This document shows positions 1 to 64,000 of a DNA stretch of 64,000 bases, one piece after another. The stretch spans positions 40,474 to 104,473 of the forward strand of contig JAPHEE010000001.1 in assembly GCA_029259545.1 (NCBI GenBank), in the 5' to 3' direction. A program made the translations under genes and the position numbers. The notes beneath the pieces were generated by a model. That model did not search any database, had not been told where the DNA came from, and saw nothing but the letters and a program-made list of their open reading frames with translations. This DNA is from Candidatus Alkanophaga volatiphilum. GTDB taxonomy: Archaea; Halobacteriota; Syntropharchaeia; Alkanophagales; B39-G2. How positions within the stretch are numbered: position 1 is the first letter of the stretch; every line of letters begins with the position of its first letter.

Positions 1-157
1 CGTTCGCCACTCCTACGAACAACAGCTTGTCCCTCTCGATGCCTCTTCTCTCCTTCTCTAACAGGAGGAGCTCCTTTAGGGCTCTTTTGTTGTTCAGCAG
101 CTCGTTCAAGCCGTTGAAGCTTGCGGCTCCCACGCAACCACTCTCGTCTGCTGGCAA
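1..157 (-). CDS. partial ORF running off the left edge, unassigned
   Basis: Open frame from TTG at 157, with an in-frame stop at 167-169. It reads LPADESGCVGAASFNGLNELL...KLLFVGVAN. It is on the same strand as hypA and directly downstream of it. No family recognised. Confidence 0.3.
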   Translation of the reverse strand, partial: MPADESGCVGAASFNGLNELLNNKRALKELLLLEKERRGIERDKLLFVGVAN

Positions 158-266
158 GTTCGTGTCTTAATGCTTTCCGCTTTTGACGTGCGTTTCCACC
201 GGCTCGATTCGCCTACGATGTGCGGGGTGGACGCGAAGCAAAAGCCATACCTTACTCGTCCTCGCA

Positions 267-644
267 TCAATCCAGCGTCACCACGATTTCCTTGACGACG
301 CAGCCACGCCCTTTTACGATGCGCACATCAAAGCTGTTGCACCTTGGGCATTGGAGAATGGGCGGGCTGAAGTGATAAGCGAGGTCATCGGCGTAGCGTA
401 CGCCGCCTTCGTAGCCGCAGTGCTCGCATTTGATTTCAGCCTTGACGCCTTCGATTACGAGCTTCGAGCCTCTCAGCACGTCCGACTGCTCTGTCAGCAC
501 TTCAAACGCAAACCTTAACTGCTCCTCGCAGAGGAAGGACAGCTCGCCGACCTCCAGCCGCACCTCTTTGACCCTTGCGTTTCGTCGCCTCGCCTCATCC
601 TCTACGACCCGTACGACCTCCGCCATCGTCGAGAACTCGTGCAT
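267..644 (-). CDS. hypA: hydrogenase nickel-insertion protein HypA
   Basis: 125 aa. N-terminus MHEFS..., with CxxC...CxxC zinc motifs (CEHCGY ... CPRCNS) typical of HypA. Confidence 0.85.
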   Translation of the reverse strand: MHEFSTMAEVVRVVEDEARRRNARVKEVRLEVGELSFLCEEQLRFAFEVLTEQSDVLRGSKLVIEGVKAEIKCEHCGYEGGVRYADDLAYHFSPPILQCPRCNSFDVRIVKGRGCVVKEIVVTLD

Positions 645-711
645 TAGATTTATTTTCTCATAACGCTTAAATGGTACCAGTCACTACAGACTCACAGCCG
701 AGACGCGGCGG

Positions 712-783
712 GCCTCCGTGGGGTAGTGGATATCCTAGCGGCCTCCGGAGCCGCGGACCCGGGTTCGAATCCCGGCGGGGGCT
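712..783 (+). tRNA. tRNA-Arg (anticodon CCG)
   Basis: Hand-folded 72-nt cloverleaf. Acceptor GCCTCCG/CGGGGGC has one G-U pair. U8, an AGUGGAUA D-loop and anticodon stem GCGGC/GCCGC are present. The anticodon loop is CU-CCG-GA and the T arm is CCGGG-TTCGAAT-CCCGG. No CCA is encoded. Confidence 0.8.
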
Positions 784-817
784 TCTTTCTAAACACCGGG
801 ACCACGCAGGTGTCGGG

Positions 818-2614
818 ATGAGGATCGCAGTTCTGCGTCGTGAGAAGTGCCAGCCGAAAAAATGCTCGCAGGAATGCCTGAAGTACTGCCCGATGGTCAG
901 GACGGGTAAGGAGACTATAACATTCGATGACGACGGCAAGCCCATAATATCGGAGGAACTTTGTGAGGGGTGCGGGATTTGCATCAAAAAGTGTCCGTTC
1001 GGCGCGATTTCAATAGTGGGCTTGCCGGAGGAGTTAAAAGGCAGCGAAATTCACCGCTACGGCAAGAACGGCTTCGTCCTTTACGGGCTGCCGATCCCGA
1101 AGGAGGGGCGTGTTGTGGGCATCCTAGGTCAAAATGGCATTGGAAAGAGCACTGCCGTCAAAATACTCTCAGGCGTGCTGAAGCCTAATTTGGGGCGTGG
1201 GGATGAGGAGGCTAGTTGGGATGAGATTGTAAAGAGCTTTGCGGGCTCGGAGCTACAAGCTTACTTCGAGAAGCTTAGGGATGGGGGTATCAAAACCGCT
1301 TACAAGCCGCAATATGTGGATGCCATTCCCAAAGTCTTCGAAGGGAAGGTGCGCACGCTTTTAGAGCGGACCGACGAGACCGGTATGCTTGATGATGTCG
1401 TCAAAATGTTAGAGCTTGAGAACACGTTAAACAACGACATAAGGAACGTGAGCGGCGGCGAGCTTCAGAGGGTTGCGGTCGCGGCTTGTATTCTCAGGGA
1501 CGCCGATTTCTACTTCCTCGATGAAATTACACCGTACCTTGACATCTACCAACGAGTGAACGTTTCAAAAGTCATTAAGGAGTTCTTGGCGGAGCGTCGT
1601 AAGGCGGTCGTAGTCGTGGAGCACGACCTTGCGATTCTCGACATGCTGGCAGACGTCATCCACATCGTCTACGGGAAGCCTGGCACCTACGGCGTGTTCA
1701 CGCAGCCGAAGAGCGTGCGCGTAGGCATCAATGAGTACTTAAGGGGTTACCTGCCGCAGGAGAACGTCAGAATTCGGGACAAGCCGATAGAATTCGAAGT
1801 GCGTCCGCCGAAGGAGCGGCGGGAGCGGCGTGCCGTGCTCACGTTCAAAGCATTTACGAAAAGTTATGACGGGAGGTTTTCGCTACATGCGTACGGCGGC
1901 GAGTTCGAGCACGGCGAGGTCGTCGGCATCGTCGGCAGGAACGCCATCGGGAAGAGTACGTTCATAAAGGTGCTTGCTGGTGTCCTCAAGCCTGACGGCG
2001 ATGAGCTTCCCCTCGAGGAAGGCGTTAAAGTTTCGTACAAGCCGCAGTACTTGCGTGGCGACCTTGAAACCACCGTTCACGACCTTCTCAGTTCGATAAA
2101 GCCACTGGATGCCGCCGAAATCCATGAAATCATCGAACCTCTTGGCATCAGCGAGCTTTTCGAGCTTAAGGTCTGCGAGCTGAGCGGCGGAGAACTTCAG
2201 AGCGTAGCGATTGCTGCATGCCTTCTCCAAGACGCTGACATCTACATGCTCGACGAGCCTTCCGCACATCTGGACGTGGAGCAGCGGGTCAGAGCGACGA
2301 AGGTGCTGCGGCGGTTCGCAGAGAAAAAGGAGGCGGTGATGCTCGTCGTCGATCACGATATTTACATGATCGACCTGCTTAGCGACCGGCTACTCGTGTT
2401 CACAGGCGTCCCCGGCGTCAGAGGCGAGGCTCGTGGTCCCTTTGAGATGCGCGAGGGCATGAACCTCTTCTTGAAAGATTTGGGAATAACCTTCCGGAGG
2501 GATGAAGCCTCGAAACGCCCAAGGGTGAACAAACTAGGCTCGAGACTCGACAAAGAGCAGAAAGAGCGTGGTGAGTACTACTATGCGAGCTCTGAATTTC
2601 AGGCTAGCTTATGA
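818..2614 (+). CDS. ABCE1 / RNase L inhibitor-type ribosome recycling ATPase
   Basis: Starts MRIAVLRREKCQPKKC. It has an N-terminal double 4Fe-4S ferredoxin domain followed by two ABC cassettes. The longer ORF-track start (671) would overlap the tRNA, so ATG 818 is chosen. Confidence 0.9.
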   Translation: MRIAVLRREKCQPKKCSQECLKYCPMVRTGKETITFDDDGKPIISEELCEGCGICIKKCPFGAISIVGLPEELKGSEIHRYGKNGFVLYGLPIPKEGRVVGILGQNGIGKSTAVKILSGVLKPNLGRGDEEASWDEIVKSFAGSELQAYFEKLRDGGIKTAYKPQYVDAIPKVFEGKVRTLLERTDETGMLDDVVKMLELENTLNNDIRNVSGGELQRVAVAACILRDADFYFLDEITPYLDIYQRVNVSKVIKEFLAERRKAVVVVEHDLAILDMLADVIHIVYGKPGTYGVFTQPKSVRVGINEYLRGYLPQENVRIRDKPIEFEVRPPKERRERRAVLTFKAFTKSYDGRFSLHAYGGEFEHGEVVGIVGRNAIGKSTFIKVLAGVLKPDGDELPLEEGVKVSYKPQYLRGDLETTVHDLLSSIKPLDAAEIHEIIEPLGISELFELKVCELSGGELQSVAIAACLLQDADIYMLDEPSAHLDVEQRVRATKVLRRFAEKKEAVMLVVDHDIYMIDLLSDRLLVFTGVPGVRGEARGPFEMREGMNLFLKDLGITFRRDEASKRPRVNKLGSRLDKEQKERGEYYYASSEFQASL

Positions 2615-2731
2615 TTGTGGCGAAGCAATCCGCAACGGGCGTGGCGATGTAGAGCGTCATTGCTGATTTCTCAGACATAAATTTAAATAGAGCGGAGATA
2701 AAAAGATGGAAGCCGTTTGGGGGCAGCGGGC

Positions 2732-3919
2732 ATGTATTACGTGGGGGAAGCTTTAGTAGGGGAGGAACCGGAGGTTGCGCACATAGATTTGATTATAGGG
2801 GAGAAATATGGACCGGTGGGCACGGCATTTGCGAATGCATTGAGTCAGCTTTCAGCAGGACACACCCCACTGCTTGCGGTGATACGACCCAACTTGCCCG
2901 TGAAACCCTCGACGCTCGTCGTGCCGAAGGTTACAGTGCGCAACATGGAAGACGCTGAGAAAATATTTGGGCCGGCGCAGAGCGCTGTTGCGAAGGCAGT
3001 GGCGGACGCTGTTGAGGAGGGTATTATTCCTGAGGACAAGGCAGAGGAACTCGTGATCATAGTGAGCGTCTTCATACATCCTAAAGCAAGGGATTACAAC
3101 AAGATATACAGGTATAATTACGGAGCGACGAAGCTTGCAATAAAGAGAGCTATGGAGGGCTTCCCGGATGTGAAGAAGGTTCTTTACGAAAAGGATAGAG
3201 CTCGCCACCCTCTCGTCGGGCTGAAGCAGACGAAGCTCTGGGACCCGCCGTATTTGCAGGTCGCGCTCGACATTCCCGACTGGGAGCGGATGCGGGCAGT
3301 CGTAGAGCAGCTGCCGAGGAGCGACCACCTCATCATTGAGGCAGGGACGCCTCTCATTAAGAAGTATGGGGTTACGATCGTCGAGAAAATAAAGGAGATA
3401 ATGCCAGAGACCTTCGTAGTTGCCGACCTAAAGGTTCTTGACACTGGAAACATCGAGACGAGACTCGTAGCTGACGCTGGCGCGGATGCCGTTGTGATTT
3501 CGGCATTAGCGCCGCTTAAGACCATAGAAAAGGCATTGGAGGAGGCTAAGAAGACTGGGATCTGTGCGGTGATAGACACTTTGAACGTTTCCGATCCTGT
3601 GGAGTTTGCGGAAATTTTAAGCATGAACGGCTTGATCCCTGATGTGATAGAGCTGCATCGTGCCATAGATCTGGAGGCTAACGAGGCTCACGCGTGGGGG
3701 GTCATCCCAAAGATCAAGGAGAAGCTGCGAGGGACGCTCGTAGCGGTCGCAGGCGGCATACGGGAGGAGAACGCCGCCGAGGCGCTGAGAGCCGGCGCGG
3801 ACATCCTCGTCGTCGGTAGAGGGATAACCAACGCAAAGGACGTAGAGGGGGCGTGTCGTCGCTTCTTGCGACTCATGAAGGAGGAAATAGACCAGTATCG
3901 GGTGATGACCGACTTTTAA
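2732..3919 (+). CDS. fae-hps: bifunctional formaldehyde-activating enzyme / 3-hexulose-6-phosphate synthase (Fae-Hps)
   Basis: The N-terminal Fae-like half reads [21 protein letters not shown]. The C-terminal half is an OMPDC-family Hps (LQVALD...ADLKVLD...VVGRGIT). Confidence 0.85.
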
Positions 3920-4103
3920 TCGGCAGGGGCAACTCGGCGGCGTTGCGGGACGCCGCCATCCTGCCGGATCTTCGGGGCGGCTTGAGGATGGGGCTCGCCG
4001 AGCGTCGCAGCGCCGACGCCCCGTAAGGCGCCGCCGAAGACGTGACTGCTGGCGTGAGGTGGAGACGCCCGAAGCTCGACGACAGCCGCCGCTGGCTGAG
4101 AAA

Positions 4104-4331
4104 TTTATCTTCCCGTTGCTTGCAAGACCCTGGGGATACAGGGGAGGTGGGTGGGAAACACTTAAATACTTTGCCAGATAGGCTATATTTTGCAGCCCAC
4201 TCCTTAGAGAGGGGTGGGATGCGGGGCTGTGCCGCCCCGAAGGGTCATACGCAGAGCTTAAGCTCCGGGCGAACACCCAACCTCGCAAGCTTCCACGCTG
4301 GAAGCCCCTTGCTAAGCGAGGGAGAGGTCGC
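4104..4331 (-). mobile_element. MITE-like structured interspersed repeat, copy D (diverged subtype shared with copy E)
   Basis: Its reverse complement aligns with copies A/B/C at the 5' end (GCGACCTCTCCCTCGCTTAGCAAGGGGCTTCC). It aligns with copy E at the 3' end (CCCCTGTATCCCCA..GGTCTTGCAAGCAACGGGAAGATAAA). Confidence 0.6.
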
Positions 4332-4888
4332 TTGAAATCCTCTCGGCTCCGGATCAACTCGGTTGGAGCGGATTTTGTTGCGGCATGGCAGTTTTCACGG
4401 GGCTCAGCCGGCAAGGGCTTCGCAGCCTGCCGGGCGACGGCTCACGCAACCCACCCTCATCCTGAAGTCGGAAGCTACCGATGGAAGCCGGGAGCACGTG
4501 CTAGGAGCGCCAAGCTGAGGCGGGGGCACCCTGCGTAACTTGTAGAGACTCAGCCGGCTGTGTCCGAGTCGCAGGTGCGGCGGCATGGCATCGGCGGTGG
4601 GGCGGGAACGCTCGCATCTTCGAGACTTCCTCCCGGGACTTTATAAAAGCAAAAGTCGCTGCACGTCACGTCACGAATGCGACCTATTATTATTCCTGCA
4701 AGACGCAAGCTGATGAATATCGGCACCGGCACAGCAAACGTCACGAGCCTCAGGCGAGCGCGCACGCACCTCCGCCCCATCAGCCTCTCGTGACGGAAAG
4801 CCCTTCGACCCCTATTTCTCCTGCCGTCCGGCACACTCCGGCGTCCGACGCATAAACAACCTTCTCACGACAGCGACCTTTTTATACT

Positions 4889-5101
4889 ATGAAAGAGAAA
4901 ACCCCAATGGGGAGATGCATGAAGGACCTCCTTACTGACATAGTAGGGAGCACCATTAAGAGCTTAGTGGGGAGGAATGGGAATGTGATATCACTGACGT
5001 TGGATGACATGACTATCAACCTCGGTCCGGTAAGCTTCAAGCTTTCAGGTAAGATGAAGTTCGCAGTCGAAACTGAAAAGACCGAGAGAGGGGAGCAGTG
5101 A
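4889..5101 (+). CDS. hypothetical small protein
   Basis: 70-aa ORF, with an alternative ATG at 4907. A TTTTTATAC TATA-like box lies just upstream. No family recognised. Confidence 0.35.
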   Translation: MKEKTPMGRCMKDLLTDIVGSTIKSLVGRNGNVISLTLDDMTINLGPVSFKLSGKMKFAVETEKTERGEQ

Positions 5102-5503
5102 CCGATACTTAGGTTTTTACCTCCACACCGGAGAGTTTCAACATGGGAGCTCAGTTGCGACGCCGCATGCGGCAGCAAGCGTCCTGAGGCATCAGGGCTT
5201 CATCGAGAAGCTCGCAAAACGTTTAGAAAGCGACCAACGCTAATTCCCGCCAGAAGCCTGAGAATGTGAATCGTGTTCTAAGCCACCGGGACGCCGCCCC
5301 CGGCGGCGTGCCCGCAGGACGGTCTCGCCATAGTGTGGTGCTGGCATGCATCGGTCTGCTCGAAGTGACCCTTCCAGATGCCTCCGCCCTTCTTCACACC
5401 CCCACGCGTCAAACCCATCCCGACCTGCGGCGAGAAGAGTGGCAACGTCTTTCCTTCGAGCTTGCGTCTCGGCAGCGTAAGCCTATGGTCTCTGGAAATC
5501 CAA

Positions 5504-6763
5504 CTACAGAAGCCTCGGGGGCACAACCTGATTTTTCAGCAAATCATCGTACGTCTCTCTGCGTCTTATGACCTCAGCTTCTCCGTTGTTCACGAGGATT
5601 TCTGCGCATCTGGGTCTGCCGTTGTATTGCGATGACATGGCAAAACCGTAGGCGCCGGCGTCGAAGATCGCGATAATGTCGCCGCGCTCGACTTTGGGGA
5701 GGCGTCGGTCTTTTGCGAGGATGTCGCCGCTCTCGCATATCGGACCGACGATCGTGTACGTTCCGGCGGGGGGTTCGTCGATTTTGTTCGCGACCGCTAC
5801 CTCATGGTAAGCATCGTAGAGCACCGGACGAATCAGGAGGTTGAAGCCAGCGTCAACGGCGACGAAGTGCTTCGCTGCTCTTTTGACGGCGTTCACCCTC
5901 GTGATGAGGATCGTGGTGTTCCCGACGATGTAGCGTCCCGGCTCTAGGATGAGCTTTGGGCGTCGCTTCAGCTTCGCGCCTTTGAACGCCGGTAATATTT
6001 GGGCGGCGAGGTCTTCGGGCGTTGGTGCGGGCTCGTCTTTTTTGTAGGGTATGCCGAGCCCGCCGCCGAGGTCCACGAACTCGAGCTCGATGCCGTGTTC
6101 GTTCAGGCTCTCCACGAGTGCCATCATTTTTTCGGTAGCCTCCTTGAAGACGCTGACGTCGAGGATCTGCGAGCCGATGTGGCAGTGGATGCCGCAGACC
6201 CGGATGCCACCCTCAATCTCCAACTGTTTCGCCTCCTTGTAAGCGTCGAGCACCTCCTCGTAGGGAATTCCAAACTTCGACTCTCTAAGCCCCGTTGCGA
6301 TTTTCGGATGCGTTTCCGGGGAGATATCTGGATTCACTCTGAACGCGATCTCCACATCTCTTCCGAGACGCTTGGCAATTTCCGAGAGCGCATAAAGCTC
6401 ATCGAAGGAATCGACGGAAACGCATACGCCTGAGAGCACCGCAAGCTCCAGTTCCTCATCGCTTTTTGAGTTCCCGTTAAACAGAATTTTCGACGCCGGT
6501 ATTCCGGCGAGCCTTGCGAGGTAAAGCTCGCCGCCTGAGAAAACGTCGGCGCCGGCGCCCTCCTGAGCGAGAATTCTGAGGACCGCCAAATTTCCGTTAG
6601 CCTTGACCGCATAATAGATTTCGGAGTCTACGGACGAAAATGCGTTTTTGAAGCGACGGAAGTTCTCACGCAGCCGCTGCTCGTCCGTGACGTAAAGAGG
6701 CGTGCCGAAACGCTCCGCGAGCTCGACGACATCCACGCCACCGAACATCAGATGCTTGCCCAT
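5504..6763 (-). CDS. lysA: diaminopimelate decarboxylase
   Basis: 419 aa. PLP fold-III decarboxylase signature (YAVKAN, GGGLGIPY, ICESGD). Confidence 0.9.
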   Translation of the reverse strand: MGKHLMFGGVDVVELAERFGTPLYVTDEQRLRENFRRFKNAFSSVDSEIYYAVKANGNLAVLRILAQEGAGADVFSGGELYLARLAGIPASKILFNGNSKSDEELELAVLSGVCVSVDSFDELYALSEIAKRLGRDVEIAFRVNPDISPETHPKIATGLRESKFGIPYEEVLDAYKEAKQLEIEGGIRVCGIHCHIGSQILDVSVFKEATEKMMALVESLNEHGIELEFVDLGGGLGIPYKKDEPAPTPEDLAAQILPAFKGAKLKRRPKLILEPGRYIVGNTTILITRVNAVKRAAKHFVAVDAGFNLLIRPVLYDAYHEVAVANKIDEPPAGTYTIVGPICESGDILAKDRRLPKVERGDIIAIFDAGAYGFAMSSQYNGRPRCAEILVNNGEAEVIRRRETYDDLLKNQVVPPRLL

Positions 6764-6812
6764 GGACTTTTATTCTTAGAAAACCTACTTCTTGCTAACG
6801 GTGGAGGGCGAA

Positions 6813-7103
6813 ATGCAGCAGAAGTATATATTGCCCGTGATCCCCGGAATAAGCATACAAATAGTGCATGAAGTCCTAGAGCGGTTTGACGTAGAACTCG
6901 TTTATCTCGGCGAGGAGTACCGAGGGATGGCGTTCAGAGGCGATAGGGAGGAGCTCAAGCGTGTCAAGAAGTTCATTTACGAGAAGCAGAAGGAATACGT
7001 CAAGGAGCTTGAGAAGAAGTACGGAGTCGGCGAGGAAGCCGATAAGAAGTGGCGAGCATGGACCGAGTATTACGACAAGTACGTTCTGAGAAGGAGGCGT
7101 TAG
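6813..7103 (+). CDS. hypothetical protein
   Basis: ATG 6813 is preceded by GGTGGAGGG. The product is 96 aa and charged. No family recognised. Confidence 0.45.
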   Translation: MQQKYILPVIPGISIQIVHEVLERFDVELVYLGEEYRGMAFRGDREELKRVKKFIYEKQKEYVKELEKKYGVGEEADKKWRAWTEYYDKYVLRRRR

Positions 7104-7120
7104 GCTCAAGCCAGACGATT

Positions 7121-8338
7121 ATGAGAATCTTCCGTAAGAAGATTCGGCTGAGGGAAGCGCTTGTAAAGATTTCAGAGCATGTCTCGCCGGTCGGCGTAGA
7201 GGAAGTACCGCTCGACAGAGCATTCGGCAGGGTTTTAGCAGAGGATGTGCGTGCAAGCGTGGACGTGCCACCGTTTGACCGCGCTGCAAGGGACGGATAT
7301 GCCGTCCGAGCTTCCGACACTTTTAGAGCGACGCCGGAACGCCCGGTGCGGCTGCGTCTGAGCAGAAGCGGCGGCGTCTGCGAGGGCGAGTGCGTGCAGA
7401 TACAAACTGGAGAGCCGCTACCTAAGGGCAGCGACGCCGTGCTTATGCTCGAATTCACGAGAAATCTTGGCGATGAGATAGAAGTGTTGAAGCCGGTGAC
7501 GCCTGGGAAGAACGTTTCTTTTAGGGGGGAGGACGTACGGCGGGGCGACATCGTCTTGCGGAAGGGCCGGATATTGCGTCCGTATGACATCGGCATGCTC
7601 GCTGCAATCCGCCAGCGAACCGTCAAGGTTTACAAGAAGCCAGAAGTCGGAATAATTTCCACGGGCGACGAGATTCTCGATCCGTTAGCGGACGAGCCGC
7701 AGCCGCTTAAGGTTTTTGACTCGAATAGCTACGCTCTTGCGGCGCTCGTCGAGGAAGCGGGAGCGGCGCCGCTGCGCCTCGGCATCGTGCGGGATGCAGC
7801 GGGTGTGAGTGGGTTGAAGGATGCGATTTTGGACGGATTGATCGGAAGCGACGTGCTTTTAGTAAGCGGTGGGAGCTCTGTCGGCGAGCGTGATTTTCTT
7901 GCTGACGCCCTCACAGAGCTTGGAGAGATCCTGTTTCATGGCGTCGCTTTGCGACCTGGCGAGCCTGCAGGCTTCGCCCTCGTGAACGTCAACGGCGAGC
8001 GCAAGCCCGTCTTCATGCTTCCAGGCTTCCCGGTGGCGACGATTGCAGCTTTCGAGCTGCTCGTGCGCCCAGCACTCCATAGGATGCAAGGCATGACGCC
8101 TGTGGAGCGCCCCAGCGTGCTTGCGAGGGCGAAGCGTAAAATACCGTCGGAGCTCGGAAGGGTTGATTTTGTGCGGGTCAGGCTTGAGTTCGAGGCGGCG
8201 GAGGCGTACGCTACCCCGATACGGACGAGCGGGGCGGGCGTGCTCTCCTCCGTGACGAGGGCTGACGGCTTCCTATTGATTCCTGAGGAGAAAGAAGGGG
8301 TCGAACAAGGAGAATTGGTGAAGGTTTTCCTATTTTAG
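7121..8338 (+). CDS. moeA: molybdopterin molybdenumtransferase MoeA
   Basis: Typical MoeA N-terminus (ISEHVSPVGVEEVPLDRAFGRVLAEDV...PPFDRAARDGYAV) and MoCF domain. ATG 7121 is chosen over the upstream in-frame extension. Confidence 0.85.
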   Translation: MRIFRKKIRLREALVKISEHVSPVGVEEVPLDRAFGRVLAEDVRASVDVPPFDRAARDGYAVRASDTFRATPERPVRLRLSRSGGVCEGECVQIQTGEPLPKGSDAVLMLEFTRNLGDEIEVLKPVTPGKNVSFRGEDVRRGDIVLRKGRILRPYDIGMLAAIRQRTVKVYKKPEVGIISTGDEILDPLADEPQPLKVFDSNSYALAALVEEAGAAPLRLGIVRDAAGVSGLKDAILDGLIGSDVLLVSGGSSVGERDFLADALTELGEILFHGVALRPGEPAGFALVNVNGERKPVFMLPGFPVATIAAFELLVRPALHRMQGMTPVERPSVLARAKRKIPSELGRVDFVRVRLEFEAAEAYATPIRTSGAGVLSSVTRADGFLLIPEEKEGVEQGELVKVFLF

Positions 8339-9850
8339 CGAGTCCAACGGATTCAGCCCCTGCTCCATGTCTTTGATGTAGGGCTTGAGCTTCCGCTCCA
8401 TGTACTTAGTGAAGAATTTAATGGCAGCGACTTTTGGTGTCGCTAGCCGTGTCATCCTGAAGTATTCATCAATGAGCGTGTAAACCCATTTAAAATCGTG
8501 CTTCAGGCACGTGGCGAAGAGCATCCAGTGCTCTGGTAACATTTTTTTCATCGTGAAAAAGCTCTGGTCGGTCAAATTTCCGATAGGCACGAAGAACAGC
8601 GGCACTATCAAAGACTTATATGCACGAAGGTCTTCAACGAGCTCGATGGTCTTGAGGACGTCTTTCGCACCTTCCTTCGGCAAGCCCATGACGAGCGTCG
8701 AGCACGGCACCCAGTGGTTCTCTTTGAGAATTTCGTGCGCTTCAAGGACCACCTCTCGCCACTCTTCGGGTTTGAAGGGGCGCACTTTGCCCTGCATGTG
8801 CATTTCAACGAGCCTTTCTGAAGCAGTCTCGATACCGGTCTGCCCAGACGCCCAAGGGTTTTCTCTCGTGCCCACCTCTAGGATCTCGCTCAGCGCCCTC
8901 ACGAGGGCGGGCTTCGCAACGACGGATGCGAGGGCAAAATGTGAAATTCCGATGTCTAGCGGGCGGTTCTCTTCAATGTAGAGCCGCTTCACCGCCTCAA
9001 AAAGCTCAATGACCGCTTGTTCGTTCGGGATGACGCCGTTTGCCTTATAACGGAGCACGTCCTCAGCGTGTAGCAAGACCCGTCCGACTTTCCGCAAGTT
9101 CAGCCGCACTTCCTCTAAGATGTGCTCAAGCGGTAGGCATCGGAACTTTAACATTGTCGGGTTGCAGAACTTACAGCCACGCCCACAGCCGCGGGCGATT
9201 TCAACAAGCCCGTTCACAGTCGCTCCTTTGATTTTTGGGAATTTTTCAAGCGGCACGACCTCGCCGTGCACGAATCTCGGCAGCTCCTCGCCGCTCACTG
9301 CCTTTTTAAAAAGCTCAGGCGCCACGAGCTCGCCCTCACCCACGAGCACGCAGTCTATATCGAATTTCATCCTGATACGTTCGTCCTCAAGCTGCCACGC
9401 CCCCGGACCGCCGACGATGACCTTAAGCTGGTGCTTTCGGATGACGGGATTCCGCATCAAGCGTCTAAAGGATATTGCGTTGAAAGGCTCCTTGCCGGCG
9501 AGGTTCGAGAACGTCGAGGATGCCGGACCCAATCCGAGAGGGTCGTTCGTCGAGACGCCGAGAACTTTTGTCCGCTCGTCCACAGCTCGATCCAGCATGT
9601 CGGGATGGACAACTACGACCTCATCTCGGGAAAAGCCGTTTTCGAGGAGTGCTGCCTCTATCCGGCGCAAGCCGCAGGGCGCAAACTTCACGGAAACGCC
9701 GTCGTCGTCCACGGGCGCCGGCGGGCAGAACACCTTCTCATAGATGTATTCGGGGATTGCAGCCGGGGCGCACGCCGCAAAGCCTAAGAACTCCCCCCCA
9801 TGGTAGTTGGACATTAACGTTTTGTCAGCCGTCAATACTATTTCTGCCAT
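8330..9850 (-). CDS. radical SAM protein (506 aa), possibly tetraether-lipid-synthase-like
   Basis: CX3CX2C motif (ARGCGRGCKFCN). It has a flavodoxin-like N-terminal domain. The Tes/GDGT-MAS assignment is only an architecture and length impression. Confidence 0.6.
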   Translation of the reverse strand: MAEIVLTADKTLMSNYHGGEFLGFAACAPAAIPEYIYEKVFCPPAPVDDDGVSVKFAPCGLRRIEAALLENGFSRDEVVVVHPDMLDRAVDERTKVLGVSTNDPLGLGPASSTFSNLAGKEPFNAISFRRLMRNPVIRKHQLKVIVGGPGAWQLEDERIRMKFDIDCVLVGEGELVAPELFKKAVSGEELPRFVHGEVVPLEKFPKIKGATVNGLVEIARGCGRGCKFCNPTMLKFRCLPLEHILEEVRLNLRKVGRVLLHAEDVLRYKANGVIPNEQAVIELFEAVKRLYIEENRPLDIGISHFALASVVAKPALVRALSEILEVGTRENPWASGQTGIETASERLVEMHMQGKVRPFKPEEWREVVLEAHEILKENHWVPCSTLVMGLPKEGAKDVLKTIELVEDLRAYKSLIVPLFFVPIGNLTDQSFFTMKKMLPEHWMLFATCLKHDFKWVYTLIDEYFRMTRLATPKVAAIKFFTKYMERKLKPYIKDMEQGLNPLDSLK

Positions 9851-11234
9851 GTTTCTCTCCTCTTGCCTCTGTCATTAATGATGCCAAAGTTCCTAATAAA
9901 GCTTTTTTGAGCACGAAGAACCTCCTGCACAATATCTGTTCGAGTAGGAAGCGGGGGCGTAGGTAAAAACTCAAGTACGCTTTGCGAAGCCATTTTTTCA
10001 GCTGCTCTGCGGTCATCCCGGGGATGCTCATTACAGGCTCCAACGTCGTGTATCTCGCCCAGTTCCTCGTGAGCAGCAGCCCCCTTTTCAGGGCAAGCTC
10101 GAAGAGCTTCGTTCCCGGAAACGGCGTGCACAGCGTGAACTGCGCATACGTAGGTTTTAGCTTCTTTGCGAGCCTTATCGTGCTTTTTATCGTGCTCACG
10201 GTCTCGCCGGGGACGCCGATGATGAAAGATGCGAGGACGTTCAGTCCCGCCTCCTTCAAGGTTTTGACGGCGCGCTCAGCCTTTTCGAGCGTGGTGTTCT
10301 TCCCGATGATGTCGAGGATCCGCTGCGAGCCCGACTCCACGCCGACGTAAACGCTGTGGCACCCCGCTTTTTTCAGCTTCTCCGCAAGCTTCTTGCTTAC
10401 CGTGTTTACATGGGAGGAACAGCTCCATGAAATCTCCAAACGCTCCCTTATCATCAGGTCGCATATCCTCTCAGCACGCTTCTTACTGAGAGTGAAGGTG
10501 TCATCCAAGAACTCTATTTCTCGGACGCCATATTCGTCCCTAAGCAATCTGAGCTCATCAATGACGTTCTCCGGCGAGCGAGCTCGCCATTTCTTGCCAA
10601 ATAGCGTTGATGATGCACAGAAAATGCATTTGAACGGACAACCACGGCTCGTCATCACGTTACCGAACCTGTGTCCGGAAATTTCGTATTTTTTCATGGG
10701 TAGCAGGTCGTACGCAGGAAACGGGAGCTCATCGAGATTTTTCATGAGCGGGCGTGGCTCATTGCTTCTTATTTTAGATTTGTGCCTGAACGTTATCCCG
10801 CCGACGCCCTTCAGCGGCAGCCCCCGCTCCCAAGCGCTCAAAAGCTCTTTAAGCGTGAGTTCGCCCTCCCCTCTAACGACGACGTCGATCGCTTCGCACT
10901 CTGCGAGCGTCTCCTCTGCGGTGAACGTCACGTGCGGACCGCCCACGACGGTCTTGACCTCGGGGTTAAGCTTCTTCGCCAGTCTTGCGACGGCGTAGGC
11001 GTCGTAGATTGCGGGCGTCGTCGCGGTCACGCCGACGACGTCAGGCTCGTACTTCCTAAACTCACGGCGAAGGTCATCTAGGGTGTAGTCCAGCGTCAGA
11101 GCATCCACCACCCTCACGTCGTGCTCATCCCTGAGGGTCGCCGCCAGATAAGCCAAGCCGAGGGGCACGCCGGTTGCGCCGAGCACGGACTTCACGGCGG
11201 ACGCCGAATTCGGCTGGACGAGCACGACCCGCAT
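9825..11234 (-). CDS. B12-binding-domain radical SAM protein (class B)
   Basis: MRVVLVQPN... cobalamin-binding-like N-domain, then SRGCPFKCIFC radical SAM motif. ATG 11234 lies 4 nt after the upstream stop. Confidence 0.75.
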   Translation of the reverse strand: MRVVLVQPNSASAVKSVLGATGVPLGLAYLAATLRDEHDVRVVDALTLDYTLDDLRREFRKYEPDVVGVTATTPAIYDAYAVARLAKKLNPEVKTVVGGPHVTFTAEETLAECEAIDVVVRGEGELTLKELLSAWERGLPLKGVGGITFRHKSKIRSNEPRPLMKNLDELPFPAYDLLPMKKYEISGHRFGNVMTSRGCPFKCIFCASSTLFGKKWRARSPENVIDELRLLRDEYGVREIEFLDDTFTLSKKRAERICDLMIRERLEISWSCSSHVNTVSKKLAEKLKKAGCHSVYVGVESGSQRILDIIGKNTTLEKAERAVKTLKEAGLNVLASFIIGVPGETVSTIKSTIRLAKKLKPTYAQFTLCTPFPGTKLFELALKRGLLLTRNWARYTTLEPVMSIPGMTAEQLKKWLRKAYLSFYLRPRFLLEQILCRRFFVLKKALLGTLASLMTEARGEKHGRNSIDG

Positions 11235-11238
11235 ATTC

Positions 11239-12645
11239 TCACCTATTAAGTATGCAGCCGGGGTCGCCGGCGAGGTAGTCACCGGTGTAGCCGTAAGCAC
11301 GGGCACGGCACCCTCCGCAGTAATAGCGGAACTTGCAGACGCCGCAGTGTCCTTTAAGTTTCGAGCGGTCTCTGAGGTCGTTCAAAACCTCGTTACTCGC
11401 CCAGAACTCCTCGAAATCCACCTTCATGATGTTTCCGAGCGGGAGTTTGAAGAAGACGCACGGCATGATCGTGCCGTCGGGCTCGACAGCTACGTAGCAG
11501 CGTCCGGCGCCGCAGCCGCCGATGAACTCCGCAAGCCCTTGCAATTTACCGGAGAGCCGAGGGTTATAGAAGTGCGTCGGGACGACGATCTCTTCTTCAT
11601 CGCCTTTAAGCCTTTGGAGGGCGACTCTTGCAAACTGTGGCGCCGTCGTTAATACATCCAAGCTGCTGCCCCGGGCTTGCAGCTCATCCCTTTTATCAAG
11701 AAGCGTGTTCAGGAGCGTCTCTCGCTCCTCGGGGCTGAGGTCGTATTCCACGATCTCGACGCCACGCCCCGAAGGCACAAAGTTAAAGCCCATGAACCAG
11801 CGCACGCCGAGCTCGTCGCAAAGTTCTATGATTTTGGGCACCTCCTCGATGTTGAACCTCGTGATCGTCGTGGAGACATCTACGAAGATGTCGTCGCCGG
11901 CGGCGACCACGTTCTTAATGCCCTCAAGCGTCTTTTCAAACGCGCCGCTCACGCCCCTGAACGCATCGTGCGTCTCCGCGCTGGCGCCGTCGAGACTTAT
12001 CTGGACGAACTTCACGCCGGCATCGCGCATGCGAGCGGCAACATCTTCGCTGATGAGCGTGCCGTTCGTGGCGACGCCCACATACATGCCTTTATCCGCC
12101 GCATAGCTTGCAATATCAAAGAAATCTTTACGCATCAGCGGCTCGCCCCCAGAGAATGCGAGGATAGGAACGTCGGCGTCTGCAAGTTTGTCCACGACGA
12201 GCATCGCGTCTCTGGTGCTCAGCTCTTTTGAGGCTCGAGGGTGGGCGGCGGCGTAGCAGTGCTTACACCGCAAGTTGCACTTGTATGTGAAGTCCCAGAC
12301 GACGAGGAACGGCGAGCCCGGGACGAAGGGGCGGCGCACGCCGAACTTCTCGATGCCCTTGAGGACGCAAATCAAGCCTTTGCGCCAGTGCTTGTCTTTA
12401 AAGCGCTCGCGCACGGCGTCCTCGTCCATGCCGAGCGCCTTGCCGCCCCTCCTCAAAATCCTAGCGATTACCGAGGCGGCGGCTCTGCACTTCACGCAGG
12501 CGCTCTCCCGCTCGCCGACATACAGATCGAGGGCGACATTCAGCCTCTTGCCACACTCGCACTCTGCATCCAGCAACCTCAACAAAGACCTGACGAGCGG
12601 GTTTCCGACCACAAATTCCAGAAGCTCAGCATCCTCGGCTCGCAT
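11239..12645 (-). CDS. radical SAM / SPASM-domain protein (AhbD/NirJ-like)
   Basis: YKCNLRCKHCY radical SAM motif. The C-terminus is Cys-rich (CGAGRC...CGVCKFRYYCGGCRARAY...DPGC). There is a ~100 aa N-terminal extension. Confidence 0.7.
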   Translation of the reverse strand: MRAEDAELLEFVVGNPLVRSLLRLLDAECECGKRLNVALDLYVGERESACVKCRAAASVIARILRRGGKALGMDEDAVRERFKDKHWRKGLICVLKGIEKFGVRRPFVPGSPFLVVWDFTYKCNLRCKHCYAAAHPRASKELSTRDAMLVVDKLADADVPILAFSGGEPLMRKDFFDIASYAADKGMYVGVATNGTLISEDVAARMRDAGVKFVQISLDGASAETHDAFRGVSGAFEKTLEGIKNVVAAGDDIFVDVSTTITRFNIEEVPKIIELCDELGVRWFMGFNFVPSGRGVEIVEYDLSPEERETLLNTLLDKRDELQARGSSLDVLTTAPQFARVALQRLKGDEEEIVVPTHFYNPRLSGKLQGLAEFIGGCGAGRCYVAVEPDGTIMPCVFFKLPLGNIMKVDFEEFWASNEVLNDLRDRSKLKGHCGVCKFRYYCGGCRARAYGYTGDYLAGDPGCILNR

Positions 12646-12654
12646 CCCCCCCTC

Positions 12655-13824
12655 CTATATTTCGAAACATCTTGAAACATTTGAGGTCTTCACTAATAAA
12701 GCTTTCGCGCCGCACATGCTCGGCACGTATCTGAACGCTTTTGCGGAGTTCGTGGCTATGCAGGAGAAGCGCTCGAACGCCGGTGAGACCACCATGCACG
12801 TATCGCAGACAACTCTTACGCCGAGCCGCTTTAACTCTTTTATTGCCGCGTTCTCACGCTCTGCGAGCCGTCTTGCGACGAATACGAACGTCTCGTGCCT
12901 GAGTTTAGCGCCACGCAGGAGCTTACAGAGCCGTCGCAGCTCCTGCGAGGAGCAGTGGGGGCAGCCGAAGGTGAGGACGGCGTCTTCGGGAATTGAAGAG
13001 TCAAAAAACTCTCTTAGGTCTTTTTCTTCTATCTCCACAACTTCCGAAGGCATCTCGTATGAAAGAGCTTCGGGGGTTATGCCTTTTTCGCCCCTGATCG
13101 CATGGAACATGCCGACGCTGCCCGTTGCGCCGAGCGCTGCTGAAAACGCCTTTAGCTCGTCCGCGCTTGGCGACGTCTTCAGCTTGAGGAGCGGAATCTT
13201 ATCGCCTGCGATTTTTCCGACAAGGTAGCCAAGCGCCCCATACTCGGCGGCGTCGGAAAGTTTGCATTTGATGTCGAAGAGGATGCTCGGCGCCCGCTCT
13301 TCATCGAGATGAAGACCATATAGCGGCGTTTTCCCAACGAGCGCTGCCGCGAGGGCGGACGGTGCGCCCTCAAGGTTTGTTCTAGCTCCTAGAACGGAAT
13401 TTATGTAGATTACGGCGGAGGACTCCGCCCAAGAGACGTGCTCACCTCGCTTCGGAGCATATCCAATTAGATATGGGGTGCATGTACACTCTGGGAGCAC
13501 GCCGAGCTTCTCATAAGCTTTGAGGACCTCCATTTGCTTAAACGCAAATTCTTCCGAGATGCCCAACTCCTGCCAGTGTTCCCTGTCCATTCCGATGGGA
13601 TTGAGCGTCGTTTTCACTTTTACTTTTGCGTCGAGACTCTCGACGAACTCGTATGCGTCTCCGATCGTCTTATACGAAGCTCCTGAAATGTGCGCGCTCC
13701 TTATTGGAATCAAACGAGGCGCTTCGTTTATATCGCCGAGCGCAACAAGGATTTCCATTGCTTTCCTTAGGCTTTCACCTGCTTCTCCGTTGTAGATCCG
13801 CTCCTCCTCTTTTGTTAGGTACAT
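12655..13824 (-). CDS. aconitase-X catalytic domain protein (DUF521), probable phosphomevalonate dehydratase large subunit
   Basis: MYLTKEEERIYNGEAGE... N-terminus typical of DUF521/AcnX. The small-subunit (DUF126) partner is not adjacent. Confidence 0.7.
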   Translation of the reverse strand: MYLTKEEERIYNGEAGESLRKAMEILVALGDINEAPRLIPIRSAHISGASYKTIGDAYEFVESLDAKVKVKTTLNPIGMDREHWQELGISEEFAFKQMEVLKAYEKLGVLPECTCTPYLIGYAPKRGEHVSWAESSAVIYINSVLGARTNLEGAPSALAAALVGKTPLYGLHLDEERAPSILFDIKCKLSDAAEYGALGYLVGKIAGDKIPLLKLKTSPSADELKAFSAALGATGSVGMFHAIRGEKGITPEALSYEMPSEVVEIEEKDLREFFDSSIPEDAVLTFGCPHCSSQELRRLCKLLRGAKLRHETFVFVARRLAERENAAIKELKRLGVRVVCDTCMVVSPAFERFSCIATNSAKAFRYVPSMCGAKALLVKTSNVSRCFEI

Positions 13825-13967
13825 CATGCGAAATTTGGAGGCGGAACGGATAAGCATGCCGTTCGGGCGTTATGCCAACTCGATGCTGGAAGCGAGGTAT
13901 TGCTTATTAAGCTAACGGATGCGTCGACTGCAGAAGTATATAAGGTCGGACAAACCAACGAAAAGCT

Positions 13968-14645
13968 ATGCGTTACGACGTGGTCATTCTTGACATGGAT
14001 GGCACGATTCTCGATTCACGGGGCAGTGGCGACATCGAATACAAATGGGCGTACAATGCCTTCGAGCGGACGCTTGCGAGGTTTGGCATCAGGCTGACTA
14101 TAGATCAGATAAATGAGTATTTTCTCAAGCCATTGATTCTCAGGGGTAGGCAGGGCGTTTTGGAATTTTGCAAGCGTTTCGGGCTCGACTGCGAGCTTTT
14201 CTGGAGTTTCAGGGAGCAGGATGTCATCGAGGCGAAGATCGAGGCTATGAAGAGGGGTGAGATAAAGCTTGTGAGGGATGCGAAAAAGGTAATTTCGTAC
14301 CTAAGTAGAAAATACGAGCTTGCGGTTGTCAGCGACTCGCAGCAGGAGTGTGTGGACTTTGCAATGCAGTACTTCAGGCTGACACCGTTCTTCAAGTTCT
14401 GGTACGGGCGGGGTTCTCGTCTCGAAGATCTGGATTTCAGGAAACCTAACCCGTATTATATCAACCTTGTACTGCACAAGCTGCACACGAAGAACGCCAT
14501 ACTTGTGGACGACAGCCAGCTTGGCGTCCTCGCCGCGAAACGTGCAGGCATCGCTTCCGTTCTCATTTGGAAAGAGCCTGTAAAGATAAAATACGAACCG
14601 ACGCACGTCATCCGAGACTTGGCGGAACTGGAGACCATTCTTTAA
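13968..14645 (+). CDS. HAD-superfamily hydrolase
   Basis: DMDGT motif I (VVILDMDGTILD) and a downstream VSDS motif. Confidence 0.75.
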   Translation: MRYDVVILDMDGTILDSRGSGDIEYKWAYNAFERTLARFGIRLTIDQINEYFLKPLILRGRQGVLEFCKRFGLDCELFWSFREQDVIEAKIEAMKRGEIKLVRDAKKVISYLSRKYELAVVSDSQQECVDFAMQYFRLTPFFKFWYGRGSRLEDLDFRKPNPYYINLVLHKLHTKNAILVDDSQLGVLAAKRAGIASVLIWKEPVKIKYEPTHVIRDLAELETIL

Positions 14646-14858
14646 GCGTACGCTTTCTTTTTACTCTTCTAACGCCGCACGCAGCATCTGCTTTAGGACG
14701 ATACGGGCGCTTATTAAACATGTGTTAGCTGCCCGCAGCTCTACATTTACCGCGCGGAGCGTCTTCAAGTCGTCTTTGTTGGCGCTTGCGAATCTCGTCG
14801 CTCCCGCCTCGTAGCTTTAAGCATGTACTCCTTCGCAGCCTCCTTCAGTTCCTCAGCT

Positions 14859-15544
14859 TCAGAGGTATTGCCATTTCTGCGGCTCGAAGTTGCCACGACC
14901 ACGGAGAATAGCTATGCCCTCGCCGCTAGCTAAGGGCGTGCCGTTTCGAACTTTTGCGAGGATGAACACGTCCGTGCCTTCGACGTGTGCGGTGCCATTG
15001 CCCTTGTGACCTCCTCCTCGCTTAGCAAGAGGCTTCTACCGGAAGCCTCGGGAGGTTAGGGAGTGTGCAGCACAAGCTGCGCCCCCCTTCGGGCTGAGCA
15101 CGCAGCCCTGACCGCAGGATATACCCACGGCCTCGTTGCAGACTTATATTCAGAGTATAAAAATTAACTACCTCCTACCAGCCCCCCATCCACCTCCCCT
15201 AATTCATCTCCGTCCTGTCGGACGGAGCCTTCTTAGCGACCGAAGGTAAATTTTCACGCAGCCGAACGTCCAGACGTTGCCGTCGCCTTCGACGCTTATC
15301 TGGAAGTTCTCTCCGGCGACGAGCAGCATCCCGACGCCCTTTAAGGTGACGTTGCCGGTGCCGAATAGCATGGCGGCGCGCCGCTGCCCTCGGCATAGAG
15401 CGTGCCGTTGCCGACCATTACTCTCTTAGCACCGAGAGGTTCGGGACCAGGGGGCGTCGGCCTCTCGTGGATGCCATTACTGACCGCCACGGCGGGCGCA
15501 GCGAACGCCACGAGCGTGCAGAGCGTCAATGCTATGATCCCCAC
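14859..15544 (-). pseudogene. secreted G-N-G-T repeat protein, frameshifted and interrupted by MITE copy A
   Basis: A signal peptide (MGIIALTLCTLVAFAAPAVA) is followed by GNGTLYAEGSG. A frame switch near 15390 gives FGTGNVTLKGVG...GDGNVWTFGCVK, which runs into the repeat. On the other side of the repeat the frame resumes as KGNGTAHVEGT...NGTPLASGEG. Confidence 0.55.
15006..15250 (+). mobile_element. MITE-like structured interspersed repeat, copy A (reference copy)
   Basis: 245 nt running GTGACCTCCTCC...GAAGGTAAA. The ends form imperfect terminal inverted repeats (ACCTCCTCCTCGCTTAGCAAG versus the reverse complement ACCTTCGGTCGCTAAGAAG). Near-identical copy C lies at 37725-37977. Confidence 0.7.
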
Positions 15545-15699
15545 AGCGAACGGTTTGAGAGCTTAGCGACGGCGGCGCTGTAACGCCGTCCATCCTAAAG
15601 CCCTTGTAGGACCGTAATTTTAGGAGCGAAATAACGACTCTTTCGAGTTTTGACAGAATAAAGCTTTACAAAAGTTTTTGCACTCAAAGCTTTACAGCA

Positions 15700-16370
15700 C
15701 CTTTTTTACCTTGTCGCTGCCGTTATTGTTTTTGCTGCTTTTCCAGACAGCGGCAGCGAGCGTGGTTCACGGGACAATATGAGTGGTCGAGCCTTTGAGC
15801 GATGTCATCGTCGAGGTCAATTCCACGCCGATACAGCGGATGGTGGTGAAAAACGCAGAATACTCATTCAACCTGCCCGCTGGTATCAGATTCGGGCGAC
15901 GTATTACGTAGACGAAACTCTAGTTTACTATACCGAGGAGAACATCACCGTGCCTGAAGAAGGAGATTTCGTTCTTGATTTGATAATGTTGCCTGTTATC
16001 GAAGAGGGACGAGGTGCCGGAGTTCGACGAAGACATTTTCGGCGAAGGGACGTTTCCGAGTTCAGTTGTCGTGGCGGCGGCGCTCGGTGGCGTCCTTGCT
16101 GCGGCGTTGCCTTCTAGGGCGGCTTGGGAGGCGGGAGGAGAAGGGGACAAAGGTTGAAAAAGTGGAGAGAGTGGAGATGGAGGGGTGGAGAGAGCTACCG
16201 AGCGACTTGCGGCTTGTGCTTTCAATAATCGAGAAGGAGGGAGGGCGAATCACGCTTCGGAGGCGAAGGTCAGCCTGATGCTTGCGGATTTGGAGGACAG
16301 AGGTCTAATCAGGAAGATCAAAGTCGGCAGAGGTAATATAATTGTCTTCGAAAGGCGTCGCAAAGAGTAA
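15700..16370 (+). pseudogene. membrane-associated wHTH regulator with CarboxypepD_reg-like ectodomain, multiply frameshifted
   Basis: Pieces lie in three frames. They read SLPLLFLLLFQTAAASVVHGTI, EPLSDVIVEVNSTPIQRMVVKNAEYSFNLPAG, RATYYVDETLVYYTEENITVPEEGDFVLDLIMLPVIEE, ELPSDLRLVLSIIEKEGGRIT and SLMLADLEDRGLIRKIKVGRGNIIVFE. Confidence 0.55.
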
Positions 16371-16408
16371 TTGTGATTGTCAGCCTTTTGTGCCAAGCTC
16401 GTCATAAA

Positions 16409-17749
16409 CTAAAATATAACGCCTCGCTCCTTCATGAACTCCCGGAGGACGACAGTGGCGTAGCCTCCTTTCGGTAGCGAGAAATGGAGTCGCACTTTCG
16501 TCTTGTCTTCGTGCAGCTCATCTTTGCTTACTTCGAACTTCAAATCCCGAACGGGCATGAGGATCTCACGTCGCCAGCCGCGGGATGCGAGCTCTGGGAC
16601 CGCCTTTATTTTAAAATCTTCAAGAGCTACGCCTTCCTTATCTAATACTCGCCGCTCGATTTCGCCCTGCAAGCCGTCTGCAAGCTCCGTCTCATAACCG
16701 AAAAGTGGGGCGGTGACGAAAGCGCGTTGCCGTTTTACGAGACGATTCACGCCTTCCAGCTTACTTTCAGTGACTTTTTCTGTCTTGTTGACGTCCGGGG
16801 AGCCGTCTGCGCCGCGATAACAGACGATGTCTCCGACAAGTGCTTCTGCGAACGGCACGCCGAGCTCGGCGCACGCCTCAAGGCGGTAGCTGAGCGTTAA
16901 ATTGAACAGATAAGACTGGTAAGCGTGCACGAACATCCTGCGCAAGCTCGCAGGTAACGAGCGTAGCGCTCCGAGGAAGTCATTGGAATCCTTGACGAGG
17001 ACGTTAAGTATCGCTTTCTCATAACGCAGGAACGGCGGCATTTGTTTCAGGCTCTCTTTGAACTTCCCTTCGGCGCAGAGGCGTCTTGCGTTTTTAGCGG
17101 CGTCACTTTCTCCAGGGAAGATTTCCGAGAGGTATGTTAGGACTGCTGCCTGCAGGTCGCCGCGTACGAGGTGCTTGCCTACGATGTGGGTGATAGGGCG
17201 GCTCGTGCCAAAGCGTTGCACGCCAAAAAAGTTAGGGACGCCGCCTGCTTCTGAAATCTTGGAGGCTATTGCCTTCACCTTAGCTTCAACCTCGTCAGGA
17301 GCGTCGCTCACGTCTCGGATCACGACGTCGAACTCATTTCCGCGTAGGTCCCCCAGCGCCACCGGCTTCTTAGAGCGCCCTAAGACTTCGATTTCGACTC
17401 TTGGGAGTCTTACTTTTTTGATGTCATCTTCAGAGATGCCCCACACGCTCATTTTTTGCGTCGTCACTGCGAACTTATCCTTAGTGCCGGCGAAGCCTAT
17501 TCGCTTCGTCCCGATCCTGAGTGCGGATGCGAGCTCTTTCACCAGCTGCAAAGTGTCCCAGTTCTCCTTCGTCACCCGCAGGATCAGGTAGCCGCCCTCG
17601 TCGGACGCCGTCCAGTCGGTTATTTCTTTGACGTGAAAATCCAAAGGCACCGTTTTTATCCTACCGCCTATGCCATTTTCAGCTGTGAAGTAAAATTTTA
17701 TACCAAGCTTTTTTTCCACCTCAGGTGCGCTTTTCAGCTTGCCTTTCAT
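16409..17749 (-). CDS. truD: tRNA pseudouridine synthase TruD/Pus7
   Basis: 446 aa. TruD-type motifs (GFAGTKDKFAVTTQ, FGVQRFG). Confidence 0.85.
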   Translation of the reverse strand: MKGKLKSAPEVEKKLGIKFYFTAENGIGGRIKTVPLDFHVKEITDWTASDEGGYLILRVTKENWDTLQLVKELASALRIGTKRIGFAGTKDKFAVTTQKMSVWGISEDDIKKVRLPRVEIEVLGRSKKPVALGDLRGNEFDVVIRDVSDAPDEVEAKVKAIASKISEAGGVPNFFGVQRFGTSRPITHIVGKHLVRGDLQAAVLTYLSEIFPGESDAAKNARRLCAEGKFKESLKQMPPFLRYEKAILNVLVKDSNDFLGALRSLPASLRRMFVHAYQSYLFNLTLSYRLEACAELGVPFAEALVGDIVCYRGADGSPDVNKTEKVTESKLEGVNRLVKRQRAFVTAPLFGYETELADGLQGEIERRVLDKEGVALEDFKIKAVPELASRGWRREILMPVRDLKFEVSKDELHEDKTKVRLHFSLPKGGYATVVLREFMKERGVIF

Positions 17750-17755
17750 TTTCGC

Positions 17756-18097
17756 TCAGCTGCCCTCGCCGCCCTCTTCATCCTCCACGTCCCAAAGTTT
17801 CATTTCTATTCTCACAGCGTCAAGAAGCCCGTGGGCGTAATTTATGCAACCGAATGCCGTCAGCACGTCGCCACGCTCCAAATAAAAGCGAGCGTCTTCA
17901 CAATAACGCGTGGCAAGTTCTATTATCGTCTTTTGTTCCGCCTTTAATTCGGAGCTTGATGCGGAGAGCAGCTTCCTTAGATTCTTTTCGAACATGACGA
18001 TATCGTTTTTAGTTCTCCGCACGCCGCTTTCATTCATCAATGCTTGTTTGAGCTGAGACTTAAAAGCACTTTCAAGCGAACCTAAGGGCGTGCTCAT
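17756..18097 (-). CDS. DUF357-family protein
   Basis: 113 aa. The motif RFYLERGDVLTAFGCINYAHGLLDA resembles archaeal DUF357. Confidence 0.5.
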   Translation of the reverse strand: MSTPLGSLESAFKSQLKQALMNESGVRRTKNDIVMFEKNLRKLLSASSSELKAEQKTIIELATRYCEDARFYLERGDVLTAFGCINYAHGLLDAVRIEMKLWDVEDEEGGEGS

Positions 18098-18920
18098 GCA
18101 GAAGGCGACCGAGCTTTATGCGTCCTTCGAAGACTTCCTCCGCAGGGCCTGTCAGATAGGCGCCGTTCTCGGCATCGCCTAGGACTTCGACTGTGAGGTC
18201 GCCGCCTTGCGTATGCACGAGTATTGGGCGTCGTGTGTCCACGAGGTGAAGTTTTGCAAGTGTGAGCGCCGACGCCGTCGAGCCAGTTCCGCAGGATAGC
18301 GTCTCACCGACGCCCCGCTCGTAGGTGCGCACGCTTATTTCGTTTTCGCCGTCTATCACGACGAAGTTCACATTCGTCCTGTTCGGGAAGGCTTTGTGAC
18401 ATTCTATCGCCCGTCCTAGTCCGGCAACGTCGACCTCATCGAAGCTGCGGACTATCAGGACGGCGTGCGGGTTGCCGATGCTCAGTGCTGTCAGCTTGAA
18501 ATGCCCGTAGCCCTCCACATGGAAATCTTCGTTGAGCATTTGGAAAGAGGGGCGTCCCATGAAGACCCGGACGGCTCCGTCTTCCAAGACTTCCGGTGTG
18601 ATGACGCCGCCCAGCGTCTCGACGTCGAACCTCCGCCTGCGCACGATGCCCCGCTCGTAGACGTATCTTGCGAAGCAGCGGATGCCGTTCCCGCTCATCT
18701 CCGCCTCGGAGCCGTCGGCGTTGAATACGCGCATGCGCACGTCGCAGCGTTCGGAGCGGCACACGAAGAGAACCCCGTCGGCACCGACCGAGAAGCGGCG
18801 GACGCAGAGCCGCCGGACTAGTTCGCCTTTCCTTTCTTCGGGTATCCTCTCGCCGCGGTCATCTATGAGGATGAAGTCGTTGCCTGCTCCGTGCATTTTG
18901 ACAAAGTTCAGCACGTCCAT
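18072..18920 (-). CDS. dapF: diaminopimelate epimerase
   Basis: FVKMHGAGNDFILID N-terminus and the second catalytic-Cys region (SCGTGSTA). Confidence 0.9.
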   Translation of the reverse strand: MDVLNFVKMHGAGNDFILIDDRGERIPEERKGELVRRLCVRRFSVGADGVLFVCRSERCDVRMRVFNADGSEAEMSGNGIRCFARYVYERGIVRRRRFDVETLGGVITPEVLEDGAVRVFMGRPSFQMLNEDFHVEGYGHFKLTALSIGNPHAVLIVRSFDEVDVAGLGRAIECHKAFPNRTNVNFVVIDGENEISVRTYERGVGETLSCGTGSTASALTLAKLHLVDTRRPILVHTQGGDLTVEVLGDAENGAYLTGPAEEVFEGRIKLGRLLHEHALRFA

Positions 18921-18964
18921 GTAGCTTCACCGTTTGCGTCCTGACGATCCTCTACTGGGCACGC

Positions 18965-19390
18965 CTATTCTTGTTGTTTAACCCGCTCGCCTTCGCCGTA
19001 GAACAGCGCTAAAGCCCGCATTGGACAGGCGTTTATGCAGACGCCACACTGCACGCATTTGCCTTCGTCGAGGGTGACTCGCCAGTCGGCGTCGAAGCGG
19101 AATACGCCTTTCGGGCATATAGAGACGCAGGCGCCGCAGTGCACGCATCGCGTTTCGTCCCAGACGATCAGCTTTTTTAGAATTCGCACCTCGACGCCCC
19201 GCTCCTTAAAGAGCTCAACGACTCGCCTCGCCTTGTCATCCGGAACGTCGACAACCACTTCTGCGTGGACGGCGTCTACGTATGCTCGGTCTATGTTTAT
19301 TTTTGCGCCGGTTTCGAGGATGATCTCGGCGGTGTACGGGCGCTCGTGCAGATGTGATGGGAACCTTAAAAGCAGCTTCATCCCACTCAC
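18965..19390 (-). CDS. NIL-domain / 2x[4Fe-4S] ferredoxin protein (homocysteine biosynthesis partner, MA1822-like)
   Basis: NIL-like N-domain plus CVHCGACVSICP and CVQCGVCINACP motifs. It overlaps the COG1900 gene by 4 nt. Confidence 0.7.
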   Translation of the reverse strand: MSGMKLLLRFPSHLHERPYTAEIILETGAKINIDRAYVDAVHAEVVVDVPDDKARRVVELFKERGVEVRILKKLIVWDETRCVHCGACVSICPKGVFRFDADWRVTLDEGKCVQCGVCINACPMRALALFYGEGERVKQQE

Positions 19391-20886
19391 CTGCCAACGA
19401 GCTTACTTATCTGGTCGCTAGTCACCATCCCCAAGACGTGTCCTTCGTCGTCGACGACGGGCATTGCGGAAATGTCGAACTGCTCAAATTTGCGTACGAC
19501 GATGTCCACAGGTTCGTCCGGCTTTGCAGTTACCACTCTTCTCGTCATGATCTTATCAAGAGTGTTGTACTTAAAAGCGACAGCGAGGGAGATGTCCCAG
19601 GCGGTGACGATGCCCACGAGCTTGTTCTTCGCATCCACCACCGGTATGTGCGTGAATTTGCCCTTGACGATCGCCTTCGCCACGTCTTCCAAGCTCGCAT
19701 CCTCCCGCACCACCTTGAACTCTCTGGACATGACGTCCCTGACCAAGGGCAGCTCTCTCGTCTGCTTCATGGGCTTCGTCTCGCCTACGGTTGGCAACCT
19801 CGCCACCGGTTCTGTTAGCAGGAACTCGCCGCGCTCTATCTGCCGCTTCAGCTCCTCCGCGACCCGCCTCGCCATGTAGAAGCTCGAAAGCGGCGCCGTC
19901 GGCACTTCTCTCCCTTCGATCTCTATGCTCCCCGACTTCAACTCCGCATACGTCACCATTCTGACCACGGGGCGATCTCTTCTCGGAACCCCGTAGTCGA
20001 TGACTTCAGTGACGATTTCGGCGTCGGAGACGCCGGTGCGTTTTGCAATTTCCTCGTTTAATATGGGTATTGGGACACTTATGCCCAAATAGAGCGTGAC
20101 GCCGTATTTGTAGAAAACTGCAGCTCTCAAAAACTCCCTCTTCATCTCCTTTAAGTCCCCTATCACCATAAGGGTGCCTTTCCCCTTCACAGGTTCGTGC
20201 TGGGTGCCGGCGCCGATGATGTACCCGTGGGCGCCGCCGATGAGAATGCGGGTGCCCACGCCGATCGTCTCGTACTCCGGGTCGTTGCACAGGGGCGAGA
20301 GCGCCCCGGCGCCGCAGAACGTCGCGTTCCCGTAGTTGGGGAGCAGCGTGCCCATGTATGTATAGAGTGTGCGGTCTGAGGAGTTCGTCGCCGCGTTATA
20401 CCGCTGGTAGGCGTTTCGGGGGTTGACCATGACGGCTTGGTTGAGGTCGGCGAGGGTGATTTCGGTCTCGATGCTCTTCCGGGGGTAGCAGTCGGTGCCG
20501 TGCGCGACCGCCCGCAGCTCTATCTCCTCGCCGGCGACCAGCTCCTCGATGACGTGGGCGCCGCCGTATTCGGGGTTGCGTTCTGAGGGCTGCGTCGCCC
20601 CGAGGTACGCGTCGACCGCCGCGATTCCGGCGTAGGCTTCGACGCCGTTCAGCCAGACCCGCCGCATTTTGATCGGGGGGTCGGCGTGCCCGAAGTTCAG
20701 AAACACGCCGCTCGAACACATAGCGCCGAACGTCCCCGTCGTCACCACGTCCACCTCGCGGGCTGCCCTCTCCGCGCCGAGCTCACGGACGAGCGCCGCC
20801 ATCTCGTCCGCGGTCACCACCGAAACGCTGCCGTCTTTTATTTTCTCGTTAATTTCGGCGATGCTCTTTTTGACTTTGAAGTCCAT
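19387..20886 (-). CDS. COG1900 (DUF39) + tandem CBS protein, sulfide-dependent homocysteine biosynthesis (MA1821-like)
   Basis: 499 aa. DUF39-type N-terminal region (VVTTGTFGAMCSSGVFLNFGHADPPIKM) with two C-terminal CBS domains. Confidence 0.75.
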   Translation of the reverse strand: MDFKVKKSIAEINEKIKDGSVSVVTADEMAALVRELGAERAAREVDVVTTGTFGAMCSSGVFLNFGHADPPIKMRRVWLNGVEAYAGIAAVDAYLGATQPSERNPEYGGAHVIEELVAGEEIELRAVAHGTDCYPRKSIETEITLADLNQAVMVNPRNAYQRYNAATNSSDRTLYTYMGTLLPNYGNATFCGAGALSPLCNDPEYETIGVGTRILIGGAHGYIIGAGTQHEPVKGKGTLMVIGDLKEMKREFLRAAVFYKYGVTLYLGISVPIPILNEEIAKRTGVSDAEIVTEVIDYGVPRRDRPVVRMVTYAELKSGSIEIEGREVPTAPLSSFYMARRVAEELKRQIERGEFLLTEPVARLPTVGETKPMKQTRELPLVRDVMSREFKVVREDASLEDVAKAIVKGKFTHIPVVDAKNKLVGIVTAWDISLAVAFKYNTLDKIMTRRVVTAKPDEPVDIVVRKFEQFDISAMPVVDDEGHVLGMVTSDQISKLVGR

Positions 20887-20989
20887 GCCTCTGCTTTTGT
20901 CACCTCCAACCTTAAATGTTACACCCGGTCGAACCTGAGACGCAATGCTTTTAAAGGGTTAAGGGGAAAGGGGGGAGAGGGGTGTTGGG

Positions 20990-22039
20990 ATGAATGCTTA
21001 CGAGCGTGTGATGGCGGTCTTGGAGGGGCGTAAGGACGAGATCGACAGGCTGCCGTGCGTGAACACGGTTTCGACGGCGACAAGGGAGTTCATGGAGGCG
21101 ACCGGTGCATTCTTCCCGGATGCGCATAAGGACGCTGAGAAGATGGCGAAGCTCGGCGCCGCTGCGCACAGGATCTGCGGCTTGGACAACGTGTCGATCC
21201 CGTTTGACATGACGATCGAGGCTGAGGTCTTCGGCGCACCCATTGATTTTAAGGAGCGGGCTGCGAAGAAGGGGCGTTTCCTGTGGCCGATGAGCAAGCG
21301 TTTCATCCTTGATGATCCTGCGCACTTCTTCGTGCCTGACGGTTTTCCGAGGTTAAAACGTGTGGAAGTCGTCGAGAAAGCTATAAAAATGCTGAAGGAG
21401 GAGTTCGGCGGGAAGGTGCCGGTGAACGTCTTCATGGTGCCGCCGTTCACGAGCCTCAGCAGTTATCTCGTGGACACTGTGAAGTTCATGATGTGGACGA
21501 GAAGCGAGCCGCAGAAGGTGCATGAGTTCATGAAGGCGGCGACGCCCAAGTACATCGAGATTGCGAAGGTTTACGAGGAGGCGGGCGCCGACATAATAAC
21601 GTTCCACGAGATGGGCGGCTCCATGGACAACGTCTCGCCGGATGCGTGGCGGGAGTTTGTGGGTCCCTACCTCAAAGAGCTTATCGGCTCGATAAAGGGG
21701 TGCAAGACCGTCCTTAACATCTGCGGCAGGACCGAGATGATCATCGAGGACATGGTGAAGGTCGGCGCTGACGCGATAGTCTTCGACGAGCGTACGAGGG
21801 TTAGTGTTGCAAGAGAGAAGGCAGATTCTGTGAAGAAGGGCTATCCGATCATCGGGAACATCCCGGCGAAGCAGGTCATACATGCCGGCGACGCCGAGCT
21901 GATAAGGAAGTTCGTGAAGAGAGCCATCGACGAGGGCGTGGACATGGTTTCACCGGGCTGCGACTTCTGGATCGAGACGCCCGCCGAGAAGATAAAGATA
22001 TTCGTGAGCGCCGTCGAGGAGTTCGGCAAGAGACAGTAA
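20990..22039 (+). CDS. uroporphyrinogen-decarboxylase-family methyltransferase (MtaA/MtbA/CmuA-like)
   Basis: 349 aa. URO-D fold signature (IPFDMTIEAEVFG ... ITFHEMGGS ... ICGRT). Confidence 0.65.
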   Translation: MNAYERVMAVLEGRKDEIDRLPCVNTVSTATREFMEATGAFFPDAHKDAEKMAKLGAAAHRICGLDNVSIPFDMTIEAEVFGAPIDFKERAAKKGRFLWPMSKRFILDDPAHFFVPDGFPRLKRVEVVEKAIKMLKEEFGGKVPVNVFMVPPFTSLSSYLVDTVKFMMWTRSEPQKVHEFMKAATPKYIEIAKVYEEAGADIITFHEMGGSMDNVSPDAWREFVGPYLKELIGSIKGCKTVLNICGRTEMIIEDMVKVGADAIVFDERTRVSVAREKADSVKKGYPIIGNIPAKQVIHAGDAELIRKFVKRAIDEGVDMVSPGCDFWIETPAEKIKIFVSAVEEFGKRQ

Positions 22040-22042
22040 TTT

Positions 22043-22933
22043 ATGAAGCTCCAATACGACTGCATACCCTGCCTTTTCGACAGGGCGAAATTCGAGTGCG
22101 ACCTTGCGTTTGGGAAGGGGAACGAAGAAGCCAAGAAGAGGGCGCTGAGGGAACTTCTCGTGTTTTTGCTGGAGCATTACGAGGACGCCCCGCCGTCGCT
22201 CGTCGGCACGCAGCGCGAGCGCATCATACAGAAATTCAGCCGTAGGGACGTGTTTTCTGAGATAAAGGAGAGGAGTTACCGAACTGCGCTCGAGATCCTG
22301 CCGGCGGCTGTGGAGTTTTACAAGAGCAGCGAGGACAAGCTCGAAGCCCTGATGAGGATAGCGGCGGCGGCGAACTCCATGGAGTACGGTGTCAAAGATC
22401 ACCGCTTCGACGACGAGACTTTCAAAAGAGAGTTTCGCAGCGTGCTTTCCGAGAAGCTGAATTCGAACCTTGTGGAGATAAGGGGGGCGTTCGAGCGTTA
22501 CGACAGGGTTTTGTACCTGACGGACAACGCCGGCGAGATAATATTTGACGTTTTCGTGGCGAACGCCCTTGAGGGCATGGGGAAGCGTGTGGTGCTCTCG
22601 CCGAAGAGCGCGCCGGTGCTGAACGATGCGACCGCGGACGAGCTTCGCAGCTACGAGGCGGAGCTGCGGCGACGTGGGCTGAAAATCCCGGAGGTCGTGC
22701 CGAGCGGCGCGTGCATCGGCGTCTGCTTGGAGGAGGCGGATGAGGCGTTCCTGAAAATTTTCTGGGACGACAGCTTTTTGATACTTGCGAAGGGCATGGG
22801 CAACTACGAGGCGCTCTCGGAGTTTGATGAGAAGCTTGAAGGCAGGCTGATATACGTTTTCAGGGCGAAGTGCGAGCCCGTCGCAAGGAGCGTCGGCGTG
22901 CGGCGGGGCGAGCTCGTGGCGAGGCTCGTCTAG
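22043..22933 (+). CDS. DUF89 / damage-control phosphatase (ARMT1-like)
   Basis: MKLQYDCIPCLFDRA N-terminus and a DNAGEIIFD motif. Confidence 0.7.
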   Translation: MKLQYDCIPCLFDRAKFECDLAFGKGNEEAKKRALRELLVFLLEHYEDAPPSLVGTQRERIIQKFSRRDVFSEIKERSYRTALEILPAAVEFYKSSEDKLEALMRIAAAANSMEYGVKDHRFDDETFKREFRSVLSEKLNSNLVEIRGAFERYDRVLYLTDNAGEIIFDVFVANALEGMGKRVVLSPKSAPVLNDATADELRSYEAELRRRGLKIPEVVPSGACIGVCLEEADEAFLKIFWDDSFLILAKGMGNYEALSEFDEKLEGRLIYVFRAKCEPVARSVGVRRGELVARLV

Positions 22934-22968
22934 TTCATGCTACGCCGCCAAAACCGGGCGTCCTTGAG

Positions 22969-23754
22969 ATGCTGACGTTTGTGGGGCTCGGCTTGCACGA
23001 CGAAGCCGACATCACGCTGAAGGGTTTGAGGGCGGTGCGTGAGGCTGATGTCGTCTTTGCGGAGTTCTACACGTCGAGGCTCGCAGGCACGACGCTTGAG
23101 AGGCTGGAGGCGGCGTTGGGCAGGAGGATAAGGGTGCTCACGAGGGAGGATGTGGAGAAGCGGGCGGAGGAGGTGATTCTGAGGGAGGCGAGGGAGAAGA
23201 AGGTTGTACTGCTGTGCGGCGGCGACCCGATGGCGGCGACGACGCACATAGATCTAAGGCTGCGAGCTATCGACATGGGTATCGAGACGAGAGTGATACA
23301 CGCGCCGTCGATATACTCGGCGGCGCCCGGGATTTGCGGCTTGCAGAGCTACAAGTTCGGGAAGTCCGCGACGATAGCTCCGCCCTACAGGGGACGCATC
23401 CCCGAGACGCCTTACGACACGATAATGCTCAACAGGAAGCACGGGCTGCACACGCTGCTCCTCCTCGACGTTTCGATGACGATTCGTGAGGGCATAGAGC
23501 TGCTCCTCGGCATCGAAGCGCAGAAGCGGCGGCGGGGCGAGGCGACCTGTAATATCGGGCGCATTCCGTTCGTGGGCATCGCAAGAGCGGGAGCGGAGAA
23601 GCCGATAGTGCGGGCGGATCTGCCTGCGGCGCTTAAGGAGTACGACTTCGGAGAGCCGCCGCACACGCTCGTTGCGGTCGGCGATCTCCATTTCGTCGAG
23701 AAGGAAGCTTTGATGAGGCTTGCGGGGGCGCCCCCGGAGATACTTGGGCCTTGA
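22969..23754 (+). CDS. dph5: diphthine synthase
   Basis: MLTFVGLGLHDEADITLKGL...AEFYTS tetrapyrrole-methylase-fold N-terminus. The internal ATG 22969 is chosen. Confidence 0.85.
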   Translation: MLTFVGLGLHDEADITLKGLRAVREADVVFAEFYTSRLAGTTLERLEAALGRRIRVLTREDVEKRAEEVILREAREKKVVLLCGGDPMAATTHIDLRLRAIDMGIETRVIHAPSIYSAAPGICGLQSYKFGKSATIAPPYRGRIPETPYDTIMLNRKHGLHTLLLLDVSMTIREGIELLLGIEAQKRRRGEATCNIGRIPFVGIARAGAEKPIVRADLPAALKEYDFGEPPHTLVAVGDLHFVEKEALMRLAGAPPEILGP

Positions 23755-23905
23755 TGGTAGTTAGCGGCATGGAACGCCGCTCGCGTTATGGATAGTGAGG
23801 ATGGGCTATGAGCGTTTTTAAGCGTCCTCGCTCAAAACGAACTCAAATCACCTGCACATCAACATGCACATCAAATTTTAAACTGCACTATTGTTGGTCT
23901 TTGAT

Positions 23906-25929
23906 CTTTCAATCCCACCTTGGTCTGATTTCTTCTCCTCAGGTGCGACCCGAATGATGTCGCCTATTTCTACCTTTCAATCCCACCTTGGTCTGATTTC
24001 TTCTTGCGAGTCCACGAGCGCTTGAACGAGTTCCGCAGGCTTTCAATCCCACCTTGGTCTGATTTCTTCGAGAACTACGTGCCGGCGTGGCTCGCTCTTG
24101 CGAACGCTTTCAATCCCACCTTGGTCTGATTTCTTCTTCTCCATCAGCTTCAAGGTCGAGGAGGACGAGCTCCTTTCAATCCCACCTTGGTCTGATTTCT
24201 TCGTCACTCCAGTTGCGAATTCCCCACGCGTGGAGCGGCTTTCAATCCCACCTTGGTCTGATTTCTTCCAAGCGCTATCGAGGACACAGAATCCCTTTGC
24301 CAGACTTTCAATCCCACCTTGGTCTGATTTCTTCTCGTTTACAGAGTTGCGAAGATCGAAGCGTGCTTGACTTTCAATCCCACCTTGGTCTGATTTCTTC
24401 GCGAAACGCTCAAGGAGGTCGCAAAGAAGTTCGGCGCTTTCAATCCCACCTTGGTCTGATTTCTTCGAAACGTGGAGAGGGCGTGCCACGTCAGGGCTGC
24501 GTCTTTCAATCCCACCTTGGTCTGATTTCTTCGGAATTACGAGGTTTCGGACTTGCTCGTCGGCATTCAAGCTTTCAATCCCACCTTGGTCTGATTTCTT
24601 CTCGCTCAGCGGCACGACGACACATCCGTCGTTCTCCCTGCTTTCAATCCCACCTTGGTCTGATTTCTTCGCATCGTCGGCGTGCACAGAGTGCCGTATC
24701 TGAACTTCTTTCAATCCCACCTTGGTCTGATTTCTTCCGTGATGGAGGACTACGAAAATGCAAGAATGCTCCCTTTCAATCCCACCTTGGTCTGATTTCT
24801 TCTACGATAGGGAGATGAAATCTCACCTACCATGACATTCTTTCAATCCCACCTTGGTCTGATTTCTTCTTATTCGTAAACATATCCTTCTTTGACCGCT
24901 ACTTTGCTTTCAATCCCACCTTGGTCTGATTTCTTCACTTTGACCCAACCCCTAAATCAACTGCACTTGACACTTTCAATCCCACCTTGGTCTGATTTCT
25001 TCATGATTGCATCCTCCGCCTGTCTTTCAGCATGATCACTTTCAATCCCACCTTGGTCTGATTTCTTCGAGGTGAGTGTGTTGGACAAGCTTGTCATCAT
25101 TCTCTTTCAATCCCACCTTGGTCTGATTTCTTCGAGTTCCTTCTGGGTAGGGTGAAAGCCGTAAAACACCCTTTCAATCCCACCTTGGTCTGATTTCTTC
25201 GGCGACTGGAGCCTCGTCGAAGTTCAGGAGCAGGTCGCTTTCAATCCCACCTTGGTCTGATTTCTTCTGGCGGAGCTGGCGGCAGTATGCTTCTATAACG
25301 TCCTTTCAATCCCACCTTGGTCTGATTTCTTCAAGGCTATCCCGAAGATGCCGAGCAGGATTCTTGCCGCTTTCAATCCCACCTTGGTCTGATTTCTTCT
25401 GGCTCGCCGACATGCCGCCAAGTGATAACCGATGCCTTTCAATCCCACCTTGGTCTGATTTCTTCCGGACCGAAACGCTCATGCTGATGCTTGACCGCAC
25501 CTTTCAATCCCACCTTGGTCTGATTTCTTCAAGCTTTACTAACGTATCTGCCGACACTAACCGACTCTTTCAATCCCACCTTGGTCTGATTTCTTCCTGC
25601 AAACAAGCAAGGCAGACACGATGTAGTTGCACCTTTCAATCCCACCTTGGTCTGATTTCTTCTCTTGTTGCGGTTTTACTGCTTTTCTCTCTAATCGTCT
25701 TTCAATCCCACCTTGGTCTGATTTCTTCGGACAAGCGGGTGCTTGCGTTCCTGCTGGCTCACGACTTTCAATCCCACCTTGGTCTGATTTCTTCACAAAA
25801 TAAGAGAGAACTTGTGGCGGTTAGACGAGAAAGCTTTCAATCCCACCTTGGTCTGATTTCTTCCCTCACAACCCTCGAAACCGTCAATCTAATTACGCTC
25901 TTTCAATCCCACCTTGGTCTGATTTCTTC
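23906..25929 (-). CRISPR. CRISPR array, 31 identical 30-nt repeats, 30 spacers of 35-39 nt
   Basis: The repeat CTTTCAATCCCACCTTGGTCTGATTTCTTC was located by hand at 31 positions. Its reverse complement ends in ATTGAAAG, the canonical 8-nt crRNA 5' handle. Transcription is therefore inferred on the minus strand, with the leader at the 25930 side. Confidence 0.95.
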
Positions 25930-26045
25930 AGGCGCGTTTCTTTTGCTCGTGCTTGGTTTGCGGTTATGCGGGGGCTCCATATAAAGCTTTTCACTCGCAT
26001 CGTCGGTTCCCGCCCCCATATATAAAGAACCTAGACTCTCTTCGC
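25930..26045 (-). promoter_or_regulatory. CRISPR leader with two TATA-like boxes
   Basis: The minus strand reads GGTTCTTTATATATGG ... AAGCTTTATATGG ... GCGCCT and then the first repeat. It is homologous to 62935-63041. Confidence 0.6.
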
Positions 26046-26502
26046 ACGGCTTTCTCTGCGTTTACGGGCGTCACACCGAGTTTTCCACGACTTCAGCGAG
26101 TTCGTGGGGGGGAGCGTCCGGTGCGACTCCGCCCGCCAGCCTTAAACCGTCGCTCTGGGCATTTTTCACACCGCCCCGCAAGTTCGTATTACCGGCGTGA
26201 CGATCCCAGATGCCATCTTGGCGGGTTTCCCGCAAATTCGCCGGTTTTGCGTCCGCCCCTTTGATAAACAGTAGTTTTACGCGGGGATTAAAGTATGAGG
26301 TTTCGTCGTCGGTATTGCAGAGCTCATGAGAGGGGCAAGAAACACATTTCCAGCTTAGACTTCTACTTCGGCGGTGATCCGCATAAGGATGAAAATCTGG
26401 GGAAGTGGAAAACAGACCAAGGTTAGCTCCCTAGCTGTAGACTGCCAAAGCGACGGGACGTTGCGCTGAAGAGCGGCTCTTGCCACACCTGTCCTGAGGA
26501 CT

Positions 26503-26977
26503 TTACGCCCCCTCAACGCTGATAGTTTCAGGCGTCACCATCCACAGCAGCGACCATTTCCCCTCTTCGCCTCGCTCCAAGCAAACGACGCCTGCTATTT
26601 TAAACTTTATTGGCTCTACGTCGTCCTTTCCGGTAAGAAGGAGCTTGCGAGCTTGCTGAGGTGCGGGAGGTGTCCCACGAGCATTATATCCTCGTCGGCA
26701 TTTCGCAACCGTCCAGCCCAGACCTTCAGGTCAGCTAGGGCTCCAGTGTATCGGTTTGCTCCACGCCTTTCGGAGGCTTTAGCGCGTCAGCCATGATTTC
26801 AGCGGTCTGTACTGCTCTCAATTTCCCACTGTGCAAAATCCGCTCGACACGAACAAATTTTGAAACGTAATTAGCTACCTTCTTTGCATCTTCCTTCCCT
26901 TTGTCGGTCAGCGGGCGGGCAGGGTCTTCCGCCCCGCTCCTCGCCTCCCCATGTTGAGCCGAATACACCCGCACCAT
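26503..26977 (-). pseudogene. SixA-like phosphohistidine phosphatase with two frameshifts
   Basis: MVRVYSAQHGEA...LEP stops at 26735. A second frame gives ADLKVW...IMLVGHLPHLSKLAS. A third frame gives LLLTGKDDVEPIKFKIAGVVCLERGEEGKWSLLWMVTPE. Confidence 0.55.
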
Positions 26978-27002
26978 GGTTTTAGATCGGTTCAGCAGCC
27001 AT

Positions 27003-27887
27003 TTATCGCTTGAGTGAGTCAAGAACACGCTCGTAAAGCTTCAAGAACTCAGCTCTCCACTCTTCCAGCTCTGAAGCGAAAGGCACCCCCTTCGAATACA
27101 GCCTTGCGATTTCAGGGTCGAGAGGTATTTTCATCAGGATTTCAATGTCTTCCTGCGTGCAGAATTCCTCTATTAGGGCATCACCCTCACCGCTCTTGTT
27201 AAGAACGACGGCAAACGGGATTCCCAGCTTATTTAGCGTATCTACCGCCAGCTTCAGGTCATATAAGCCGAAAGGCGTCGGCTCTGTGACAAGGATGCAG
27301 AAATCACTGCCGAGGACTGAGAAGATCATGGGGCATGCCGTGCCGGGCGGGGCGTCCACGATTATGGCGTGCTGAACGGACGCCGCCTTCCGCACAGCCT
27401 TTATTACAGGCACGGGCATAGGCTCACCGACGTTAAGTTCGCCGTAGGCGACGAAAATCTCTCCGCCATTGACGTGAGCAAGCCCCTTCTTCACGACACC
27501 CACCGCCCGCTCGTCCTCGATGATTGCGTTCCGCTCGCATACGATGGCGCAGCCGCCGCAGCCGTGGCAGAGCTGTGGGAAGACGAGGACGTCGCCGCTC
27601 ACGTTGCGCTCTGGCACGGGACGCACCACGAAAAGCGCATTGAACTCGCAAAACTTTGAGCATGCGCCGCAGAAGTCGCAACGTTCCTTTAAAATCCTCG
27701 GCGTCTTTATGCAGACTGTTTTGGTCTCAATAATTTCGGGCTTTAAGAAAAGGGCAACATTCGGCTCTTCTACGTCACAGTCAAGTAACGCAACGTTCTC
27801 GCCGGCTGAAGAAAGCGAGAGTGCAAGATTAACAGCGACCGTAGTTTTCCCAGTACCTCCCTTCCCGCTCGCCACTGAGATTATCAT
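27003..27887 (-). CDS. MinD/CooC-superfamily P-loop ATPase with inserted 4Fe-4S ferredoxin domain (COG1149-like)
   Basis: SGKGGTGKTT Walker A plus CDFCGACSKFC and CHGCGGCAIVC clusters. Confidence 0.8.
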   Translation of the reverse strand: MIISVASGKGGTGKTTVAVNLALSLSSAGENVALLDCDVEEPNVALFLKPEIIETKTVCIKTPRILKERCDFCGACSKFCEFNALFVVRPVPERNVSGDVLVFPQLCHGCGGCAIVCERNAIIEDERAVGVVKKGLAHVNGGEIFVAYGELNVGEPMPVPVIKAVRKAASVQHAIIVDAPPGTACPMIFSVLGSDFCILVTEPTPFGLYDLKLAVDTLNKLGIPFAVVLNKSGEGDALIEEFCTQEDIEILMKIPLDPEIARLYSKGVPFASELEEWRAEFLKLYERVLDSLKR

Positions 27888-28351
27888 CAGAAGTGCCAGA
27901 AGTGGCGCTCATTCCCGTGTCCGTGCCCATGCCTATGCTCCCTGCAGGTGTCCATTTCAGAAGCTTCCTTAAGCATTCTGGTTTGGAAGTCCCGTATGGC
28001 GTCCCTGACGGTGCCACTTGCGCCGACATAAACCTCGATGCCAAATTGTCGGAACATCGCAAGTGCTTTCGGACCTAAACCTTTACATAAGACTACAGAG
28101 ACGCCTTTCTCTGCTAGAATCTCGGGCGGGTATCCGGAGCCGCCGAAATGCTCGCTGTAATTTTGCAGGACTTCCACGTCGCCTGTTTCTAGATCCACAA
28201 TGGTGAACGTCGGCGCCCTGCCGAAGTGCTCGCAGACGAGGTCGTCGAGTCCCCCTCTGTATGTAGGGACTGCGACTCTGAACTTCGGGCGGTACGCTCT
28301 CGCCATAAGCTCTTGCAATTTCCTTTTGCGAATTGCCTCAAGTTCGTCCAT
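27887..28351 (-). CDS. NifX/NifB-C-terminal-like (dinitrogenase FeMo-cofactor-binding fold) protein with His-rich tail
   Basis: HFGRAPTFTIVDLETG motif. The C-terminal sequence is REHRHGHGHGNERH. Confidence 0.7.
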   Translation of the reverse strand: MDELEAIRKRKLQELMARAYRPKFRVAVPTYRGGLDDLVCEHFGRAPTFTIVDLETGDVEVLQNYSEHFGGSGYPPEILAEKGVSVVLCKGLGPKALAMFRQFGIEVYVGASGTVRDAIRDFQTRMLKEASEMDTCREHRHGHGHGNERHFWHF

Positions 28352-28386
28352 AGCTCTAAAATAAGAAGGGGGAAAATAAAAAAAAG

Positions 28387-28764
28387 TTACTTTTGAAGCT
28401 CTTCAAGTCGCTTCTTTATCTGCGACAGCGCTTCTTCAAGGGATTTCGCCTGCGCCTCGAGCATTGCGATTTCTTGCTCCCTGCTCATCGGCGGTGGTGA
28501 CCAGAGCGGCTGCGGTGGCGTTGCGGTCGGTGGTGTTGCCGTTGCGGTTGGTGGTGTTGTCGGGGGCGTCGTAGGCGCTGGGAACTGCGTCTGCAGGTAA
28601 GAGAGAAACTGCGGAAGCTGTCCAGTTTGCAGGATGTAGCCTGCCGCTGGCGGAAGTCCTGTTGGGCTTCTGCCGAGCCAGCCCGGCGAGAAGCCAAACC
28701 GCAGCCAGCCTGGAAGTCCAGTCAGTCTAAACATCCATCTCCAGCCGTAGCCCATCCGCATCAC
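28387..28764 (-). CDS. DUF5320-like protein (aromatic/Gly head, Pro/Thr linker, C-terminal coiled coil)
   Basis: MGYGWRWMFRL...TPPTTPPTATATPP...SREQEIAMLEAQAKSLEEALSQIKKRLEELQK. An AAGGAGGTG SD lies upstream. The real start may be ATG 28755. Confidence 0.6.
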   Translation of the reverse strand: MMRMGYGWRWMFRLTGLPGWLRFGFSPGWLGRSPTGLPPAAGYILQTGQLPQFLSYLQTQFPAPTTPPTTPPTATATPPTATPPQPLWSPPPMSREQEIAMLEAQAKSLEEALSQIKKRLEELQK

Positions 28765-28794
28765 CTCCTTTCAGTTTAGTTTATCTTGCTTGGC

Positions 28795-28980
28795 TTACCA
28801 GTACCACCATGGCGTCCACATCCACGCCCACGGCAGGCGGTACGGGTAGTACGCCGCCCACCAGCGCCAGCCGTAGTAGTAGGGCGTCCACCAGTACGCC
28901 CACCAGGGCCACCAGTAGGGCATCCACCACGGGAAGAGGAACCAGCCGAGGGGTCCGAGCCCGAACGGCACCTCCACCAC
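28795..28980 (-). CDS. Trp/Tyr-rich micro-protein (61 aa, 18 W, 9 Y)
   Basis: GGGAGGTGG SD and a GTG start 5 nt after the upstream stop. No coiled-coil tail. Coding status is inferred from operon packing only. Confidence 0.5.
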   Translation of the reverse strand: MVEVPFGLGPLGWFLFPWWMPYWWPWWAYWWTPYYYGWRWWAAYYPYRLPWAWMWTPWWYW

Positions 28981-28984
28981 CTCC

Positions 28985-29197
28985 CTACTCTTTTAACTCC
29001 TTAAGCCTCCTCTCGATCTCCTCCAGTCTCGCTTCGAGCGCTGCCTTCTCGCTTTCCAGCATTCGTATCTCGTCCTCCTTGCTCAACGCCCCTGGGGGAC
29101 CCCACGTCCACAGCCACGTCCACGGCTGCCACCACGGCTGCCACCACGACGAGAACCACCACGGCGATGCCCACCACCATGGAAGCCACGGTGGCAT
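28985..29197 (-). CDS. Trp-rich head + DUF5320-like coiled-coil tail micro-protein (70 aa)
   Basis: 14 W in the first 32 residues, then SKEDEIRMLESEKAALEARLEEIERRLKELKE. A TAGGAGGTGG SD lies 7 nt upstream of the ATG. Confidence 0.6.
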   Translation of the reverse strand: MPPWLPWWWASPWWFSSWWQPWWQPWTWLWTWGPPGALSKEDEIRMLESEKAALEARLEEIERRLKELKE

Positions 29198-29210
29198 TTT
29201 TAACCACCTC

Positions 29211-29402
29211 CTACACCGCCCTAACCATGGGGGTTCCGCACTTCGGGCAGGTCATCTGCCGGCACGGCACGCCACGCTGGTGCGGGATGCGATGCCCACA
29301 GTTCGGGCACTCGCACTCGCCGCTGGGTCCACGACCCATACCGCCCCAGCCTCCGCCGCCTCTGCCAGCACCCCTGCCCATGCCTGCGCCACGTCCTGCC
29401 AT
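29211..29402 (-). CDS. G/R-rich head + zinc-ribbon micro-protein (63 aa)
   Basis: MAGRGAGMGRGAGRGGGGWGGMGRG followed by CPNCG...CPKCG. A GGAGGTGG SD is present, and the ATG lies 1 nt after the upstream stop. Confidence 0.55.
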   Translation of the reverse strand: MAGRGAGMGRGAGRGGGGWGGMGRGPSGECECPNCGHRIPHQRGVPCRQMTCPKCGTPMVRAV

Positions 29403-29403
29403 G

Positions 29404-29571
29404 TTACCACCTCCAGTCTACAATACGGCGTCCCCGTCCTTTTCGCCTTACGGCTGCGAAGGCTGCAGTCGCATCTCGCATCCAGCGGCGCGGCGCCGGC
29501 ATCAGACCTGCCCACATGCCGCCATATTGCCCGCGCCTCCTGCACCTGCCTCTTCCCATATTTCCTCGCAT
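29404..29571 (-). CDS. possible G/R-rich micro-protein (55 aa, below ORF-track cutoff)
   Basis: Hand-translated as MRGNMGRGRCRRRGQYGGMWAGLMPAPRRW.... The SD is weak (GAAAGGG). It fills the gap between neighbouring ORFs exactly. Confidence 0.3.
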   Translation of the reverse strand: MRGNMGRGRCRRRGQYGGMWAGLMPAPRRWMRDATAAFAAVRRKGRGRRIVDWRW

Positions 29572-29581
29572 CCCTTTCACA

Positions 29582-29746
29582 TTACCACCACCAGTAGGTC
29601 CACCACGCTGAGGGCATCCACGGCGTTATCGGACCGTAAATGCCGGTCCACCACCAGCGCGGCAACCACGGGAACCACCGGCAGAACGGGAATGGGTTGC
29701 CACGCCAGCCCCAACCTCGCCACCAACCTCTACCCCATGGGGGCAT
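29582..29746 (-). CDS. Trp-rich micro-protein (54 aa, 16 W; below ORF-track cutoff)
   Basis: Hand-translated as MPPWGRGWWRGWGWRGNPFPFCRWFPWLPRWWWTGIYGPITPWMPSAWWTYWWW. An AAGGAGGTGG SD overlaps the upstream stop. Confidence 0.5.
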   Translation of the reverse strand: MPPWGRGWWRGWGWRGNPFPFCRWFPWLPRWWWTGIYGPITPWMPSAWWTYWWW

Positions 29747-29758
29747 GACACCACCTCC

Positions 29759-30415
29759 TTAGCTCTTTAACCTTCTTATCATGTCCTTAACTTCTTTCAA
29801 CTCTTTTTCAAGCCTCTCAATCCGCTCTCTCAGCTCTTGCATGTCAGTTTGCGGCGGCTCGCCGCTCGCCATCGCGGTGGCGCGCCATCCCCCTCTGCGC
29901 CAGCCCTTGCCGCCCCCTCCAAAGCCTGGACCGAAAGCTGGCGGCACCGGCGACGTGAGTGGTGGCATCCAAGTTTGTGGCGGTGTGGGCGGCTGAGCTG
30001 ATGGCGTTTTTATCGTCGCTGATTGCGGCATTGAAGGCGGCGACGCGCCGAAGCTCATGCCGAAGTGCGGGGCGACTGTGGCACCGCCCGCCTCCCTGAG
30101 CTCGCCACGCTTGAACATCTCGACGGCGTCCTTGACGGTGCCGTGCGCGCCTGTAAAAACTCTTATGCCCGCCGCTGAGAGCGTTTGAAAGGCGTTGGGT
30201 CCGACATTTCCGGTGATGACAGCTTCGACGCCGAGACTCACTACGGTCTGCGCAGCCTGAATGCCGGCGCCGCCGGGGGCGTCGGCGCTCTCGTTACGGA
30301 CGGCTTCAAACTCCATGGTCTCAGAGTCCACAATCACGAAATACTGGCAGCGTCCGAACCTTGGATCGACTTGCGCGTCCAGACCATCCGAAGTTGCGGT
30401 CACGCACACCCTCAC
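29759..30415 (-). CDS. NifX-like domain fused to a DUF5320-like Pro/Gly linker and coiled-coil tail
   Basis: GTG 30415 gives MRVCVTATSDG...RFGRCQYFVIVD. The C-terminus is GFGGGGKGWRRGGWR...DMQELRERIERLEKELKEVKDMIRRLKS. Alternative ATG starts exist at 30445 and upstream. Confidence 0.65.
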   Translation of the reverse strand: MRVCVTATSDGLDAQVDPRFGRCQYFVIVDSETMEFEAVRNESADAPGGAGIQAAQTVVSLGVEAVITGNVGPNAFQTLSAAGIRVFTGAHGTVKDAVEMFKRGELREAGGATVAPHFGMSFGASPPSMPQSATIKTPSAQPPTPPQTWMPPLTSPVPPAFGPGFGGGGKGWRRGGWRATAMASGEPPQTDMQELRERIERLEKELKEVKDMIRRLKS

Positions 30416-30731
30416 GTTTCCCCCCACTAATGAATATAAATTCATAACATAAAAAGGTGACGCAAGGCGATGCTTGTGTTGCATACAAGCTTTTATGCCA
30501 GACCTTGCGCGCGCCTCGATGGCGGTCCCTTGCCGGGGCTGCATGAGAACAGCAGCTCTTGTCGTGCCGCTCGCCGTGCCAGCTCTGATCTTCTTTGGCA
30601 TCGCCGCTGCGGGATTATATATTCTCATTCAAACCGTCGTGGACGCAGCGGCGCCCGACGGTAGATGGTCGTCGGGGACGGCATTTATACGAGAAGGTCC
30701 AGAAAACCGCATTGTCCAAGCTGTGAGCCCT

Positions 30732-30831
30732 GAAGACGTCTCAGCAGACCTCGTGACCACTACAGTTAGTCCAAGAGGGGGTGCTGAAAAGAGAAAAGGG
30801 AAGACGTCTCAGCAGACCTCGTGACCACTAC
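30732..30831 (+). repeat. CRISPR-like mini-array: 2 x 32-nt direct repeat with a 36-nt spacer
   Basis: GAAGACGTCTCAGCAGACCTCGTGACCACTAC occurs at 30732-30763 and 30800-30831. The 68-nt period equals the period of the main array. An ATTTATAC TATA-like box lies ~45 nt upstream. Confidence 0.5.
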
Positions 30832-31049
30832 GGCTTCACCGTGAAAGGCACCTCCTTGCTTGGTCTTTCTGACCTGCCTCCGCCTAGGCGAGGTTCCCGA
30901 CACGGGACGGGCGGGCTTGCGGAGACGCATCGGCTCGGTCAGGAGCCGTCCGGTCAGCATTTAGCTGACCGAATCATCGAAAAATTAGGAGAGGGAATAA
31001 AATGTTTCGGGGGCTTCCTCCCCCTAGAGGCTTCCAGCCCGCAAGGAGT

Positions 31050-31250
31050 GTGACCTCCTCCCTCGCTCAGCAAGGGGCTTCCCGGGGGAGGTTGGGAGGT
31101 GTGCCGTGCCTCCGGCTCGGCACGCAGCCCCGCCGAAGGATATACCCACGGCTCGTTCCGAACTCACATTATCTTCGGAAAATTAACTGCCTCCAACCCC
31201 CTAATCATCCCGCCCCCTCAGGACGAGCCCTCTTAGCGACTGAAGGTAAA
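31050..31250 (+). mobile_element. MITE-like structured interspersed repeat, copy B (internally shortened)
   Basis: It shares the 5' end GTGACCTCCTCCCTCGCTCAGCAAGGGGCTTCC, the core GGATATACCCACGGC and the 3' end CTCTTAGCGACTGAAGGTAAA. Confidence 0.65.
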
Positions 31251-31534
31251 TCGATAGCTAGCCCCACAAAATGAACGAGGGCTAACCCGCATCTCTTAAG
31301 AATTATCGTCTCCCGCACAAGCCTCTGGTCGAAATCTTAACGGGCAAGGAAGCAGGCGACTTCAATGCTTATTTAGCATCACGTTGAGCAGCGGCGGTGT
31401 CGCAGACCGGTAATATCCCAGCGAATCCCCTATTGACGACACCATTGACGCCTCCCCGCAGGCTTCGAAAGTACCGCCCCTCCATTGCGGCTCCCTGCCT
31501 CCAGAGCTCATTTGGAGCAGAGTAGTGTATTACC

Positions 31535-31670
31535 TTTACAAAATGTCGCTACGAAAGCTCCCCACTTCAGTAGGGAGATGAAGTAGGGGTGGGTGGGAAA
31601 AGTTTTATACTTAAAACCTGAGGCGGGGAGGCTTAAAGTGAAGCCCCGCCTCCGGTCGGGAGAGGCTCAC
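31535..31670 (-). repeat. MITE-like repeat, partial copy I (3' module)
   Basis: The reverse complement reads AAGTATAAAACTTTTCCCACCCACCCCTACTTCATCTCCCTACTGAAGTGGGGAGCTTTCGTAGCGACATTTTGTAAA. This matches the 3' modules of copies A and C. Confidence 0.5.
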
Positions 31671-31800
31671 GATCCAGAGGCGCTCCGATTCATAAATGAA
31701 AACGCAGGTACTGACGATTGGTGGCCATAGGCGTCTTCAGCGCTTATTTTATTATCCCAAGCTCCAGCCTCGCCTCCAACCTTCCTCAGAACACCTTAAG

Positions 31801-32670
31801 TTACACTCTTAGTGTCGCTTCCAAGCACTCCCACACCCTTTTCATCTCAATGGCAGCTGGCGAGCGTGGCGAGCATTCCACGACCGGCTTCCCCATCGCC
31901 AGCGCCCGCATCACCGCCACGTCGTACGGAACCCTGCCGACCACCTCCACGCCCTCCGCCTCGCAGAACCTTTCCATCTCGACCGCCATTTCCGCATTCA
32001 AGTCGTATCTGTTTATGCAGACGAATGGGCGTACGTTGAAGTGTCGAGCCAGCCGGAGTACACGCTCCAAGTCGTGAAGCCCGCTGACCGTAGGCTCCGT
32101 CACGATCAATGCGGCGTCGACGCCGCTGAGTGTGGAGATGACTGGACACCCGATGCCCGGCGGCCCATCTATTAGTATCAAGCGGCAAGCCTCCCGCTCT
32201 GCGACGCTCAATGCGTTTTGCCGCACCACCGTCACGAGCTTTCCGGAATTCTCCTCCGCCGCATTTAGAACGGCGTGCGACAAGAAACCGTACTTCGTCC
32301 TTGAGAGGAACACATAACCCGAAACCTTTTCTTGCAGCGTTATTGCTTTTTCAGGGCACACGACAACGCAGACGCCGCACCCCTCACATAAAATTTCGTC
32401 CACCTCTCCCTTCTCTATCGCATCAAATCTACAAAACTCCTCACATCTCCCGCAGGCGGTGCATTTTTCTCCGTCCACCACCGCCACCTTTGCGCCCCGA
32501 AACTCCTCCCGTCTTAGAACTTCGGGCTTCAGAATGAGATGCAAGTCCGGGGCGTCAACGTCGCAGTCTGCCAGCACTTTGCGCTCAGCCAACGCTGCAA
32601 ACACCGCTACTATTGAAGTTTTGCCGGTGCCGCCCTTCCCGCTGACCACCGCAAGCTGCCGTATGCTCAT
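31801..32670 (-). CDS. MinD/CooC-superfamily P-loop ATPase with inserted ferredoxin domain, second paralogue
   Basis: SGKGGTGKTS Walker A plus CTACGRCEEFC and CEGCGVCVVVCP. Confidence 0.8.
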   Translation of the reverse strand: MSIRQLAVVSGKGGTGKTSIVAVFAALAERKVLADCDVDAPDLHLILKPEVLRREEFRGAKVAVVDGEKCTACGRCEEFCRFDAIEKGEVDEILCEGCGVCVVVCPEKAITLQEKVSGYVFLSRTKYGFLSHAVLNAAEENSGKLVTVVRQNALSVAEREACRLILIDGPPGIGCPVISTLSGVDAALIVTEPTVSGLHDLERVLRLARHFNVRPFVCINRYDLNAEMAVEMERFCEAEGVEVVGRVPYDVAVMRALAMGKPVVECSPRSPAAIEMKRVWECLEATLRV

Positions 32671-32705
32671 CTGAATTTATTTGTTGTCAGTCTTAATAAG
32701 AGGCG

Positions 32706-33668
32706 ATGAAAATTGTGGTGACCGGCGGTGCAGGCTTCATTGGATCGCATGTCGTAGATCGACTTATGGCGAGTGGTGCCGATGTCGTGGTTCTGGACAA
32801 TCTGAGCTCAGGGAGCTTGAAGTTCATAGAGCCGCATCTCCGAAGGGAGAATTTCGAGTTTCACAAGGTGGATCTGGCGACTTCCGCCTCCGACATCACG
32901 CCCCTCTTAGATGGTGCGGACGAGGTCTGGCATTTGGCAGCAAACCCTGACGTGCGTGTCGGCGTCGAGCGTCCCGAGGTGCACTTCAAGCATAACATCG
33001 TTGCGACTTACAACGTGCTGGAGGCGATGCGTCGGAACGATGTCCGTCGCATCGTCTTTACGAGCACCTCCACGGTCTACGGCGAAGCTACACAGCTCCC
33101 GACGCCTGAGGACTACGGACCGCTTATACCTATCTCTCTTTACGGCGCTTCGAAGCTCGCATGCGAAGCCCTGATTTCGGCGTACGCTCACACCTTCGAC
33201 ATGCAGGCGTGGATATATCGTTTTGCGAACGTTGTAGGGCGTCGGAGCACGCATGGCGTCATTTTCGATTTTATCAAAAAGCTGCAAGCAAACCCGAGGG
33301 AGTTAGAAATTCTAGGCGATGGCAACCAGACAAAATCCTATATTTACATCGACGACTGCGTCGAAGCCATGTTTTTCGGACTTAAAGCCTCTGAGGTCGT
33401 GAACGTCCTGAACATCGGCACTGAAGACCAAGTGACGGTGCGGCGGATCGCTGAAATCGTGTGCGAAGAACTGGGGCTTGTCGGTGGTAAGATGCCAGAG
33501 TTCCGGTTCACGGGCGGGCGGCGTGGCTGGCGAGGTGATGTTCCCCTCATGCTTTTGGACATCTCAAAGTTGAAGAACTTGGGCTGGCGTCCAAGGCATA
33601 ATTCGGAAGAGGCGGTGCGGCGGGCGACAAGGGACCTTCTTGAGGAGTTGAAACTCCAGCGGCGTTAA
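32706..33668 (+). CDS. NAD-dependent sugar epimerase/dehydratase (UDP-glucose 4-epimerase-like)
   Basis: GGAGFIGSH Rossmann motif and a YGASK catalytic motif. Confidence 0.8.
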   Translation: MKIVVTGGAGFIGSHVVDRLMASGADVVVLDNLSSGSLKFIEPHLRRENFEFHKVDLATSASDITPLLDGADEVWHLAANPDVRVGVERPEVHFKHNIVATYNVLEAMRRNDVRRIVFTSTSTVYGEATQLPTPEDYGPLIPISLYGASKLACEALISAYAHTFDMQAWIYRFANVVGRRSTHGVIFDFIKKLQANPRELEILGDGNQTKSYIYIDDCVEAMFFGLKASEVVNVLNIGTEDQVTVRRIAEIVCEELGLVGGKMPEFRFTGGRRGWRGDVPLMLLDISKLKNLGWRPRHNSEEAVRRATRDLLEELKLQRR

Positions 33669-33698
33669 CAAACATTTACTCTGTCGTCCCAGCCTCTT

Positions 33699-34063
33699 TC
33701 AGAAGTGGACGTCGTATGTCCGCCCGTTGGCTTCCAGCACGAGCTTTACTTTCGTGGGAAATGTCGTGTCCTCAGGTACGTGTATTGTTTCCTGCTCCTC
33801 GTGCACCTCCCCCCTTTTCAGCTCAAATTCTTTTTCCTTCACGAGTACGCTCCCCAAATATCTTTAGTTTGTTTCGTAGGCTTGTTCTCAAAGCACTGCA
33901 CGCCATAGACAAAGGACACGTTGTCTCCCGCCTTAACATAATTGGAGTACGACTCGGGGCGTAAGTAAAGGGCGGAGTAGGATTCCTGATAGGTCGCCCA
34001 GATAAGATAAGCAGCGACAGCAACCCCTATTATGCAGGCGATGAGCATGCTTGATGAGTACAT
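33699..34063 (-). pseudogene. small N-terminally anchored protein with one frameshift
   Basis: MYSSSMLIACIIGVAVAAYLIW...KDIWGAYS stops at 33839. The next frame continues VLVKEKEFELKRGEVHEEQETIHVPEDTTFPTKVKLVLEANGRTYDVHF. Confidence 0.4.
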
Positions 34064-34199
34064 CCATTTCGCTCTCCTCGTTGCCTGTGGCTGTTGTGCT
34101 CTTCATATGGCTTAGGTCTTAGTACCGAATAATAAAACGCGCAGCCACCGAGTTCAGAGGTTCTACACCCCGCTGCATGCAAGTGAAAAAGTAGGGTGG

Positions 34200-34348
34200 G
34201 GTGTGGCTCAGGACGAACCGCTCCCCTCCGCCGTCACGACGCCCTGCCCACACCGTATGGCTCGCTTCAATTCTCAGCTCCGCTCACATATAAAACCTTT
34301 TCCACTCCCCGATCCCCTCAAGGGGCTTTCTTAGCGACTTTCTGTAAA
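34200..34348 (+). repeat. MITE-like repeat, partial copy F (same subtype as G)
   Basis: Nearly identical to 37530-37664: CTCCCCTCCGCCGTCACGACGCCCTGCCCACACCGTATGGCTCGCTTCAATTCTCAGCTCCGCTCACATATAAAACC...CTTTCTTAGCGACTTTCTGTAAA. Confidence 0.65.
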
Positions 34349-34574
34349 AGTTTTTGGCTTCCGATGACATTTTGATGACGTATCGGAAGCCGTCAATCTC
34401 CATCACTCCGTTCGGAGCGACCTCATAGAAGGCATTGGGGCAGGCGGGAGCCCATCTGAGATCCGCCCACGCACGCCCATCAGCCCCTCGCCTCGCGCCC
34501 CTCCTCTCCTGTCGTCCTACCCGCCTCACCGACTCATGCGAAGGTCATCAAAACTCGGAGCTGTCGGCGAGCCC

Positions 34575-34811
34575 CTAATAGAGAGTTATATACTTGGATA
34601 TCTTGTCTGTGGAATCCACAACCCCGTACACTTCGAACCCTTCGCTTATTAGCACCTGCAAAGCCGTAGAGATTCCCCCTTCAAAGGATATTTGAACCGA
34701 GGCATAGTTTTGGACCATCTCTCTGAAACCAGGCATGTTCTTAAGCAGCTCGTAGAGTTTCAGCCATCGTTGTTCGTCCAACTTGCCTTCTAGGATTATA
34801 ACCTTGCCCAC
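34575..34811 (-). CDS. hypothetical protein
   Basis: 78 aa with a GTG start. No family recognised. Confidence 0.4.
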   Translation of the reverse strand: MGKVIILEGKLDEQRWLKLYELLKNMPGFREMVQNYASVQISFEGGISTALQVLISEGFEVYGVVDSTDKISKYITLY

Positions 34812-34825
34812 AAGACCACCAGAGT

Positions 34826-36057
34826 TTATTTGGCGACCTCCTCGTAAATACTTATCGTGTCTCTCGCTACTTTATCCCATGTAAACTGCGACAAAACTCT
34901 ATTTCTCGCGTTCTGTCCCATCTTCCTCCGCAATTCTTCATCCTTCAGGATTAAAACGACGAACTTCGCAATGTCGTTCGGATCGTCTGGATTTATGTGC
35001 GCACCGCAGATGCCGTCACCGCTCGGGATGACCTGCTCTCTAAGCCCCGACGTGCCCCTGGCGCCGACGACCACGGGCTTGGCCATCGCCATCGCCTCCG
35101 TGCACACTATGCCGAACGGCTCATTGATGGGAAGACGGCGACATCGCACGCCGCATAAAAGAGAATCCTTTCCGCCTCACTCACGTATCTGTTTACTAGT
35201 ATGACTCTGTTTGCTAGTTGCAGGCTTGAAATAAGGTGCCTCAGCAGGCCTTCTTGCTCGCCCACGCCGAGGATTACGAGCTTTGCGTTTGGCACCTCTT
35301 CAAGTATCATGGGCATTGCTCGCATGAGTGAGTCGGCGCCCTTTACCCAGGTGAGCCTGCCGACGAAAAGTATCATGAACTCATCGTCGCCGATGCCAAG
35401 ATGTGCTCTCAAGCCGGCTACTTCGTCTTTTTTCACCCGCGTGGGGTTGTATTTCTCAGGATCGATGCCGTTGTAAACAACTCTTATCTTCGACTCATCA
35501 TAGCCCAGCCTGACGAGCTCGTCCCGCATAGCATAGCTGACTGTGATGATGATCGTTGCGAACTCACCTGCGAGCTTTTCTATGGCTTTTATTGTTGAGG
35601 AGCCGTCGCCCGCCCTGCCTTGCTCTGTCGAGTGGACGTGGAAGATAAAAGGCTTTTTCAGAATCTCAGAGGCGATCATGCCTGCAGGCGCCGAGAGCCA
35701 GTCATGCGAGACTATCACGTCGAAACTCCGTTTTTCTTGCTCTACGAGCACGTTCACGAGCTTTGATGCCGAGAGAATGTTGTAGCAGAGCGTCTCTGCG
35801 AAGAACCGTCGCCCTTCGGGAGGCAACTTCGGACATCCTCGGGAACGATGAACGGTAAAATTTCGGCAAGATCCACAAGAATAGGCCTGTGGACCTCGAT
35901 GCCGTCCCAAACGTCCCTTGTCGGCGCCCTGCCGACGTTCCGTGAAAAAACGGTGACATCGTGTCCCAGCCTCACAAGCTTCCTCGTCATCTCCATAGCA
36001 TAAGTCCCCAAGCCGCCCCTGAAGTGGGAATTCATCTACGAAGTGTGCTATTTTCAT
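34826..36057 (-). pseudogene. GT-B (family 1/4-like) glycosyltransferase with about three frameshifts
   Basis: The frames read MKIAHFVDEFPLQG, GGLGTYAMEMTRKLVRLGHDVTVFS..., ...HVHSTEQGR...VFPS and NEPFGIVCTEAMAMAKPVVV.... The FPS/NEPFG junction lacks one A in a short A run. Confidence 0.65.
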
Positions 36058-36103
36058 CTACCTCACACTAAACTATTGACTTGGTTTAGTTTAATGTAGG
36101 GGG

Positions 36104-37486
36104 ATGTGTGGCGACAGCAAGCTTCCACGGGTACTCTTTGCGGGCACCGCTTCGGGGGTTGGGAAGACGCTTATTTGTGCGGGCTTGATCCTAGCGTTGC
36201 GGCGGCGTGGTTACCGCGTTCAGCCGTTCAAAGTAGGTCCTGATTACATAGATCCTGGATACCATACAAAAGCGGCAGGCGTGCCTTGTCGTAACCTCGA
36301 CAGTTTCCTGATGAATGAGGCAACCATCACAGAGATCTTCGTGAAACACGCAGCGAACGCCGATATATCGATTATCGAGGGTGTTAGAGGCCTTTATGAA
36401 GGTATCTCAGTGGACAGTGATGAAGGAAGCACTGCGCACATCGCTAAAATCCTGAAAACGCCTGTAATTTTGATCATTAACGCGAGGAGTATAACGAAAA
36501 GTGCCGCCGCTATCGTTTTAGGTTTCAAGAGCCTTGACCCAAATATTAAAATAGGAGGCGTGATCCTAAACAGCGTTTTCAATGAGGAACATCGCCGCAA
36601 GCTGGCAAGAGCGATCGAAAATTATGCAAAGGTGCCCGTTCTGGGAGCACTCCCGAGGAGTGATGCATTAAGTGTCGGAGAGAGGCATTTGGGCTTGCTT
36701 ACAGCTCTGGAGAACGTCATTGACCTGCGGCGTGTTGCGGACTTCGTAGAAGAACATATAGCTGTCGAAAAGATCGTGGAGCTTGCAGAGGTGGCGCCGC
36801 CGCTCTCGTCATCGGGCAATATCCACTCGTTACGAGCTTCGTCGACGTGCAACGGAGTACGGCTGGCAGTTGCCTACGACAATGCGTTTAACTTTTATTA
36901 TCAGGACTCGCTCGACGTGCTGAGAAGCTTAGGCTGCCGCATCCTCTTTTTCAGCCCGATGCAGGATGCGGCGTTGCCGGAGTGCGACGGTCTTTATCTC
37001 GGCGGCGGCTATCCTGAGGTCTTTGCGGCGGAGCTTTCTAAGAATAAAAGCATGCTACGGAGCGTTAAAAGGGCGGCGGAGGATGAAATGCCGGTGTATG
37101 CGGAGTGCGGCGGCTTGATATATCTCTCAAGGGCATTTGAGGGGGAGGGGCGTTTCGAATTTGTCGGCTTCCTTCCGTGCGAGGTGCGGATGCGGCGTCG
37201 CCACATAGGTTACACCGTGAACCAGATAATCTCAAGGACTATTTTAGGTGACAGTGGCATCCTGCGGGGGCACGAATTCCATTACACTGAGTGTGAGGTG
37301 TCTGACGACGTGCAGTTTGCATACAAAATGCTAAGAGGTAGCGGTATGGTCTCAAGGGGTGGAGAAAATTACGATGGGATCGTTCAAGGCGCGACGCTTG
37401 CCGCGTACACGCATCTTCATTTCGCAGCATGTCGCAAGGCTGCCGAAAACTTCGTTGCACGCTTGAGGTCATTTAGTAAGAAGTAA
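36104..37486 (+). CDS. cbiA: cobyrinate / Ni-sirohydrochlorin a,c-diamide synthase (CbiA/CfbB family)
   Basis: GTASGVGKT P-loop, FKVGPDYIDPGYH motif, and a C-terminal glutamine amidotransferase domain (YAECGG). Confidence 0.8.
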   Translation: MCGDSKLPRVLFAGTASGVGKTLICAGLILALRRRGYRVQPFKVGPDYIDPGYHTKAAGVPCRNLDSFLMNEATITEIFVKHAANADISIIEGVRGLYEGISVDSDEGSTAHIAKILKTPVILIINARSITKSAAAIVLGFKSLDPNIKIGGVILNSVFNEEHRRKLARAIENYAKVPVLGALPRSDALSVGERHLGLLTALENVIDLRRVADFVEEHIAVEKIVELAEVAPPLSSSGNIHSLRASSTCNGVRLAVAYDNAFNFYYQDSLDVLRSLGCRILFFSPMQDAALPECDGLYLGGGYPEVFAAELSKNKSMLRSVKRAAEDEMPVYAECGGLIYLSRAFEGEGRFEFVGFLPCEVRMRRRHIGYTVNQIISRTILGDSGILRGHEFHYTECEVSDDVQFAYKMLRGSGMVSRGGENYDGIVQGATLAAYTHLHFAACRKAAENFVARLRSFSKK

Positions 37487-37664
37487 CCTCCTGAGGGGCT
37501 TCCACGTGAAGCTGGGGGGCGTGCGGCACGAAGCTGCGCTCCCCTCCGGCGTCACGACGCCCTGCCCACACCGTATAGCTCGCTTCAATTCTCAGCTCCG
37601 CTCACATATAAAACCTTTTCACTCCCCAATCCCCTCAAGGGGTTTTCTTAGCGACTTTCTGTAA
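37485..37664 (+). repeat. MITE-like repeat, copy G (short subtype)
   Basis: It starts at the cbiA stop codon (TAACCTCCTGAGGGGCTTCCACGTGAAGC...). It carries the GTGCGGC/GCTGCGC hairpin and the 3' end TTTCTTAGCGACTTTCTGTAA. Confidence 0.6.
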
Positions 37665-37724
37665 GCCTGCGTTGTGATCGAATCGACAGCTGCCGCCTGT
37701 AGCAACGTCCATGCCGTAGAGCTT

Positions 37725-37977
37725 TTTACCTTCAGTCGCTAAGAAGGCTCCGCCCGTAAGGGCGGAGATGAATTAGGGGAGGAGGGTGGGGGCTGGTAGG
37801 AGGTAGTTAGTTTTTTATACTCTGAAGACAATGTAGACCCGAAGTGAGGCCGTGGGTATACCCTGCGGTCAGGGGCTGCGTGCTCAGCCCGAAGGGGAGT
37901 GCAGGTTCATCCTGCACGCTCCCCAACCTCCCATGCTTCCGGTGGGAGCCCCTTGCTGAGCGAGGGGAGGAGATCAC
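37725..37977 (-). mobile_element. MITE-like structured interspersed repeat, copy C (full length)
   Basis: Its reverse complement is colinear with copy A over the whole length. Substitutions are paired within the hairpin stems. Confidence 0.7.
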
Positions 37978-38000
37978 CTTCCACTCTTAAACGGTGAAGC

Positions 38001-38528
38001 ATGGATTTCCGAGGGCACTGCCTCATCGCAACGCTCACTTTTGGACCGTTCGCCCTAGCTGCTATTTTGTTCTCATTAAAACCCTCCACGCTGATCCTCT
38101 CGTTTCTGGCATGCATTGTCGGCGCAAACTTGCCCGACCTCGATATAAAAACGTCAAAGCCGCATAGGTATGCCGTCCGGATAACCACCACCGCAACCAT
38201 AGTCTTCCTCGCCATGCTTGCGGCATCAACGGCACTGTGTTCAAATGCCAAAAGTTTGTTCCTTAAACTCACCGTAATTTCTGCTGTGGCGCTGCTCGCA
38301 GTACTCTTCATAAGTAGGTTGCCACATCGCGGTCCAACGCACGGTGTCCTTGGCATCTTAGCTTATGGCTTCCTCCTCCTGCTGGTAGCGTTCCTTTTTG
38401 AGTTGCCGCCGTCGGCTGCTCTTCTCATAACGCTTGCTGGCATCACAGGTTACACCTCTCATATCCTCGCCGACGAAGCCTCAACGTTTTTCAAGAAGAA
38501 AAAGAAACGAAGGAAGAGAAGGAAATGA
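38001..38528 (+). CDS. YdjM/DUF457-like membrane-bound metal-dependent hydrolase with poly-Lys/Arg tail
   Basis: Motifs LPDLD, HRGPTHG and HILAD in a polytopic membrane protein. The C-terminus is FFKKKKKRRKRRK. Confidence 0.55.
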   Translation: MDFRGHCLIATLTFGPFALAAILFSLKPSTLILSFLACIVGANLPDLDIKTSKPHRYAVRITTTATIVFLAMLAASTALCSNAKSLFLKLTVISAVALLAVLFISRLPHRGPTHGVLGILAYGFLLLLVAFLFELPPSAALLITLAGITGYTSHILADEASTFFKKKKKRRKRRK

Positions 38529-39568
38529 GCTTGTGGATCGAAAAATACAGACCACGGACGCTTTCCGGGATTGTAGGGCAAGACGCCGCCGTGAGGGTTG
38601 GCACGAGATTTTTAGAAAGTGGAAGCATACCCAACCTTTTACTTTGGGGCCCGAGAGGTGTAGGGAAGTTCTCGTTCGCAAGAGCTTTGGCTTTGGAGCT
38701 TCACGGCGACCTTGAGAATTTTATCAGTCTCGACGCCTCCAACATTTTCGAGATCGGCAAAAAATATTTGGCGGAGGAGAGGCGCTTCCGTCTGTTCTAT
38801 GAAGAGCGTGCTTCGGTCATTGACACTTTCAAGCGAATCATCCGGGAGTTCACGGCGCTCGCCCCGATAAATGCCGACTTCAAAATCATTTTCTTCAGCA
38901 ATGCAGAAGCGCTGACGCTCGATGCTCAGCACGCGCTCCGCAGAACCATGGAAAGATATAGCAAGACTTGTAGGTTTGTTTTCTCGACGACGAAGCCCGC
39001 AAAAATCATCATGCCGCTGCGTTCGAGATGTCTCATGCTGCACTTTCGGAAACTGAGCGACGAACACGTCGAAAGCATAGTGAGAAGGGTGGCAAGTGGC
39101 GAGCGTTTGAAGCTTTCAGCTGATGCATTGAGACTGATAAAAGCGAGGGCTGATGGAAATGCATTTGTAGCAATAAGCCTACTGCAGGCAGCAGCCGCGC
39201 TCTCAGCGGCTCCTGCGGGCGGAGAACGACAGTATGTAAGCGGCGATGCCGTGCGTCTTGCAATAGAAAAGAGCTACGGGGCGGACGCTGCTGAGATCGA
39301 AGCGCTGCTTTCGCATGCGCTCGAAGGCAAGCACGAAGCATTACGAAAAAAATTCCGCTCCCTCCTTGACAATAGGGGCGTGAGCTGTCGGGAGTTGCTT
39401 GAGTGCTTGCAGGACGCCGTGAAGAGAAGAGCGGCTGCGGGGCGCATACCCGTGGAAAAAGCTACTCATATCCTCCTGAAGATAAGTGATGTAGACGCTC
39501 GCCTCTGTGAATGCTTAAATGCTGAAATCCACGTCGAAGAAGCCTTAGCAAGTTTTTCAGCGCTGTGA
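38525..39568 (+). CDS. replication factor C small-subunit-like AAA+ protein with degenerate ATPase motifs
   Basis: LWIEKYRPRTLSGIVGQ and LRSRC (SRC motif) are conserved. Walker A is GPRGVGKFS, Walker B is FFSNAEAL (canonical DEAD) and sensor 2 is GNAFVAIS. There is an ATGA overlap with the upstream gene. Confidence 0.7.
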   Translation: MSLWIEKYRPRTLSGIVGQDAAVRVGTRFLESGSIPNLLLWGPRGVGKFSFARALALELHGDLENFISLDASNIFEIGKKYLAEERRFRLFYEERASVIDTFKRIIREFTALAPINADFKIIFFSNAEALTLDAQHALRRTMERYSKTCRFVFSTTKPAKIIMPLRSRCLMLHFRKLSDEHVESIVRRVASGERLKLSADALRLIKARADGNAFVAISLLQAAAALSAAPAGGERQYVSGDAVRLAIEKSYGADAAEIEALLSHALEGKHEALRKKFRSLLDNRGVSCRELLECLQDAVKRRAAAGRIPVEKATHILLKISDVDARLCECLNAEIHVEEALASFSAL

Positions 39569-39870
39569 CGCTCGCCTTTGGCGAGGGCTCCGCAAGGGGC
39601 ACCTCGCCCCCGCCGCCTCTCAGCGGTCGGCGTCATCGGGCGTCAGCCTCTGATAGGAGGTCAGCTTCTCCTCGATGAATCGAGAAGCTTGCCTCACAAT
39701 GTCCCGCCGGGACGTTCATCAGCCAATCAGGACGGCTGACTTCGCCCCTCATCGGGCTGGAAAGCTGGCAAAGCCGCTCCAGCCCACGAGAACAAACGCA
39801 TTCAACATTATAAATAATTTCCGCCAATTCCTCCCATGGTTAAACCATGGGCTTCCTTGGCGGTGGGGGT

Positions 39871-40109
39871 GTGAACTACCCTTCGCTTCGCAAGGGGCTG
39901 CGTGGGGAGTTTGGTCGTCGCCTGCCCGCAGGCGGTCACGCCGCCACTACCCGTTATCCTCACGGCTCACGGGCTACTTCAACCAGCCCCTACGGCTGCC
40001 CAGCCTTACGGCTGTTACGTCGTTACACCATACAACTTCAAAGTATTTAACTTACCACCCCCTCCCCTGTATCCCCATTATGGGGTCTTGCAAGCAACGG
40101 GATGATAAA
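39871..40109 (+). mobile_element. MITE-like structured interspersed repeat, copy E (diverged subtype shared with D)
   Basis: 5' end GTGAACTACCCTTCGCTTCGCAAGGGGC. Hairpin CGCCTGC/GCAGGCG. 3' end CCCCTGTATCCCCATTATGGGGTCTTGCAAGCAACGGGATGATAAA. Confidence 0.55.
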
Positions 40110-40247
40110 GAACGTTTCGGAGAAGTAGACTGAACTACTTCACTCTGCAGACGCCGGTGTTATGGCTCTGCGCAGACCAGGTTTAATTGCCGGTTCGCAC
40201 CTTGCGGCGGCATGGAGAAAAGAAAAGGGAATAATGTCCGAAGGGAG

Positions 40248-41243
40248 TCAGGAGCCGCCTTTTATTTCTCTGATTTTCTCGGTGAGGGCGGGCACCACCT
40301 TGAAGAGGTCGTCGACGATGCCGTAATCGGCGACGGTGAATATTGGCGCCTTCGGGTCTTTGTTGACGGCGACGATCGTCTCTGAAGCGCTCATTCCGGC
40401 GACGTGCTGGAACGCCCCGCTTATGCCGAGCGCCAAGTACAATTTCGGCTTTACGGTCTTCCCGGACGTGCCGACCTGCCGGTCTTTGGGCAGCCAGCCC
40501 TTGTCTACGATCGGGCGTGAGCACGCTATGACGGCGCCGAGCTCGTTCGCAAGCTCTTCTATCATGCTGCGCACTTTCTCGTCGCTGTAGTCGCCGACGC
40601 CACGCCCGATGGCGACGATGCGTTCCGCTTGCGTTATATCCACCTCGCCGACCACCGCCTCCACGTATTCTAAGAAGCGTTTCGTCGTTACCTCCTCGGT
40701 GAGCGGCGATGGCACTTTCTCAACTTCAGCACTCAACCCAAGCTCCTCAGCCTTAAAAGCGGCGGAACGGATCGTCGCCATGTAAGGCGACTTTTTGAAC
40801 GAGAAGCGTGCGTTCACCTTGCCGCCGTACATCTGGCGAATTGCGATCAATGCGCCGTCTTTGACCTCAAAGCCTATACAGTCCGTCGCTAACGGAATTC
40901 CGAGCTCCGCAGCCAATGCCGGGGCTAAGTCCATGCCGAAGGACGTGTGCCCGATGAGCGTGAGTACTGGATTTCGCTCTTTTATCAGGTGCGACAAAAC
41001 CTTCTGGTAGGCTTCGGCGTTGAAGTTCTCAAGCTTGTCGTCCTCGACGACGAGAATCTTGTCAGCCCAGCTCTTGAGCTGCTCCACGAAGTTGTCAACG
41101 TTTTTGCCAAGGAGCACCGCGGTGACGCTGGCGTCAAGACTTTTTGCCACGTCCCTACAGCCGCTTAGCATCTCGAACGTAATGTCTCGAATCTCACCAC
41201 GCCGATGTTCTACCAGAACAAAAACCTCAGCCATCGTCTTCAC
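40248..41243 (-). CDS. etfA: electron transfer flavoprotein alpha subunit
   Basis: 331 aa. EtfA C-terminal FAD-binding region (LYLALGISGAFQHVAGM). Confidence 0.85.
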   Translation of the reverse strand: MKTMAEVFVLVEHRRGEIRDITFEMLSGCRDVAKSLDASVTAVLLGKNVDNFVEQLKSWADKILVVEDDKLENFNAEAYQKVLSHLIKERNPVLTLIGHTSFGMDLAPALAAELGIPLATDCIGFEVKDGALIAIRQMYGGKVNARFSFKKSPYMATIRSAAFKAEELGLSAEVEKVPSPLTEEVTTKRFLEYVEAVVGEVDITQAERIVAIGRGVGDYSDEKVRSMIEELANELGAVIACSRPIVDKGWLPKDRQVGTSGKTVKPKLYLALGISGAFQHVAGMSASETIVAVNKDPKAPIFTVADYGIVDDLFKVVPALTEKIREIKGGS

Positions 41244-41247
41244 CCCC

Positions 41248-42048
41248 TCACTTCGGAATCAATCCCTTTTCGTCAAGGATGCTTGCAAGCCTCGCTGCTG
41301 TTTCCTCAGGCGCGCCGGTAAGAATTTCTGCCATTTTCTCGACCGGCGGGACGTAAAGCTCTTCAAGCTTGAGCAGCGAGCCTTTCTCGCCGACCTCGTC
41401 GGGGCTGAGCCCGACGTCGCTCAGATTGAGCACCTTCAGCTCCTTCTTCTTCGCCTTCCGTATGCCCATGATGGAAACGTATCTCGGCTCGTTTATTCCG
41501 GTCTGCACTGCTAGCACCGCTGGTAGTTGGATCTCAAGAACCTCCTCGAGCCCGCCTTCAAGCTCCCTGTGGATCTTAGCCTTTCCGTCTTGAATTTCGA
41601 CCTTCGTGACGAGCGCCGCATGCGGAATTCCAAGAGTCTCGGCGAGCGTCTGCCCGACCTGGGCGAAGCCGTCGTCGCCCGCCTGCGTCCCTGTGAAGAT
41701 GATGTCGTAGTCCGGCATCTCCTTCTTTATCACGGCGCCGAGCGCCTTTGCGAGGGCGTAAGCGTCGGAGCCTTCGAGCGCCGGGTCCTCGACACGGACG
41801 GCACGGTCGGCGCCCTTCGCCAAGCAGCGGCGCAGCGTGTCCTCCGAATCCTTCCCGCCTATCGTGATCGCAACGACCTCGCCCCCGTACTTCTCTTTTG
41901 TCAGGATAGCCTCCTCTAGCGCATACTCGTCCCACTCGTTTATTCCGAATGCCAGCCCCTCCTTCTTTATTCCCTTCTTGTCAGGCGTGATGACAACATC
42001 CGCTTCGGCGGTGTCCGGTACATGTTTCACGCATACTACTATCTTCAT
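41248..42048 (-). CDS. etfB: electron transfer flavoprotein beta subunit
   Basis: MKIVVCVKHVPD N-terminus. ATG 42048 lies just after the upstream stop. Confidence 0.85.
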   Translation of the reverse strand: MKIVVCVKHVPDTAEADVVITPDKKGIKKEGLAFGINEWDEYALEEAILTKEKYGGEVVAITIGGKDSEDTLRRCLAKGADRAVRVEDPALEGSDAYALAKALGAVIKKEMPDYDIIFTGTQAGDDGFAQVGQTLAETLGIPHAALVTKVEIQDGKAKIHRELEGGLEEVLEIQLPAVLAVQTGINEPRYVSIMGIRKAKKKELKVLNLSDVGLSPDEVGEKGSLLKLEELYVPPVEKMAEILTGAPEETAARLASILDEKGLIPK

Positions 42049-42052
42049 GACA

Positions 42053-43183
42053 TCACCCCTCAATCGCCTCAATAAGCAGCTCAGATATGTCTTTCACTTC
42101 AATCTTGCCCTCATAGCCTGTCGTCTTCACGGCGTCCTCAAATGTGAGCAGGCAGAACGGACATGCGACCGCTATGACCTCTGCGCCGAGCGCAGCCGCC
42201 TCCTTCACACGCATCTCCGCCGTTCTCTCGCCTGTCGCCGTAGCCTCCGCCCACATGCGCCCGCCGCCGCCTTCACAGCAGACGCTCCGCATCTTTTCCC
42301 TATCGTATTCCAGAAGTTCGACGCCGGGGATGCTCGAAAGCAGCTTCCGCGGCTCCTCGAACACCTTATTTTGCTTGCCGAGGAAGCACGGGTCTTGGTA
42401 AATCACCTTCTTCTTCAGCTCCTTCGTGAGCTTCAGCTTGCCCTCATCCAATTTATCACAAAGTAGCTGCGTGTAATGGAAAACCTCAGCTTTTAACCCT
42501 TCATATTCGTTTTTAAAGACGTTATAGCAGTGAGGCGACGTCGTAACAATACGCTCGACACCGTAATTCTCAAACATTTCGATGTTGTCCTCCATGAGCA
42601 TCTCGAACAAACCGATCTCGCCCATCCGCCGGATCTCATTGCCGCAGCACTTCTCTTCGTTGCCGAGAATTGCGAAGTCCACACCGGCTGCGTCGAAAAG
42701 GCGGACAAGCGACCTTGCGACGCTCTGCACCCTCGGGTCATAAGCGGGCGTGCAACCTACGTAATATAGATACTCTGCGCCTTCAGAAGCCTTTTTTATG
42801 GAAAGTTCTGCCGCCCACTCCACTCGCTTCGACGGCGCCCGTCCCCACGGGTTCCCGTTTTTAAAGGTGCTTTCAAGGGCTTCTTGGACGGTCGATGGCA
42901 CCTTCGCCTCTTCGATTAGGATGCTGCGCATCCCTATGATCACTTCTACTGGCTGTAGGTCACGAGGACAGCGGAGCCGGCACGTTGCGCACGTCGTACA
43001 GTCCCATAGGAAGTCTTTGTCCATGACCGCTTCGTTTTCTAAGAGCAACGCCTCCCTGACAAGCTTCCTAGGATTTAACTGCGAGCGCATCGAGAGGGGG
43101 CAGCTTCCTGTACACTTGCCACACTGGAGGCATACGAAGAGGTCATATTTCTCCCCAAAGCTCTCTCCCTCTACGGTCTCCAT
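42053..43183 (-). CDS. HdrD-like Fe-S oxidoreductase (2x4Fe-4S + two CCG domains), Etf-associated
   Basis: CLQCGKCTGSCP and CTTCATCRLRCP motifs, then CCG-type Cys motifs (CCGNE, PCFLG, CCEGGGG, CPFC). Confidence 0.75.
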   Translation of the reverse strand: METVEGESFGEKYDLFVCLQCGKCTGSCPLSMRSQLNPRKLVREALLLENEAVMDKDFLWDCTTCATCRLRCPRDLQPVEVIIGMRSILIEEAKVPSTVQEALESTFKNGNPWGRAPSKRVEWAAELSIKKASEGAEYLYYVGCTPAYDPRVQSVARSLVRLFDAAGVDFAILGNEEKCCGNEIRRMGEIGLFEMLMEDNIEMFENYGVERIVTTSPHCYNVFKNEYEGLKAEVFHYTQLLCDKLDEGKLKLTKELKKKVIYQDPCFLGKQNKVFEEPRKLLSSIPGVELLEYDREKMRSVCCEGGGGRMWAEATATGERTAEMRVKEAAALGAEVIAVACPFCLLTFEDAVKTTGYEGKIEVKDISELLIEAIEG

Positions 43184-43280
43184 ACTATCCCCCTTATCGC
43201 TTGTGAGAGTCGAGAACCTATGGCTTTTAAATGTTCATCAGGCTAAGGATATAAAAAATTTCCTAAATTTAACGGAGTTG

Positions 43281-43838
43281 GTGGAATTGGGGGCTGCTGA
43301 GCGCTCAAAGCTCTTAGATGAAATTTTAGAGCTAGGTGATGAGATCTTCGGAAGCGGCGTCGTGGATACGATAAGGGAATGCTTGCAGTGCGGGCGTTGT
43401 ACTGGCAGCTGCCCCTCAGGCAGGATAACAGCGTTGCGTACGAGGAAAGTGTTCCTGATGTCGCTACTGGACATGCGGGAGCGCTTACTTTCATCAGATG
43501 AGCTCTGGCAGTGCACCACCTGCTACACATGCTATGAGCGGTGCCCACGTAAGGTGAAAACCACCGACATCATCCGAATCATAAGGAACATTGCCGTTCG
43601 TGAGGGTTACATGGCTGACGCCCACAGGAGGGTGGCGGCGCTTGTGATAAAGACGGGACACGCGGTCCCGATAGACGAGGCGACGAAGGAGCAGCGCCGC
43701 AAATTAGGGCTTGATGAAGTCCCGCCGACAACGCAGAGGCATGAAGCGGCGCTGAAAGAGCTTCAAGAAATAGTGAAAAAGACGGGCTTCGACAAGCTTG
43801 TTGGCTTCGACTGGGCGAAGATGGACATCGTTACGTGA
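43281..43838 (+). CDS. hdrC: heterodisulfide reductase subunit C
   Basis: CLQCGRCTGSCPSG and CTTCYTCYERCPRKV. The start is uncertain (TTG 43278 or GTG 43281). A GATATAAAAAA TATA box lies at about 43246. Confidence 0.75.
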   Translation: MELGAAERSKLLDEILELGDEIFGSGVVDTIRECLQCGRCTGSCPSGRITALRTRKVFLMSLLDMRERLLSSDELWQCTTCYTCYERCPRKVKTTDIIRIIRNIAVREGYMADAHRRVAALVIKTGHAVPIDEATKEQRRKLGLDEVPPTTQRHEAALKELQEIVKKTGFDKLVGFDWAKMDIVT

Positions 43839-43850
43839 GGGGGTGCGACG

Positions 43851-44726
43851 ATGAAATATGCGTATTTTTTGGGATGCATCACGCCGAACCGCTATCCGGG
43901 AATAGAGGCGGCGACGAAAAAAGTTCTGAAGGCGTTCGGCGTTGAGGTTGTGGAGATGGAAGGGGCCTCCTGCTGCCCGGCGCCCGGCGTCTTCGGAAGC
44001 TTCGACTTACGCACGTGGCTGCCGATCGCCGCTCGCAACCTGTGTATTGCGGAGGAGCTGGGCTGCGACATCATAACGACGTGTAACGGCTGCTACGGCT
44101 CGCTCCAAGAAGCAAACCACTTGCTGAAGCATGATGCAAGGCTCCGTGAGCGGGTGAATGAGATCCTTAAAAGCATAGGGAAAGAGTTTCAGGGGACGAT
44201 AGAGGTGAAGCACGTCATAGAGATCCTATACGACGAGGTAGGACTTGAGGAGATAAAAAAGGCGGTTAAGAAGCCGCTAGAAGGCGTGAATGTCGCGGTT
44301 CATTACGGCTGTCACTTCCTGAAGCCGTCGGAGGTGCGAGGGCACGGCTCGCCTGAGACGCCAACACTTCTTGATGAGCTCGTGGAGGTTACTGGCGCTA
44401 AGAGCACTGAGTATAAGGACAAGTTGATGTGTTGTGGTGCCGGTGGCGGCGTGCGTGCTCGTAACTTAGAAACTGCGCTCAAGTTCACGATGCAGAAGAT
44501 AGAGAACGCTTTAAATGCGGGTGCGGACTGCATAGTCCATCCGTGCGCGTTCTGCCACCTGCAGTTCGACAGGGGGCAGCTCGAAATAAAAGAGAAGTTC
44601 GGCGTCGAATTCAGCATGCCGGTGCTCTTCTACACGCAACTTCTCGGCTTGGCGCTCGGCTTTGACGAAAAAGAGCTCGGACTCGACCTGCAATATGTGA
44701 AGATGCCTGAAAAGCTTTTAAAATAG
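43851..44726 (+). CDS. hdrB: heterodisulfide reductase subunit B
   Basis: MKYAYFLGCITPNRYPGIE...SCCPAPG...CCGAGGG...CAFCHLQF CCG motifs. Confidence 0.85.
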   Translation: MKYAYFLGCITPNRYPGIEAATKKVLKAFGVEVVEMEGASCCPAPGVFGSFDLRTWLPIAARNLCIAEELGCDIITTCNGCYGSLQEANHLLKHDARLRERVNEILKSIGKEFQGTIEVKHVIEILYDEVGLEEIKKAVKKPLEGVNVAVHYGCHFLKPSEVRGHGSPETPTLLDELVEVTGAKSTEYKDKLMCCGAGGGVRARNLETALKFTMQKIENALNAGADCIVHPCAFCHLQFDRGQLEIKEKFGVEFSMPVLFYTQLLGLALGFDEKELGLDLQYVKMPEKLLK

Positions 44727-44728
44727 TG

Positions 44729-45283
44729 ATGTCGCCGGCGTTGGCGAAGGAGATCAGAAGGAAAGCCGTGCATGCCGTCGGCGTACTAACTCCAATAGTT
44801 TTCGAAATTTTTGGCAAACAACTTCTAATTTCGGGCGTTTTGGTCTGCCTTTGTTTCTCCTCATTTTTTGAGTTTTCAAGGCTGAAGCGTGGCAAGCCCG
44901 TTTTCTACTCCGAACTTCTCAGGAGCTACGAAGAAGACAGACTCGCAGGATATGTATTTTTCCTGATGGGCATTTTGGTCTGCGTCGCTCTTTTCGAGAG
45001 CGATGTAGCGATGGCAGCCGTGCTCATGCTCGCCGCAGGCGACGGAGTTTCCGGTGTAATAAAAGCCTTAACGATGAGAAAGCTGGCGACGTTCTCAATG
45101 TTCATCGTAAGTGCAGCAGTCGGCTGCATCTACGTCCCGCCATTCGTCTCAACGCTCGGCGCCTTAGGTGCGACAGTCGCTGGCTCCTTACCTTTACGCT
45201 CGAAATACCTCGACGACAACCTAATGATACCTTTGTCTTCGGCAATACTCATGCAGCTCGGTCTCTCTCAGACCGGGTGTTAA
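44729..45283 (+). CDS. polytopic membrane protein, dolichol/polyprenol kinase (CTP-transferase superfamily)-like
   Basis: RRKAVHAVG and AAGDGVSGV motifs in a roughly 6-TM protein. The assignment is tentative. Confidence 0.4.
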   Translation: MSPALAKEIRRKAVHAVGVLTPIVFEIFGKQLLISGVLVCLCFSSFFEFSRLKRGKPVFYSELLRSYEEDRLAGYVFFLMGILVCVALFESDVAMAAVLMLAAGDGVSGVIKALTMRKLATFSMFIVSAAVGCIYVPPFVSTLGALGATVAGSLPLRSKYLDDNLMIPLSSAILMQLGLSQTGC

Positions 45284-45405
45284 GCTTGGGGTTACTCCTT
45301 AGCTTGGTTGCCATATGGGAACTTGTCGCACATCATGCGACAAACTCACGCCAACGGACGCCCTGAGGTCGCTGTAGCCCGTATTCGGCTATCGCCTTAC
45401 AGTTA

Positions 45406-46104
45406 TTAGAAGCATGCGACGAGCAGCGTTAGTAGTCCTATGATGAAAATTGCAGGAAAGTTCCCGGCGCCCCCTATACTGAGCAGCGGGCTGCCTTCTT
45501 CTCCTTCCTTCAGAGATAAAAGTTTGAAGGTGACCCCTAAAATGATGCCGAGCGTCGCAGATGTGAATATCAGCGGTGCGGCGCTTTCCCGGCAAAGGAT
45601 GAAGCCCATGGGGATTGCGAAGATGCCTGCGTAGCTCGGAACTACTACGCCGACGCCGCCCGTCGTTTCCGAAATGAAGAAGGTGATGACCGTGATGAGG
45701 AGCGTGAGGGTCGCCACCTCCAGAACCGGGCACTCGCGCATGAGGTAGATGGAGAAGGCAACGGGCAGGAAAAATCCACCTAAATTCAACGTTACTGTCG
45801 AGCTATGCTTCCTTCCGCCGCCGCCCTCCGCCGTCACGACGCCAAAGATCTTTTTCAGAAGTTCAAGCTCTTTTTCTGTAAATTTCGGACTTTTCGTCGT
45901 CAGCGTGTAAACAGGCACCTCGACGAAGCTTCCGAGGAGCATTGCTATGAGCACCGTCAGGAACTTAAGCTCTAAGCTACTGCCGCTTCCGTATTTCGCT
46001 ACGCAAAGGAGAGCGCAGGGGAGGAGAATGAGAGCGGAGGTATACAGAAACCTCGCATCCGCCGCCCGCGAGAATTTCAATTTCAGCTCCAATTTCATCA
46101 CCAC
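45406..46104 (-). CDS. integral membrane protein (DUF1614-like)
   Basis: 232 aa, multi-TM, with IGGAGNFPAIF near the C-terminus. The family call is tentative. Confidence 0.4.
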   Translation of the reverse strand: MVMKLELKLKFSRAADARFLYTSALILLPCALLCVAKYGSGSSLELKFLTVLIAMLLGSFVEVPVYTLTTKSPKFTEKELELLKKIFGVVTAEGGGGRKHSSTVTLNLGGFFLPVAFSIYLMRECPVLEVATLTLLITVITFFISETTGGVGVVVPSYAGIFAIPMGFILCRESAAPLIFTSATLGIILGVTFKLLSLKEGEEGSPLLSIGGAGNFPAIFIIGLLTLLVACF

Positions 46105-46160
46105 ACCCTTTTGTCATCCTTTTAAAAATACTACGCCGCTCGACCGCTCCAGCCTGAGGC

Positions 46161-46964
46161 TCACTTCCTCGACGGCACCGCCAGCGACACGAAGAATATG
46201 GACGACAGTATGATGACTATGAGGGCGCTTGTTGCCAGCGGCACGTAAAATGAGATTATCAGCCCTGAAATGCTTGATGTGAGGGCGAAGGCGACGGAGA
46301 GCAGCAGCATTCCACGGACGGTCTTCGAAAGCTCATAAGCGGCGGCTGCGGGCGCCGTGAGCATGGCGAACACGAGAAGGACGCCAACGCATTTCAACGC
46401 AACGACGACGGAGAGGGCGATGAGCACCAGCATGAAGTAGTGGTAGAACGTGGCGTTAATTCCGGAGGCGAGGGCGGCTTCGAAGTCGAAGGTGATGGAC
46501 AGGAACTCCCTAAAGAACAACGCGACGGAGATTACGACGATGCTCGCCATCGCTGCCATAAGCATGAGATCAAGGTCAGAGACCGCAAGGATGTCGCCGA
46601 AGATGAGTGCCCAAAACTGCACCGCATACTCTTCAAGAAGGGAGATGAAAAGGACGCCGAGCGCCATGCCGAATGCAAAAAACACGCCAATTGCCACGTC
46701 CATGCGTTTTGCGGAGCCCTTACGTCCGGCGTAGCCGGCGACGAGCGCGAGCAGTAGCGCAAAGAGCAATGCGCCGAGCAACGGGTTTATGCCGATGAAC
46801 ACTGCAAGCCCGATGCCTCCGAGGGCGGCGTGGGCGACGCCTGCCCCCATGAACGAGAGCCCACGGAGCACGACGAACGTCGAAATCGTAGCGCAGGACA
46901 CACTCATAAAGACTGCTGCTAGGAGCGCACGCTGCATGAAGTCGTAAGAAAACGCCTCAAGCAT
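46161..46964 (-). CDS. znuB: Zn/Mn ABC transporter permease (ZnuB/TroCD family)
   Basis: 267 aa, FecCD/ABC-3 type permease. It overlaps the ATPase gene. Confidence 0.8.
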   Translation of the reverse strand: MLEAFSYDFMQRALLAAVFMSVSCATISTFVVLRGLSFMGAGVAHAALGGIGLAVFIGINPLLGALLFALLLALVAGYAGRKGSAKRMDVAIGVFFAFGMALGVLFISLLEEYAVQFWALIFGDILAVSDLDLMLMAAMASIVVISVALFFREFLSITFDFEAALASGINATFYHYFMLVLIALSVVVALKCVGVLLVFAMLTAPAAAAYELSKTVRGMLLLSVAFALTSSISGLIISFYVPLATSALIVIILSSIFFVSLAVPSRK

Positions 46965-47745
46965 GGTAATCGCCTATCGCTGCGTGCTTCTCGCCGTCGG
47001 TCGTGAACACTCGGACGTTGGCGCCGTAGACACGGCGCAGCGTCTCCTCGTTGAAAACGTCGTCGGCGCCGCCGCATGCGACAACCCGCCCCTTCAGAAA
47101 GAGGAAGAGGTCAGCAACCCTGAACAGCGGGTTTATATCGTGGGTCACCAGAATTATCGTCGTGCCGTTTTCCTTCAGCGAGCATAACGCTTCGAGGATT
47201 ATCCGCTGCGAGAGCGGATCGACGCCTGAGAAGGGCTCGTCGAGCAGCAGGATTTCAGGATCGCCGACGAGCGCCCGTGCGATCAGGACTCGTTGCTGCT
47301 GCCCGCCTGAAAGCTGCGAGAACGGTTTTCCTTTCAACTCGTCGATGCGCAGGAGTTCGAGGACGTTCCCGAAGTCCGCTTTGCGCAGCGTCCTCGGAGG
47401 ACGGAGCTGTGGCAGATAACCCATTAAGACGATATCTTCCATGAGCACGGGGATGTCGCGCTCCGCCCTGTCCAGTTGCGGGACGTAGCCCATGCGGCGT
47501 CGCAACCTTGCGGCATTTCTCCGGTCCAGTTTCTCGCCAAGGACGTAAATCTCGCCGCTTCTTGGCCTCAAGAGCCCAAGTATCGTCCGCAAGAGCGTCG
47601 TTTTCCCGGCGCCGTTGGGACCGGCGACGCAGAGAAAACCTCCCTTATGCAGCGAAAACGAAACATCTTCCAATGCGACGACCCCTCCATATGCGACTGT
47701 GACTCCTTCAAGCCTTAATGCCTCCTCAGACCCGGTCGCAGGCAT
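46957..47745 (-). CDS. znuC: Zn/Mn ABC transporter ATPase
   Basis: GPNGAGKTT Walker A, LSGGQQQRV signature and LLLDEP Walker B. Confidence 0.85.
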   Translation of the reverse strand: MPATGSEEALRLEGVTVAYGGVVALEDVSFSLHKGGFLCVAGPNGAGKTTLLRTILGLLRPRSGEIYVLGEKLDRRNAARLRRRMGYVPQLDRAERDIPVLMEDIVLMGYLPQLRPPRTLRKADFGNVLELLRIDELKGKPFSQLSGGQQQRVLIARALVGDPEILLLDEPFSGVDPLSQRIILEALCSLKENGTTIILVTHDINPLFRVADLFLFLKGRVVACGGADDVFNEETLRRVYGANVRVFTTDGEKHAAIGDYHA

Positions 47746-48736
47746 GTCTCCGCCTCCTTTTAACTACTGGCGTCAGGAGCGCGAAAAGTGAGGCGATGGC
47801 ATCGAAGGCTGGCGTTGCGGTCTGCTCTCCGCCGCCTCCGCCTCGGCTCTGGCTCCCGGCTTCGGGAGCGCCGCTCAGCACCGCAAGCACCGCTCCGAGA
47901 TTATAGCTCATCATCTCGAAGTAGCTTTCGTCATCGCTGAGCAAGAGCGGTGTCGCCCAGACGATCGGGATGCCTGTGTCCCTTGCGACTTGCTCCGAGA
48001 GCCTGCCGACCGCGCCCTCCCTCGCCTGAAGCGGACAAATTACCGCTCGTACATTGTTTTCCTCGATCTCATGCTCGATAGCCGCAAGCTCGCCTGCGCT
48101 GGGCAGCGCCCCTTCTGCATGCACGAGAACGTCCGTAACTTCGAAGCCTAGCATCTCCACAAAATAACGCATGCAACTCGGTCCGAGGACGACCCTAGAG
48201 CCTTCGATCTCTAAGCTCTCGACGAGGCTTGCCGCTTTCTTCTTGAAGTCCTCAGCCTTTTCCTCAAAGTTTTGCAAGTTCTTTCGGTAATATTCTGCGT
48301 TTTCAGGGTCCTTACGCTCAAATGCCTTCTCAATAGCTCTTGCAACTTTTACGGCATTCTCGACATCGAGCCAGATATGCGGGTCTTTGTCCTCGGAAAT
48401 GTAAATGCCTTCAGCCACGTAACTATCCCATGAGACTATTTCTTTGTCGGATAGGTTCAAGCCGCCGAGTAGCTGGCTGCGGAAGGGCTCGAGCTTGCCA
48501 ATTTCTACATAGACGTCCGCCTGCTCCACGAGAAGTTTGTCCGCTGCCGTCGGCGCGTAGGAATGCACGTCAGCAAGCGGCGGGACGACGCTCGCAACCT
48601 CGACGTGCTCGCCGCCAATTTCCGCTGCGATGCTCGCAAGCACATTCACGGTTGTCACAACACGTAGGTCGGCGGCGGCGACACCGGCGGTGACCGCAAG
48701 AAACAACACGACAGCTGCACAAAATGCCCCCTTCAT
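47726..48736 (-). CDS. znuA: metal (Zn/Mn) ABC substrate-binding protein, TroA/ZnuA family, with C-terminal anchor-like tail
   Basis: Signal/anchor MKGAFCAAVVLFLAVTAG, then a cluster-9 SBP fold. The tail reads GGGGGEQTATPAFDAIASLFALLTPVVKRRRR. Confidence 0.75.
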   Translation of the reverse strand: MKGAFCAAVVLFLAVTAGVAAADLRVVTTVNVLASIAAEIGGEHVEVASVVPPLADVHSYAPTAADKLLVEQADVYVEIGKLEPFRSQLLGGLNLSDKEIVSWDSYVAEGIYISEDKDPHIWLDVENAVKVARAIEKAFERKDPENAEYYRKNLQNFEEKAEDFKKKAASLVESLEIEGSRVVLGPSCMRYFVEMLGFEVTDVLVHAEGALPSAGELAAIEHEIEENNVRAVICPLQAREGAVGRLSEQVARDTGIPIVWATPLLLSDDESYFEMMSYNLGAVLAVLSGAPEAGSQSRGGGGGEQTATPAFDAIASLFALLTPVVKRRRRHACDRV

Positions 48737-48912
48737 ATCCCCATTATTAAATTTCGACGTGAGTTTTAATAACGACTTGTGTGCCGCATCCGACAAAATG
48801 GAAAGAGTTATTTATAAGGGGAAGGGAAGGATGAACAAAGCTCGTTGCAGACGGATTACGCTTAATCGCCGCCGTCTTAAAGCGGCTGTCCGAGTGTGAT
48901 TGGTGGTAAGGG

Positions 48913-50871
48913 ATGAAGATAGGCGTGTACATATGTCATTGTGGGATAAACATAGCAGGCACAGTGGATGTCGAGCGTGTTACGGAGTTTGCCTCTAAGC
49001 TCCCGAACGTCGTGGTCGCCCGCCACTATATGTATATGTGCTCGGACCCAGGGCAGGACCTGATAAAAAAGGATATTGAGGAATTGGGCTTGGACAGGGT
49101 GGTGGTGGCGGCGTGCTCGCCGCGGATGCACGAGCCGACGTTCCGCGGCGTCCTCCAGGAAAAAGGGCTCAACCCCTACTTCTTCGAAATGGCAAACATC
49201 AGGGAGCACTGCTCTTGGGTCCACGAGGACAAAGAAGAAGCCACAAAAAAAGCGATGGATCTGGTGAAGAGCGCAGTGGCGAGAGCAGCACTTTTGGAGC
49301 CGCTTGAGGAGAAGGAAGTTGATGTGAAGCCAGCGGCGCTCGTGATAGGTGGGGGCGTCGCCGGGATGTATGCAGCGCTCGACATAGCGGACGCCGGCTT
49401 TAAAGTGTACCTTGTGGAGAAGTCGCCGACGATCGGTGGCAAGATGGCTATGCTGGACAAGACGTTCCCGACGCTGGACTGCTCAGCCTGCATTTTGACG
49501 CCGCGGATGGTGGATGTCGCCCGCCATCCGAACATCGAGCTTCTGACGTACTCGGAGGTCGTGTCCGTGGAGGGCGCCGTCGGCAACTTCAAAGTGCGGG
49601 TCCGGAAGAAGCCGAGATACGTCGACGAAGCCAAGTGCACCGGCTGCGGCGCCTGTGCGGAGGCGTGTCGAGTACGCAAGATCCCGAACGAGTACGACGC
49701 GGGCATGGGGTACCGTTCTGCGATCTACCGCCCGTTCCCGTATGCGGTGCCGGCGACGTTCACGATAGACCCTGAGCGGTGTTTGATGCTGACGCGGGGC
49801 AAGTGCGGGAAGGCGCCGGCGTGCGTCGAAGCTTGCGGCCCCGGCGCTATAGACTTCGAGCAGAAGGAAGAGGAGGTGGAGCTGGAGGTCGGCGCCATAA
49901 TAGTGGCGACCGGCTTTGATCTTTTCGACCCGCGGCTCAAGCCGGAGTACGGGTACGGGAAGTACCCGAACGTGATCACCGGTTTGGAGTTCGAGCGTTT
50001 GTCGTCGGCGAGCGGTCCGACGCTCGGCGAGATAAAAATCAACGGTAAGGTGCCGAAGCGGATCGTGTTCATCCAGTGCGTCGGCTCCCGCGACAAGCAG
50101 GTGGGGAACGAGTACTGCTCGCGGGTCTGCTGCATGTACACCGCGAAGCACGCCCACCTCATCAAGGAGAAAATCCCCGACGCCGAGATCACCATCTGCT
50201 ACATGGACGTCCGCGCGTTCGGGAAGGGCTATGAGGAGTTCTACGAGCGGGTGCAGCGTGAGGGCGTCATTTACAGGCGTGGGAACGCCGCCGAGGTTTA
50301 CAAGAAGAGTCCAGAGGAGGACACGCTCATCGTTAGGCTTGAAGATACGCTTCTCGGCGAACCTGTAGAGATCGAGGCGGATTTGGTGGTACTTGCGACG
50401 GCTATCGTGCCAAGTAAGGACGCTGATGAGATTGCGAAGATGCTTAAGCTATCAAAGTCGCCGGATGGCTTCTTCCTCGAGGCGCACATGAAGCTACGCC
50501 CTGTGGATACTGCGGTCGACGGCGTGTTCCTCGCAGGCTGCTGTCAAGGTCCGAAGGACATCCCAGACACCGTCGCACAAGCTAAGGCTGCAGCATCAGC
50601 CGCCCTCTCACTGCTTGCCACTGGTAAAGTCAAGACGGAAGCGATAACCTCGACGATAAACGAGGAGCTGTGTTCGGGCTGTCGCACCTGCGAGGCGGTC
50701 TGCGCGTACGGAGCGCTGAAGTTCGACGAGGAGAAAGGAGTGATGACGGTGAACGACGTCCTCTGCAAGGGCTGTGGCGCATGCGGCGCAACGTGCCCGA
50801 GCGGTGCGATCTCCATGAAGCACTTCAAAGACGAACAGATATTTGCTCAGATAGAAGCCCTAACCTCTTAA
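48913..50871 (+). CDS. hdrA: heterodisulfide reductase subunit A
   Basis: 652 aa. N-terminus MKIGVYICHCGINIAG, an FAD-binding GGGVAG motif, and several 4Fe-4S motifs including the C-terminal CSGCRTCEAVC/CKGCGACGATCP. Confidence 0.9.
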   Translation: MKIGVYICHCGINIAGTVDVERVTEFASKLPNVVVARHYMYMCSDPGQDLIKKDIEELGLDRVVVAACSPRMHEPTFRGVLQEKGLNPYFFEMANIREHCSWVHEDKEEATKKAMDLVKSAVARAALLEPLEEKEVDVKPAALVIGGGVAGMYAALDIADAGFKVYLVEKSPTIGGKMAMLDKTFPTLDCSACILTPRMVDVARHPNIELLTYSEVVSVEGAVGNFKVRVRKKPRYVDEAKCTGCGACAEACRVRKIPNEYDAGMGYRSAIYRPFPYAVPATFTIDPERCLMLTRGKCGKAPACVEACGPGAIDFEQKEEEVELEVGAIIVATGFDLFDPRLKPEYGYGKYPNVITGLEFERLSSASGPTLGEIKINGKVPKRIVFIQCVGSRDKQVGNEYCSRVCCMYTAKHAHLIKEKIPDAEITICYMDVRAFGKGYEEFYERVQREGVIYRRGNAAEVYKKSPEEDTLIVRLEDTLLGEPVEIEADLVVLATAIVPSKDADEIAKMLKLSKSPDGFFLEAHMKLRPVDTAVDGVFLAGCCQGPKDIPDTVAQAKAAASAALSLLATGKVKTEAITSTINEELCSGCRTCEAVCAYGALKFDEEKGVMTVNDVLCKGCGACGATCPSGAISMKHFKDEQIFAQIEALTS

Positions 50872-50872
50872 C

Positions 50873-52660
50873 TTATTTCTCAGCTGCTTTCGTCTCGAAC
50901 TTTTTCCCTGTAACTATTCCTGTGACCTCTTCGACAGAGCGCCAGCCACATATCCGGATTGCATCGAGTACATTTTGCCTGCCGAAGAATTTTACAGCCT
51001 CCCTGTAGGGCTTCTCGATGTCGAAGCCGTGCTCTCGCGCCTTCGCGACATCCTTTCTTATCAAAGCTTCTTCTACATCTTCTAACTCACGCTTTGGGAT
51101 GAAGTCGTCCGACCGCAATATGAGCTGGGCGGTTTCGAGCGCCCCTTTGATAACCTGCCGCTTCACTTTTAACGGCTCTAGAACACCACGTTCCAGCATG
51201 TTGGCTATGTCTCCGTTGAGGACGTCGAACCCGTGGTAGCGTTTACCGTTGGCATGTGCTCGCCGTAGCTCTAAGAGTATGGAGATGTGGTCGAAGCCGC
51301 TATTTTTAGCTAAAATCTCTGGTATCGCTTCCAAGCTTTTTACGAATGCGAGCATTGAGAGTTGGAGCTTTGTGCTCTCGGAAAGCGCCAGTTTCCTTAG
51401 CTGCTGCGCCACTTCAACCTCGACGGCGCCGCCGCCGGGGAGCACAGCCTCATTATACGCATTCACCACTGCTCTTACGGCATCATGTATCGTTCTATAA
51501 GTCTCATCAACAACCTGTTTCGTCCCACCTCGCACTAAGATCGTCACAACGCCTGTGTTGCGGGCGTCCGTAGCGCTTGCATCGTTGTAACCGATGAAAA
51601 TGAAGTTAAAGTCGCCGATTTTCCGCTCCTCCGCAATTTCTGCGCACCCTAAGTCGCTTTCGGTCGCCGTGGCTGCGTTCAGAATTATTTTACCATGAGT
51701 CAACTTCGAAACTTTCTCCAAAGTCTTCAGTTTTATGTTACGCAGCGCCATTATGCCATTTTCGGCGAAGTAATGCATCGCAGCGCTGCTTATCTCCTTG
51801 CGGCAGAGGACGACGTTTACTCCTAAGTCGCGTAAATGTTTTACGATGTCCTTCAATGCCGAGAACGAATAACGGGAGCGCTCAAGCTTCTCAAGCTCCT
51901 CAGGACTGCTAAGCTCTACCTCAATAGCAAGCTCGCCGAGCGTCCCGACGGGCGGTCCGATGTTCGTGCCGATGAGTGCGATTTTTGGATTTTCAACTTT
52001 TGAGGGCATATTAGGGAGCACGACCTTAGCCTCGACGAGCACGCCCCTGAGGAGTTGGGTATCTTTAATGCTCCCGCCTTGGACCCTTTCAAGGACGATA
52101 TTCTCGGCGTTCGCCTTGCCGTCTTCAAGTGTCGAGAGGACAGCTTCGACGATAAGCTCCGCAAAGAATTCCTTGTAGGGGGCGAGCATTTTATTGTTCA
52201 GCGCAGACCTCGCAACGCTCCGCAGCGAGCGTTCGTCCCGCATGACGACCGCAAGCCCCTCCATGATCCTTATACTCTCCTTTGCAGCCTTTTTATAGCC
52301 CTCGATGATCGTTGTGGGGTGTACTCCTAGATCTAACAGCTCAACGGCGTTCTTCAGAAGCTCGCCTGTAAGGACGACCGCCGTCGTGGTCCCGTCGCCG
52401 GCTTCCTCGTCCTGCGTCTTCGCCAACTCTAAAAGGAGCCCTTCAACGGGGTGATCGACGTGGGTGTTCTCAAAGATCGTCCGTCCGTCTCTTGTTACGA
52501 TGATGAAATTGTCCTCATCCACAATGATTTTATGGAAGCCTTGCGGCCCGAGTGAGGATGTCACGAGCGAGGCGTAACGGTATGCGACCTCTATGTTACT
52601 TAGCAGGATGATACGATGTATCTCCTTCTCGGACTTGCCGAGTAGCGGGTTCTCTGCCAT
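50873..52660 (-). CDS. group II chaperonin (thermosome)-family protein, divergent, with ~70 aa C-terminal extension
   Basis: GDGTTT, VRGGT and PGGGAVEVE are conserved, but [10 protein letters not shown] replaces the usual GPKGMDKML. ATG 52660 is chosen because 52661-52747 carries the SRP RNA promoter. Confidence 0.7.
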
Positions 52661-52752
52661 TTTCCATACTTTAAATCTGCACGTATTTAACCCTGACGCT
52701 GCCCTTTGCATTCTAACGGCAGCTTTATTTGAAAAGATACCAAACAAAAATT

Positions 52753-53068
52753 GGGTGCGGGCTAGCCCGGGGGGCTCGGCGTCCCCTGTGACCCGAAACC
52801 GTCGATATGCGGGGGGCGAAGCTCGAGGGCGGCTTCCGCTTGCCGTCGCGTCACGCAGGGCTTAACGGTGAGGCATCGTCCTGCGGGGCCGCCGTTGGCG
52901 TGGCGGCTGGCTGGAGGGCCGGTCGTGCGCCTTTGCCGCGGGCACCGGTTTAGGCCCGGAAGGGAGCAGACCCACCGTGGGCGGTCGGCGCTCGTGGGGT
53001 AGCGGTGCTGAGCGACGCCCTGTGGCGGCGTTGCGGCAATGAAGCCCACCGAGAGCGTGCCCGCACCC
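52753..53068 (+). ncRNA. signal recognition particle RNA (archaeal 7S RNA)
   Basis: 316 nt. 5' GGGTGCGGGC pairs with 3' GCCCGCACCC. The conserved helix-8 motif AGGCCCGGAAGGGAGCAG is present. A TTTATTT box lies ~25 nt upstream and a T-tract lies downstream. Confidence 0.85.
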
Positions 53069-53095
53069 AGTTTTTCTAAACGAGGCTGAAGGGAA

Positions 53096-54256
53096 GTGCC
53101 GGGAGAAGGCGAGCTTGTGGGCACCGTCGTAACGTTCGAAGGCGAACTGCCGAAGGGTTACGGCAGGAAAAAGGGTAATATCACTGAGCTTACATTAGAG
53201 GAGGCGGCGTACCTGTTCGAAAAAGGCAAAATTACCGTGAGAGAAGGGGACAGGATCTTAAGTTTGGAAGAATTTTTTAAAGTGGCGTTAGAGCGTTCTC
53301 CAGGCTTCGAGCTGCGGTATCTTGTTTACAAAGACTTAAAGGAACGCGGGTATTATGTAAAACCGAGTGCTTTGAACTTCAGGCTTTACCAGCGGGGAAG
53401 TAAGCCCGGAGAAAAGCCTCCCAAGTATTCGGTGCTCGTAGTTTCTGAAAGAACGCCTATTACGATGACGGAGCTTGTCAAGCATTTAGAAATAGCAAGG
53501 AATATGCGAAAATCGCTTATCATTGCCATAGTGGACGAGGAGAGCGAGGTAACCTTCTACGAAGCTAAGAGGTTGGAACTGGGTAACGTCGGCAGCGAGG
53601 GCGTTTATACGGAACGTTATAGCAGTGCTGGGGATGACGGCAGCGTGCCGAAAAGCGTGGTGGGGGTGGAAAAAAGCACTAACGTCCCAGCATCAACGCT
53701 GCCGGCGAGAGCAAGCCTTCTCGAAGACAGGGTGGTCGTTTGGGATGAAGACACGGCGAGGAAGCTTTACGAATCTGAGTGGTTCGGGAAGCTTTCCGGC
53801 GGTCGCTTGCAGCTATCGCTGGTAGAGGCGGCATACCTGCTGAGGAGAGGCGAGATAACCGTGGAGGATGCAAGTGGTAAGCATCTTAGCTTTGAAGAGT
53901 TTGTGAGGACGGCAAACAGCATAGAAAAGGATTTCGGGAGCAAGTATGCGGCTTATGAGGATTTGCGGGAGCGGGGGTTCATCGTGAAGACGGGCTTCAA
54001 GTTCGGCTCGCACTTCAGAGTTTACGAGCGTAGAGAGCAACCGCATTCGAGGTATCTCGTGCACGTCGTCCCCCGGGAGCATGTGTTCACGATGCCGGAG
54101 CTTTCGAGGGCGGTCCGCCTCGCTCAAAGCGTCCGCAAGCAGATGGTATTCGCCTACGAGGACGCCAACGACGCCGCCGGGGCTGGGGGCGGCGAAAAGG
54201 CGGGGGCGGGCAGCAGACGCATTAAATACGTGGGCGTGGGCAGGGTGAAGCTCTGA
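53096..54256 (+). CDS. endA: tRNA-splicing endonuclease, tandem-duplicated (alpha2-type)
   Basis: The C-terminal catalytic unit reads GFKFGSHFRVYE...HSRYLVHVV...SVRKQMVFAY. It is preceded by a degenerate repeat unit. GTG start. Confidence 0.8.
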   Translation: MPGEGELVGTVVTFEGELPKGYGRKKGNITELTLEEAAYLFEKGKITVREGDRILSLEEFFKVALERSPGFELRYLVYKDLKERGYYVKPSALNFRLYQRGSKPGEKPPKYSVLVVSERTPITMTELVKHLEIARNMRKSLIIAIVDEESEVTFYEAKRLELGNVGSEGVYTERYSSAGDDGSVPKSVVGVEKSTNVPASTLPARASLLEDRVVVWDEDTARKLYESEWFGKLSGGRLQLSLVEAAYLLRRGEITVEDASGKHLSFEEFVRTANSIEKDFGSKYAAYEDLRERGFIVKTGFKFGSHFRVYERREQPHSRYLVHVVPREHVFTMPELSRAVRLAQSVRKQMVFAYEDANDAAGAGGGEKAGAGSRRIKYVGVGRVKL

Positions 54257-54498
54257 CCACCACTTTTAACTTGATGCATGCGTGCCGCTCGGATTCCAAC
54301 GGGACGCTCACATTTTCTACTTGAATCCGCCCGTGCCGTTCGGGGCTCAACTCCCCACACCGAGACAGACCCGAAGTCCCCTAGACTGATGCGTATGAGC
54401 CTTGCGACGCACGAAAGCGTCCAAACGCTCCGCTCGCCACCAACCAGCATCATCATTTAGGCATGGTTAATATATTTAGGCGGAATGAAATTTGAGGG

Positions 54499-54879
54499 AT
54501 GGGGCGGCGGTGGGTGTTGAGCAAGCGGGCTGAGGATTATCTCAGAGCCATCTTGGAGGTGGCGAGGGGCAAGGGCTACGCCAGGGTCAAGGACGTTGCC
54601 GACGTTCTCAACGTGAAGCCGCCGAGCGTCGTCGAGATGCTCCGGAAGCTCGACGCCTTGGGGCTCGTCGAATACCGGAGGCGTGACGGCGTCGTTCTCA
54701 CCGAGGAGGGGGCGAAAATCGCCGAGGTCGTCAAGGACCGGCACGACGCCGTCGTGGCGCTCCTGCGGATGATCGGCGTGGCTGAAAACGTCATCGAAGA
54801 AGAGGCGCACGTCATGGAACATGAGCTGCGCCCTGAAACCATCCTCCTGATAAAACGCTTCGTGACCCGCAAGCAGTAG
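54499..54879 (+). CDS. DtxR/MntR-family metal-dependent repressor (short form)
   Basis: AEDYLRAILEV...VKDVADVLNVKPPSVVEMLRKL wHTH plus a dimerisation helix region. Confidence 0.75.
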   Translation: MGRRWVLSKRAEDYLRAILEVARGKGYARVKDVADVLNVKPPSVVEMLRKLDALGLVEYRRRDGVVLTEEGAKIAEVVKDRHDAVVALLRMIGVAENVIEEEAHVMEHELRPETILLIKRFVTRKQ

Positions 54880-54977
54880 TTCAAGGCGCCTCTACCGATC
54901 GCAAGCCTCTCGTAGAAGAGGCGTTTGTGATGGCTGAGGGGGAGAAAAAGGGAGAGAAGGAAATGAAGAGAAAGTGA

Positions 54978-55233
54978 TCGAACGACGGACTCGTTGGGAG
55001 ATTTGCTGCGGGCGTTGTGGTGACGGTTGGGAAGGAGAACATCGTAGTCATTGATTTCCTGAAGCCGGTGTTATCGCTCGTGGGGGAAGGACGGGCGGAT
55101 AGTTGGATACTAGGGGGAGCTGAAACCTGACGTGCGCATTTTTCTCCCCTATTCGGTAGCCAAAAAGCTAAGGGACGCGCTCAGCGAGCAGATAAAGAGG
55201 GTTGAGGGGGAGGCGAGGGGGGTAGAGGGATGA
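54978..55233 (+). pseudogene. possible DUF3467-like gene with frameshift
   Basis: One frame gives GRFAAGVVVTVGKENIVVIDFLKP. Another gives ELKPDVRIFLPYSVAKKLRDALSEQIKRVEGE. The family is recalled from memory only. Confidence 0.3.
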
Positions 55234-55492
55234 ACGCAGCGGTGCAGGTCGGCAGCACGGACAGTAGTTCCGAAAGTGCGCCCTTGTGGTGGAAATTTGT
55301 TTTAGGTGATGAACCGTTTAAAAACCAGCTCGCCATCATTACGGTCGATGTCATCGCCGGAGGGGCGTCCTATCCTTGTTCTCACCTCTGCCATTAACGG
55401 CGGCGTCGCAACGGGCTTGGGACGCACAGAGTCAGGGCTTAAATATGTCGATCAGAAACCTTAGAAAGAAGTTCCTAATGGAGGGGTGAAGT

Positions 55493-56065
55493 ATGACTAA
55501 GAGTGCTAGTCGAGATTGCAGGATAGAACGAGAAATCAATGAACTCGTTGTAAAGGGGTTATCTGCAGAAGCAATCGGAAGACAAATAAAAAACAAATAC
55601 GGTAAATCTATAAAAGAGCTAACAGGGAAGAATCTTAAGTCTATTTTGGGTTTCGGTAAGCGTGGTTTTCAGGCGATTTCAGGTGCAAAGTTAGTACTCA
55701 AGTTAAAACAGGATGGTTTACTTAATGATTGGATATCGATGGACAAACTTATTCGCACTACAAACTGGATCAGGATTCTGACATTTGTAGATGTTGTCTG
55801 GAGATACCATCATAACGTCAAAGTGAGATCTGAGACCCAAAAAATCTATAGTTTCATTAGAAAAATTGTCGGAGGAGAGGTTTACGTAAGAATCAGGAGT
55901 CCTCATGAGAGTAGGGAGAGTGTACTGGCAGAAAGGGTGTGGCTATTAAGCACAACAGCGGACAGAAAATTACGAAGGAAAAGACTCAACAAATGGAAGG
56001 ATATAGAATTTAGGTTTGAATTTCAAAAGTGTGAAGCTGAGACGCCTCAGCTCAAGAGGGTATAA
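55493..56065 (+). CDS. hypothetical protein with N-terminal HTH-like segment, in the AT-rich islet
   Basis: 190 aa. INELVVKGLSAEAIGRQIKNKYG resembles a short HTH. No family recognised. The composition is visibly AT-rich. Confidence 0.5.
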   Translation: MTKSASRDCRIEREINELVVKGLSAEAIGRQIKNKYGKSIKELTGKNLKSILGFGKRGFQAISGAKLVLKLKQDGLLNDWISMDKLIRTTNWIRILTFVDVVWRYHHNVKVRSETQKIYSFIRKIVGGEVYVRIRSPHESRESVLAERVWLLSTTADRKLRRKRLNKWKDIEFRFEFQKCEAETPQLKRV

Positions 56066-56136
56066 AAAGGTTTCGTTGTACGAAAATTTCAAAAGTTTTA
56101 CGTGCACATGCTGTTACTGGTAAGTAACATAACAAG

Positions 56137-56466
56137 GTGGTTTTGGTGGTAGGAGGAAAAAACGAGAAAGAGGCGAGAACGAGACTCAATCTGGGAGAAT
56201 TGGACTGGAGAAAGGGTGAAAACTTTATAGAGGAGCATGCAGATATTGTTATGATCTCCGACATAAAAGAGCGGGATCTTGTCTTTTTAGATTTTGGGAA
56301 AATGGACTTTGAGGGCTTTGAATTTAAAGAAGGCGCTTATTCTGTTCGAAACCCGTATATCAAGCATGTGGCGAGGATAAGGCTAACTACAAGTCACTTT
56401 GAGCAAGTTGTATCTTTATTGCAGGATCGTTTAAAGAAAATAAAGGGGAGCAAAAGGGAGGGGTAA
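56137..56466 (+). CDS. hypothetical protein, in the AT-rich islet
   Basis: 109 aa with a GTG start. No family recognised. Confidence 0.4.
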   Translation: MVLVVGGKNEKEARTRLNLGELDWRKGENFIEEHADIVMISDIKERDLVFLDFGKMDFEGFEFKEGAYSVRNPYIKHVARIRLTTSHFEQVVSLLQDRLKKIKGSKREG

Positions 56467-56717
56467 TACTAATGGACTTGAGGATTGTAGGTGAAAAGAT
56501 GAGCATAGGGAAGCTCAAGATGAGCATATATGGAGATCGTCTTGCCCCTTTCTTACTGATATCTAGTCTGGGTAGAGGGGTCGGAGGTGGATTTCTAAGT
56601 ATTGGTGAGAGAACTGAATGTGAAGTATCCTCTGTTATGAAGCCTTCGGAGATGCTCGGAGATCTTAAAATTCTCGGCTGGAAGGTCGAGCTGCCGGTGA
56701 GGGCGCCGCCGCCCCAC

Positions 56718-57254
56718 ATGGACGAGCTGGAAAGGGAGTATCCTGAGATCGTGGAGCTTCGTGAGAAATTGCGGAAAGGGGAACTCGATAGCAGGGACGA
56801 GTGGAACCTGAGGGAGCTCTGCGAGGCTACGGGATGGGACGAGGACGACGTGAAAGACGAGCTCGTGAACATCGACAAGGACCCGGCTGAGAGGGAGGAG
56901 GTGTACGTCAACCTGTTCAACAAGTACTACGGCGAGGCGAGGAGGTTGAGAGAAAAGGGCGACGACGTGCAGGCGGCTGAGAAGCTCTGGGGCGCGATCA
57001 CCGCGCTGGTGAAGGCGTATAGCTGCAGGAAGGGAGTGTTCGTGGCGCATTGGGGGAGAGGGAAGCTCGACAGGTTCGTGGAAGAGAACGTGGAGAATGA
57101 GCTCAAAGAGAAGTTTTCCGACCTACTAACCTTCGGGGGCGAACTCCACGAGCACTTCTTCGAGAGGCACCTTCCGAGCGGGAAGTTCGACAGACGCTGG
57201 AACCAGTGCACGAACCTAATTGACGAGCTCAAGTTGCGGCTCATCCGCCGCTAG
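56718..57254 (+). CDS. PaREP1-like all-helical protein
   Basis: YYGEARRLREKGDDVQAAEKLWGAITALVKAY...ELHEHFFERHL resembles the PaREP1 family. The ORF is open upstream to 56472 through AT-rich sequence. Confidence 0.5.
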   Translation: MDELEREYPEIVELREKLRKGELDSRDEWNLRELCEATGWDEDDVKDELVNIDKDPAEREEVYVNLFNKYYGEARRLREKGDDVQAAEKLWGAITALVKAYSCRKGVFVAHWGRGKLDRFVEENVENELKEKFSDLLTFGGELHEHFFERHLPSGKFDRRWNQCTNLIDELKLRLIRR

Positions 57255-57392
57255 CCCGACACGATTTGAACGAAGCGGCGTCTAAGCTTCCGACTCGGGG
57301 TTTGACCGCTAAAGCTCCGAACTCGAACTCGTACGAGTCCGTAAGTGCGCGCACCGCCGCCCAAACATGAAAACTCGCGCATCCGAAAATTG

Positions 57393-57418
57393 TTAGGGCA
57401 ACCTTTTTTTGTACCTAA
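57393..57418. promoter_or_regulatory. candidate DtxR-type operator upstream of feoA
   Basis: Imperfect inverted repeat TTAGGGCAACC-TTTTTTT-GTACCTAA, ending 16 nt before the feoA ATG. Confidence 0.3.
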
Positions 57419-57434
57419 GTATCCTCTTCAGCTC

Positions 57435-57707
57435 ATGGAGCGGCGGCTGAGCGAGCTGCGTCCCGGCGAGCGGGGCGTCGTCGTCAGGGTTGTCGGCGAG
57501 CGGAGGCTGCGCAGGCGCATCCTCGACATGGGGATCGTCTCCGGTACCGAGGTCGAGGTCGTGCGGGTTGCGCCCCTCGGCGACCCCGTGGAGTTCAGGC
57601 TTAAGGGCTACGAGCTCTCGCTGCGGAGAGACGAAGCCGAAAACGTGATCGTGCGCATCCATGCCGGCGAAGGCTTCGGCGGTGGTGGGAGTGAAGGTGG
57701 AAGTTGA
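57435..57707 (+). CDS. feoA: ferrous iron transport protein A
   Basis: LSELRPGERGVVVRVVG...RRILDMGIVSGTEVEVVRVAPLGDPVEFRLKGYELSLRRDEA is a FeoA SH3-like domain. Confidence 0.8.
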   Translation: MERRLSELRPGERGVVVRVVGERRLRRRILDMGIVSGTEVEVVRVAPLGDPVEFRLKGYELSLRRDEAENVIVRIHAGEGFGGGGSEGGS

Positions 57708-57737
57708 GGTGTGGGGTGAGAAAGGAGGGGAAGGCTC

Positions 57738-58409
57738 GTGATAAGGGTGGCGTTGATCGGGAATCCGAACGTGGGCAAGACCGTGATTTTCAACCACCTG
57801 ACCGGCGCTCGCCAGTACGTTGGGAACTGGCCGGGCGTGACGGTCGAGAAGAAGGTGGGACGCTGTACTCATCGTGGCGTTGAGATGGAGGTCGTGGACC
57901 TCCCCGGCGTCTACAGCCTGACCGCCCGCTCGCCCGACGAGCTGATCGCCCGTGATTACATCGTTGAGGAGAAGCCGGACGTCGTCGTTGACATCGTGGA
58001 CGCCTCGAACCTCGAAAGGAACTTGTATCTGACGCTGTTGCTGCTCGAACTCGAAGCGAACGTCGTCGTTGCGTTGAACATGATGGACGTCGCCGCCTCC
58101 GAGGGCTACGAGGTCGATGCCGGCATGCTCTCGAAGCTTCTGGGCGTGCCGGTCGTGCCGTGCGTCGCAACCCGTGGCGAGGGCATCGAGGCGCTCAAGG
58201 ACGCCATAGTCGATGCGGCGACGCGTAAGGAGCGGCGTCGTGTCGCGTTCGGCTTCGGCGACGAGATCGAAGATGCGATAAAGCGGGTCGAGGCGGTGCT
58301 TTCCAGAAGCGGGAGCGAGGAGCTTTCCAGATACCCGCTGAGATGGCTTGCGATCAAGCTCCTTGAGGGCGATGAGCGTGTCGAGGCGCTCGTTTCCAAG
58401 TTCGTTTAG
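57738..58409 (+). CDS. feoB: FeoB N-terminal GTPase + helical domain (separate ORF)
   Basis: ALIGNPNVGKT G1 motif, DLPG G3 motif and NMMD G4 motif. Confidence 0.8.
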   Translation: MIRVALIGNPNVGKTVIFNHLTGARQYVGNWPGVTVEKKVGRCTHRGVEMEVVDLPGVYSLTARSPDELIARDYIVEEKPDVVVDIVDASNLERNLYLTLLLLELEANVVVALNMMDVAASEGYEVDAGMLSKLLGVPVVPCVATRGEGIEALKDAIVDAATRKERRRVAFGFGDEIEDAIKRVEAVLSRSGSEELSRYPLRWLAIKLLEGDERVEALVSKFV

Positions 58410-58420
58410 GAGGTGTTCCC

Positions 58421-59731
58421 GTGGAGGAGATTAGGAGGATAAGGGAGGAGCTTTCGAAGAAGCTTGGCGAGGATTTGGAGGTTTTGCTGCCTGCGAGGCG
58501 GTACGAGACTGCGGGGGAGATTTCGAGGAGGTGCCTCCGCAGGAGGGAGGAGCGGCTCACGCTCACCGACATGCTCGATCACGTGTTTCTGCACCGGGCG
58601 CTCGGCATTCCGATCTTCTTGGCGCTCATGTATGCGGTCTTCCAGTTTGCGTACTCCGTCTCCGAGCCTTTCATGGTGATGCTGGAGGCTGCCTTCGGCT
58701 GGCTCGGCTCGCTCGCCGGCGAGGCTGAGACGCCGCTCGCCTCCCTCTGGGCTGACGGGATCTGCGGCGGGCTCGGCTTCGTCCTCGTCTTCATCTTCCC
58801 GATCTTCTTCCTGTTCTTCGCGCTCGCAATCCTCGAAGATTCGGGATACCTGCCGAGGGCGGCGTTCGTCATGGACCGCCTCATGTACCGGCTCGGCCTC
58901 CACGGGCGCTCGTTCATCCCGCTGCTCCTCGGCTTCGGCTGCAACCTGCCGGCGATCATGGCGACCCGCGTCATCGACGACGAGCGCGACCGGCTCATCA
59001 CGATCCTCGTGAACCCGCTGATGTCGTGCAGCGCCCGCCTTCCGGTCTACGTGCTGCTCGCAGGCGCGTTCTTCGGCGCCTACGCCGGCGCCGCCATCTT
59101 CTCCATGTACGTGCTGGGCATCGCCCTCGCCATCCTCATGGCGCTGCTCTTCAGGAAGACCATACCGCAGCTCAGGGGGAAGCCGGCGCCCTTCATCCTC
59201 GAACTCCCGCCGTACCTAAGACCGACGCTCCGCAGCGTCCTCCTCAAAACGTGGCAGCGTGGCGTCGTCTTCCTGAAGAAGGCGGCGACCATCCTGTTTG
59301 CGGGCGCGCTCGCCCTCTGGGCGCTGTCGTCGTTCCCGTGGGGTGCGCCGCTCGAAGCGACGTATGCGGGCATGCTCGGGCACGCGCTTGAGCCGCTGCT
59401 CAGACCACTCGGTTTCGACTGGATGGCGGCGGTAGCCCTTTTCTTCGGCTTCTTGGCTAAGGAAATCGTGGTCGAGACCTTCGGCATTTTATACGGCGTC
59501 GCCGGCGAAGAAGAGATTCAAGCGGCGGTCGCCGCCCACATGACGCCCGTCACCGCGTTTGCGTTCATGGCGTTCACGTTGATCTATCTGCCGTGCCTCG
59601 CAACCTTCGGCATCATCAGGGCTGAGACCGGCTCTTGGAAGTGGACGCTCTTCGCCGTCGCATACGAGCTGGCTCTGGCTTACGCCGTCGCCGCGACCAT
59701 AGTCGCCTTCGGCTCCATAGTCTGGGGGTGA
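58421..59731 (+). CDS. feoB: FeoB membrane (permease) domain (separate ORF)
   Basis: Gate-motif-containing polytopic region. A GTG start is preceded by TAGGAGGTG. The frame is also open upstream, so this is either a frameshift or a true split. Confidence 0.75.
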   Translation: MEEIRRIREELSKKLGEDLEVLLPARRYETAGEISRRCLRRREERLTLTDMLDHVFLHRALGIPIFLALMYAVFQFAYSVSEPFMVMLEAAFGWLGSLAGEAETPLASLWADGICGGLGFVLVFIFPIFFLFFALAILEDSGYLPRAAFVMDRLMYRLGLHGRSFIPLLLGFGCNLPAIMATRVIDDERDRLITILVNPLMSCSARLPVYVLLAGAFFGAYAGAAIFSMYVLGIALAILMALLFRKTIPQLRGKPAPFILELPPYLRPTLRSVLLKTWQRGVVFLKKAATILFAGALALWALSSFPWGAPLEATYAGMLGHALEPLLRPLGFDWMAAVALFFGFLAKEIVVETFGILYGVAGEEEIQAAVAAHMTPVTAFAFMAFTLIYLPCLATFGIIRAETGSWKWTLFAVAYELALAYAVAATIVAFGSIVWG

Positions 59732-60186
59732 AGACGTTGCAGGAGAGGAGGGAGGAATCCAAACTTGAACTTGAACTCAAAGGCTTCGCCGTGGGCTCCG
59801 CCGTCCTCGGGGCGGCGTACGCAGCGCTCGGCGTGCTCGAAGTGGTGAGCGTTGCGGGCGGCTTCAGCTTCGAGCCCGTGCCGGCGGACGCCGCCGGCGG
59901 TCTCTGCCTGCTCGTCGTCGCCGCAACCTTCCTTCTGGGCGCAAAGGAGCTGCTTGAAGGACGGACGCTCGGCATTTCGTTCGTCGTCGTCGGCGTTGCG
60001 CTCGCCGCCGTCTTCGGTCTGCTCTACGTCCTTATCGCCGTCGCGCACGCCCTCATGTTCGTGCTTGGCGAGGCGGAGGAACTCTCGCTGCTCGCCGAGC
60101 TCAGACCTGAGATCTGGCTGGCGCTGGCTGCAGCCGCAATGGCTCCGTACCTGCGGCGAGCGCTGAAGGAGCTGCGGGCGATTTAG
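59728..60186 (+). CDS. hypothetical small membrane protein
   Basis: GTG 59728 overlaps the feoB stop. The 152-aa product has about four hydrophobic helices. Confidence 0.45.
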   Translation: MKTLQERREESKLELELKGFAVGSAVLGAAYAALGVLEVVSVAGGFSFEPVPADAAGGLCLLVVAATFLLGAKELLEGRTLGISFVVVGVALAAVFGLLYVLIAVAHALMFVLGEAEELSLLAELRPEIWLALAAAAMAPYLRRALKELRAI

Positions 60187-60263
60187 GGCGGTAAGAGCGG
60201 GGATTCGGACGCCGCCGCAACCCTTAAGCCGGATGGGAAGCAACCTGAATACGGTGCACAGGG

Positions 60264-60737
60264 ATGGAGAAAGCTGCGACCGAGCGGGCTGAGGACTACC
60301 TTGAGGTGATCTACGACCTGATCAGCAAGAAGGGGTATGCGAGGATCGTCGAGATAGCGGAGCGGTTGAACGTCCGCCCGCCGACAGTGACTGAGATGAT
60401 AAAGAAGCTGAGCGAAAAGGGATTGCTCGTTCACGAGAAGTACCGCGGCTTCACGCTCACCGAAGAGGGCGAAAGAATTGCAAAAGCCGTACAGAGGCGA
60501 CATGAGACGATTGCAAATTTTCTGATGATCCTTGGAGTGGACAAAGAGATTGCAGAACAGGATGCGTGTAAAATGGAGCATGACCTCCATCCGATGACGC
60601 TGGAGAGGTTCACGAAGTTCGTGGAATTCGTTCAGAACGCCCCACAGGACCCTGAATGGCTTGAACACTTTGAACACTACGTCAAAACTGGCGAGCACAA
60701 GTGTAAGGTTAGTGACCTCCTCTCCTCACTGAAGTGA
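60264..60737 (+). CDS. DtxR/MntR-family iron-dependent repressor
   Basis: AEDYLEVIYDL...IVEIAERLNVRPPTVTEMIKKL, plus the metal-site helix HETIANFL...CKMEH. Confidence 0.8.
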   Translation: MEKAATERAEDYLEVIYDLISKKGYARIVEIAERLNVRPPTVTEMIKKLSEKGLLVHEKYRGFTLTEEGERIAKAVQRRHETIANFLMILGVDKEIAEQDACKMEHDLHPMTLERFTKFVEFVQNAPQDPEWLEHFEHYVKTGEHKCKVSDLLSSLK

Positions 60738-61052
60738 GAGGCATCCTGAGGCTCGGTTTCCAGTTCATCCCCGCCCGCCGGCTCGGGGCGGAGCACGCGT
60801 CGAGCCTCGGCTCCGCCCGACCCTAGGCCGCACGCGGGCAGTAAACGATGATTATAAATACATTCCCGCCCGCCTCCCTGCCCTCCTTGAAAAAGTGGGA
60901 ATTAGCAGCAACAATATTCTAAACACGGAGCAGTGATGACATATAGTAGGAAATGAACCAGGCGCTCCTACCGCCCATACCGCGCCTTTTTCATGGACTA
61001 CGTTAAATGCATTTAAACACTGAAGATGAATCAACGCTACAAGGCGACGAGC

Positions 61053-62714
61053 ATGAAGCTGAACATCAGAACGCCGGGACGTCCAGTGTTGGTGACGTGT
61101 GGGCTACCCTACGTGAACGGAGAGTGCCACATCGGGCACCTTCGCACTTACGTGCCAGCGGACGTCTACGTGCGGATGCTCAGGAAGCTGGGACATGATG
61201 TCGTTTTCATTTGCGGCTCGGACACTCACGGCACGCCTATAGTGCTGAGCGCGGAAGCTCGTGGTACCTCCCCAAAAGCGTTGGTTGAGGAATACCACAA
61301 ACACTTTAAGGAGATATTCAAGCAGCTTAACATAAGTTTCGACCACTACGGCAGCACTGACGACGAAACTAACCACAAAAGGACGCAGGAGATAGTTAAA
61401 GCCTTGATAGAAAGCGGCTATGTTTACCCAAAGAGAATAAAGTTAGCATTCTGCCCCCGCTGCGATAGGTTCCTCCCTGACAGGTACGTTGAGGGCATTT
61501 GCCCGTACTGCGGCGCCGCCGCCCGCGGCGACGAGTGTGACCAAGGATGCGGACGCCATTTAGAGCCAGGAGAGATAAGGGAGCCTGTTTGCAAGGTCTG
61601 CGGCTCGAGGGCTGAGTTCAGAGAGCAGGAGCACTTCTTCTTTAAGCTTTCGGCGTTTAAGGATTTTCTTCTTGACTTTTTGGAAAAGCTTGACGGTACA
61701 GAAAACGCTCGGAACTACGCAAGTGAGTGGGTCAAGCGGGAGCTTAGGGACTGGTGCATCACTCGAAATTTGGACTGGGGCGTGAGGTTTCCGGGGCGTG
61801 ACGACCTCGTCGTCTACGTTTGGGTTGATGCTCCGATCGGCTATATCTCGTTCACAGAGGAGCTTGCGGCGATGCGGGGCTTCGACTGGCGCACATTTTG
61901 GAAGGACGGCGGTGTCATCATTCATTTCATCGGCGCCGACATCATATACCATCACTGCATTTTCTGGCCGGCGATGCTGAAAGGCGCCAGATATTCAACG
62001 CCGGACGCCGTCGTCGCCTCGGGCATGGTCACAATAAACAGCAAGCCGCTGTCAAAGACCAGAGGCAATGTCGTATGGACAAAGGACTTCCTTGAGAAAT
62101 TCGATGCGGACACGCTCCGCTATTATCTCGTGGCGTACACCTCACATACTAAAGAGTTAGACTTCTCATGGCGCGCTTTCCAAGAACGCGTGAATAATGA
62201 GCTCGTGGCAATCCTCGGGAATTTGATACACAGGGTCATTTCGTTCGCTTACAGGAACTTCGGGGCGGTCCCAGACGGCGAAATTTCGGAAGACGTCTTC
62301 ACAGCTATAAAAAATACAAAAGAGGTGATTTTAGAAGCCTTGGAAGAGTACGAGTTCAAAAAGCTAGTGGACTCGGCTATGAGCCTCGCAGGTCTCGGAA
62401 ACACGATTTTCCAGCGGAGCGAGCCGTGGCACTTGATAAAGGGCGGCGATGAGGATGTGCGGAAGGGTAAGAGTGTCGTGAGAAGTGTCCTTCAAATCAT
62501 AAAGGCAACCGCTATCTTCCTAGAGCCAGTGATGCCGAGCAAAATGGAGAAAGTCTGGGAATTCCTCGGCATGGAAGGCGACGTGCATGCTGCGCCGCTC
62601 GACGAGGCGCTCGTCGAAATAAAGGCGGGGCAGAAGCTTAAAAAGCCCGAAATCCTCTTCCCAAAAGTCGGCGACGACGTCGTGGTGGAGCTTGAAAGCA
62701 AGCTTCCAAAATGA
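61053..62714 (+). CDS. metG: methionyl-tRNA synthetase
   Basis: CHIGHL (HIGH) motif, Zn knuckles CPRC...CPYC...CKVC, and a KPLSKTRG (KMSKS-like) loop. An alternative ATG lies at 61026. Confidence 0.9.
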
Positions 62715-62934
62715 AAAACCAAACGCATTCAGCTGACAAAAGCCTGATTCGCAGCAGCACTTCTTCTGACAGGACTAAAACCATAATTCTCCAAACGTCG
62801 GGGACCCCAAATTTCCAGCTCGATCCTAAGTTGCAGGAAACGCACACCATCTTTCAGCTGGATTCATGCTGAGATTCGAGAAATCGGGGAAATGTGCAGT
62901 AAAAGTTGAGCTACCGATACCGCCCGCTTTGTCG

Positions 62935-63041
62935 ATCCGAGTTCTTTATATGCGAAAGCGAGAATTTCCGACACGAGACCGCAACCATTATATGCGACGC
63001 CCTTACAACCCGGAACTAGGCGCGGTAAAAGCGACGTACCT
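62935..63041 (+). promoter_or_regulatory. second CRISPR leader (homologous to 25930-26045)
   Basis: GAGTTCTTTATATGCG...CCGACACGAG...CATTATATGCGACGCCC...TAAAAGCGACGTACCT is colinear with the minus-strand leader of the main array. Confidence 0.55.
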
Positions 63042-63071
63042 GTAGAAATCAGACCCAGGTGGGATTGAAAT
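63042..63071 (+). CRISPR. solitary degenerate CRISPR repeat
   Basis: GTAGAAATCAGACCCAGGTGGGATTGAAAT differs at 3 of 30 positions from the reverse complement of the array repeat. No second repeat follows. Confidence 0.7.
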
Positions 63072-63127
63072 TGAGCGTCACGAACATGGCTTTTGAAGTC
63101 GCCTCCCAAACTGATTTTTAAGATGTA

Positions 63128-63556
63128 TCAGACGTCAAGGACGACCCTTGCCCGCCAGCGTCCGTCCTCCTCCTTAATCTCCATCATGTGGTACGTTACC
63201 GCTTTTATTATGATTCCAACCTCGTGCTTTTCCGGGTCGAAGAACACACCTTTACACTTCCCGCCGAGTGAAAATTTCTCCGCGTCCACCTTTATATCAA
63301 ACCTCGTGAACATCAGCATCTCCGATTCGAAGAAGAAAAGAATCTCGTCGAGCCAGTCAAACATAAGACTGTATAAATCTTCAGATTGGATATTCACAGC
63401 TCGCTCTTCAGTCGCAGGCTCCTTCATCAGCTCATCAATGTCGGTCATGAAGCTGTAGGTTGCAAGCGCGGAGTTCGCAAAAAGCTCCTCAAGGCTGTCC
63501 CCGTAAGCTTCGAAAGCGACATCCGAAGTGTGCTCCACATGCTTATATCTCATCAT
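63128..63556 (-). CDS. archease
   Basis: MRYKHVEHTSDVAFEAYGDSLEELF... and C-terminal IKAVTYHMMEI, typical of archease. Confidence 0.85.
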   Translation of the reverse strand: MMRYKHVEHTSDVAFEAYGDSLEELFANSALATYSFMTDIDELMKEPATEERAVNIQSEDLYSLMFDWLDEILFFFESEMLMFTRFDIKVDAEKFSLGGKCKGVFFDPEKHEVGIIIKAVTYHMMEIKEEDGRWRARVVLDV

Positions 63557-63854
63557 ATAGTGTTAAGCTCAAGAAGGTAAAAAATAGAAGGGTTTGTTTC
63601 ACGAAGCTCGATGAAGACACCCCTTGCGACCGTTCTGGTTCTCCCCTACTTTCGTAACTTTCATTAGTTCGTAGCGTTGCGGAGAACCTTCCCCCTTTGG
63701 GGCTTTCGGGGGAGGGGAACGGGGCTCCCCACATCTCCGAGTCTCCTCCCGGCTCCGCCCCTTCGGGCTGCCCTCCACCCCCACATCCGAGCGGAGCCCA
63801 TCTGACGCTTGAAACCTCCGCTTATAAAAGTTGCATCACAGAAGTTACCTTGCG

Positions 63855-64000
63855 TTACGAATGCAACATTATACGTTGCTGCCCCTGCTTGATCCATCTA
63901 ATCACCGTGCCTTGTACACTCCGAGCAGCTCCGCCGCTTCCCCGTCCTGTATAACTTCGACGCTGTATGTTGCTGCCCCAGCGCACGAACACCATTTTCA
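63855..64000 (-). pseudogene. partial excisionase-type HTH gene remnant at the window edge
   Basis: The minus strand gives EAAELLGVYK in one frame and GTVIRWIKQGQQ in the -1 frame. Together these resemble the AAELLGVS..TVYRWIK HTH_17 motif. The gene continues beyond the window. Confidence 0.3.

Follow-up and report, generated by a model that had tools for sequence, protein, structure and literature searches.

Probable PATE-like mini-elements with TnpB omega RNA scaffolds, repeated at high density in a thermophilic archaeon

Palindrome-associated transposable elements (PATEs), first named in Haloquadratum (PMC3119063), 'often encode omega RNAs' and need TnpB in trans (Meers et al., PMC10055086). 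PATE-like elements encoding omega RNAs have been described previously, and PATE-like elements occur in Geobacillus stearothermophilus (PMC10055086). Halobacterium salinarum provides another example, the PATE-derived ncRNA VNG_R0052 (PMC4615843). Work on Halobacterium described sense RNAs that overlap tnpB, an expressed PATE-derived RNA whose left and right ends are fused, and a motif in common with HgcC (Gomes-Filho et al., PMC4615843). The HgcC RNAs are hyperthermophile ncRNAs; in Thermococcus kodakarensis their transcription begins within tnpB genes, and two HgcC RNAs of this organism are without linkage to transposase genes (Jäger et al., PMC4247193).

The DNA studied here, the whole stretch of 64 kb that we call the window, comes from a thermophilic archaeon and has about 55% G+C. 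An earlier note had taken its interspersed structured repeats for an unknown class of MITE or RNA; in substance, they match described families, namely HgcC and the PATE-derived ncRNAs (PMC4615843, PMC4247193, PMC10055086). We propose, with a probability of about 0.8, that the repeats derive by internal deletion from an archaeal IS200/IS605-type, tnpB-only (IS1341-like) insertion sequence, encode no protein and are PATE-like mini-elements. Of the transposon they keep just both ends, a promoter and the omega RNA scaffold, and they are a known kind of element, representing neither a new RNA class nor a new transposon class nor a new mechanism. The formerly unexplained structured repeat can now be annotated as PATE-like IS200/IS605 mini-elements with TnpB omega RNAs.

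As in PATEs, there is no ORF between the joined ends of a tnpB-type insertion sequence, subterminal hairpins are present, the elements are multi-copy and intergenic, the right-end part matches a tnpB-associated RNA, and dependence on both TnpA and TnpB in trans is expected. The window family belongs to a different sequence family from PATEs and has a different host, an archaeon that is thermophilic and has about 55% G+C. It also differs in its very high local density of at least 10 copies within 64 kb, in the side-by-side presence of three subfamilies with differing targets (TTAC, TTAT and TTAG), and in keeping the tnpB TATA box directly upstream of the scaffold.

Copies of the family in the window

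Eight copies had been listed in the earlier note, and an nhmmer profile built from them and searched over the 64-kb window recovered exactly those eight (E 5e-52 to 3e-25), confirming that they are real. BLAST pairwise identity between copies is 68-96% with many indels, and a 20-base family signature has five matches in the window and none in 100 shuffles. Two further relatives, missed by that note, lie at 60712-60918 and 30869-30978, both on the minus strand. The looser ninth copy that it had suspected at 63690-63830 was detected neither by the nhmmer profile nor by the covariance model. The features are as follows, with strands given in tnpB sense and helices (P) numbered as in the RNA structure described below.

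4109-4331, plus strand: copy D, TTAT subfamily; target TTAT 4105-4108; scaffold 4190-4331 ending GGTCGC; covariance model 49.5 bits; nhmmer extent 4097-4340
15006-15246, minus strand: copy A, complete mini-element; target TTAC 15247-15250; nhmmer extent 15003-15255
15006-15138, minus strand: omega RNA scaffold (right end) of copy A, ending GGAGGTCAC at 15006, with the flank below 15006 as presumed guide; covariance model 125 bits; HgcC 20 bits, E 0.014
15156-15163, minus strand: TATA box of copy A, TTTTTATA (read in tnpB sense), about 30 nt upstream of helix P1
15208-15227, minus strand: left-end hairpin of copy A, CTCCGTCC/GGACGGAG, 18 nt inside the TTAC junction
30869-30978, minus strand: divergent omega RNA/HgcC-like structure immediately beyond copy B's right end; covariance model 28.6 bits, E 1e-4; HgcC 23.7 bits, E 0.0016
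31050-31246, minus strand: copy B, complete mini-element with shortened P3/P5; TTAC 31247-31250; covariance model 64.8 bits; nhmmer extent 31042-31255
31539-31670, plus strand: copy I, strongly reduced to left end, TATA box, one hairpin and GGCTCAC; TTAC 31535-31538; nhmmer extent 31529-31683
34172-34344, minus strand: copy F, truncated towards the right end and of one subfamily with G; TTAC 34345-34348; nhmmer extent 34172-34356
37483-37660, minus strand: copy G, short TTAC subfamily, right end finishing GGAGGTTAC; TTAC 37661-37664; covariance model 38 bits; nhmmer extent 37494-37666
37729-37977, plus strand: copy C, complete mini-element; TTAC 37725-37728; omega RNA scaffold 37842-37977; covariance model 131.9 bits; HgcC 28.2 bits; nhmmer extent 37718-37986
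39871-40104, minus strand: copy E, TTAT subfamily; TTAT 40105-40108; scaffold 39871-39980 ending GTTCAC; covariance model 22.5 bits; nhmmer extent 39862-40116
60712-60918, minus strand: copy K, TTAG subfamily; TTAG 60919-60922; ends GGAGGTCAC

The elements are 130-250 nt long and have no protein-coding capacity; the sole detectable coding trace is a TnpB tail remnant of about 39 residues. A tblastn search with TnpB over the window found no tnpB gene, only this 39-residue tail inside copy C, and TnpA query sequences, a weak test, gave no match in the window and 65 loci (about 0.5 Mb). Both results agree with the earlier statement that the window holds no transposase. Some copies had been described as lying inside broken genes; in silico excision of copies A-E restored no convincing gene. 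The right end of copy G abuts or overlaps the stop codon of a CobQ-like ORF at 36104-37486. This 460-aa ORF was considered as a tnpB candidate and rejected, as it encodes a CobQ-type amidotransferase. Copy F sits in a segment that is missing from strain L037. The scaffolds of copies I, F, K and B are reduced, and these copies may not make a working omega RNA.

Transposon ends, target sites and full-length relatives

Read in tnpB sense, the target (TTAC, TTAT or TTAG) is followed by the left end of the mini-element, then by the last ~45 tnpB codons and by a right end finishing in GGTCAC. The left end spans about 90 nt and comprises a conserved motif, a hairpin of variable sequence and the tnpB promoter with its archaeal TATA box; a short piece left over from the start of tnpB separates it from the tnpB tail. 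The last ~45 codons together with the right end make up the omega RNA scaffold of about 135 nt, with GGTCAC at the transposon boundary. The mini-element sequence AACGAGCCGTGGGCTATATG...CCCGAAGGGGAGCG...CACACTCCCCAACC encodes the C-terminal tail of TnpB, KRAVGYM...PEGER...HTPQP.

The boundaries are sharp. TTAC or TTAT stands immediately before all 35 of 35 distinct left ends, with conservation beginning right after it; TTAC precedes copies A, B, C, G, F and I, and TTAT precedes D and E. In the third subfamily, TTAG precedes all four members (copy K and the metagenomic loci L040, L063 and L065). At the other side, conservation halts at GGTCAC/GTTCAC, and the right-end flanks are unrelated to the left flank, with no target duplication. 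The repeats had been viewed as MITEs of the type with terminal inverted repeats and target-site duplication; instead, they insert 3' of a conserved tetranucleotide without duplicating it, as IS200/IS605 elements do. The target tetranucleotide, which presumably also serves as the TAM, lies outside the element, differs by subfamily, and changes together with the left-end motif (GTCGCTAAG / GTTGCTTGC / GTTGCTGCT). Judging by IS608, such a co-change of tetranucleotide and motif would be expected if the left end recognized the target through base contacts. The locus is thus natural material for a question raised in the literature, that of how TTAC, TTAT and TTAG co-vary with the left-end sequence.

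Subterminal hairpins are found at both ends, as the left-end hairpin and as P5 and P6 at the right end. The left-end hairpin keeps a fixed position 18 nt inside the junction, carries at least eight different stem sequences among 35 distinct copies (for example CTCCGCCC/GGGCGGAG, CCCCT/AGGGG, CCCTG/CAGGG and CCCCAT/ATGGGG), and has its wobble pairs on the tnpB-sense strand. It corresponds to the '3' hairpin' for which paired changes had been noticed from the sequence, and those changes are upheld. The terminal inverted repeats of about 25 nt claimed for the family shrink to a motif of about 12 nt, TCGCT.AG.AAG, inverted near both ends of copies A-E. Its local alignment score was matched by shuffles in 113/300 cases for A, 157/300 for B, 5/300 for C, 28/300 for D, 17/300 for E and 223/300 for K. 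The motif is therefore no better than shuffles in four of the six copies (A, B, D and K) and marginal in C and E.

A genome scan with a 19-base motif gave 26 chance matches and one true relative (L009), located in an archaeal MAG. Here, two repeat halves lie 1.1 kb apart, and between them, on the opposite strand, is a tnpB that encodes the N-terminal 189 residues and the C-terminal 'CRKCG...NADVNGALN' motif. This locus is an intermediate with an internally deleted tnpB. The viral contigs scanned held no copy of the family. A metagenome scan identified 35 loci, five of which belong to the window's organism at 96-99% identity, and many of the others carry further copies. One of them (L040) encodes a 347-residue TnpB (PF07282, E 5e-22), with the reverse complement of the repeat's '5' half' immediately after it. 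A protein search yielded 265 TnpB relatives. The few that are named by source are titled 'RNA-guided endonuclease InsQ/TnpB family protein' and come from Thermococcus, Ca. Alkanophaga, Hadarchaeota, Archaeoglobaceae and Asgard MAGs. The contigs of TnpB relatives yielded full-length elements, the clearest of which (L064) is found on a Thermococcales-like contig:

25-105, tnpB sense: left end of the L064 element
124-1212, tnpB sense: tnpB of the L064 element
1087-1229, tnpB sense: right end of the L064 element

In this element TTAC is followed by a left end laid out nearly identically to those of copies A and C. Its left end matches the mini-element left-end profile at E 3e-14, and its right end, which finishes GGAGGTCAC, matches the right-end profile at E 1.3e-23. 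Its tnpB (P0030, PF07282) has a TATA box 26 nt ahead of the ATG, and this box is homologous to the TATA box of copy A, which by this homology we infer to act as a promoter. From the match to L064 it follows that the window repeats correspond to an insertion sequence of this type minus the interior between the promoter/start region and the last ~45 codons. The same right end also follows tnpB at five other loci (L040, L063, L065, L042 and L032), and the left end of copy K aligns with those of the tnpB-bearing elements L040, L063 and L065. Both ends of the mini-elements are thus homologous to ends that flank tnpB in full-length relatives, namely L064 and, for the TTAG subfamily, L040, L063 and L065. 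This bears out the idea that the repeats are non-autonomous transposon derivatives. The full-length element with the same ends that this idea anticipated does exist, but it encodes the RNA-guided nuclease TnpB, not a transposase.

The same deletion junction, which puts the promoter directly ahead of the scaffold, occurs at different, unrelated loci, and the copies were therefore amplified as mini-elements. The tetranucleotide composition of the tnpB-bearing contigs L040 and L032 correlates with that of the window at r 0.95-0.96, and contigs known to come from the same organism range from 0.91 to 0.97. Contigs of this type are a possible source of TnpB for the mini-elements of the window.

In the TnpB clade, the canonical RuvC-II Glu, located by alignment to the Glu of Cas12f structures, is replaced by Gly in 12 of 12 aligned members, and D146, E275 (seven residues before the zinc finger) and D310 are invariant. 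A C-terminally shifted glutamate has been described for active TnpB/Fanzor enzymes (bioRxiv 10.1101/2023.08.09.552727). The D146/E275/D310 pattern appears compatible with an active nuclease, and a nuclease-dead clade, as the Gly at the canonical position could suggest, was set aside in view of the invariant Glu before the zinc finger. The family shares with IS608 and ISDra2 the insertion 3' of a fixed tetranucleotide without duplication (TTAC, as for IS608), the hairpins near both ends, and a presumed TAM that is the same as the transposon target. It differs from them in that no tnpA was seen alongside tnpB in the four full-length loci of the clade that were examined, in the shifted RuvC-II glutamate, and in the short inverted motif common to the left and right ends, which is unusual for the IS200/IS605 family.

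A covarying six-helix RNA on the tnpB-sense strand

The scaffold, of about 135 nt, forms six helices (P1-P6), in which three successive hairpins are followed by a three-way junction, closed by ACCUCC/GGAGGU and adjoining the boundary. Covariation was counted on a hand-built structure over 25 distinct right ends, both mini-element and tnpB-linked, and was tested against shuffles, a comparison that relatedness alone can inflate. Standard pairs fill 95.1% of cells (86.0% in shuffles), 17 pairs have changes on both sides (9.5 in shuffles) and 70 cells carry double changes (21.7 in shuffles); none of 500 shuffles attained any of the five covariation measures. When partners were slid by 1-3 columns as a control, 39-55% of cells were paired. 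In P3c, four of five pairs are changed on both sides; this helix is the 'central hairpin' of the earlier note, whose examples of compensatory change are genuine. Entire helices have changed their sequence and stayed paired, namely P3c, P5, the left-end hairpin and, in the D type, P1. The selection on nucleic-acid structure that had been suggested from a few copies is thereby substantiated across the 25 right ends.

RNAalifold predicted almost nothing on a mixed MAFFT alignment of all subfamilies, and a subfamily alignment was used instead. The consensus energy is -28.0 kcal/mol in sense and -16.2 in antisense, and cells with G-U outnumber those with A-C (90 vs 17). What is constrained is therefore an RNA with the polarity of tnpB, opposite to the orientation that had been assigned to the copies. 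Single copies outdo shuffles in folding on either strand (for copy A, z -4.9 and -4.8), so the folding of one copy is uninformative on the strand. The covariance model built from the family also detects the divergent tenth structure at 30869-30978.

At gathering thresholds, Rfam gave no match to the repeats in the window, and to this extent the earlier statement that no Rfam family is recognizable was correct. Below threshold, it does not hold: RF00062 (HgcC) aligns full-length with the right-end region on the sense strand, extending about 13 nt into the guide. The best match is L064 with 38.9 bits (E 4e-7); seven loci score 25-39 bits and the window copies 20, 22.2, 23.7 and 28.2 bits. All of these scores are under the gathering score of 50 bits that formal RF00062 membership demands. 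The full-length, same-strand alignment likens the mini-element RNAs to the curated family, of which they are no more than remote relatives on the outside. HgcC, a long-standing orphan family, is thereby connected through a distant branch with the TnpB guide RNAs of another archaeal lineage. The haloarchaeal models of the archaeal sotRNAs (RF02656 and RF02657) give no match to the window family.

In L064, L040, L063 and L065, the structured region overlaps the tnpB 3' end and stops at the right-end boundary beside the guide position, and the mini-elements retain the corresponding segment. As in the omega RNAs (reRNAs) of IS200/IS605- and IS1341-type elements, the RNA would start within the tnpB 3' end and stop exactly at the right-end boundary, the flank occupies the guide position, and a multi-helix scaffold covaries in tnpB sense. 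Because position, polarity and architecture agree, we identify the right-end region as a probable TnpB omega RNA. Most copies here differ from the described omega RNA loci in being without tnpB, so their RNA would need to act in trans.

Proposed function and alternative readings

The TATA box is kept in every copy, about 30 nt upstream of P1, and would therefore drive an omega RNA with a guide beyond GGTCAC. We predict that the left-end promoter now directly transcribes the omega RNA together with 16-20 nt of flanking DNA as the guide. TnpB from full-length copies elsewhere in the genome would load the mini-element RNAs in trans and would cut the empty site, consisting of TAM plus guide, which excision creates anew. 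Recombinational repair after cutting would restore the element, giving homing or retention and favouring re-copying, and a Y1 TnpA encoded elsewhere would move the mini-elements as single strands via their left- and right-end hairpins. We speculate that the mini-elements are self-contained guide RNA genes, in which a tnpB promoter is fused to the scaffold, and that they have been under RNA-level selection after the loss of the protein. A few TnpB genes might then serve many guides in trans (at least 10 per 64 kb, with TTAC, TTAT and TTAG TAMs), each protecting its own site by homing. This proposal is tentative, and we regard it as plausible rather than probable. If true, it would be a natural archaeal case of guide RNAs that outnumber and outlive their nuclease. 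The locus also offers natural material for the question, posed in the literature, of whether protein-less elements use TnpB in trans.

A second match beside a TAM was found for none of the guides, either in the window or in the loci. No clean empty site, as left by precise excision or insertion, was present among the strain comparisons, where the differences were deletions or recombination. Orthologous copies are 93.5-94.5% identical between strains vs 98.3-99.3% for clean flanks, and this greater divergence suggests conversion.

The same divergence would also fit copies that are inert decay products of full-length tnpB elements, with a structure that was inherited and kept by recent copying or gene conversion and that has no present function. 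Copies F, I, B and K are indeed truncated or reduced, neither tnpB nor tnpA was found in the window, and the covariation may be inflated by relatedness alone. Decay does not readily account for 17 compensatory double-change pairs with far lower values in the slid-partner controls, for a five-fold excess of G-U over A-C pairs, or for the replacement of whole helices, with pairing kept, that is described above. One deletion junction at many loci, with the promoter straight before the scaffold, and the persistence of the family across organisms of 42-55% G+C also speak against it, and we consider this reading unlikely.

The copies are polymorphic between strains and located at unrelated loci, and their guides are merely local flanks. 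These observations are difficult to reconcile with host-domesticated small RNAs of the HgcC type that have a cellular, possibly regulatory, role apart from homing, with TnpB as an RNA-guided binder or dispensable. Such a role would be in keeping with the improved growth of Halobacterium upon overexpression of a PATE-derived RNA and a sotRNA (PMC4615843), with the two T. kodakarensis HgcC RNAs that lack transposase-gene linkage (PMC4247193), and with the Glu-to-Gly change at the canonical RuvC-II position throughout the TnpB clade, a clade that nevertheless retains the shifted E275 as in active TnpB/Fanzor enzymes (10.1101/2023.08.09.552727). Domestication seems very improbable to us.

A classical MITE with ~25-nt terminal inverted repeats, a DDE-type transposase and its structure on the formerly assigned '+' strand could draw on the inverted ~12-nt motif of copies A-E and on the good folding of both strands (z about -4.9 and -4.8), but is scarcely credible given inverted similarity within the shuffle range in A, B, D and K, termini (TTAC^C... 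and ...TCAC^, with the caret at the junction) that are not inverted repeats and lack a target-site duplication, full-length relatives that code for TnpB and not for a DDE transposase, and a G-U/A-C asymmetry and alifold energies that favour the opposite strand.

Besides the PATE-like mini-elements, the window contains two other repeat or RNA features:

23905-25950: CRISPR array of 31 repeats
52755-53066: archaeal SRP RNA

It also holds a G+C-rich tRNA, a MetRS ORF, a Fae-Hps fusion and ordinary metabolic genes. The SRP RNA, the Fae-Hps fusion and the CRISPR repeat are features that speak for a thermophilic archaeon. The CRISPR repeat presumably resembles that of Archaeoglobus.

A 68-bp insertion beside copy B

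We identified the following features around mini-element copy B and in the CRISPR loci of the window:

23905-25950: CRISPR array with a 30-nt repeat (CTTTCAATCCCACCTTGGTCTGATTTCTTC) present in 31 identical copies
30732-30831: pair of 32-nt sequences (read on the minus strand, GTAGTGGTCACGAGGTCTGCTGAGACGTCTTC) around a 36-nt segment
30869-30978, minus strand: divergent omega-RNA/HgcC-like structure (HgcC being an ncRNA transcribed within tnpB genes of Thermococcus kodakarensis)
63045-63070, opposite strand to the array: lone variant CRISPR repeat

The 32-nt sequence at 30732-30831 is present twice and flanks a unique 36-nt segment. Comparison with the strains represented by loci L037 and L043, in which there is one 32-nt copy and the 36-mer is absent, indicates that the window carries a 68-bp insertion, which consists of new sequence plus a duplicated 32-nt 'repeat'. 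The insertion differs from a tandem duplication. It has a 32+36 geometry, the same as the period (65-69) of the CRISPR array residing in the window, and this suggests off-target spacer integration. No match to the 36-mer exists elsewhere in the window, nor do 19-21-nt parts of it match the loci or viral contigs. Upstream of the array are ORFs for URO-D, an ARMT1-like protein and a tetrapyrrole methylase, and downstream is one for a ParA/Fer4 protein; no cas genes were found among the checked ORFs adjoining it.

The omega-RNA/HgcC-like structure lies immediately beyond the right end of copy B, about 40 nt ahead of the 32-nt repeat pair. We found neither a recognisable left end nor an adjoining protein gene for it.

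Strain polymorphism and element junctions

Strain polymorphism also surrounds mini-element copy F (window 34166-35741; L037 5512-5517; L043 3827-3831). Window positions 34203-34571 are absent from L037, removing most of copy F together with 225 bp in which a hairpin and C/D-box-like motifs lie, and positions 34166-35741 are absent from L043, with loss of copy F and of a portion of a glycosyltransferase gene. In a second pair of loci, the two elements of L047 (293-568 and 2538-2806) lie 2 kb from each other, whereas L050 has a single chimeric element (4128-4406). As this chimera joins the outer flanks of both L047 elements, the pair is consistent with recombination between copies that deleted the intervening DNA, or with the reverse.

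At about 3400-3414 of L051, 4 nt separate an element right end (…GGTCAC) from another left-end motif (GTCGCTAAGAGGCTCGTC) that comes after it. The arrangement resembles tandem or nested elements, and TCAC may have served as a target. Within the window, at 37483-37486, the stop codon (TAA) of a CobQ-like ORF (36104-37486) falls inside the last bases of the copy G right end (GGTTAC), and insertion of this mini-element may have replaced the native 3' end of the gene.

Full-length elements and their TnpB proteins

One feature adjoins the full-length element of contig L064:

L064 1667-1723: C/D-box sRNA sR55 (63 bits)

Together with a G+C content of 42%, this match suggests that the contig is of Thermococcales origin. 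HgcC was described in the Thermococcales.

Across the whole TnpB clade (P0001-P0103; L040 7105-8148), Gly occupies the canonical RuvC-II glutamate position ('IAIGDL/IGNL'), and an invariant Glu lies 7 residues ahead of the zinc finger. This is the shifted-glutamate arrangement. RuvC-I in the clade reads D-hydrophobic-G instead of DPG.

Follow-up and report, generated by a model that had tools for sequence, protein, structure and literature searches.

The C-terminal tails of three proteins encoded in one operon of "Candidatus Alkanophaga volatiphilum" are, with high confidence, the coiled-coil module of DUF5320, an uncharacterized family of archaea and anaerobic bacteria, and the operon represents the form that an "ORP-type" cluster of anaerobes takes in the Alkanophagales. 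Such clusters are made up of an orange-protein-like NifX domain, a second NifX-like protein, paired MinD-ferredoxin ATPases, and low-complexity mini-proteins of the DUF5320 type. The operon is a local, unusually Trp-rich version of this gene cluster, which is common in anaerobes, and the whole is a variant of a known but uncharacterized system. The cluster probably handles iron-sulfur material. By analogy with described proteins, we tentatively propose a mechanism in which helix-oligomerized NifX domains and sticky heads would surround metal-sulfide; identity and mechanism taken together have, in our estimate, an even chance of being correct.

Three DUF5320 tails in one operon

The three ORFs were confirmed on the minus strand, as were all the genes described below, at positions 28387 to 28764 (DUF5320_125), 28985 to 29197 (W_tail70), and 29759 to 30415 (NifX_tail) of the window, i.e., the whole stretch of 64,000 nucleotides analyzed. 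Each protein ends in a helix of ca. 30 residues with the same eight a/d positions hydrophobic, and all three tails follow the DUF5320 helix consensus ..LExxxxxLExxLxxIKKRIEEL. A tail profile was built from 55 tails of other genomes, leaving out the host genome and its two nearest relatives. Against the six-frame translation of the window it gave only three matches, all with E ≤ 2e-8 (1e-12 for DUF5320_125, 1e-8 for W_tail70, and 2e-8), the next one having an E value of 0.22, and the same three segments were its sole significant matches among the 24,569 six-frame segments of the 1.85-Mb genome. The earlier note had counted four proteins with the same tail; the sharing held, the number is three. 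No fourth tail was found in the ORFs at 29582 to 29746, 29404 to 29580, 29211 to 29402, and 28795 to 28980 or in the second NifX gene.

The Pfam model of DUF5320 (PF17253) matched the 1.85-Mb genome at these three places only. Its curated gathering score is 27 bits; W_tail70 exceeded it (28.4 bits), while DUF5320_125 (24.2 bits, E = 8e-5) and NifX_tail (22.4 bits, E = 3e-4) fell below. PF17253 is also listed among the precomputed domains of orthologous fusions in other genomes, and with these results the assignment suggested in the earlier note stands. The Nitro_FeMo-Co model (PF02579), the other profile named there, matched the fusion protein with E = 1e-27.

Two tail subtypes could be distinguished, each separately conserved: a fusion subtype in NifX_tail and a stand-alone subtype in W_tail70 and DUF5320_125. 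The tail of NifX_tail scored 34.2 bits against the fusion-type HMM versus 6.9 against the stand-alone type, and that of W_tail70 scored 37.2 bits against the stand-alone HMM versus 9.7 against the fusion type. The two subtypes are compatible with hetero-association of the tails but do not prove it. That the tails could be unrelated generic coiled coils, alike in charged-heptad composition and belonging to no family, might be argued from the two Pfam scores under the gathering cutoff and from the fusion tail being identical to the other two at just 6 to 7 of 30 residues. We find this scarcely credible, as the specificity tests argue strongly against it: profiles from other genomes picked just these three segments genome-wide, orthologues of each subtype have been kept across many lineages, and the three tails lie within 2 kb in a gene context typical of the DUF5320 family.

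Genes of the operon

NifX_tail (218 aa) starts with GTG, as annotated in the orthologue of "Ca. Alkanophaga liquidiphilum." It is composed of an orange-protein-like NifX domain (aa 1 to 118, nt 30062 to 30415), a disordered, Pro-rich linker of 70 aa ending in GFGGGGKGWRRGGWR (nt 29852 to 30061), and the fusion-subtype coiled-coil tail (28 residues, nt 29759 to 29851). AlphaFold2 predicted a globular domain (pLDDT >93), a 70-aa disordered linker (<60), and one confident helix (residues 190 to 217, 79 to 94). The closest PDB entry to the domain is the Desulfovibrio orange protein ORP (2WFB, entitled "putative uncharacterized protein ORP"; E = 2e-22, residues 2 to 111), and TM1290 and MTH1175 (1EO1, E = 1e-18) are also near. 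The linker alone has a pI of 11.7, with 16 Pro, 12 Gly, 6 aromatic, and 5 cationic residues among its 70; the whole protein has a pI of 6.75, 2 Cys, and, because the coiled coil fills the C terminus, only 1 Gly among its last 40 residues.

The mini-ORFs downstream are real genes, since each has a GGAGGTG Shine-Dalgarno sequence 5 to 9 nt upstream, neighbors are separated by only 1 to 13 nt, the order of the nine genes is identical in the sister genome L007, and dN/dS values against L007 are 0.05 to 0.41. W54 (29582 to 29746; 54 aa, 30% Trp, pI 11.4) has a conserved core, GNPFPFCRWFPWLPRWWWTGIYGPITPW, and no tail. Besides its Shine-Dalgarno sequence, it shows a dN/dS of 0.16, AlphaFold2 gave it no confident fold (pLDDT 54), and, within the class, 42 of 79 genomes have a homologue of it directly downstream of the fusion gene. 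The Arg/Gly-rich RG58 (29404 to 29580; 58 aa, 15 Arg, one Cys, net charge +15) exactly spans the gap between its neighboring genes and gave no family match in domain-profile searches. It has 74% identity to its L007 counterpart (dN/dS 0.28), and a weaker Arg/Gly ORF of 42 aa occupies its position in "Ca. A. liquidiphilum." RGZn63 (29211 to 29402; 63 aa, dN/dS 0.06) combines an Arg/Gly head with a four-Cys zinc ribbon (CPNCG...CPKCG; Zn_Ribbon_1, E = 9e-5). Its orthologues keep the same operon slot across the order and are also found in distant genomes, where some have the canonical MPGGDGTGP motif at their start or carry a fused DUF134 HTH domain.

W_tail70 (70 aa), found in the host genome and L007 only, carries a head with 38% Trp (aa 1 to 37) on a stand-alone-subtype tail (aa 38 to 70, nt 28985 to 29086). 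W61 (28795 to 28980; 61 aa, 30% Trp, 20% Phe plus Tyr) is nearly uncharged and has no tail; its Shine-Dalgarno sequence is GGGAGGTGGTG, and it starts 4 nt past the preceding stop. It is 98% identical in L007 and was not found in the 78 other genomes of the class; only three real ORFs of the genome, W61 among them, reach 11 or more Trp in 40 residues. In DUF5320_125 (125 aa), the GYGWRWMFRLTGLPGWLRFGFSPGW G/W/R-aromatic head is followed by a Pro/Thr linker and by the tail (aa 93 to 125, nt 28387 to 28488), which matches profile positions 63 to 99; a T-run comes after the stop codon. This gene has a dN/dS of 0.05 and orthologues across the order, and 117 representative clusters were retrieved at E ≤ 1e-3 from 1.84 billion proteins. 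The heads joined to the tails differ as the earlier note had described, being 38% Trp in the 70-aa protein, G/W/R-aromatic and then Pro/Thr in the 125-aa protein, and a whole PF02579 domain in the fusion. Many tail-less heads end in Trp (W54 ...YWWW, W61 ...WWYW, RG58 ...DWRW, and the f9 heads ...RRWW). The earlier note suggested that the mini-proteins are brought together in one complex by the coiled coil; this could apply to only two of the six, because the other four have no tail.

The second NifX-like protein, NifX_B (27887 to 28351; 154 aa; PF02579, E = 2e-25), carries an N-terminal helix that is specific to the lineage, along with the motifs CEHFGRAP and CREHRH, and ends in a His-rich stretch. 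The NCBIfam MrpORP model NF041136 matched only by its Di-Nase part (positions 258 to 360, E = 5e-15, 55.6 bits against a cutoff of 450), and the closest PDB entries are 1O13 and 1T3V. Fusions of NifX_A with NifX_B are known (e.g., P0006). The stop of NifX_B is overlapped by the start of MinDFd_B (27003 to 27887), a MinD/ParA-type ATPase with an inserted 2×[4Fe-4S] ferredoxin domain that resembles Orp3/Orp4, with ParA, CbiA, and Fer4 matches and partial MrpORP and minD_arch matches. Its paralogue MinDFd_A (31801 to 32670; CbiA, ParA, and Fer4 matches) lies 1.4 kb upstream, behind repeat-bearing noncoding DNA, and is probably on a separate transcript; in other genomes (L010 and L032), A- and B-type MinD-ferredoxin genes are adjacent.

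Distribution and modularity of DUF5320

Within the phylum, DUF5320 was present in 152 of 301 genomes, covering 59 of 100 genera. Both NifX-like and MinD-ferredoxin genes, which occur in the operon of the window itself, were found within 1.5 kb at 17 of the best 30 DUF5320 loci of the phylum, so this gene neighborhood recurs in other genomes. A survey of the genes within 6 kb of 40 loci from 40 genomes bore out the co-occurrence that the earlier note had described: NifX-like genes were neighbors at 17 loci, MinD-ferredoxin and DUF134 at 15 each, and radical SAM and MBL at 10 each, together with the iron-linked FeoB (6), DtxR (6), and FeoA (4). At four distant loci, a W-core protein, DUF5320, and a NifX-DUF5320 fusion are found together; one of these begins with a gene that overlaps a Fur gene, and FeoAB, DtxR, and DUF134 adjoin another. 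The fusion itself is a common architecture, shared by 41 of the best 120 homologues of NifX_tail (Syntropharchaeia, Methanosarcinales, and Desulfobacteria), and it recurs widely.

The modular character that had been claimed for the family is found everywhere: DUF5320 heads and tails are fused, split into neighboring genes, or exchanged. We counted 13 loci with head and tail in one ORF, 28 with head-only ORFs, and 14 with tails on other heads; head-only and tail-only genes form overlapping pairs at 10 loci, and among 28 homologues from other phyla, 6 have the Trp core of W54 joined to a DUF5320 tail. The modules comprise the 3.5-heptad helix, cationic Arg/Gly-aromatic disordered segments, a canonical Cys-containing N-terminal motif, a GLPGW segment, the Trp core, the zinc ribbon, and the NifX domain.

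With the PF17253 family the window proteins share the C-terminal coiled coil (profile positions ca. 35 to 99), the GLPGW-type aromatic/Arg segment of the 125-aa protein, the NifX-like, MinD-ferredoxin, and DUF134 neighborhood, and the NifX-DUF5320 fusion. They differ in having segments with 20 to 38% Trp in place of canonical heads, and two of the three score under the curated cutoff. The canonical N-terminal half (profile positions 1 to ca. 35) consists of the head MPGGDRTGPxGxGPxTGRGxGYC and, after it, Arg/Gly-aromatic repeats; this head was not found in any window protein or in the whole genome, where all PF17253 matches begin at profile position 35 or later. An HMM of 38 canonical heads scored W54, RG58, RGZn63, and the sister-family homologues of W54 no better than shuffled sequences. 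The likeness to a DUF5320 head noted earlier therefore extends to the later GLPGW-type segment and not to the canonical head. Specific to this lineage are the missing canonical head and three mini-proteins with 20 to 30% Trp, the sole such ORFs in the genome; Trp-rich heads have been expanded here. DUF5320 is named in the literature that we searched, in which its function is not addressed.

Comparison with the IssA and ORP systems

In Pyrococcus furiosus, IssA (PF2025) serves as the storage protein for thioferrate; its W/G/R tail, Pro-rich and then Gly/aromatic/cationic (pI 10.7), has been proposed as the thioferrate binder (Vaccaro et al. 2017, PMC5524996). Like IssA, NifX_tail has an N-terminal IPR003731/NifX-type domain followed by ca. 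70 disordered residues, first Pro-rich and then with Gly, Trp, and Arg, and few cysteines; in composition, the linker matches the published description. The W/G/R chemistry is also seen in the stand-alone mini-proteins, a likeness drawn from that description and not from sequence. By the sequence criteria in the supplement of Vaccaro et al. 2017, an IssA-clade protein has an IPR003731 domain, a pI of at least 9, fewer than 5 Cys, and a Gly content of 20% or more over its last 40 residues; thioferrate binding and nanoparticle formation are further marks of the clade. NifX_tail has the domain, by its PF02579 match and its similarity to MTH1175, which was placed within the IssA clade (PMC5524996), and the low Cys count; its pI and its C-terminal Gly content are too low, because its C terminus, unlike that of IssA, is formed by an additional acidic/basic coiled coil. 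Moreover, most of the sticky low-complexity material is here encoded by separate genes.

A close known system is the ORP complex of Desulfovibrio vulgaris Hildenborough (Orp3, Orp4, Orp5, Orp8, and Orp9/MrpORP; PMC6345978, PMC8359166). Orp3, Orp4, and Orp8 copurify and receive Fe-S clusters from MrpORP, which is polar; ORP binds [S2MoS2CuS2MoS2]3- noncovalently, and the complex is linked to cell division (PMC6345978). MinDFd_A and MinDFd_B resemble Orp3/Orp4, being two MinD-like ATPase paralogues each with 2×[4Fe-4S] ferredoxin motifs. The NifX_tail domain is closest to Orp8/ORP, a single NifX-like domain, here extended by linker and coiled coil. In contrast to Orp9/MrpORP, no Mrp/NBP35 P-loop is fused to NifX_B; at sister-family loci, a separate Mrp-like gene precedes the fusion gene. 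The operon also differs from the orp operons in its six low-complexity mini-genes between the NifX genes and in the lack of sigma-54/OrpR control, the host being an archaeon; to our knowledge, sigma-54 is absent from archaea.

Putative function

In the proposed mechanism, the NifX/ORP-like domain would hold anionic inorganic metal-sulfide species noncovalently, like ORP and IssA, and the disordered heads and linkers, cationic and aromatic in character, would coat the metal-sulfide, as proposed for the IssA tail. The short amphipathic helix would oligomerize, with itself or by pairing fusion-type with stand-alone-type tails, so that each particle would bear multiple copies of the NifX domain and of the sticky heads, the disordered segments being multivalent. 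Tail-less Trp- or Arg-rich mini-proteins would join by aromatic and cation-pi contacts instead of the coiled coil, and loading, unloading, or positioning of the material would fall to the MinD-ferredoxin ATPases and NifX_B. Against this count the tail-less state of four of the six mini-proteins, the two IssA-clade criteria from which NifX_tail departs, and the fact that the ORP cluster is Mo-Cu-S and that a cell division phenotype, not one of storage, has been reported for the ORP complex (PMC6345978). Only other genomes, and a minority of those (6 of 40 loci), supply the link to iron regulators; Feo, DtxR, Fur, and DUF134 genes were not found beside the operon of the window.

The role could instead be mainly spatial and not chemical, with DUF5320 proteins as McdB-like adaptors for ParA/MinD ATPases that coat ORP/NifX cargo for positioning or segregation. 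McdB, the adaptor of the ParA-type McdA in carboxysome positioning, needs an invariant C-terminal Trp for cargo binding, and its disordered region and coiled coil drive condensates (PMC11321042, PMC10554743, PMC7182216). The DUF5320 proteins are likewise small, with disordered regions and coiled coils, consistently adjoin deviant-Walker-A MinD/ParA-type ATPases, and in many tail-less heads end in Trp; the polar MrpORP and the tie to cell division (PMC6345978) fit as well. The resemblance is one of analogy, with no homology claimed and no sequence similarity to McdB expected, and the presumed cargo is a metal-cluster protein and not a microcompartment. We nevertheless consider an adaptor role unlikely, as the ferredoxin inserts of the ATPases here point to redox or cluster chemistry, 25 of the 40 DUF5320 loci have no MinD-ferredoxin gene within 6 kb, and a tail fused to the NifX domain itself fits cargo self-assembly equally. 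Handling of a Mo/W-Cu-sulfide heterometallic cluster as in Desulfovibrio ORP, for detoxification or Mo/W trafficking and not for Fe-S storage or delivery, would agree with ORP being the nearest PDB entry to the NifX_tail domain, with the cluster that ORP binds (PMC6345978), and with the ZnuA/ABC-3 metal transporter and ArsP permease adjoining the operon in "Ca. A. liquidiphilum." We rate it as rather improbable, since the recurrent DUF5320 neighbors are iron genes (FeoAB, DtxR, and Fur) and not molybdate or tungstate genes, and MTH1175, of the IssA clade (PMC5524996), scores nearly equal to ORP.

The Arg/Gly heads might also be nucleic-acid-binding or regulatory modules, signaling the state of NifX/MinD to DUF134- or Fur-type regulators, and not structural parts. 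RGG-type segments are a classic kind of RNA binder, several genomes (L016, L017, and L031) encode a DUF134 HTH domain joined to the canonical MPGGDGTGP head and the RG/zinc-ribbon module, and DUF134 is among the commonest neighbors. However, the Trp-rich heads of W_tail70 and W61, with net charges of 0 to +1, would be poor nucleic acid binders, the tail is joined to a cofactor-binding and not a DNA-binding domain, and the sole DUF134 gene of the host genome sits on another contig, all of which makes a regulatory role very unlikely.

The favored reading, metal-sulfide held by oligomerized NifX domains and sticky heads, has a bolder form, a long shot drawn by analogy, in which the DUF5320 mini-proteins would be detachable, mix-and-match IssA tails. 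One coiled-coil subtype, on the ORP-like NifX domain, and the other, on free heads, may be cognate and cross-link a multicomponent Arg/Trp (cation-pi) scaffold that, in strict anaerobes, would serve as the template for an iron-sulfide polymer or particle, positioned or loaded by the paired MinD-ferredoxin ATPases as McdAB does for carboxysomes. If true, the 30% Trp proteins of the Alkanophagales would be the thermophile extreme of such an Arg/Trp scaffold.

Results

Gene content and surroundings of the operon

Nine closely spaced genes are located on the minus strand at positions 27003 to 30415. In the direction of transcription they encode NifX_tail (29759-30415, 218 aa, GTG start), a fusion of an orange-protein-like NifX domain, a disordered linker, and a C-terminal coiled-coil tail; the tail-less mini-proteins W54 (29582-29746, 54 aa), RG58 (29404-29580, 58 aa), and RGZn63 (29211-29402, 63 aa); the stand-alone tail carrier W_tail70 (28985-29197, 70 aa); another tail-less mini-protein, W61 (28795-28980, 61 aa); a second stand-alone tail carrier, DUF5320_125 (28387-28764, 125 aa); a second NifX-like protein, NifX_B (27887-28351, 154 aa); and the MinD-ferredoxin ATPase MinDFd_B (27003-27887). 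A TATA-like A/T-rich stretch lies upstream of the NifX_tail gene and, judging by sequence alone, the T-run that follows DUF5320_125 may set NifX_B and MinDFd_B apart as a second transcript. The paralogous ATPase MinDFd_A (31801-32670) is found 1.4 kb upstream of the operon, beyond noncoding DNA that bears a 32-nt direct repeat in two exact copies (30732-30763 and 30800-30831) with a spacing of 68 nt.

The host is a member of “Ca. Alkanophagales,” and the best named homologues come from “Ca. Alkanophaga liquidiphilum”; the supplements of the Alkanophaga paper make no mention of the operon genes. Just downstream of the operon, past a decayed SixA-like gene, there is a large CRISPR array (ca. 23900-25930), which appears in the ORF list as repeated peptide motifs in all frames. 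A match to the FeoB N-terminal domain at ca. 57744-58208 (G000:C1:98217-98681; E = 2e-68) sits in an open frame of only 229 aa, so that this feoB is either split or truncated, and at 27 kb from the operon it is not a neighbor. An Rfam scan of the whole window located an archaeal SRP RNA (52755-53066) and a tRNA (712-783).

Every mini-ORF has a Shine-Dalgarno sequence (GGAGGTG) 5 to 9 nt before its start, and the intergenic gaps in the operon measure 1 to 13 nt. All nine genes and their order are preserved in the sister genome L007 (GCA_054799035), and in comparison with it every ORF gave a dN/dS of 0.05 to 0.41 in the proposed frame. In 42 of the 79 genomes of the class, the gene immediately after the fusion gene encodes a W54 homologue, and RGZn63 and DUF5320_125 are also conserved across the order. 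W_tail70 and W61 were found only in the host species and L007; a search of the word index with W_tail70 (70 aa) gave no scorable candidate. W_tail70 is certainly coding, since its tail matches the family profiles, while the prediction of W61 as a gene rests on its ribosome-binding site, tight packing, and conservation in L007.

The W61 DNA differs from positions 1477 to 1662 of the L007 locus at only 2 of 186 nt (dS of 0.03), compared to a dS of 0.35 to 1.2 for neighboring genes; W_tail70 is also low (0.17). This near-identity could reflect constraint at the nucleotide level, recent exchange between genomes, or the single codon of tryptophan and the few synonymous sites. An origin of the tail-plus-W61 unit as a recent duplicate of tail plus W54 was rejected, the DNA alignment being similar only at the stop/Shine-Dalgarno junction.

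Three DUF5320 tails of two subtypes

The earlier note described four proteins of the operon ending in the same kind of tail. The shared tail is real, but the number is wrong. A profile built with 55 tails from other genomes, leaving out the host genome and its two closest relatives, matched exactly three segments in the six-frame translation of the window (E values of 1e-12, 1e-8, and 2e-8; the next was 0.22). The same three were the sole significant matches among the 24,569 segments of the whole genome, and Pfam DUF5320 matched these three places only; therefore, there are three tails and not four. The family assignment proposed in that note held up, with PF17253 scoring 28.4 bits in W_tail70 (above the Pfam cutoff of 27), 24.2 in DUF5320_125, and 22.4 in the fusion.

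Over a stretch of 25 residues, the three tails agree in which eight a/d positions are hydrophobic. AlphaFold2 modeled the fusion tail as one helix (residues 190 to 217, pLDDT 79 to 94), preceded by a low-confidence 70-residue linker and a confident NifX domain. There are two conserved tail subtypes, fusion and stand-alone. Against profiles of these two kinds, in that order, the fusion tail scored 34 and 7 bits, W_tail70 scored 10 and 37 bits, and DUF5320_125, which matched both, scored 36 and 49 bits. Identical residues number 14 of 30 between the two stand-alone tails, and the fusion tail shares only 6 to 7 with either. The three tails are thus not recent copies of one another. Both types coexist in the same operons across many lineages. 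Inspected by hand, the potential salt-bridge residues at e and g of the three tails (3.5 heptads) gave no clear signal of a preference for homo- or hetero-pairing. Recruitment of the mini-proteins through the coiled coil, as had been suggested, is a reasonable hypothesis that can cover the tail-bearing members only.

NifX-like proteins

Both NifX-like proteins matched Nitro_FeMo-Co (PF02579), with E values of 1e-27 (NifX_tail) and 2e-25 (NifX_B). The fusion of NifX to DUF5320, which the earlier note had singled out, does recur and is a standard form, since 41 of the 120 best homologues share the architecture of NifX domain, (GMGRG)n repeats, P/Q-rich spacer, and tail (consensus ..LEKxLEEVKKRIEELK). 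These 41 belong to Syntrophoarchaeum, Methanosarcinales, other Methanomicrobia, and Desulfobacteria. The local oddity of the fusion studied here is a Pro-rich linker ending in GFGGGGKGWRRGGWR instead of the GMGRG repeats.

The best solved relatives of the NifX_tail domain are the Desulfovibrio orange protein ORP (2WFB, E = 2e-22), TM1290 (1RDU), and MTH1175 (1EO1), and NifX_B is closest to TM1816 (1O13/1T3V) and the Di-Nase half of MrpORP. Some proteins, e.g., P0006, have both NifX types fused. NifX_B starts with a 20-residue amphipathic helix, MDELEAIRKRKLQELMARAY, kept in A. liquidiphilum and L007 and missing in sister-family orthologues, which the tail profile did not match; its C terminus is His-rich (HRHGHGHGNERH).

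Modularity of the family

Canonical DUF5320 proteins follow the order MPGGDRTGPxGxGPxTGRGxGYC, Arg/Gly-aromatic repeats, a W..YYATGLPGW segment, spacer, and tail. A single ORF with head and tail was present in 13 of 40 loci; head-only ORFs appeared in 28/40, some of which add a zinc ribbon, alone or together with DUF134, to the head, and tails with another head or without the canonical one in 14/40. Three 165-aa proteins (L016 1847-2344, L017 954-1451, and L031 1952-2446) combine a DUF134 helix-turn-helix, a canonical MPGGDGTGP Arg/Gly head, and an RGZn63-type zinc ribbon. In one family, ten genomes encode the head alone in one gene and the tail in another that overlaps it (L072, L074, L076, L077, and L087-L092; e.g., L072 6024-6206 and 6194-6436). 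The head-only gene ends in ..RRWW and the split point is identical in all ten; either the gene has split stably and translation of the two parts is coupled, or a programmed frameshift is at work. An exhaustive representative search with DUF5320_125 found 117 clusters, including tail-only proteins of 49 to 60 aa and two-tail proteins; P0154, P0157, and P0207 have tandem coiled-coil tails separated by a Pro/Tyr-rich spacer.

The W54 core lies within CRWFPWLPRWWWTGIYGPITP, with invariant C, R, F, P, W, P, R, W, and W. Of 28 homologues, 6 have this core joined straight to a DUF5320 tail, one of them being an annotated DUF5320 protein of a Nitrososphaeria archaeon, which makes W54 a head module of the same DUF5320 kit. 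AlphaFold2 was uninformative for W54 with its 28 homologues (pLDDT 54). The canonical head is absent from the host genome. By eye, W54, RG58, and RGZn63 resemble canonical heads in their MP..G..G pattern and a Cys at position 22/23. The idea that they are diverged canonical heads was set aside as unproven, as an HMM of 38 canonical heads gave neither these three nor the sister-family W54 homologues a score above that of shuffled sequences.

Tryptophan makes up 30% of W54 and of W61, and 20% of W_tail70 (38% of its head). The Arg-rich partners have net charges of +15 (RG58) and +7 (RGZn63). Only four six-frame segments of the genome have at least 11 Trp per 40 residues, three of them being W54, W61, and W_tail70; the fourth (contig C48) is an antisense frame of an unrelated, real 223-aa gene. 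The sister-family counterparts of W54 keep its core but are rich in Gly, Phe, and Arg, so the extreme Trp content is a drift specific to the Alkanophagales. Another family has Trp-rich variants of both halves in a milder form.

Genomic neighborhoods

Across the phylum, 152 of 301 sampled genomes carried DUF5320, as did 59 of 100 genera; in control searches, Methanosarcina acetivorans had a DUF5320 match that exceeded the cutoff. NifX or MinD-ferredoxin genes lay no farther than 1.5 kb from 17 of the 30 best loci, and an RG/zinc-ribbon protein was encoded at another 5. We then clustered the neighboring genes in the 12 kb around 40 DUF5320 loci from 40 genomes, naming recurrent clusters with Pfam. 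The neighborhood recurs, as the earlier note had expected, with NifX at 17/40 loci and MinD-ferredoxin at 15/40, followed by DUF134 (15/40), radical SAM (10/40), metallo-beta-lactamase fold (10/40), ABC ATPase (7/40), FeoB (6/40), DtxR-type iron repressor (6/40), and FeoA (4/40). For feoB, a rough estimate assuming one or two copies per 2-Mb genome, and not a computed test, gives a chance expectation of ca. 0.4 loci. Homologues of W54 also appeared in four loci of distant lineages (an unassigned metagenome contig, Nitrososphaeria, Calescamantes, and Omnitrophota), each of which has DUF5320 both as a stand-alone gene and fused to NifX. One locus starts with a Fur gene overlapping the first mini-gene, and another adjoins FeoAB, DtxR, and DUF134.

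Discussion

DUF5320 is an uncharacterized family, and DVU2107 is not described in the sigma-54 regulome paper. Two characterized relatives of the NifX domain offer comparisons. IssA of P. furiosus keeps iron and sulfide in store as anionic thioferrate, in particles that can reach 300 nm, and its disordered cationic tail, Pro-rich and then W/G/R-rich, has been proposed to wrap the polymer (PMC5524996). The fusion linker agrees with the published description of this tail in length and composition; however, the whole fusion falls outside the pI and terminal-Gly criteria of that paper because of the added coiled coil. The orange protein holds an anionic Mo-Cu-sulfide cluster noncovalently and copurifies with the MinD-ferredoxin proteins Orp3 and Orp4, to which MrpORP passes Fe-S clusters (PMC6345978).

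The best reading, which we infer at every step, is an IssA/ORP-like assembly of four elements. The NifX domain would bind an anionic metal-sulfide species, and cationic and aromatic disordered segments, here mostly encoded by separate genes, would coat it. The short helix would oligomerize and make the parts multivalent, and the ATPases and NifX_B would load, unload, or position the material. The same components might instead handle Mo/W-Cu-S, the kind of cluster that the orange protein holds, but we favor iron-sulfide over Mo/W because of the iron-regulator neighbors of DUF5320 loci. By analogy with McdB (PMC10554743, PMC11321042), the DUF5320-type proteins could also be adaptors for ParA/MinD-type ATPases, and a regulatory role linked to DUF134 is another rival to the IssA/ORP-like assembly.

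The system itself has been seen before, and its function is what we infer here: the operon is a known, uncharacterized system in a lineage-specific, Trp-rich variant without the canonical head. Proteins of 54 to 70 residues with 20 to 30% tryptophan are unusual objects for protein chemistry. Among the uncharacterized gene clusters of strict anaerobes, the combination of DUF5320, ORP-like NifX, and MinD-ferredoxin ATPases is one of the most widespread, present in half of the sampled genomes of the archaeal phylum and also in several bacterial phyla. The family is built from interchangeable parts, namely a helix, sticky disordered heads, and a cofactor domain, and the Trp core that stands without a tail in one lineage is joined to one in others. 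Together with the two tail subtypes, this gives a concrete model for how IssA might generalize, with iron-sulfide stored on a disordered cationic/aromatic scaffold.

What the first reader, a model, noticed from the sequence alone, without database searches (positions are those of the whole stretch)
28795..29746. Cluster of extremely tryptophan-rich micro-proteins inside a NifX / MinD-ferredoxin operon
Three minus-strand ORFs are extremely rich in Trp:
- 29582-29746 (54 aa, found by hand because it is under the track cutoff) has 16 Trp.
- 28985-29197 (70 aa) has 14 Trp in its first 32 residues and then a clean heptad coiled coil.
- 28795-28980 (61 aa) has 18 Trp and 9 Tyr.

Each ORF is preceded by a GGAGGTG(G) Shine-Dalgarno site. 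Each starts no more than 13 nt after the upstream stop, so the packing looks like a translated operon rather than chance.

I know of no characterised protein family with this composition. Trp has a single codon, so this composition must be maintained by selection at the protein level.

Possible roles are pure speculation: aromatic stacking or electron hopping, membrane-interface peptides, or scaffolds for the neighbouring cofactor-binding proteins.
Basis: partly seen in the sequence, partly recalled or inferred. Interest (0 to 1): 0.85.

Follow-up and report, generated by a model that had tools for sequence, protein, structure and literature searches.

The report
Tryptophan-packed DUF5320 peptides, iron-sulfur operon
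Three tiny genes in a heat-loving archaeon really do encode peptides that are 20-31% tryptophan; they are extreme, selection-maintained offshoots of an uncharacterised small-protein family (DUF5320) that travels with iron-sulfur-handling genes, and probably act as sticky disordered "tails" in an iron-sulfur storage or trafficking assembly.

Summary
Three minus-strand ORFs, W1 (29582-29746), W2 (28985-29197) and W3 (28795-28971, start revised), carry 16, 14 and 18 Trp. Each has a GGAGGTG Shine-Dalgarno site and lies 12-13 nt after the upstream stop.

They are genuine genes.
- Across phyla, W1's core motif changes almost only at synonymous sites.
- dN/dS is 0.16 (W1), 0.07 (W2) and 0.13 (W3). 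The antisense 262-aa ORF gives 0.67.

"No characterised family" is only partly right.
- W2 passes Pfam's DUF5320 threshold.
- W1 is the most Trp-rich member of a rare family of 135 cluster representatives built on CRxFPWxPRxWW. Other members carry DUF5320 tails or are fused to 2x[4Fe-4S] ferredoxins.
- W3 is a tail-less member of the MPFGLGPLGWF subtype of DUF5320.

The operon resembles the Orange-Protein (ORP) complex and IssA: NifX-like proteins, MinD-ferredoxin ATPases and a Gly/Arg zinc ribbon. Relatives found by sequence alone sit next to Fur or DtxR.

The best reading, which is inferred, is that these are free-standing versions of the Trp/Gly/Arg-rich IssA tail. They would bind anionic Fe-S material or glue the assembly together. 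DUF5320 itself has never been studied experimentally.

Verdict: a new, extreme variant of a known but uncharacterised kind. Interest 0.6.

The parts
29582..29746 (-). W1: 54-aa peptide, 16 Trp (30%), pI 11.4, five Arg and no acidic residues, one invariant Cys. It carries the conserved motif GNPFPFCRWFPWLPRWWWTGIYGPITP.
   Evidence: ORF and counts. Family of 28 word-index hits and 135 cluster representatives. Invariant C22 R23 F25 P26 W27 P29 R30 W32 W33. Synonymous-site pattern across 10 DNA versions. dN/dS 0.16 against Ca. A. liquidiphilum.
29752..29758 (-). Shine-Dalgarno GGAGGTG for W1, immediately after the TAA stop of the NifX-tail gene and 5 nt before the ATG.
   Evidence: Read from the sequence. 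Conserved in the sister lineage and in A. liquidiphilum.
29404..29580 (-). RG: Arg-rich 58-aa ORF (15 Arg, pI 12.0), starting 1 nt after the W1 stop. A probable gene, less certain than the others.
   Evidence: In-frame 6-nt insertion in the sister lineage. An Arg-rich 42-aa ORF lies at the same position in A. liquidiphilum, but only 35 aa align (dN/dS 0.18).
29211..29402 (-). Zn: 63-aa protein with a Gly/Arg-rich N-terminus and a C-terminal Cys-rich zinc ribbon (6 Cys). It is a core member of this gene cluster.
   Evidence: Pfam zinc-ribbon hits. NCBIfam rubrerythrin-like domain, E = 0.001. The same protein is present in 35 of 80 distant syntenic loci, usually with an MPRGDGTGP...GRG N-terminus. 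dN/dS 0.17.
28985..29197 (-). W2: 70-aa DUF5320 member. The uncharged Trp block (14 Trp in residues 1-32) is built from 12-nt and 6-nt tandem units, and is followed by a heptad coiled-coil tail.
   Evidence: PF17253 at 28.4 bits, above the cut-off of 27. Tandem units. The sister lineage has a 30-nt in-frame deletion inside the repeats. dN/dS 0.07, 9 of 9 aligned Trp kept, Fisher p = 2.6e-6. It is the most Trp-rich of 92 DUF5320-tail ORFs in 64 loci.
28795..28971 (-). W3: 58-aa peptide (start revised to the GTG at 28971), 18 Trp and 9 Tyr (52% aromatic), two Arg and no acidic residues. The N-terminus MPFGLGPLGWF belongs to a DUF5320 subtype, and there is no coiled-coil tail.
   Evidence: dN/dS 0.13, 16 of 16 aligned Trp kept, compensating in-frame indels. 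The N-terminal 15-25 residues are 60-80% identical to Pfam-positive DUF5320 proteins L010, L058 and P0035. A tailed relative is in L100, and tail-less relatives are in L099 and L102.
28978..28984 (-). Shine-Dalgarno GGAGGTG for W3, directly after the W2 stop (TAG, 28985-28987) and 6 nt before the GTG at 28971.
   Evidence: Read from the sequence. An equivalent GGAGGTG lies 7 nt before the GTG in the sister lineage.
29759..30415 (-). First gene of the operon: a NifX-type (Nitro_FeMo-Co) domain, then a Pro-rich linker, a Gly/Arg/Trp patch (GFGGGGKGWRRGGWR) and a DUF5320-like coiled coil. The layout is IssA-like.
   Evidence: PF02579 at 96 bits and DUF5320 at 22 bits, below the cut-off. Tail composition. 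The start follows from the frameshifts upstream in the sister lineage. The same NifX+DUF5320 fusion is seen in L091, L092 and L093.
28387..28755 (-). A more typical DUF5320 protein (122 aa from the ATG at 28755): MGYGWRWMFRLTGLPGW..., a Pro/Thr-rich linker and a coiled-coil tail.
   Evidence: PF17253 at 24 bits, just under the cut-off. 86% identical to the A. liquidiphilum orthologue, dN/dS 0.06.
27887..28351 (-). Single-domain NifX-like protein (Orp8 / orange-protein type).
   Evidence: PF02579 at 89.5 bits. Partial match to NCBIfam MrpORP. ORP literature.
27003..27887 (-). MinD/ParA-type P-loop ATPase with an inserted 2x[4Fe-4S] ferredoxin domain (Orp3/Orp4 type). Last gene of the operon.
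   Evidence: Pfam ParA, CbiA and Fer4. 595 relatives in public genomes, with 80 syntenic loci fetched.
31801..32670 (-). Second MinD-ferredoxin ATPase paralogue, 1.3 kb upstream. Probably a separate transcription unit of the same system.
   Evidence: Pfam CbiA, ParA and Fer4. Paired MinD-Fer4 genes also occur in L093 and in the Desulfovibrio ORP system (Orp3 and Orp4).

Best explanation
W1, W2 and W3 are real, co-transcribed and translationally coupled small proteins. They are Trp-maximised offshoots of the DUF5320 family. Each carries one module of the full-length architecture seen in other archaea:
- W3 has the N-terminal MPFGLGPLGWF module.
- W1 has the central CRWFPWLPRWWWTGIYGP motif.
- W2 has the aromatic block plus the coiled coil.

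They belong to a widespread gene cluster of anaerobes: NifX-like cluster-binding proteins, MinD-type ATPases with 2x[4Fe-4S] domains, and a Gly/Arg zinc-ribbon protein. [quoted passage not shown]

Most likely mechanism (inferred): the peptides are intrinsically disordered, aromatic or cationic "tails supplied in trans". Like the Trp/Gly/Arg-rich tail of IssA, they would wrap or cap anionic iron-sulfur material (thioferrate or cluster precursors) held by the NifX-like domains. They would also cross-link the assembly through pi-pi and cation-pi contacts with the Arg/Gly-rich partners (the RG peptide, the zinc-ribbon N-terminus, the NifX tail). W2's coiled coil would add multivalency.

Shown: the genes are coding, purifying selection acts on the Trp frame, family relationships, modularity, and the genomic association with Fe-S and iron-regulation genes.

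Inferred: disorder, binding of Fe-S material, and co-assembly.
For: Coding and selection:
- Changes in the W1 motif across 10 DNA versions from several phyla are synonymous within the core. Nucleotide differences by codon position are 57/42/115. The sense frame keeps 79% aa identity; the other five frames keep 51-66%.
- dN/dS is 0.16 for W1, 0.07 for W2 and 0.13 for W3, with all alignable Trp retained. The antisense ORF gives 0.67.

Family:
- W2 passes PF17253.
- W1-motif proteins carry PF17253 tails.
- L010 and L058 score 34-35 bits and combine the W3 N-terminus, the W1 motif and a tail.
- L100 has a tailed W3-like gene next to a W1-type gene.

Link to Fe-S and iron:
- The operon holds two NifX-like genes and MinD-Fer4 genes, with partial MrpORP matches.
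- P0110 and P0160 fuse the W1 motif to the C-terminus of 2x[4Fe-4S] ferredoxins.
- Of five W1-family genes found by sequence alone, four lie beside DUF5320 genes and three beside NifX+DUF5320 fusions. One overlaps the stop of a Fur gene, and one shares a gene string with a DtxR-type repressor.

Precedent:
- The IssA tail is unstructured and rich in Trp, Gly and Arg. It holds the protein's only Cys and is proposed to wrap anionic thioferrate, stabilised by aromatic contacts. IssA is made only when iron and sulfide are abundant (PMC5524996).
- The host is probably Ca. Alkanophaga, a 70 C sulfidic syntroph.

Disorder:
- AlphaFold on the W1 family alignment gives pLDDT 54.
- Charges are complementary: W1 pI 11.4, RG pI 12.0, and the W2 Trp block is uncharged.
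Against: - No experiment exists on any DUF5320 protein. Only two papers mention the name, both in passing.
- None of the 135 W1-profile hits is a NifX fusion, so the IssA tail does not detectably contain the W1 motif. The resemblance to IssA is compositional and architectural, not demonstrated homology.
- The window's NifX-tail protein fails two of the three operational IssA-clade criteria: pI 6.8, and 2.5% Gly in its last 40 residues.
- W2's Trp block and W3 are almost uncharged, so an electrostatic thioferrate-binding model cannot apply to them directly.
- Native IssA particles contained no other protein, so in-trans tails have no precedent.
- W2 and W3 are absent from the sister species Ca. 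A. liquidiphilum, so they are dispensable for the core function.
- No expression data were found.
Confidence: 0.5

Rival explanations
1. The DUF5320 proteins and Trp peptides are adaptor or activator partners of the MinD/ParA-type ATPases, in the way McdB, MinE or ParB work. Basic N-termini would stimulate the ATPase. Coiled coils would oligomerise the adaptor. Trp-rich segments would bind a cargo, for example an Fe-S granule or the ORP complex, and drive condensate formation. The system would then position or partition that cargo in the cell.
For: - The cluster always includes one or two MinD/ParA-family ATPases.
- ParA/MinD adaptors bind their ATPase through basic N-terminal residues, are disordered with coiled coils, and McdB needs an invariant Trp for cargo binding and condensate formation (bioRxiv 10.1101/2023.11.21.568049).
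- The ORP complex has been linked to cell division, MrpORP is polar, and Orp3 and Orp4 have a MinD-like amphipathic helix (PMC6345978).
- Canonical DUF5320 N-termini are basic (MPRG...GRG), and the tails give weak DivIC-like hits.
Against: - There is no sequence similarity to McdB, MinE or ParB.
- The module order differs. In McdB the Trp is C-terminal and single.
- W1 and W3 have no coiled coil, and W2 and W3 have no basic N-terminus.
- Some W1-family contexts contain no MinD-type gene (L091, L094).
- This model complements the best explanation rather than excluding it.
Confidence: 0.2
2. They are membrane-interface peptides. Trp/Arg/Pro-rich sequences like indolicidin or tritrpticin partition into the lipid interface. 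They could anchor the MinD-like complex to the membrane, or act as toxins or antimicrobials.
For: - The composition (Trp, Pro, Arg; FPWLPRWWW) resembles Trp-rich antimicrobial peptides (my own knowledge of indolicidin ILPWKWPWWPWRR and tritrpticin VRRFPWWWPFLRR; not tested here).
- Trp favours membrane interfaces.
- AlphaFold models W3 as one long hydrophobic helix (pLDDT 77).
- IssA sediments with membranes although it has no membrane signal.
Against: - There are no signal peptides, transporters, immunity genes or secretion genes in the operon or neighbourhood.
- The genomic partners are cytoplasmic Fe-S proteins and iron regulators.
- The W1 motif is fused to soluble ferredoxins and coiled coils.
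- W3 has nine Pro, including an i/i+4/i+8 spacing, so a 46-residue helix is doubtful. The model came from a single sequence with pTM 0.34.
Confidence: 0.07
3. They form redox-active aromatic chains. Dense Trp/Tyr arrays would carry electron or hole hopping between the [4Fe-4S] ATPases and clusters bound to the NifX-like proteins, or protect those clusters from oxidative damage.
For: - 39-52% aromatic residues.
- Neighbours are all Fe-S or cluster-binding proteins.
- OsmC and thioredoxin genes lie near relatives.
Against: - There is no confidently folded structure to hold the side chains in register.
- The rest of the family is far less Trp-rich (median 7%), so a Trp wire cannot be the family's general function.
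- A strict anaerobe has little need for hole-hopping protection.
- Nothing here tests this idea.
Confidence: 0.05
4. They are precursors of ribosomally made, post-translationally modified peptides (RiPPs), with Trp as the site of radical-SAM cross-linking.
For: - Radical-SAM genes lie in two of five independent contexts (L090, L093).
- Radical-SAM enzymes are known to cross-link Trp in some RiPPs (my own knowledge; not tested here).
Against: - There is no radical-SAM gene or other maturase, protease or exporter in or near this operon.
- The peptides have no leader/core layout and are conserved along their whole length.
- The motif occurs fused to ferredoxins and coiled coils.
- A radical-SAM gene next to NifX-like genes is as easily read as a split NifB-type cluster-assembly enzyme.
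Confidence: 0.03
5. They are not genes. The Trp frames would be a by-product of G-rich or TGG-repeat DNA, or of a real gene on the opposite strand (28809-29597 or 29167-29748, plus strand).
For: - Some public gene calls on identical or near-identical DNA choose the antisense 255-aa ORF, or a 97-aa ORF in another frame.
- The antisense ORF stays open in the sister lineage.
- W2 contains short tandem repeats.
Against: - The antisense ORF has dN/dS 0.67 and no family match. The sense frames give 0.07-0.16.
- W1 is conserved at the protein level across archaeal and bacterial phyla, with synonymous codon switching.
- A Shine-Dalgarno site precedes every sense ORF.
- An antisense frame stays open simply because a G-rich sense strand rarely contains TTA, CTA or TCA.
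- The 97-aa ORF overlaps the zinc-ribbon gene, which is conserved in 35 distant loci.
Confidence: 0.01

Closest known systems
DUF5320 (Pfam PF17253), small proteins of unknown function from anaerobic bacteria and archaea
   Same: - W2 scores above the family threshold.
- Full-length proteins that carry W1's motif and W3's N-terminus are Pfam-positive members.
- The genomic context is the same: NifX-like, MinD-Fer4, Gly/Arg zinc ribbon and DUF134 genes.
- The C-terminal heptad tail is the same.
   Different: - Trp content is 20-31%, against a median of 2.7% in DUF5320-tail ORFs of syntenic loci and 7% in the W1-motif family.
- W1 and W3 have no coiled coil and do not hit the Pfam model.
- One protein's modules are spread over three genes.
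- The CRxFPWxPRxWW motif is not captured by any Pfam or NCBIfam model.
C-terminal tail of IssA (PF2025), the thioferrate iron-sulfur storage protein of Pyrococcus furiosus
   Same: - An unstructured segment in which Trp, Gly and Arg are the conserved residues, holding a single Cys, attached to or encoded beside a NifX-type (IPR003731) domain after a Pro-rich linker (PMC5524996).
- The window's first operon gene has that layout.
- Both hosts are thermophilic, sulfide-rich anaerobes.
   Different: - The peptides here are free-standing genes, not a covalent tail.
- No sequence homology to the IssA tail could be shown. I could not retrieve PF2025, and there is no NifX fusion among the W1-profile hits.
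- The local NifX-tail protein is not basic and ends in a coiled coil.
- W2 and W3 lack the cationic character that the IssA model relies on.
Orange Protein (ORP) complex of Desulfovibrio vulgaris (Orp3, Orp4, Orp5, Orp8, MrpORP)
   Same: - Orp3 and Orp4 are MinD-like ATPases with two [4Fe-4S] motifs, and Orp8 is a single-domain NifX-like protein. Both types are present here.
- The cluster is specific to anaerobes.
- Sigma-54 genes lie next to the Omnitrophota relative, matching the sigma-54 control of the orp genes.
   Different: - No DUF5320 or Trp-rich component has been reported for the ORP complex.
- There is no MrpORP fusion here; matches to that model are only partial (34-74 bits against a cut-off of 450).
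- The function of the ORP complex is itself unresolved (cell division or Fe-S metabolism).
McdB-type adaptors of ParA/MinD positioning ATPases
   Same: - Small, disordered, coiled-coil proteins encoded next to a ParA/MinD ATPase.
- A basic N-terminus.
- A functionally essential Trp and cation-pi-driven condensation.
   Different: - No sequence similarity.
- McdB has one invariant C-terminal Trp rather than 14-18.
- The cargo and the order of modules differ.
Trp-rich antimicrobial peptides (indolicidin, tritrpticin)
   Same: Local Trp/Pro/Arg composition. FPWLPRWWW resembles FPWWWPFLRR (from my own knowledge, not tested).
   Different: Those peptides are secreted, 13 residues long and eukaryotic. 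The peptides here are cytoplasmic-type gene products of 54-70 aa with no signal peptide, embedded in an Fe-S operon.

Membership tests
DUF5320 (PF17253) | Whole-protein score at or above Pfam's gathering cut-off (27 bits) | tested here: met
   W2 scores 28.4 bits, E = 3.9e-6, matching model positions 51-99. Its relatives L010 (34.1), L058 (35.5), L052 (94.4) and L070 (59.9 and 34.1) also pass.
DUF5320 (PF17253) | The same cut-off, applied to W1 and W3 | tested here: not met
   Neither has a Pfam hit at E <= 1. They are linked to the family only indirectly. W1's motif and W3's N-terminus occur inside Pfam-positive proteins. I therefore file them as tail-less derivatives or associates, not as formal members.
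DUF5320 (PF17253) | C-terminal heptad coiled-coil tail (...KEQEI..LE.QA..LE..L..IKKRLEEL..) | tested here: met
   Met for W2. A tail HMM built here finds it at E = 2.8e-13 among 92 ORFs in 64 loci. Not met for W1 or W3, which end in Trp-rich sequence.
DUF5320 (PF17253) | Genomic association with NifX-like and MinD-ferredoxin genes | tested here: met
   Window operon. 54 of 80 distant syntenic loci carry a DUF5320-tail ORF.
W1-motif family (not curated; defined here by alignment A1) | Invariant core C-R-x-F-P-W-x-P-R-x-W-W, preceded by GNP[FY]PF and followed by [TS]GIYGP | tested here: met
   W1 has the complete motif. The profile search finds 135 representatives at E <= 1e-3 and 33 at E <= 1e-10 among 1.84 billion. 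98 of the 161 fetched proteins carry the strict core.
IssA clade (operational criteria of Vaccaro et al. 2017) | IPR003731 (NifX-type) globular domain | tested here: met
   The window's 218-aa protein scores 96 bits on PF02579. W1, W2 and W3 have no such domain.
IssA clade (operational criteria of Vaccaro et al. 2017) | pI >= 9, fewer than 5 Cys, and at least 20% Gly in the C-terminal 40 residues (supplement of PMC5524996) | tested here: not met
   The 218-aa protein has pI 6.8, 2 Cys, and 2.5% Gly in its last 40 residues. Its Gly/Arg/Trp patch lies upstream of a coiled coil. So it is IssA-like in layout but not a member by these criteria.
IssA clade (operational criteria of Vaccaro et al. 2017) | Binds thioferrate and forms 20-300 nm Fe-S nanoparticles | not testable with these tools
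   This needs anaerobic biochemistry, X-ray absorption spectroscopy and electron microscopy.
ORP complex (Desulfovibrio type) | Paired MinD-like ATPases with two [4Fe-4S] motifs (Orp3, Orp4) plus a single-domain NifX-like protein (Orp8) | tested here: met
   27003-27887 and 31801-32670 (CbiA, ParA and Fer4), and 27887-28351 (PF02579). Description of the ORP proteins.
ORP complex (Desulfovibrio type) | MrpORP (Mrp/NBP35 domain fused to a NifX-like domain); NCBIfam NF041136 cut-off 450 bits | tested here: not met
   Only partial matches of 34-74 bits from separate proteins. There is no fused MrpORP in the operon.

The most novel reading that the evidence does not exclude
The operon encodes a multi-component, protein-templated iron-sulfur storage body or condensate. 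NifX-like proteins would nucleate anionic Fe-S polymer. A set of free-standing, hyper-aromatic (W1-W3) and hyper-cationic (RG, zinc-ribbon N-terminus) microproteins would coat and cross-link it through cation-pi and pi-pi contacts. The MinD-type Fe-S ATPases would load, unload or position the body, using DUF5320 proteins as their adaptors. This would be an archaeal and bacterial Fe-S organelle system that is more elaborate than homomeric IssA particles. It would also give the widespread DUF5320 / ORP gene cluster of anaerobes its first function.
Probability: 0.2. Interest if true: 0.85.

Novelty: new variant of a known kind. Interest (0 to 1): 0.6.

Why it matters
At 30-31% Trp over 54-58 residues, W1 and W3 are, to my knowledge, among the most tryptophan-rich natural gene products. 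Trp is the costliest and rarest amino acid and has a single codon, and the evidence here shows that selection keeps every one of them.

They give a handle on two open problems.

1. The function of DUF5320 and of the anaerobe-specific ORP-type cluster (NifX-like plus MinD-ferredoxin genes). The cluster is present in hundreds of bacterial and archaeal lineages, yet it has no agreed role.
2. How strict anaerobes in sulfidic, iron-rich habitats store and traffic iron-sulfur material beyond the single IssA example.

The CRxFPWxPRxWW motif is rare, sharply conserved, not curated, and fused to ferredoxins, so it is a concrete target for biochemistry.

There is also a practical point. Public gene callers mis-annotate this locus, calling antisense or out-of-frame ORFs, so such microproteins are systematically missed.

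Tried and rejected
1. Word-index homologue search with W3: no candidate. Relatives were found later through synteny and a DNA-pattern scan.

2. Retrieving P. furiosus IssA (PF2025) for a direct comparison of tails. I used peptide fragments deduced from the published cloning primers. The first query was too short and the second found nothing, which used the last word-index search. The IssA comparison therefore rests on the paper's description alone.

3. The Fievet et al. 2011 ORP paper (PMC3133258) is not held.

4. AlphaFold. The W1 family alignment gave pLDDT 54, so no fold search was run. W3 as a single sequence gave one long helix, which I regard as unreliable given its nine Pro.

5. PDB sequence search with the W1 profile: only noise, E = 0.25.

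6. My early idea that W1's RWWWTGIYGP is a variant of the canonical DUF5320 ATGLPGW motif. Rejected, because P0055, P0065, P0080 and P0094 carry both motifs.

7. The idea that W2 and W3 are a simple split of one L010-type gene. Rejected, because the gene order is wrong (tail-bearing W2 comes before N-terminal-type W3) and the two are not similar to each other.

8. Expression data in the supplements of the Ca. Alkanophaga paper: no entries for these genes.

9. Rfam, for an RNA explanation of the locus or of the upstream gap: nothing above threshold.

10. The sigma-70 promoter and terminator scan is not informative for an archaeon.


Full report
**1. What is there**

On the minus strand of window 27003-30415 lies a tightly packed gene string:
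- a NifX-type domain protein with a Pro-rich linker, a Gly/Arg/Trp patch and a coiled coil (29759-30415)
- W1 (29582-29746)
- an Arg-rich ORF, "RG" (29404-29580)
- a Gly/Arg zinc-ribbon protein (29211-29402)
- W2 (28985-29197)
- W3 (28795-28971)
- a more typical DUF5320 protein (28387-28755)
- a single-domain NifX-like protein (27887-28351)
- a MinD/ParA ATPase with an inserted 2x[4Fe-4S] domain (27003-27887)

A second MinD-ferredoxin gene lies 1.3 kb upstream (31801-32670).

W1, W2 and W3 contain 16, 14 and 18 Trp, that is 30%, 20% and 31%. The background in the window's long ORFs is 0.66%. The chance probabilities are 1e-17 to 1e-25, and still 1e-8 to 1e-14 if the local T*G*G frequency is used. 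The two densest TGG stretches in all six frames of the 64 kb are these loci. Every small gene is preceded by GGAGGTG 4-7 nt from its start. W1, W2 and W3 start 12-13 nt after the upstream stop; RG and Zn start 1 nt after it.

**2. Source organism**

The window carries an archaeal SRP RNA. Contigs identical to it, and a sister lineage about 94% identical, come from public metagenomes. The closest named relative of the operon is Candidatus Alkanophaga liquidiphilum. Its assemblies belong to the same ENA sample series as the window's own contigs. I infer that the window is from Ca. Alkanophaga, probably the second species of the 70 C alkane-oxidising Guaymas Basin enrichments (PMC10322722). That species assignment was not tested directly.

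**3. Are they genes? Yes.**

(a) W1's core motif was found in 10 distinct DNA versions, from Alkanophaga, Methanocellaceae, Methanophagales, Bathyarchaeia, Nitrososphaeria and a bacterium. Inside the core almost all nucleotide changes are synonymous: Arg CGG/AGG/AGA, Leu TTG/CTG/CTC/CTT, and all four Pro codons. Differences by codon position are 57/42/115. The Trp frame keeps 79% amino-acid identity, against 51-66% for the other five frames.

(b) Against Ca. A. liquidiphilum, W1 has dN/dS 0.16. That is in the range of its conserved neighbours (0.06-0.17).

(c) Against the sister lineage, W2 has pS 0.32 and pN 0.027 (dN/dS 0.07). W3 has pS 0.24 and pN 0.037 (dN/dS 0.13). All alignable Trp are retained (9/9 and 16/16). 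Indels are in frame: a 30-nt deletion in W2, and a 9-nt insertion plus a 9-nt deletion in W3. Fisher tests give p = 2.6e-6, 1.4e-3 and 1.8e-4 for W2, W3 and W1.

(d) The competing 262-aa antisense ORF has dN/dS 0.67 (p = 0.13) and no family match. It stays open only because a G-rich sense strand rarely contains the complements of stop codons.

Public gene callers disagree on identical DNA. Some call the antisense ORF, or a 97-aa out-of-frame ORF. The latter overlaps the zinc-ribbon gene, which is conserved in 35 distant loci.

**4. What are they?**

W2 passes Pfam's threshold for DUF5320 (28.4 against 27 bits).

W1 has no Pfam or NCBIfam hit, but it belongs to a sharply conserved family:
- The word-index search found 28 proteins.
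- The exhaustive profile search found 135 cluster representatives among 1.84 billion, 33 of them at E <= 1e-10.
- The invariant residues are C22, R23, F25, P26, W27, P29, R30, W32 and W33.
- Members occur in many archaeal and bacterial phyla. Some carry the DUF5320 coiled-coil tail and the PF17253 annotation.
- Two members are 2x[4Fe-4S] ferredoxins with a GRG linker and the motif as a C-terminal tail (P0110, P0160).
- The window's W1 is the most Trp-rich of them all: 30%, then Alkanophaga liquidiphilum at 23%, with a family median of 7%.

W3's N-terminus, MPFGLGPLGWF, marks a DUF5320 subtype. In L010, L058 and P0035 one protein of 82-101 aa combines this N-terminus, the W1 motif and the coiled coil, and L010 and L058 are Pfam-positive. 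L100 has an 84-aa W3-like protein with a tail next to a W1-type gene. L099 and L102 have tail-less aromatic versions.

With composition-corrected BLAST, W3 residues 1-25, W1 residues 22-43 and W2 residues 4-70 map onto the N-terminus, the centre, and the aromatic region plus tail of such proteins. W1, W2 and W3 are not significantly similar to each other. So the window spreads the modules of one family over three genes, each padded with Trp.

W2's Trp block is made of 12-nt (WQPW) and 6-nt (TW) tandem units, and it changes by slippage.

W2 and W3 are absent from Ca. A. liquidiphilum. That species keeps W1, the Arg-rich ORF, the zinc ribbon and the DUF5320 gene. Full-length W3 was found only in the window's own lineage and its sister lineage in the metagenome scan.

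Hyper-Trp peptides have arisen separately in Desulfobacterota versions of the cluster: 44 aa with 13 Trp in L052, and 52 aa with 16 Trp in L070. Recurrent enrichment suggests that the Trp content itself is functional.

**5. Context and what it implies**

Among 80 distant loci fetched through the MinD-ferredoxin gene, 54 carry a DUF5320-tail ORF, 35 carry the Gly/Arg zinc ribbon and 9 carry the W1 motif.

The neighbours correspond to the anaerobe-specific Orange Protein (ORP) complex of Desulfovibrio. Orp3 and Orp4 are MinD-like with two [4Fe-4S] motifs, and Orp8 is NifX-like. MrpORP delivers Fe-S clusters to them (PMC6345978).

Five W1-family genes that were found by sequence alone give an unbiased test:
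- Four lie beside DUF5320 genes.
- Three lie beside NifX+DUF5320 fusions of 185-198 aa.
- One overlaps the stop of a Fur gene by 4 nt (Omnitrophota).
- One shares a gene string with a DtxR-type iron repressor and a ferredoxin (Thermoplasmatales).
- DUF134, thioredoxin and OsmC genes recur.

Together with the ferredoxin fusions, this ties the motif to iron and Fe-S metabolism.

Nothing near the window operon suggests RiPP maturation, secretion or Trp-dependent attenuation.

**6. Mechanism**

The best precedent is IssA of Pyrococcus furiosus (PMC5524996):
- It has a NifX-type domain, a Pro-rich linker and an unstructured tail.
- In that tail, Trp, Gly and Arg are the conserved residues, and the tail holds the protein's only Cys.
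- The tail is proposed to wrap anionic thioferrate, with aromatic contacts stabilising the wrap.
- IssA is made only when iron and sulfide are abundant.
- It forms 20-300 nm particles and can rebuild ferredoxin's [4Fe-4S] cluster.

The window's first gene has this layout plus a coiled coil. I therefore propose that W1-W3 are tails supplied in trans.
- W1 is cationic and carries one Cys (pI 11.4).
- W2's Trp block and W3 are uncharged and hyper-aromatic.
- They would pair with very cationic partners: RG (pI 12.0), the zinc-ribbon N-terminus and the NifX tail patch.
- AlphaFold gives no confident fold for the W1 family (pLDDT 54), which is consistent with disorder or ligand-dependent folding.
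- The single-sequence helix predicted for W3 is doubtful, because W3 has nine Pro.

What is shown: the genes are coding, selection acts on the Trp frame, the family relationships, the modularity, and the association with Fe-S and iron genes.

What is inferred: disorder, binding of Fe-S material, and co-assembly.

Caveats:
- No homology to the IssA tail was demonstrated.
- The local NifX-tail protein fails two of the three operational IssA criteria.
- Native IssA particles are homomeric.
- W2 and W3 are dispensable in a sister species.
- No DUF5320 protein has ever been studied.

**7. Rivals**

The strongest rival, which partly complements the best explanation, is that DUF5320 proteins are adaptors of the MinD/ParA ATPases, as McdB is for carboxysomes. 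Such adaptors have a basic N-terminus, a coiled coil, and a Trp needed for cargo binding and condensation.

Membrane-interface peptides, aromatic electron-hopping chains and RiPP precursors are less likely, for the reasons listed under rival explanations. The non-coding or antisense reading is rejected.

**8. Novelty and score**

DUF5320 is a known Pfam family with no known function, and a Trp/Gly/Arg tail has been described for IssA. The kind is therefore not new. What is new:
- the extreme, selection-maintained Trp content in free-standing microproteins
- the uncurated CRxFPWxPRxWW motif and its ferredoxin fusions
- the links to Fur and DtxR
- the distribution of one family's modules over three genes

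I rate this a new variant of a known kind, with interest 0.6. Confidence:
- about 0.95 that these are real DUF5320-related proteins
- about 0.6 that they act in iron or Fe-S handling
- about 0.3 for the specific IssA-tail-like mechanism

The overall figure of 0.5 for the combined statement reflects this mix.

Noticed in passing
window 30416-31800: A 1.3-kb stretch with no convincing ORF between the upstream MinD-ferredoxin gene and the operon start. It contains two perfect 32-nt direct repeats (GAAGACGTCTCAGCAGACCTCGTGACCACTAC, at 30732-30763 and 30800-30831) separated by a 36-nt spacer, which is CRISPR-like geometry. The repeat occurs nowhere else in the window. Rfam gives only sub-threshold hits: HgcC at 30856-30950 (23.7 bits) and CRISPR-DR20 at 30642-30681. 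The ORFs there have no Pfam match. In Ca. A. liquidiphilum (L089) a Cas12f/TnpB fragment sits at the equivalent place.
   Followed up: partly
window 28795-29197 (W2-W3 cassette) compared with L001 5190-5565: Synonymous divergence from the sister lineage is 0.24-0.32 in W2 and W3 but only 0.02-0.08 in all flanking genes, while dN/dS stays low. This is a local divergence hotspot. It could reflect allelic replacement by recombination, or mutation-prone TGG repeats. The cassette is missing altogether from Ca. A. liquidiphilum.
   Followed up: partly
L001-L006, gene calls over the region equivalent to window 28795-29750: Public gene predictions on identical or near-identical DNA disagree. Some call the small Trp ORFs. 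Others call a 255-aa antisense ORF, or a 97-aa out-of-frame ORF that overlaps the conserved zinc-ribbon gene. Microproteins of this composition are being mis-annotated in databases.
   Followed up: yes
window 29759-30628: The 289-aa ORF listed for the NifX gene is over-extended. The sister lineage has 6-nt, 2-nt and 1-nt indels upstream of about 30415 that break the extension. The real product is about 218 aa, starting MRVCVTATSDG at the GTG at 30415. An AT-rich TATA-like element (TTTATATT) lies about 30 nt upstream.
   Followed up: partly
L092 3546-4231; L090 4001-5745: In an Omnitrophota contig a Fur gene overlaps the start of the W1-family gene by 4 nt, with sigma-54 and a sigma-54 activator just upstream. 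In a Thermoplasmatales contig the W1-family gene shares a gene string with a ferredoxin and a split DtxR-type iron repressor.
   Followed up: partly
proteins P0110 (169 aa) and P0160 (138 aa): 2x[4Fe-4S] ferredoxin domains fused through a GRG-rich linker to the W1 motif (GRGNPYPFCRFYRWLPRRWW). The motif behaves as a tail module on Fe-S proteins.
   Followed up: yes
L052 7707-8170 (minus strand); L070 2327-3124: Apparently independent hyper-Trp peptides occur in Desulfobacterota versions of the cluster. L052 has a 44-aa peptide with 13 Trp next to a 102-aa DUF5320 protein with 12 Trp. L070 has a 52-aa peptide with 16 Trp, followed by 84-aa and 114-aa DUF5320 proteins with 12 and 11 Trp. All have Shine-Dalgarno sites.
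   Followed up: partly
window 29211-29402 and 35 distant loci: The Gly/Arg zinc-ribbon protein (...C.CP.CG...PHQ.G.PC....CP.CG..M.R) is a conserved, uncurated core member of the cluster. Its usual N-terminus, MPRGDGTGP...GRG, is the same module that opens canonical DUF5320 proteins. It has six Cys and a weak rubrerythrin-like hit, so it might bind iron rather than zinc.
   Followed up: partly
window 25950-26700: Another stretch with only short ORFs on both strands and no Rfam or Pfam match. Not examined further.
   Followed up: no
window 52755-53066 and 712-783: An archaeal SRP RNA (190 bits) and a tRNA. These establish that the window is archaeal.
   Followed up: no
window 22043-22933; L092 6899-7807: An ARMT1-like damage-control phosphatase gene lies about 4 kb from the operon in the window, and directly after the MinD-type gene in the Omnitrophota cluster. 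This may be coincidence or a loose association.
   Followed up: no
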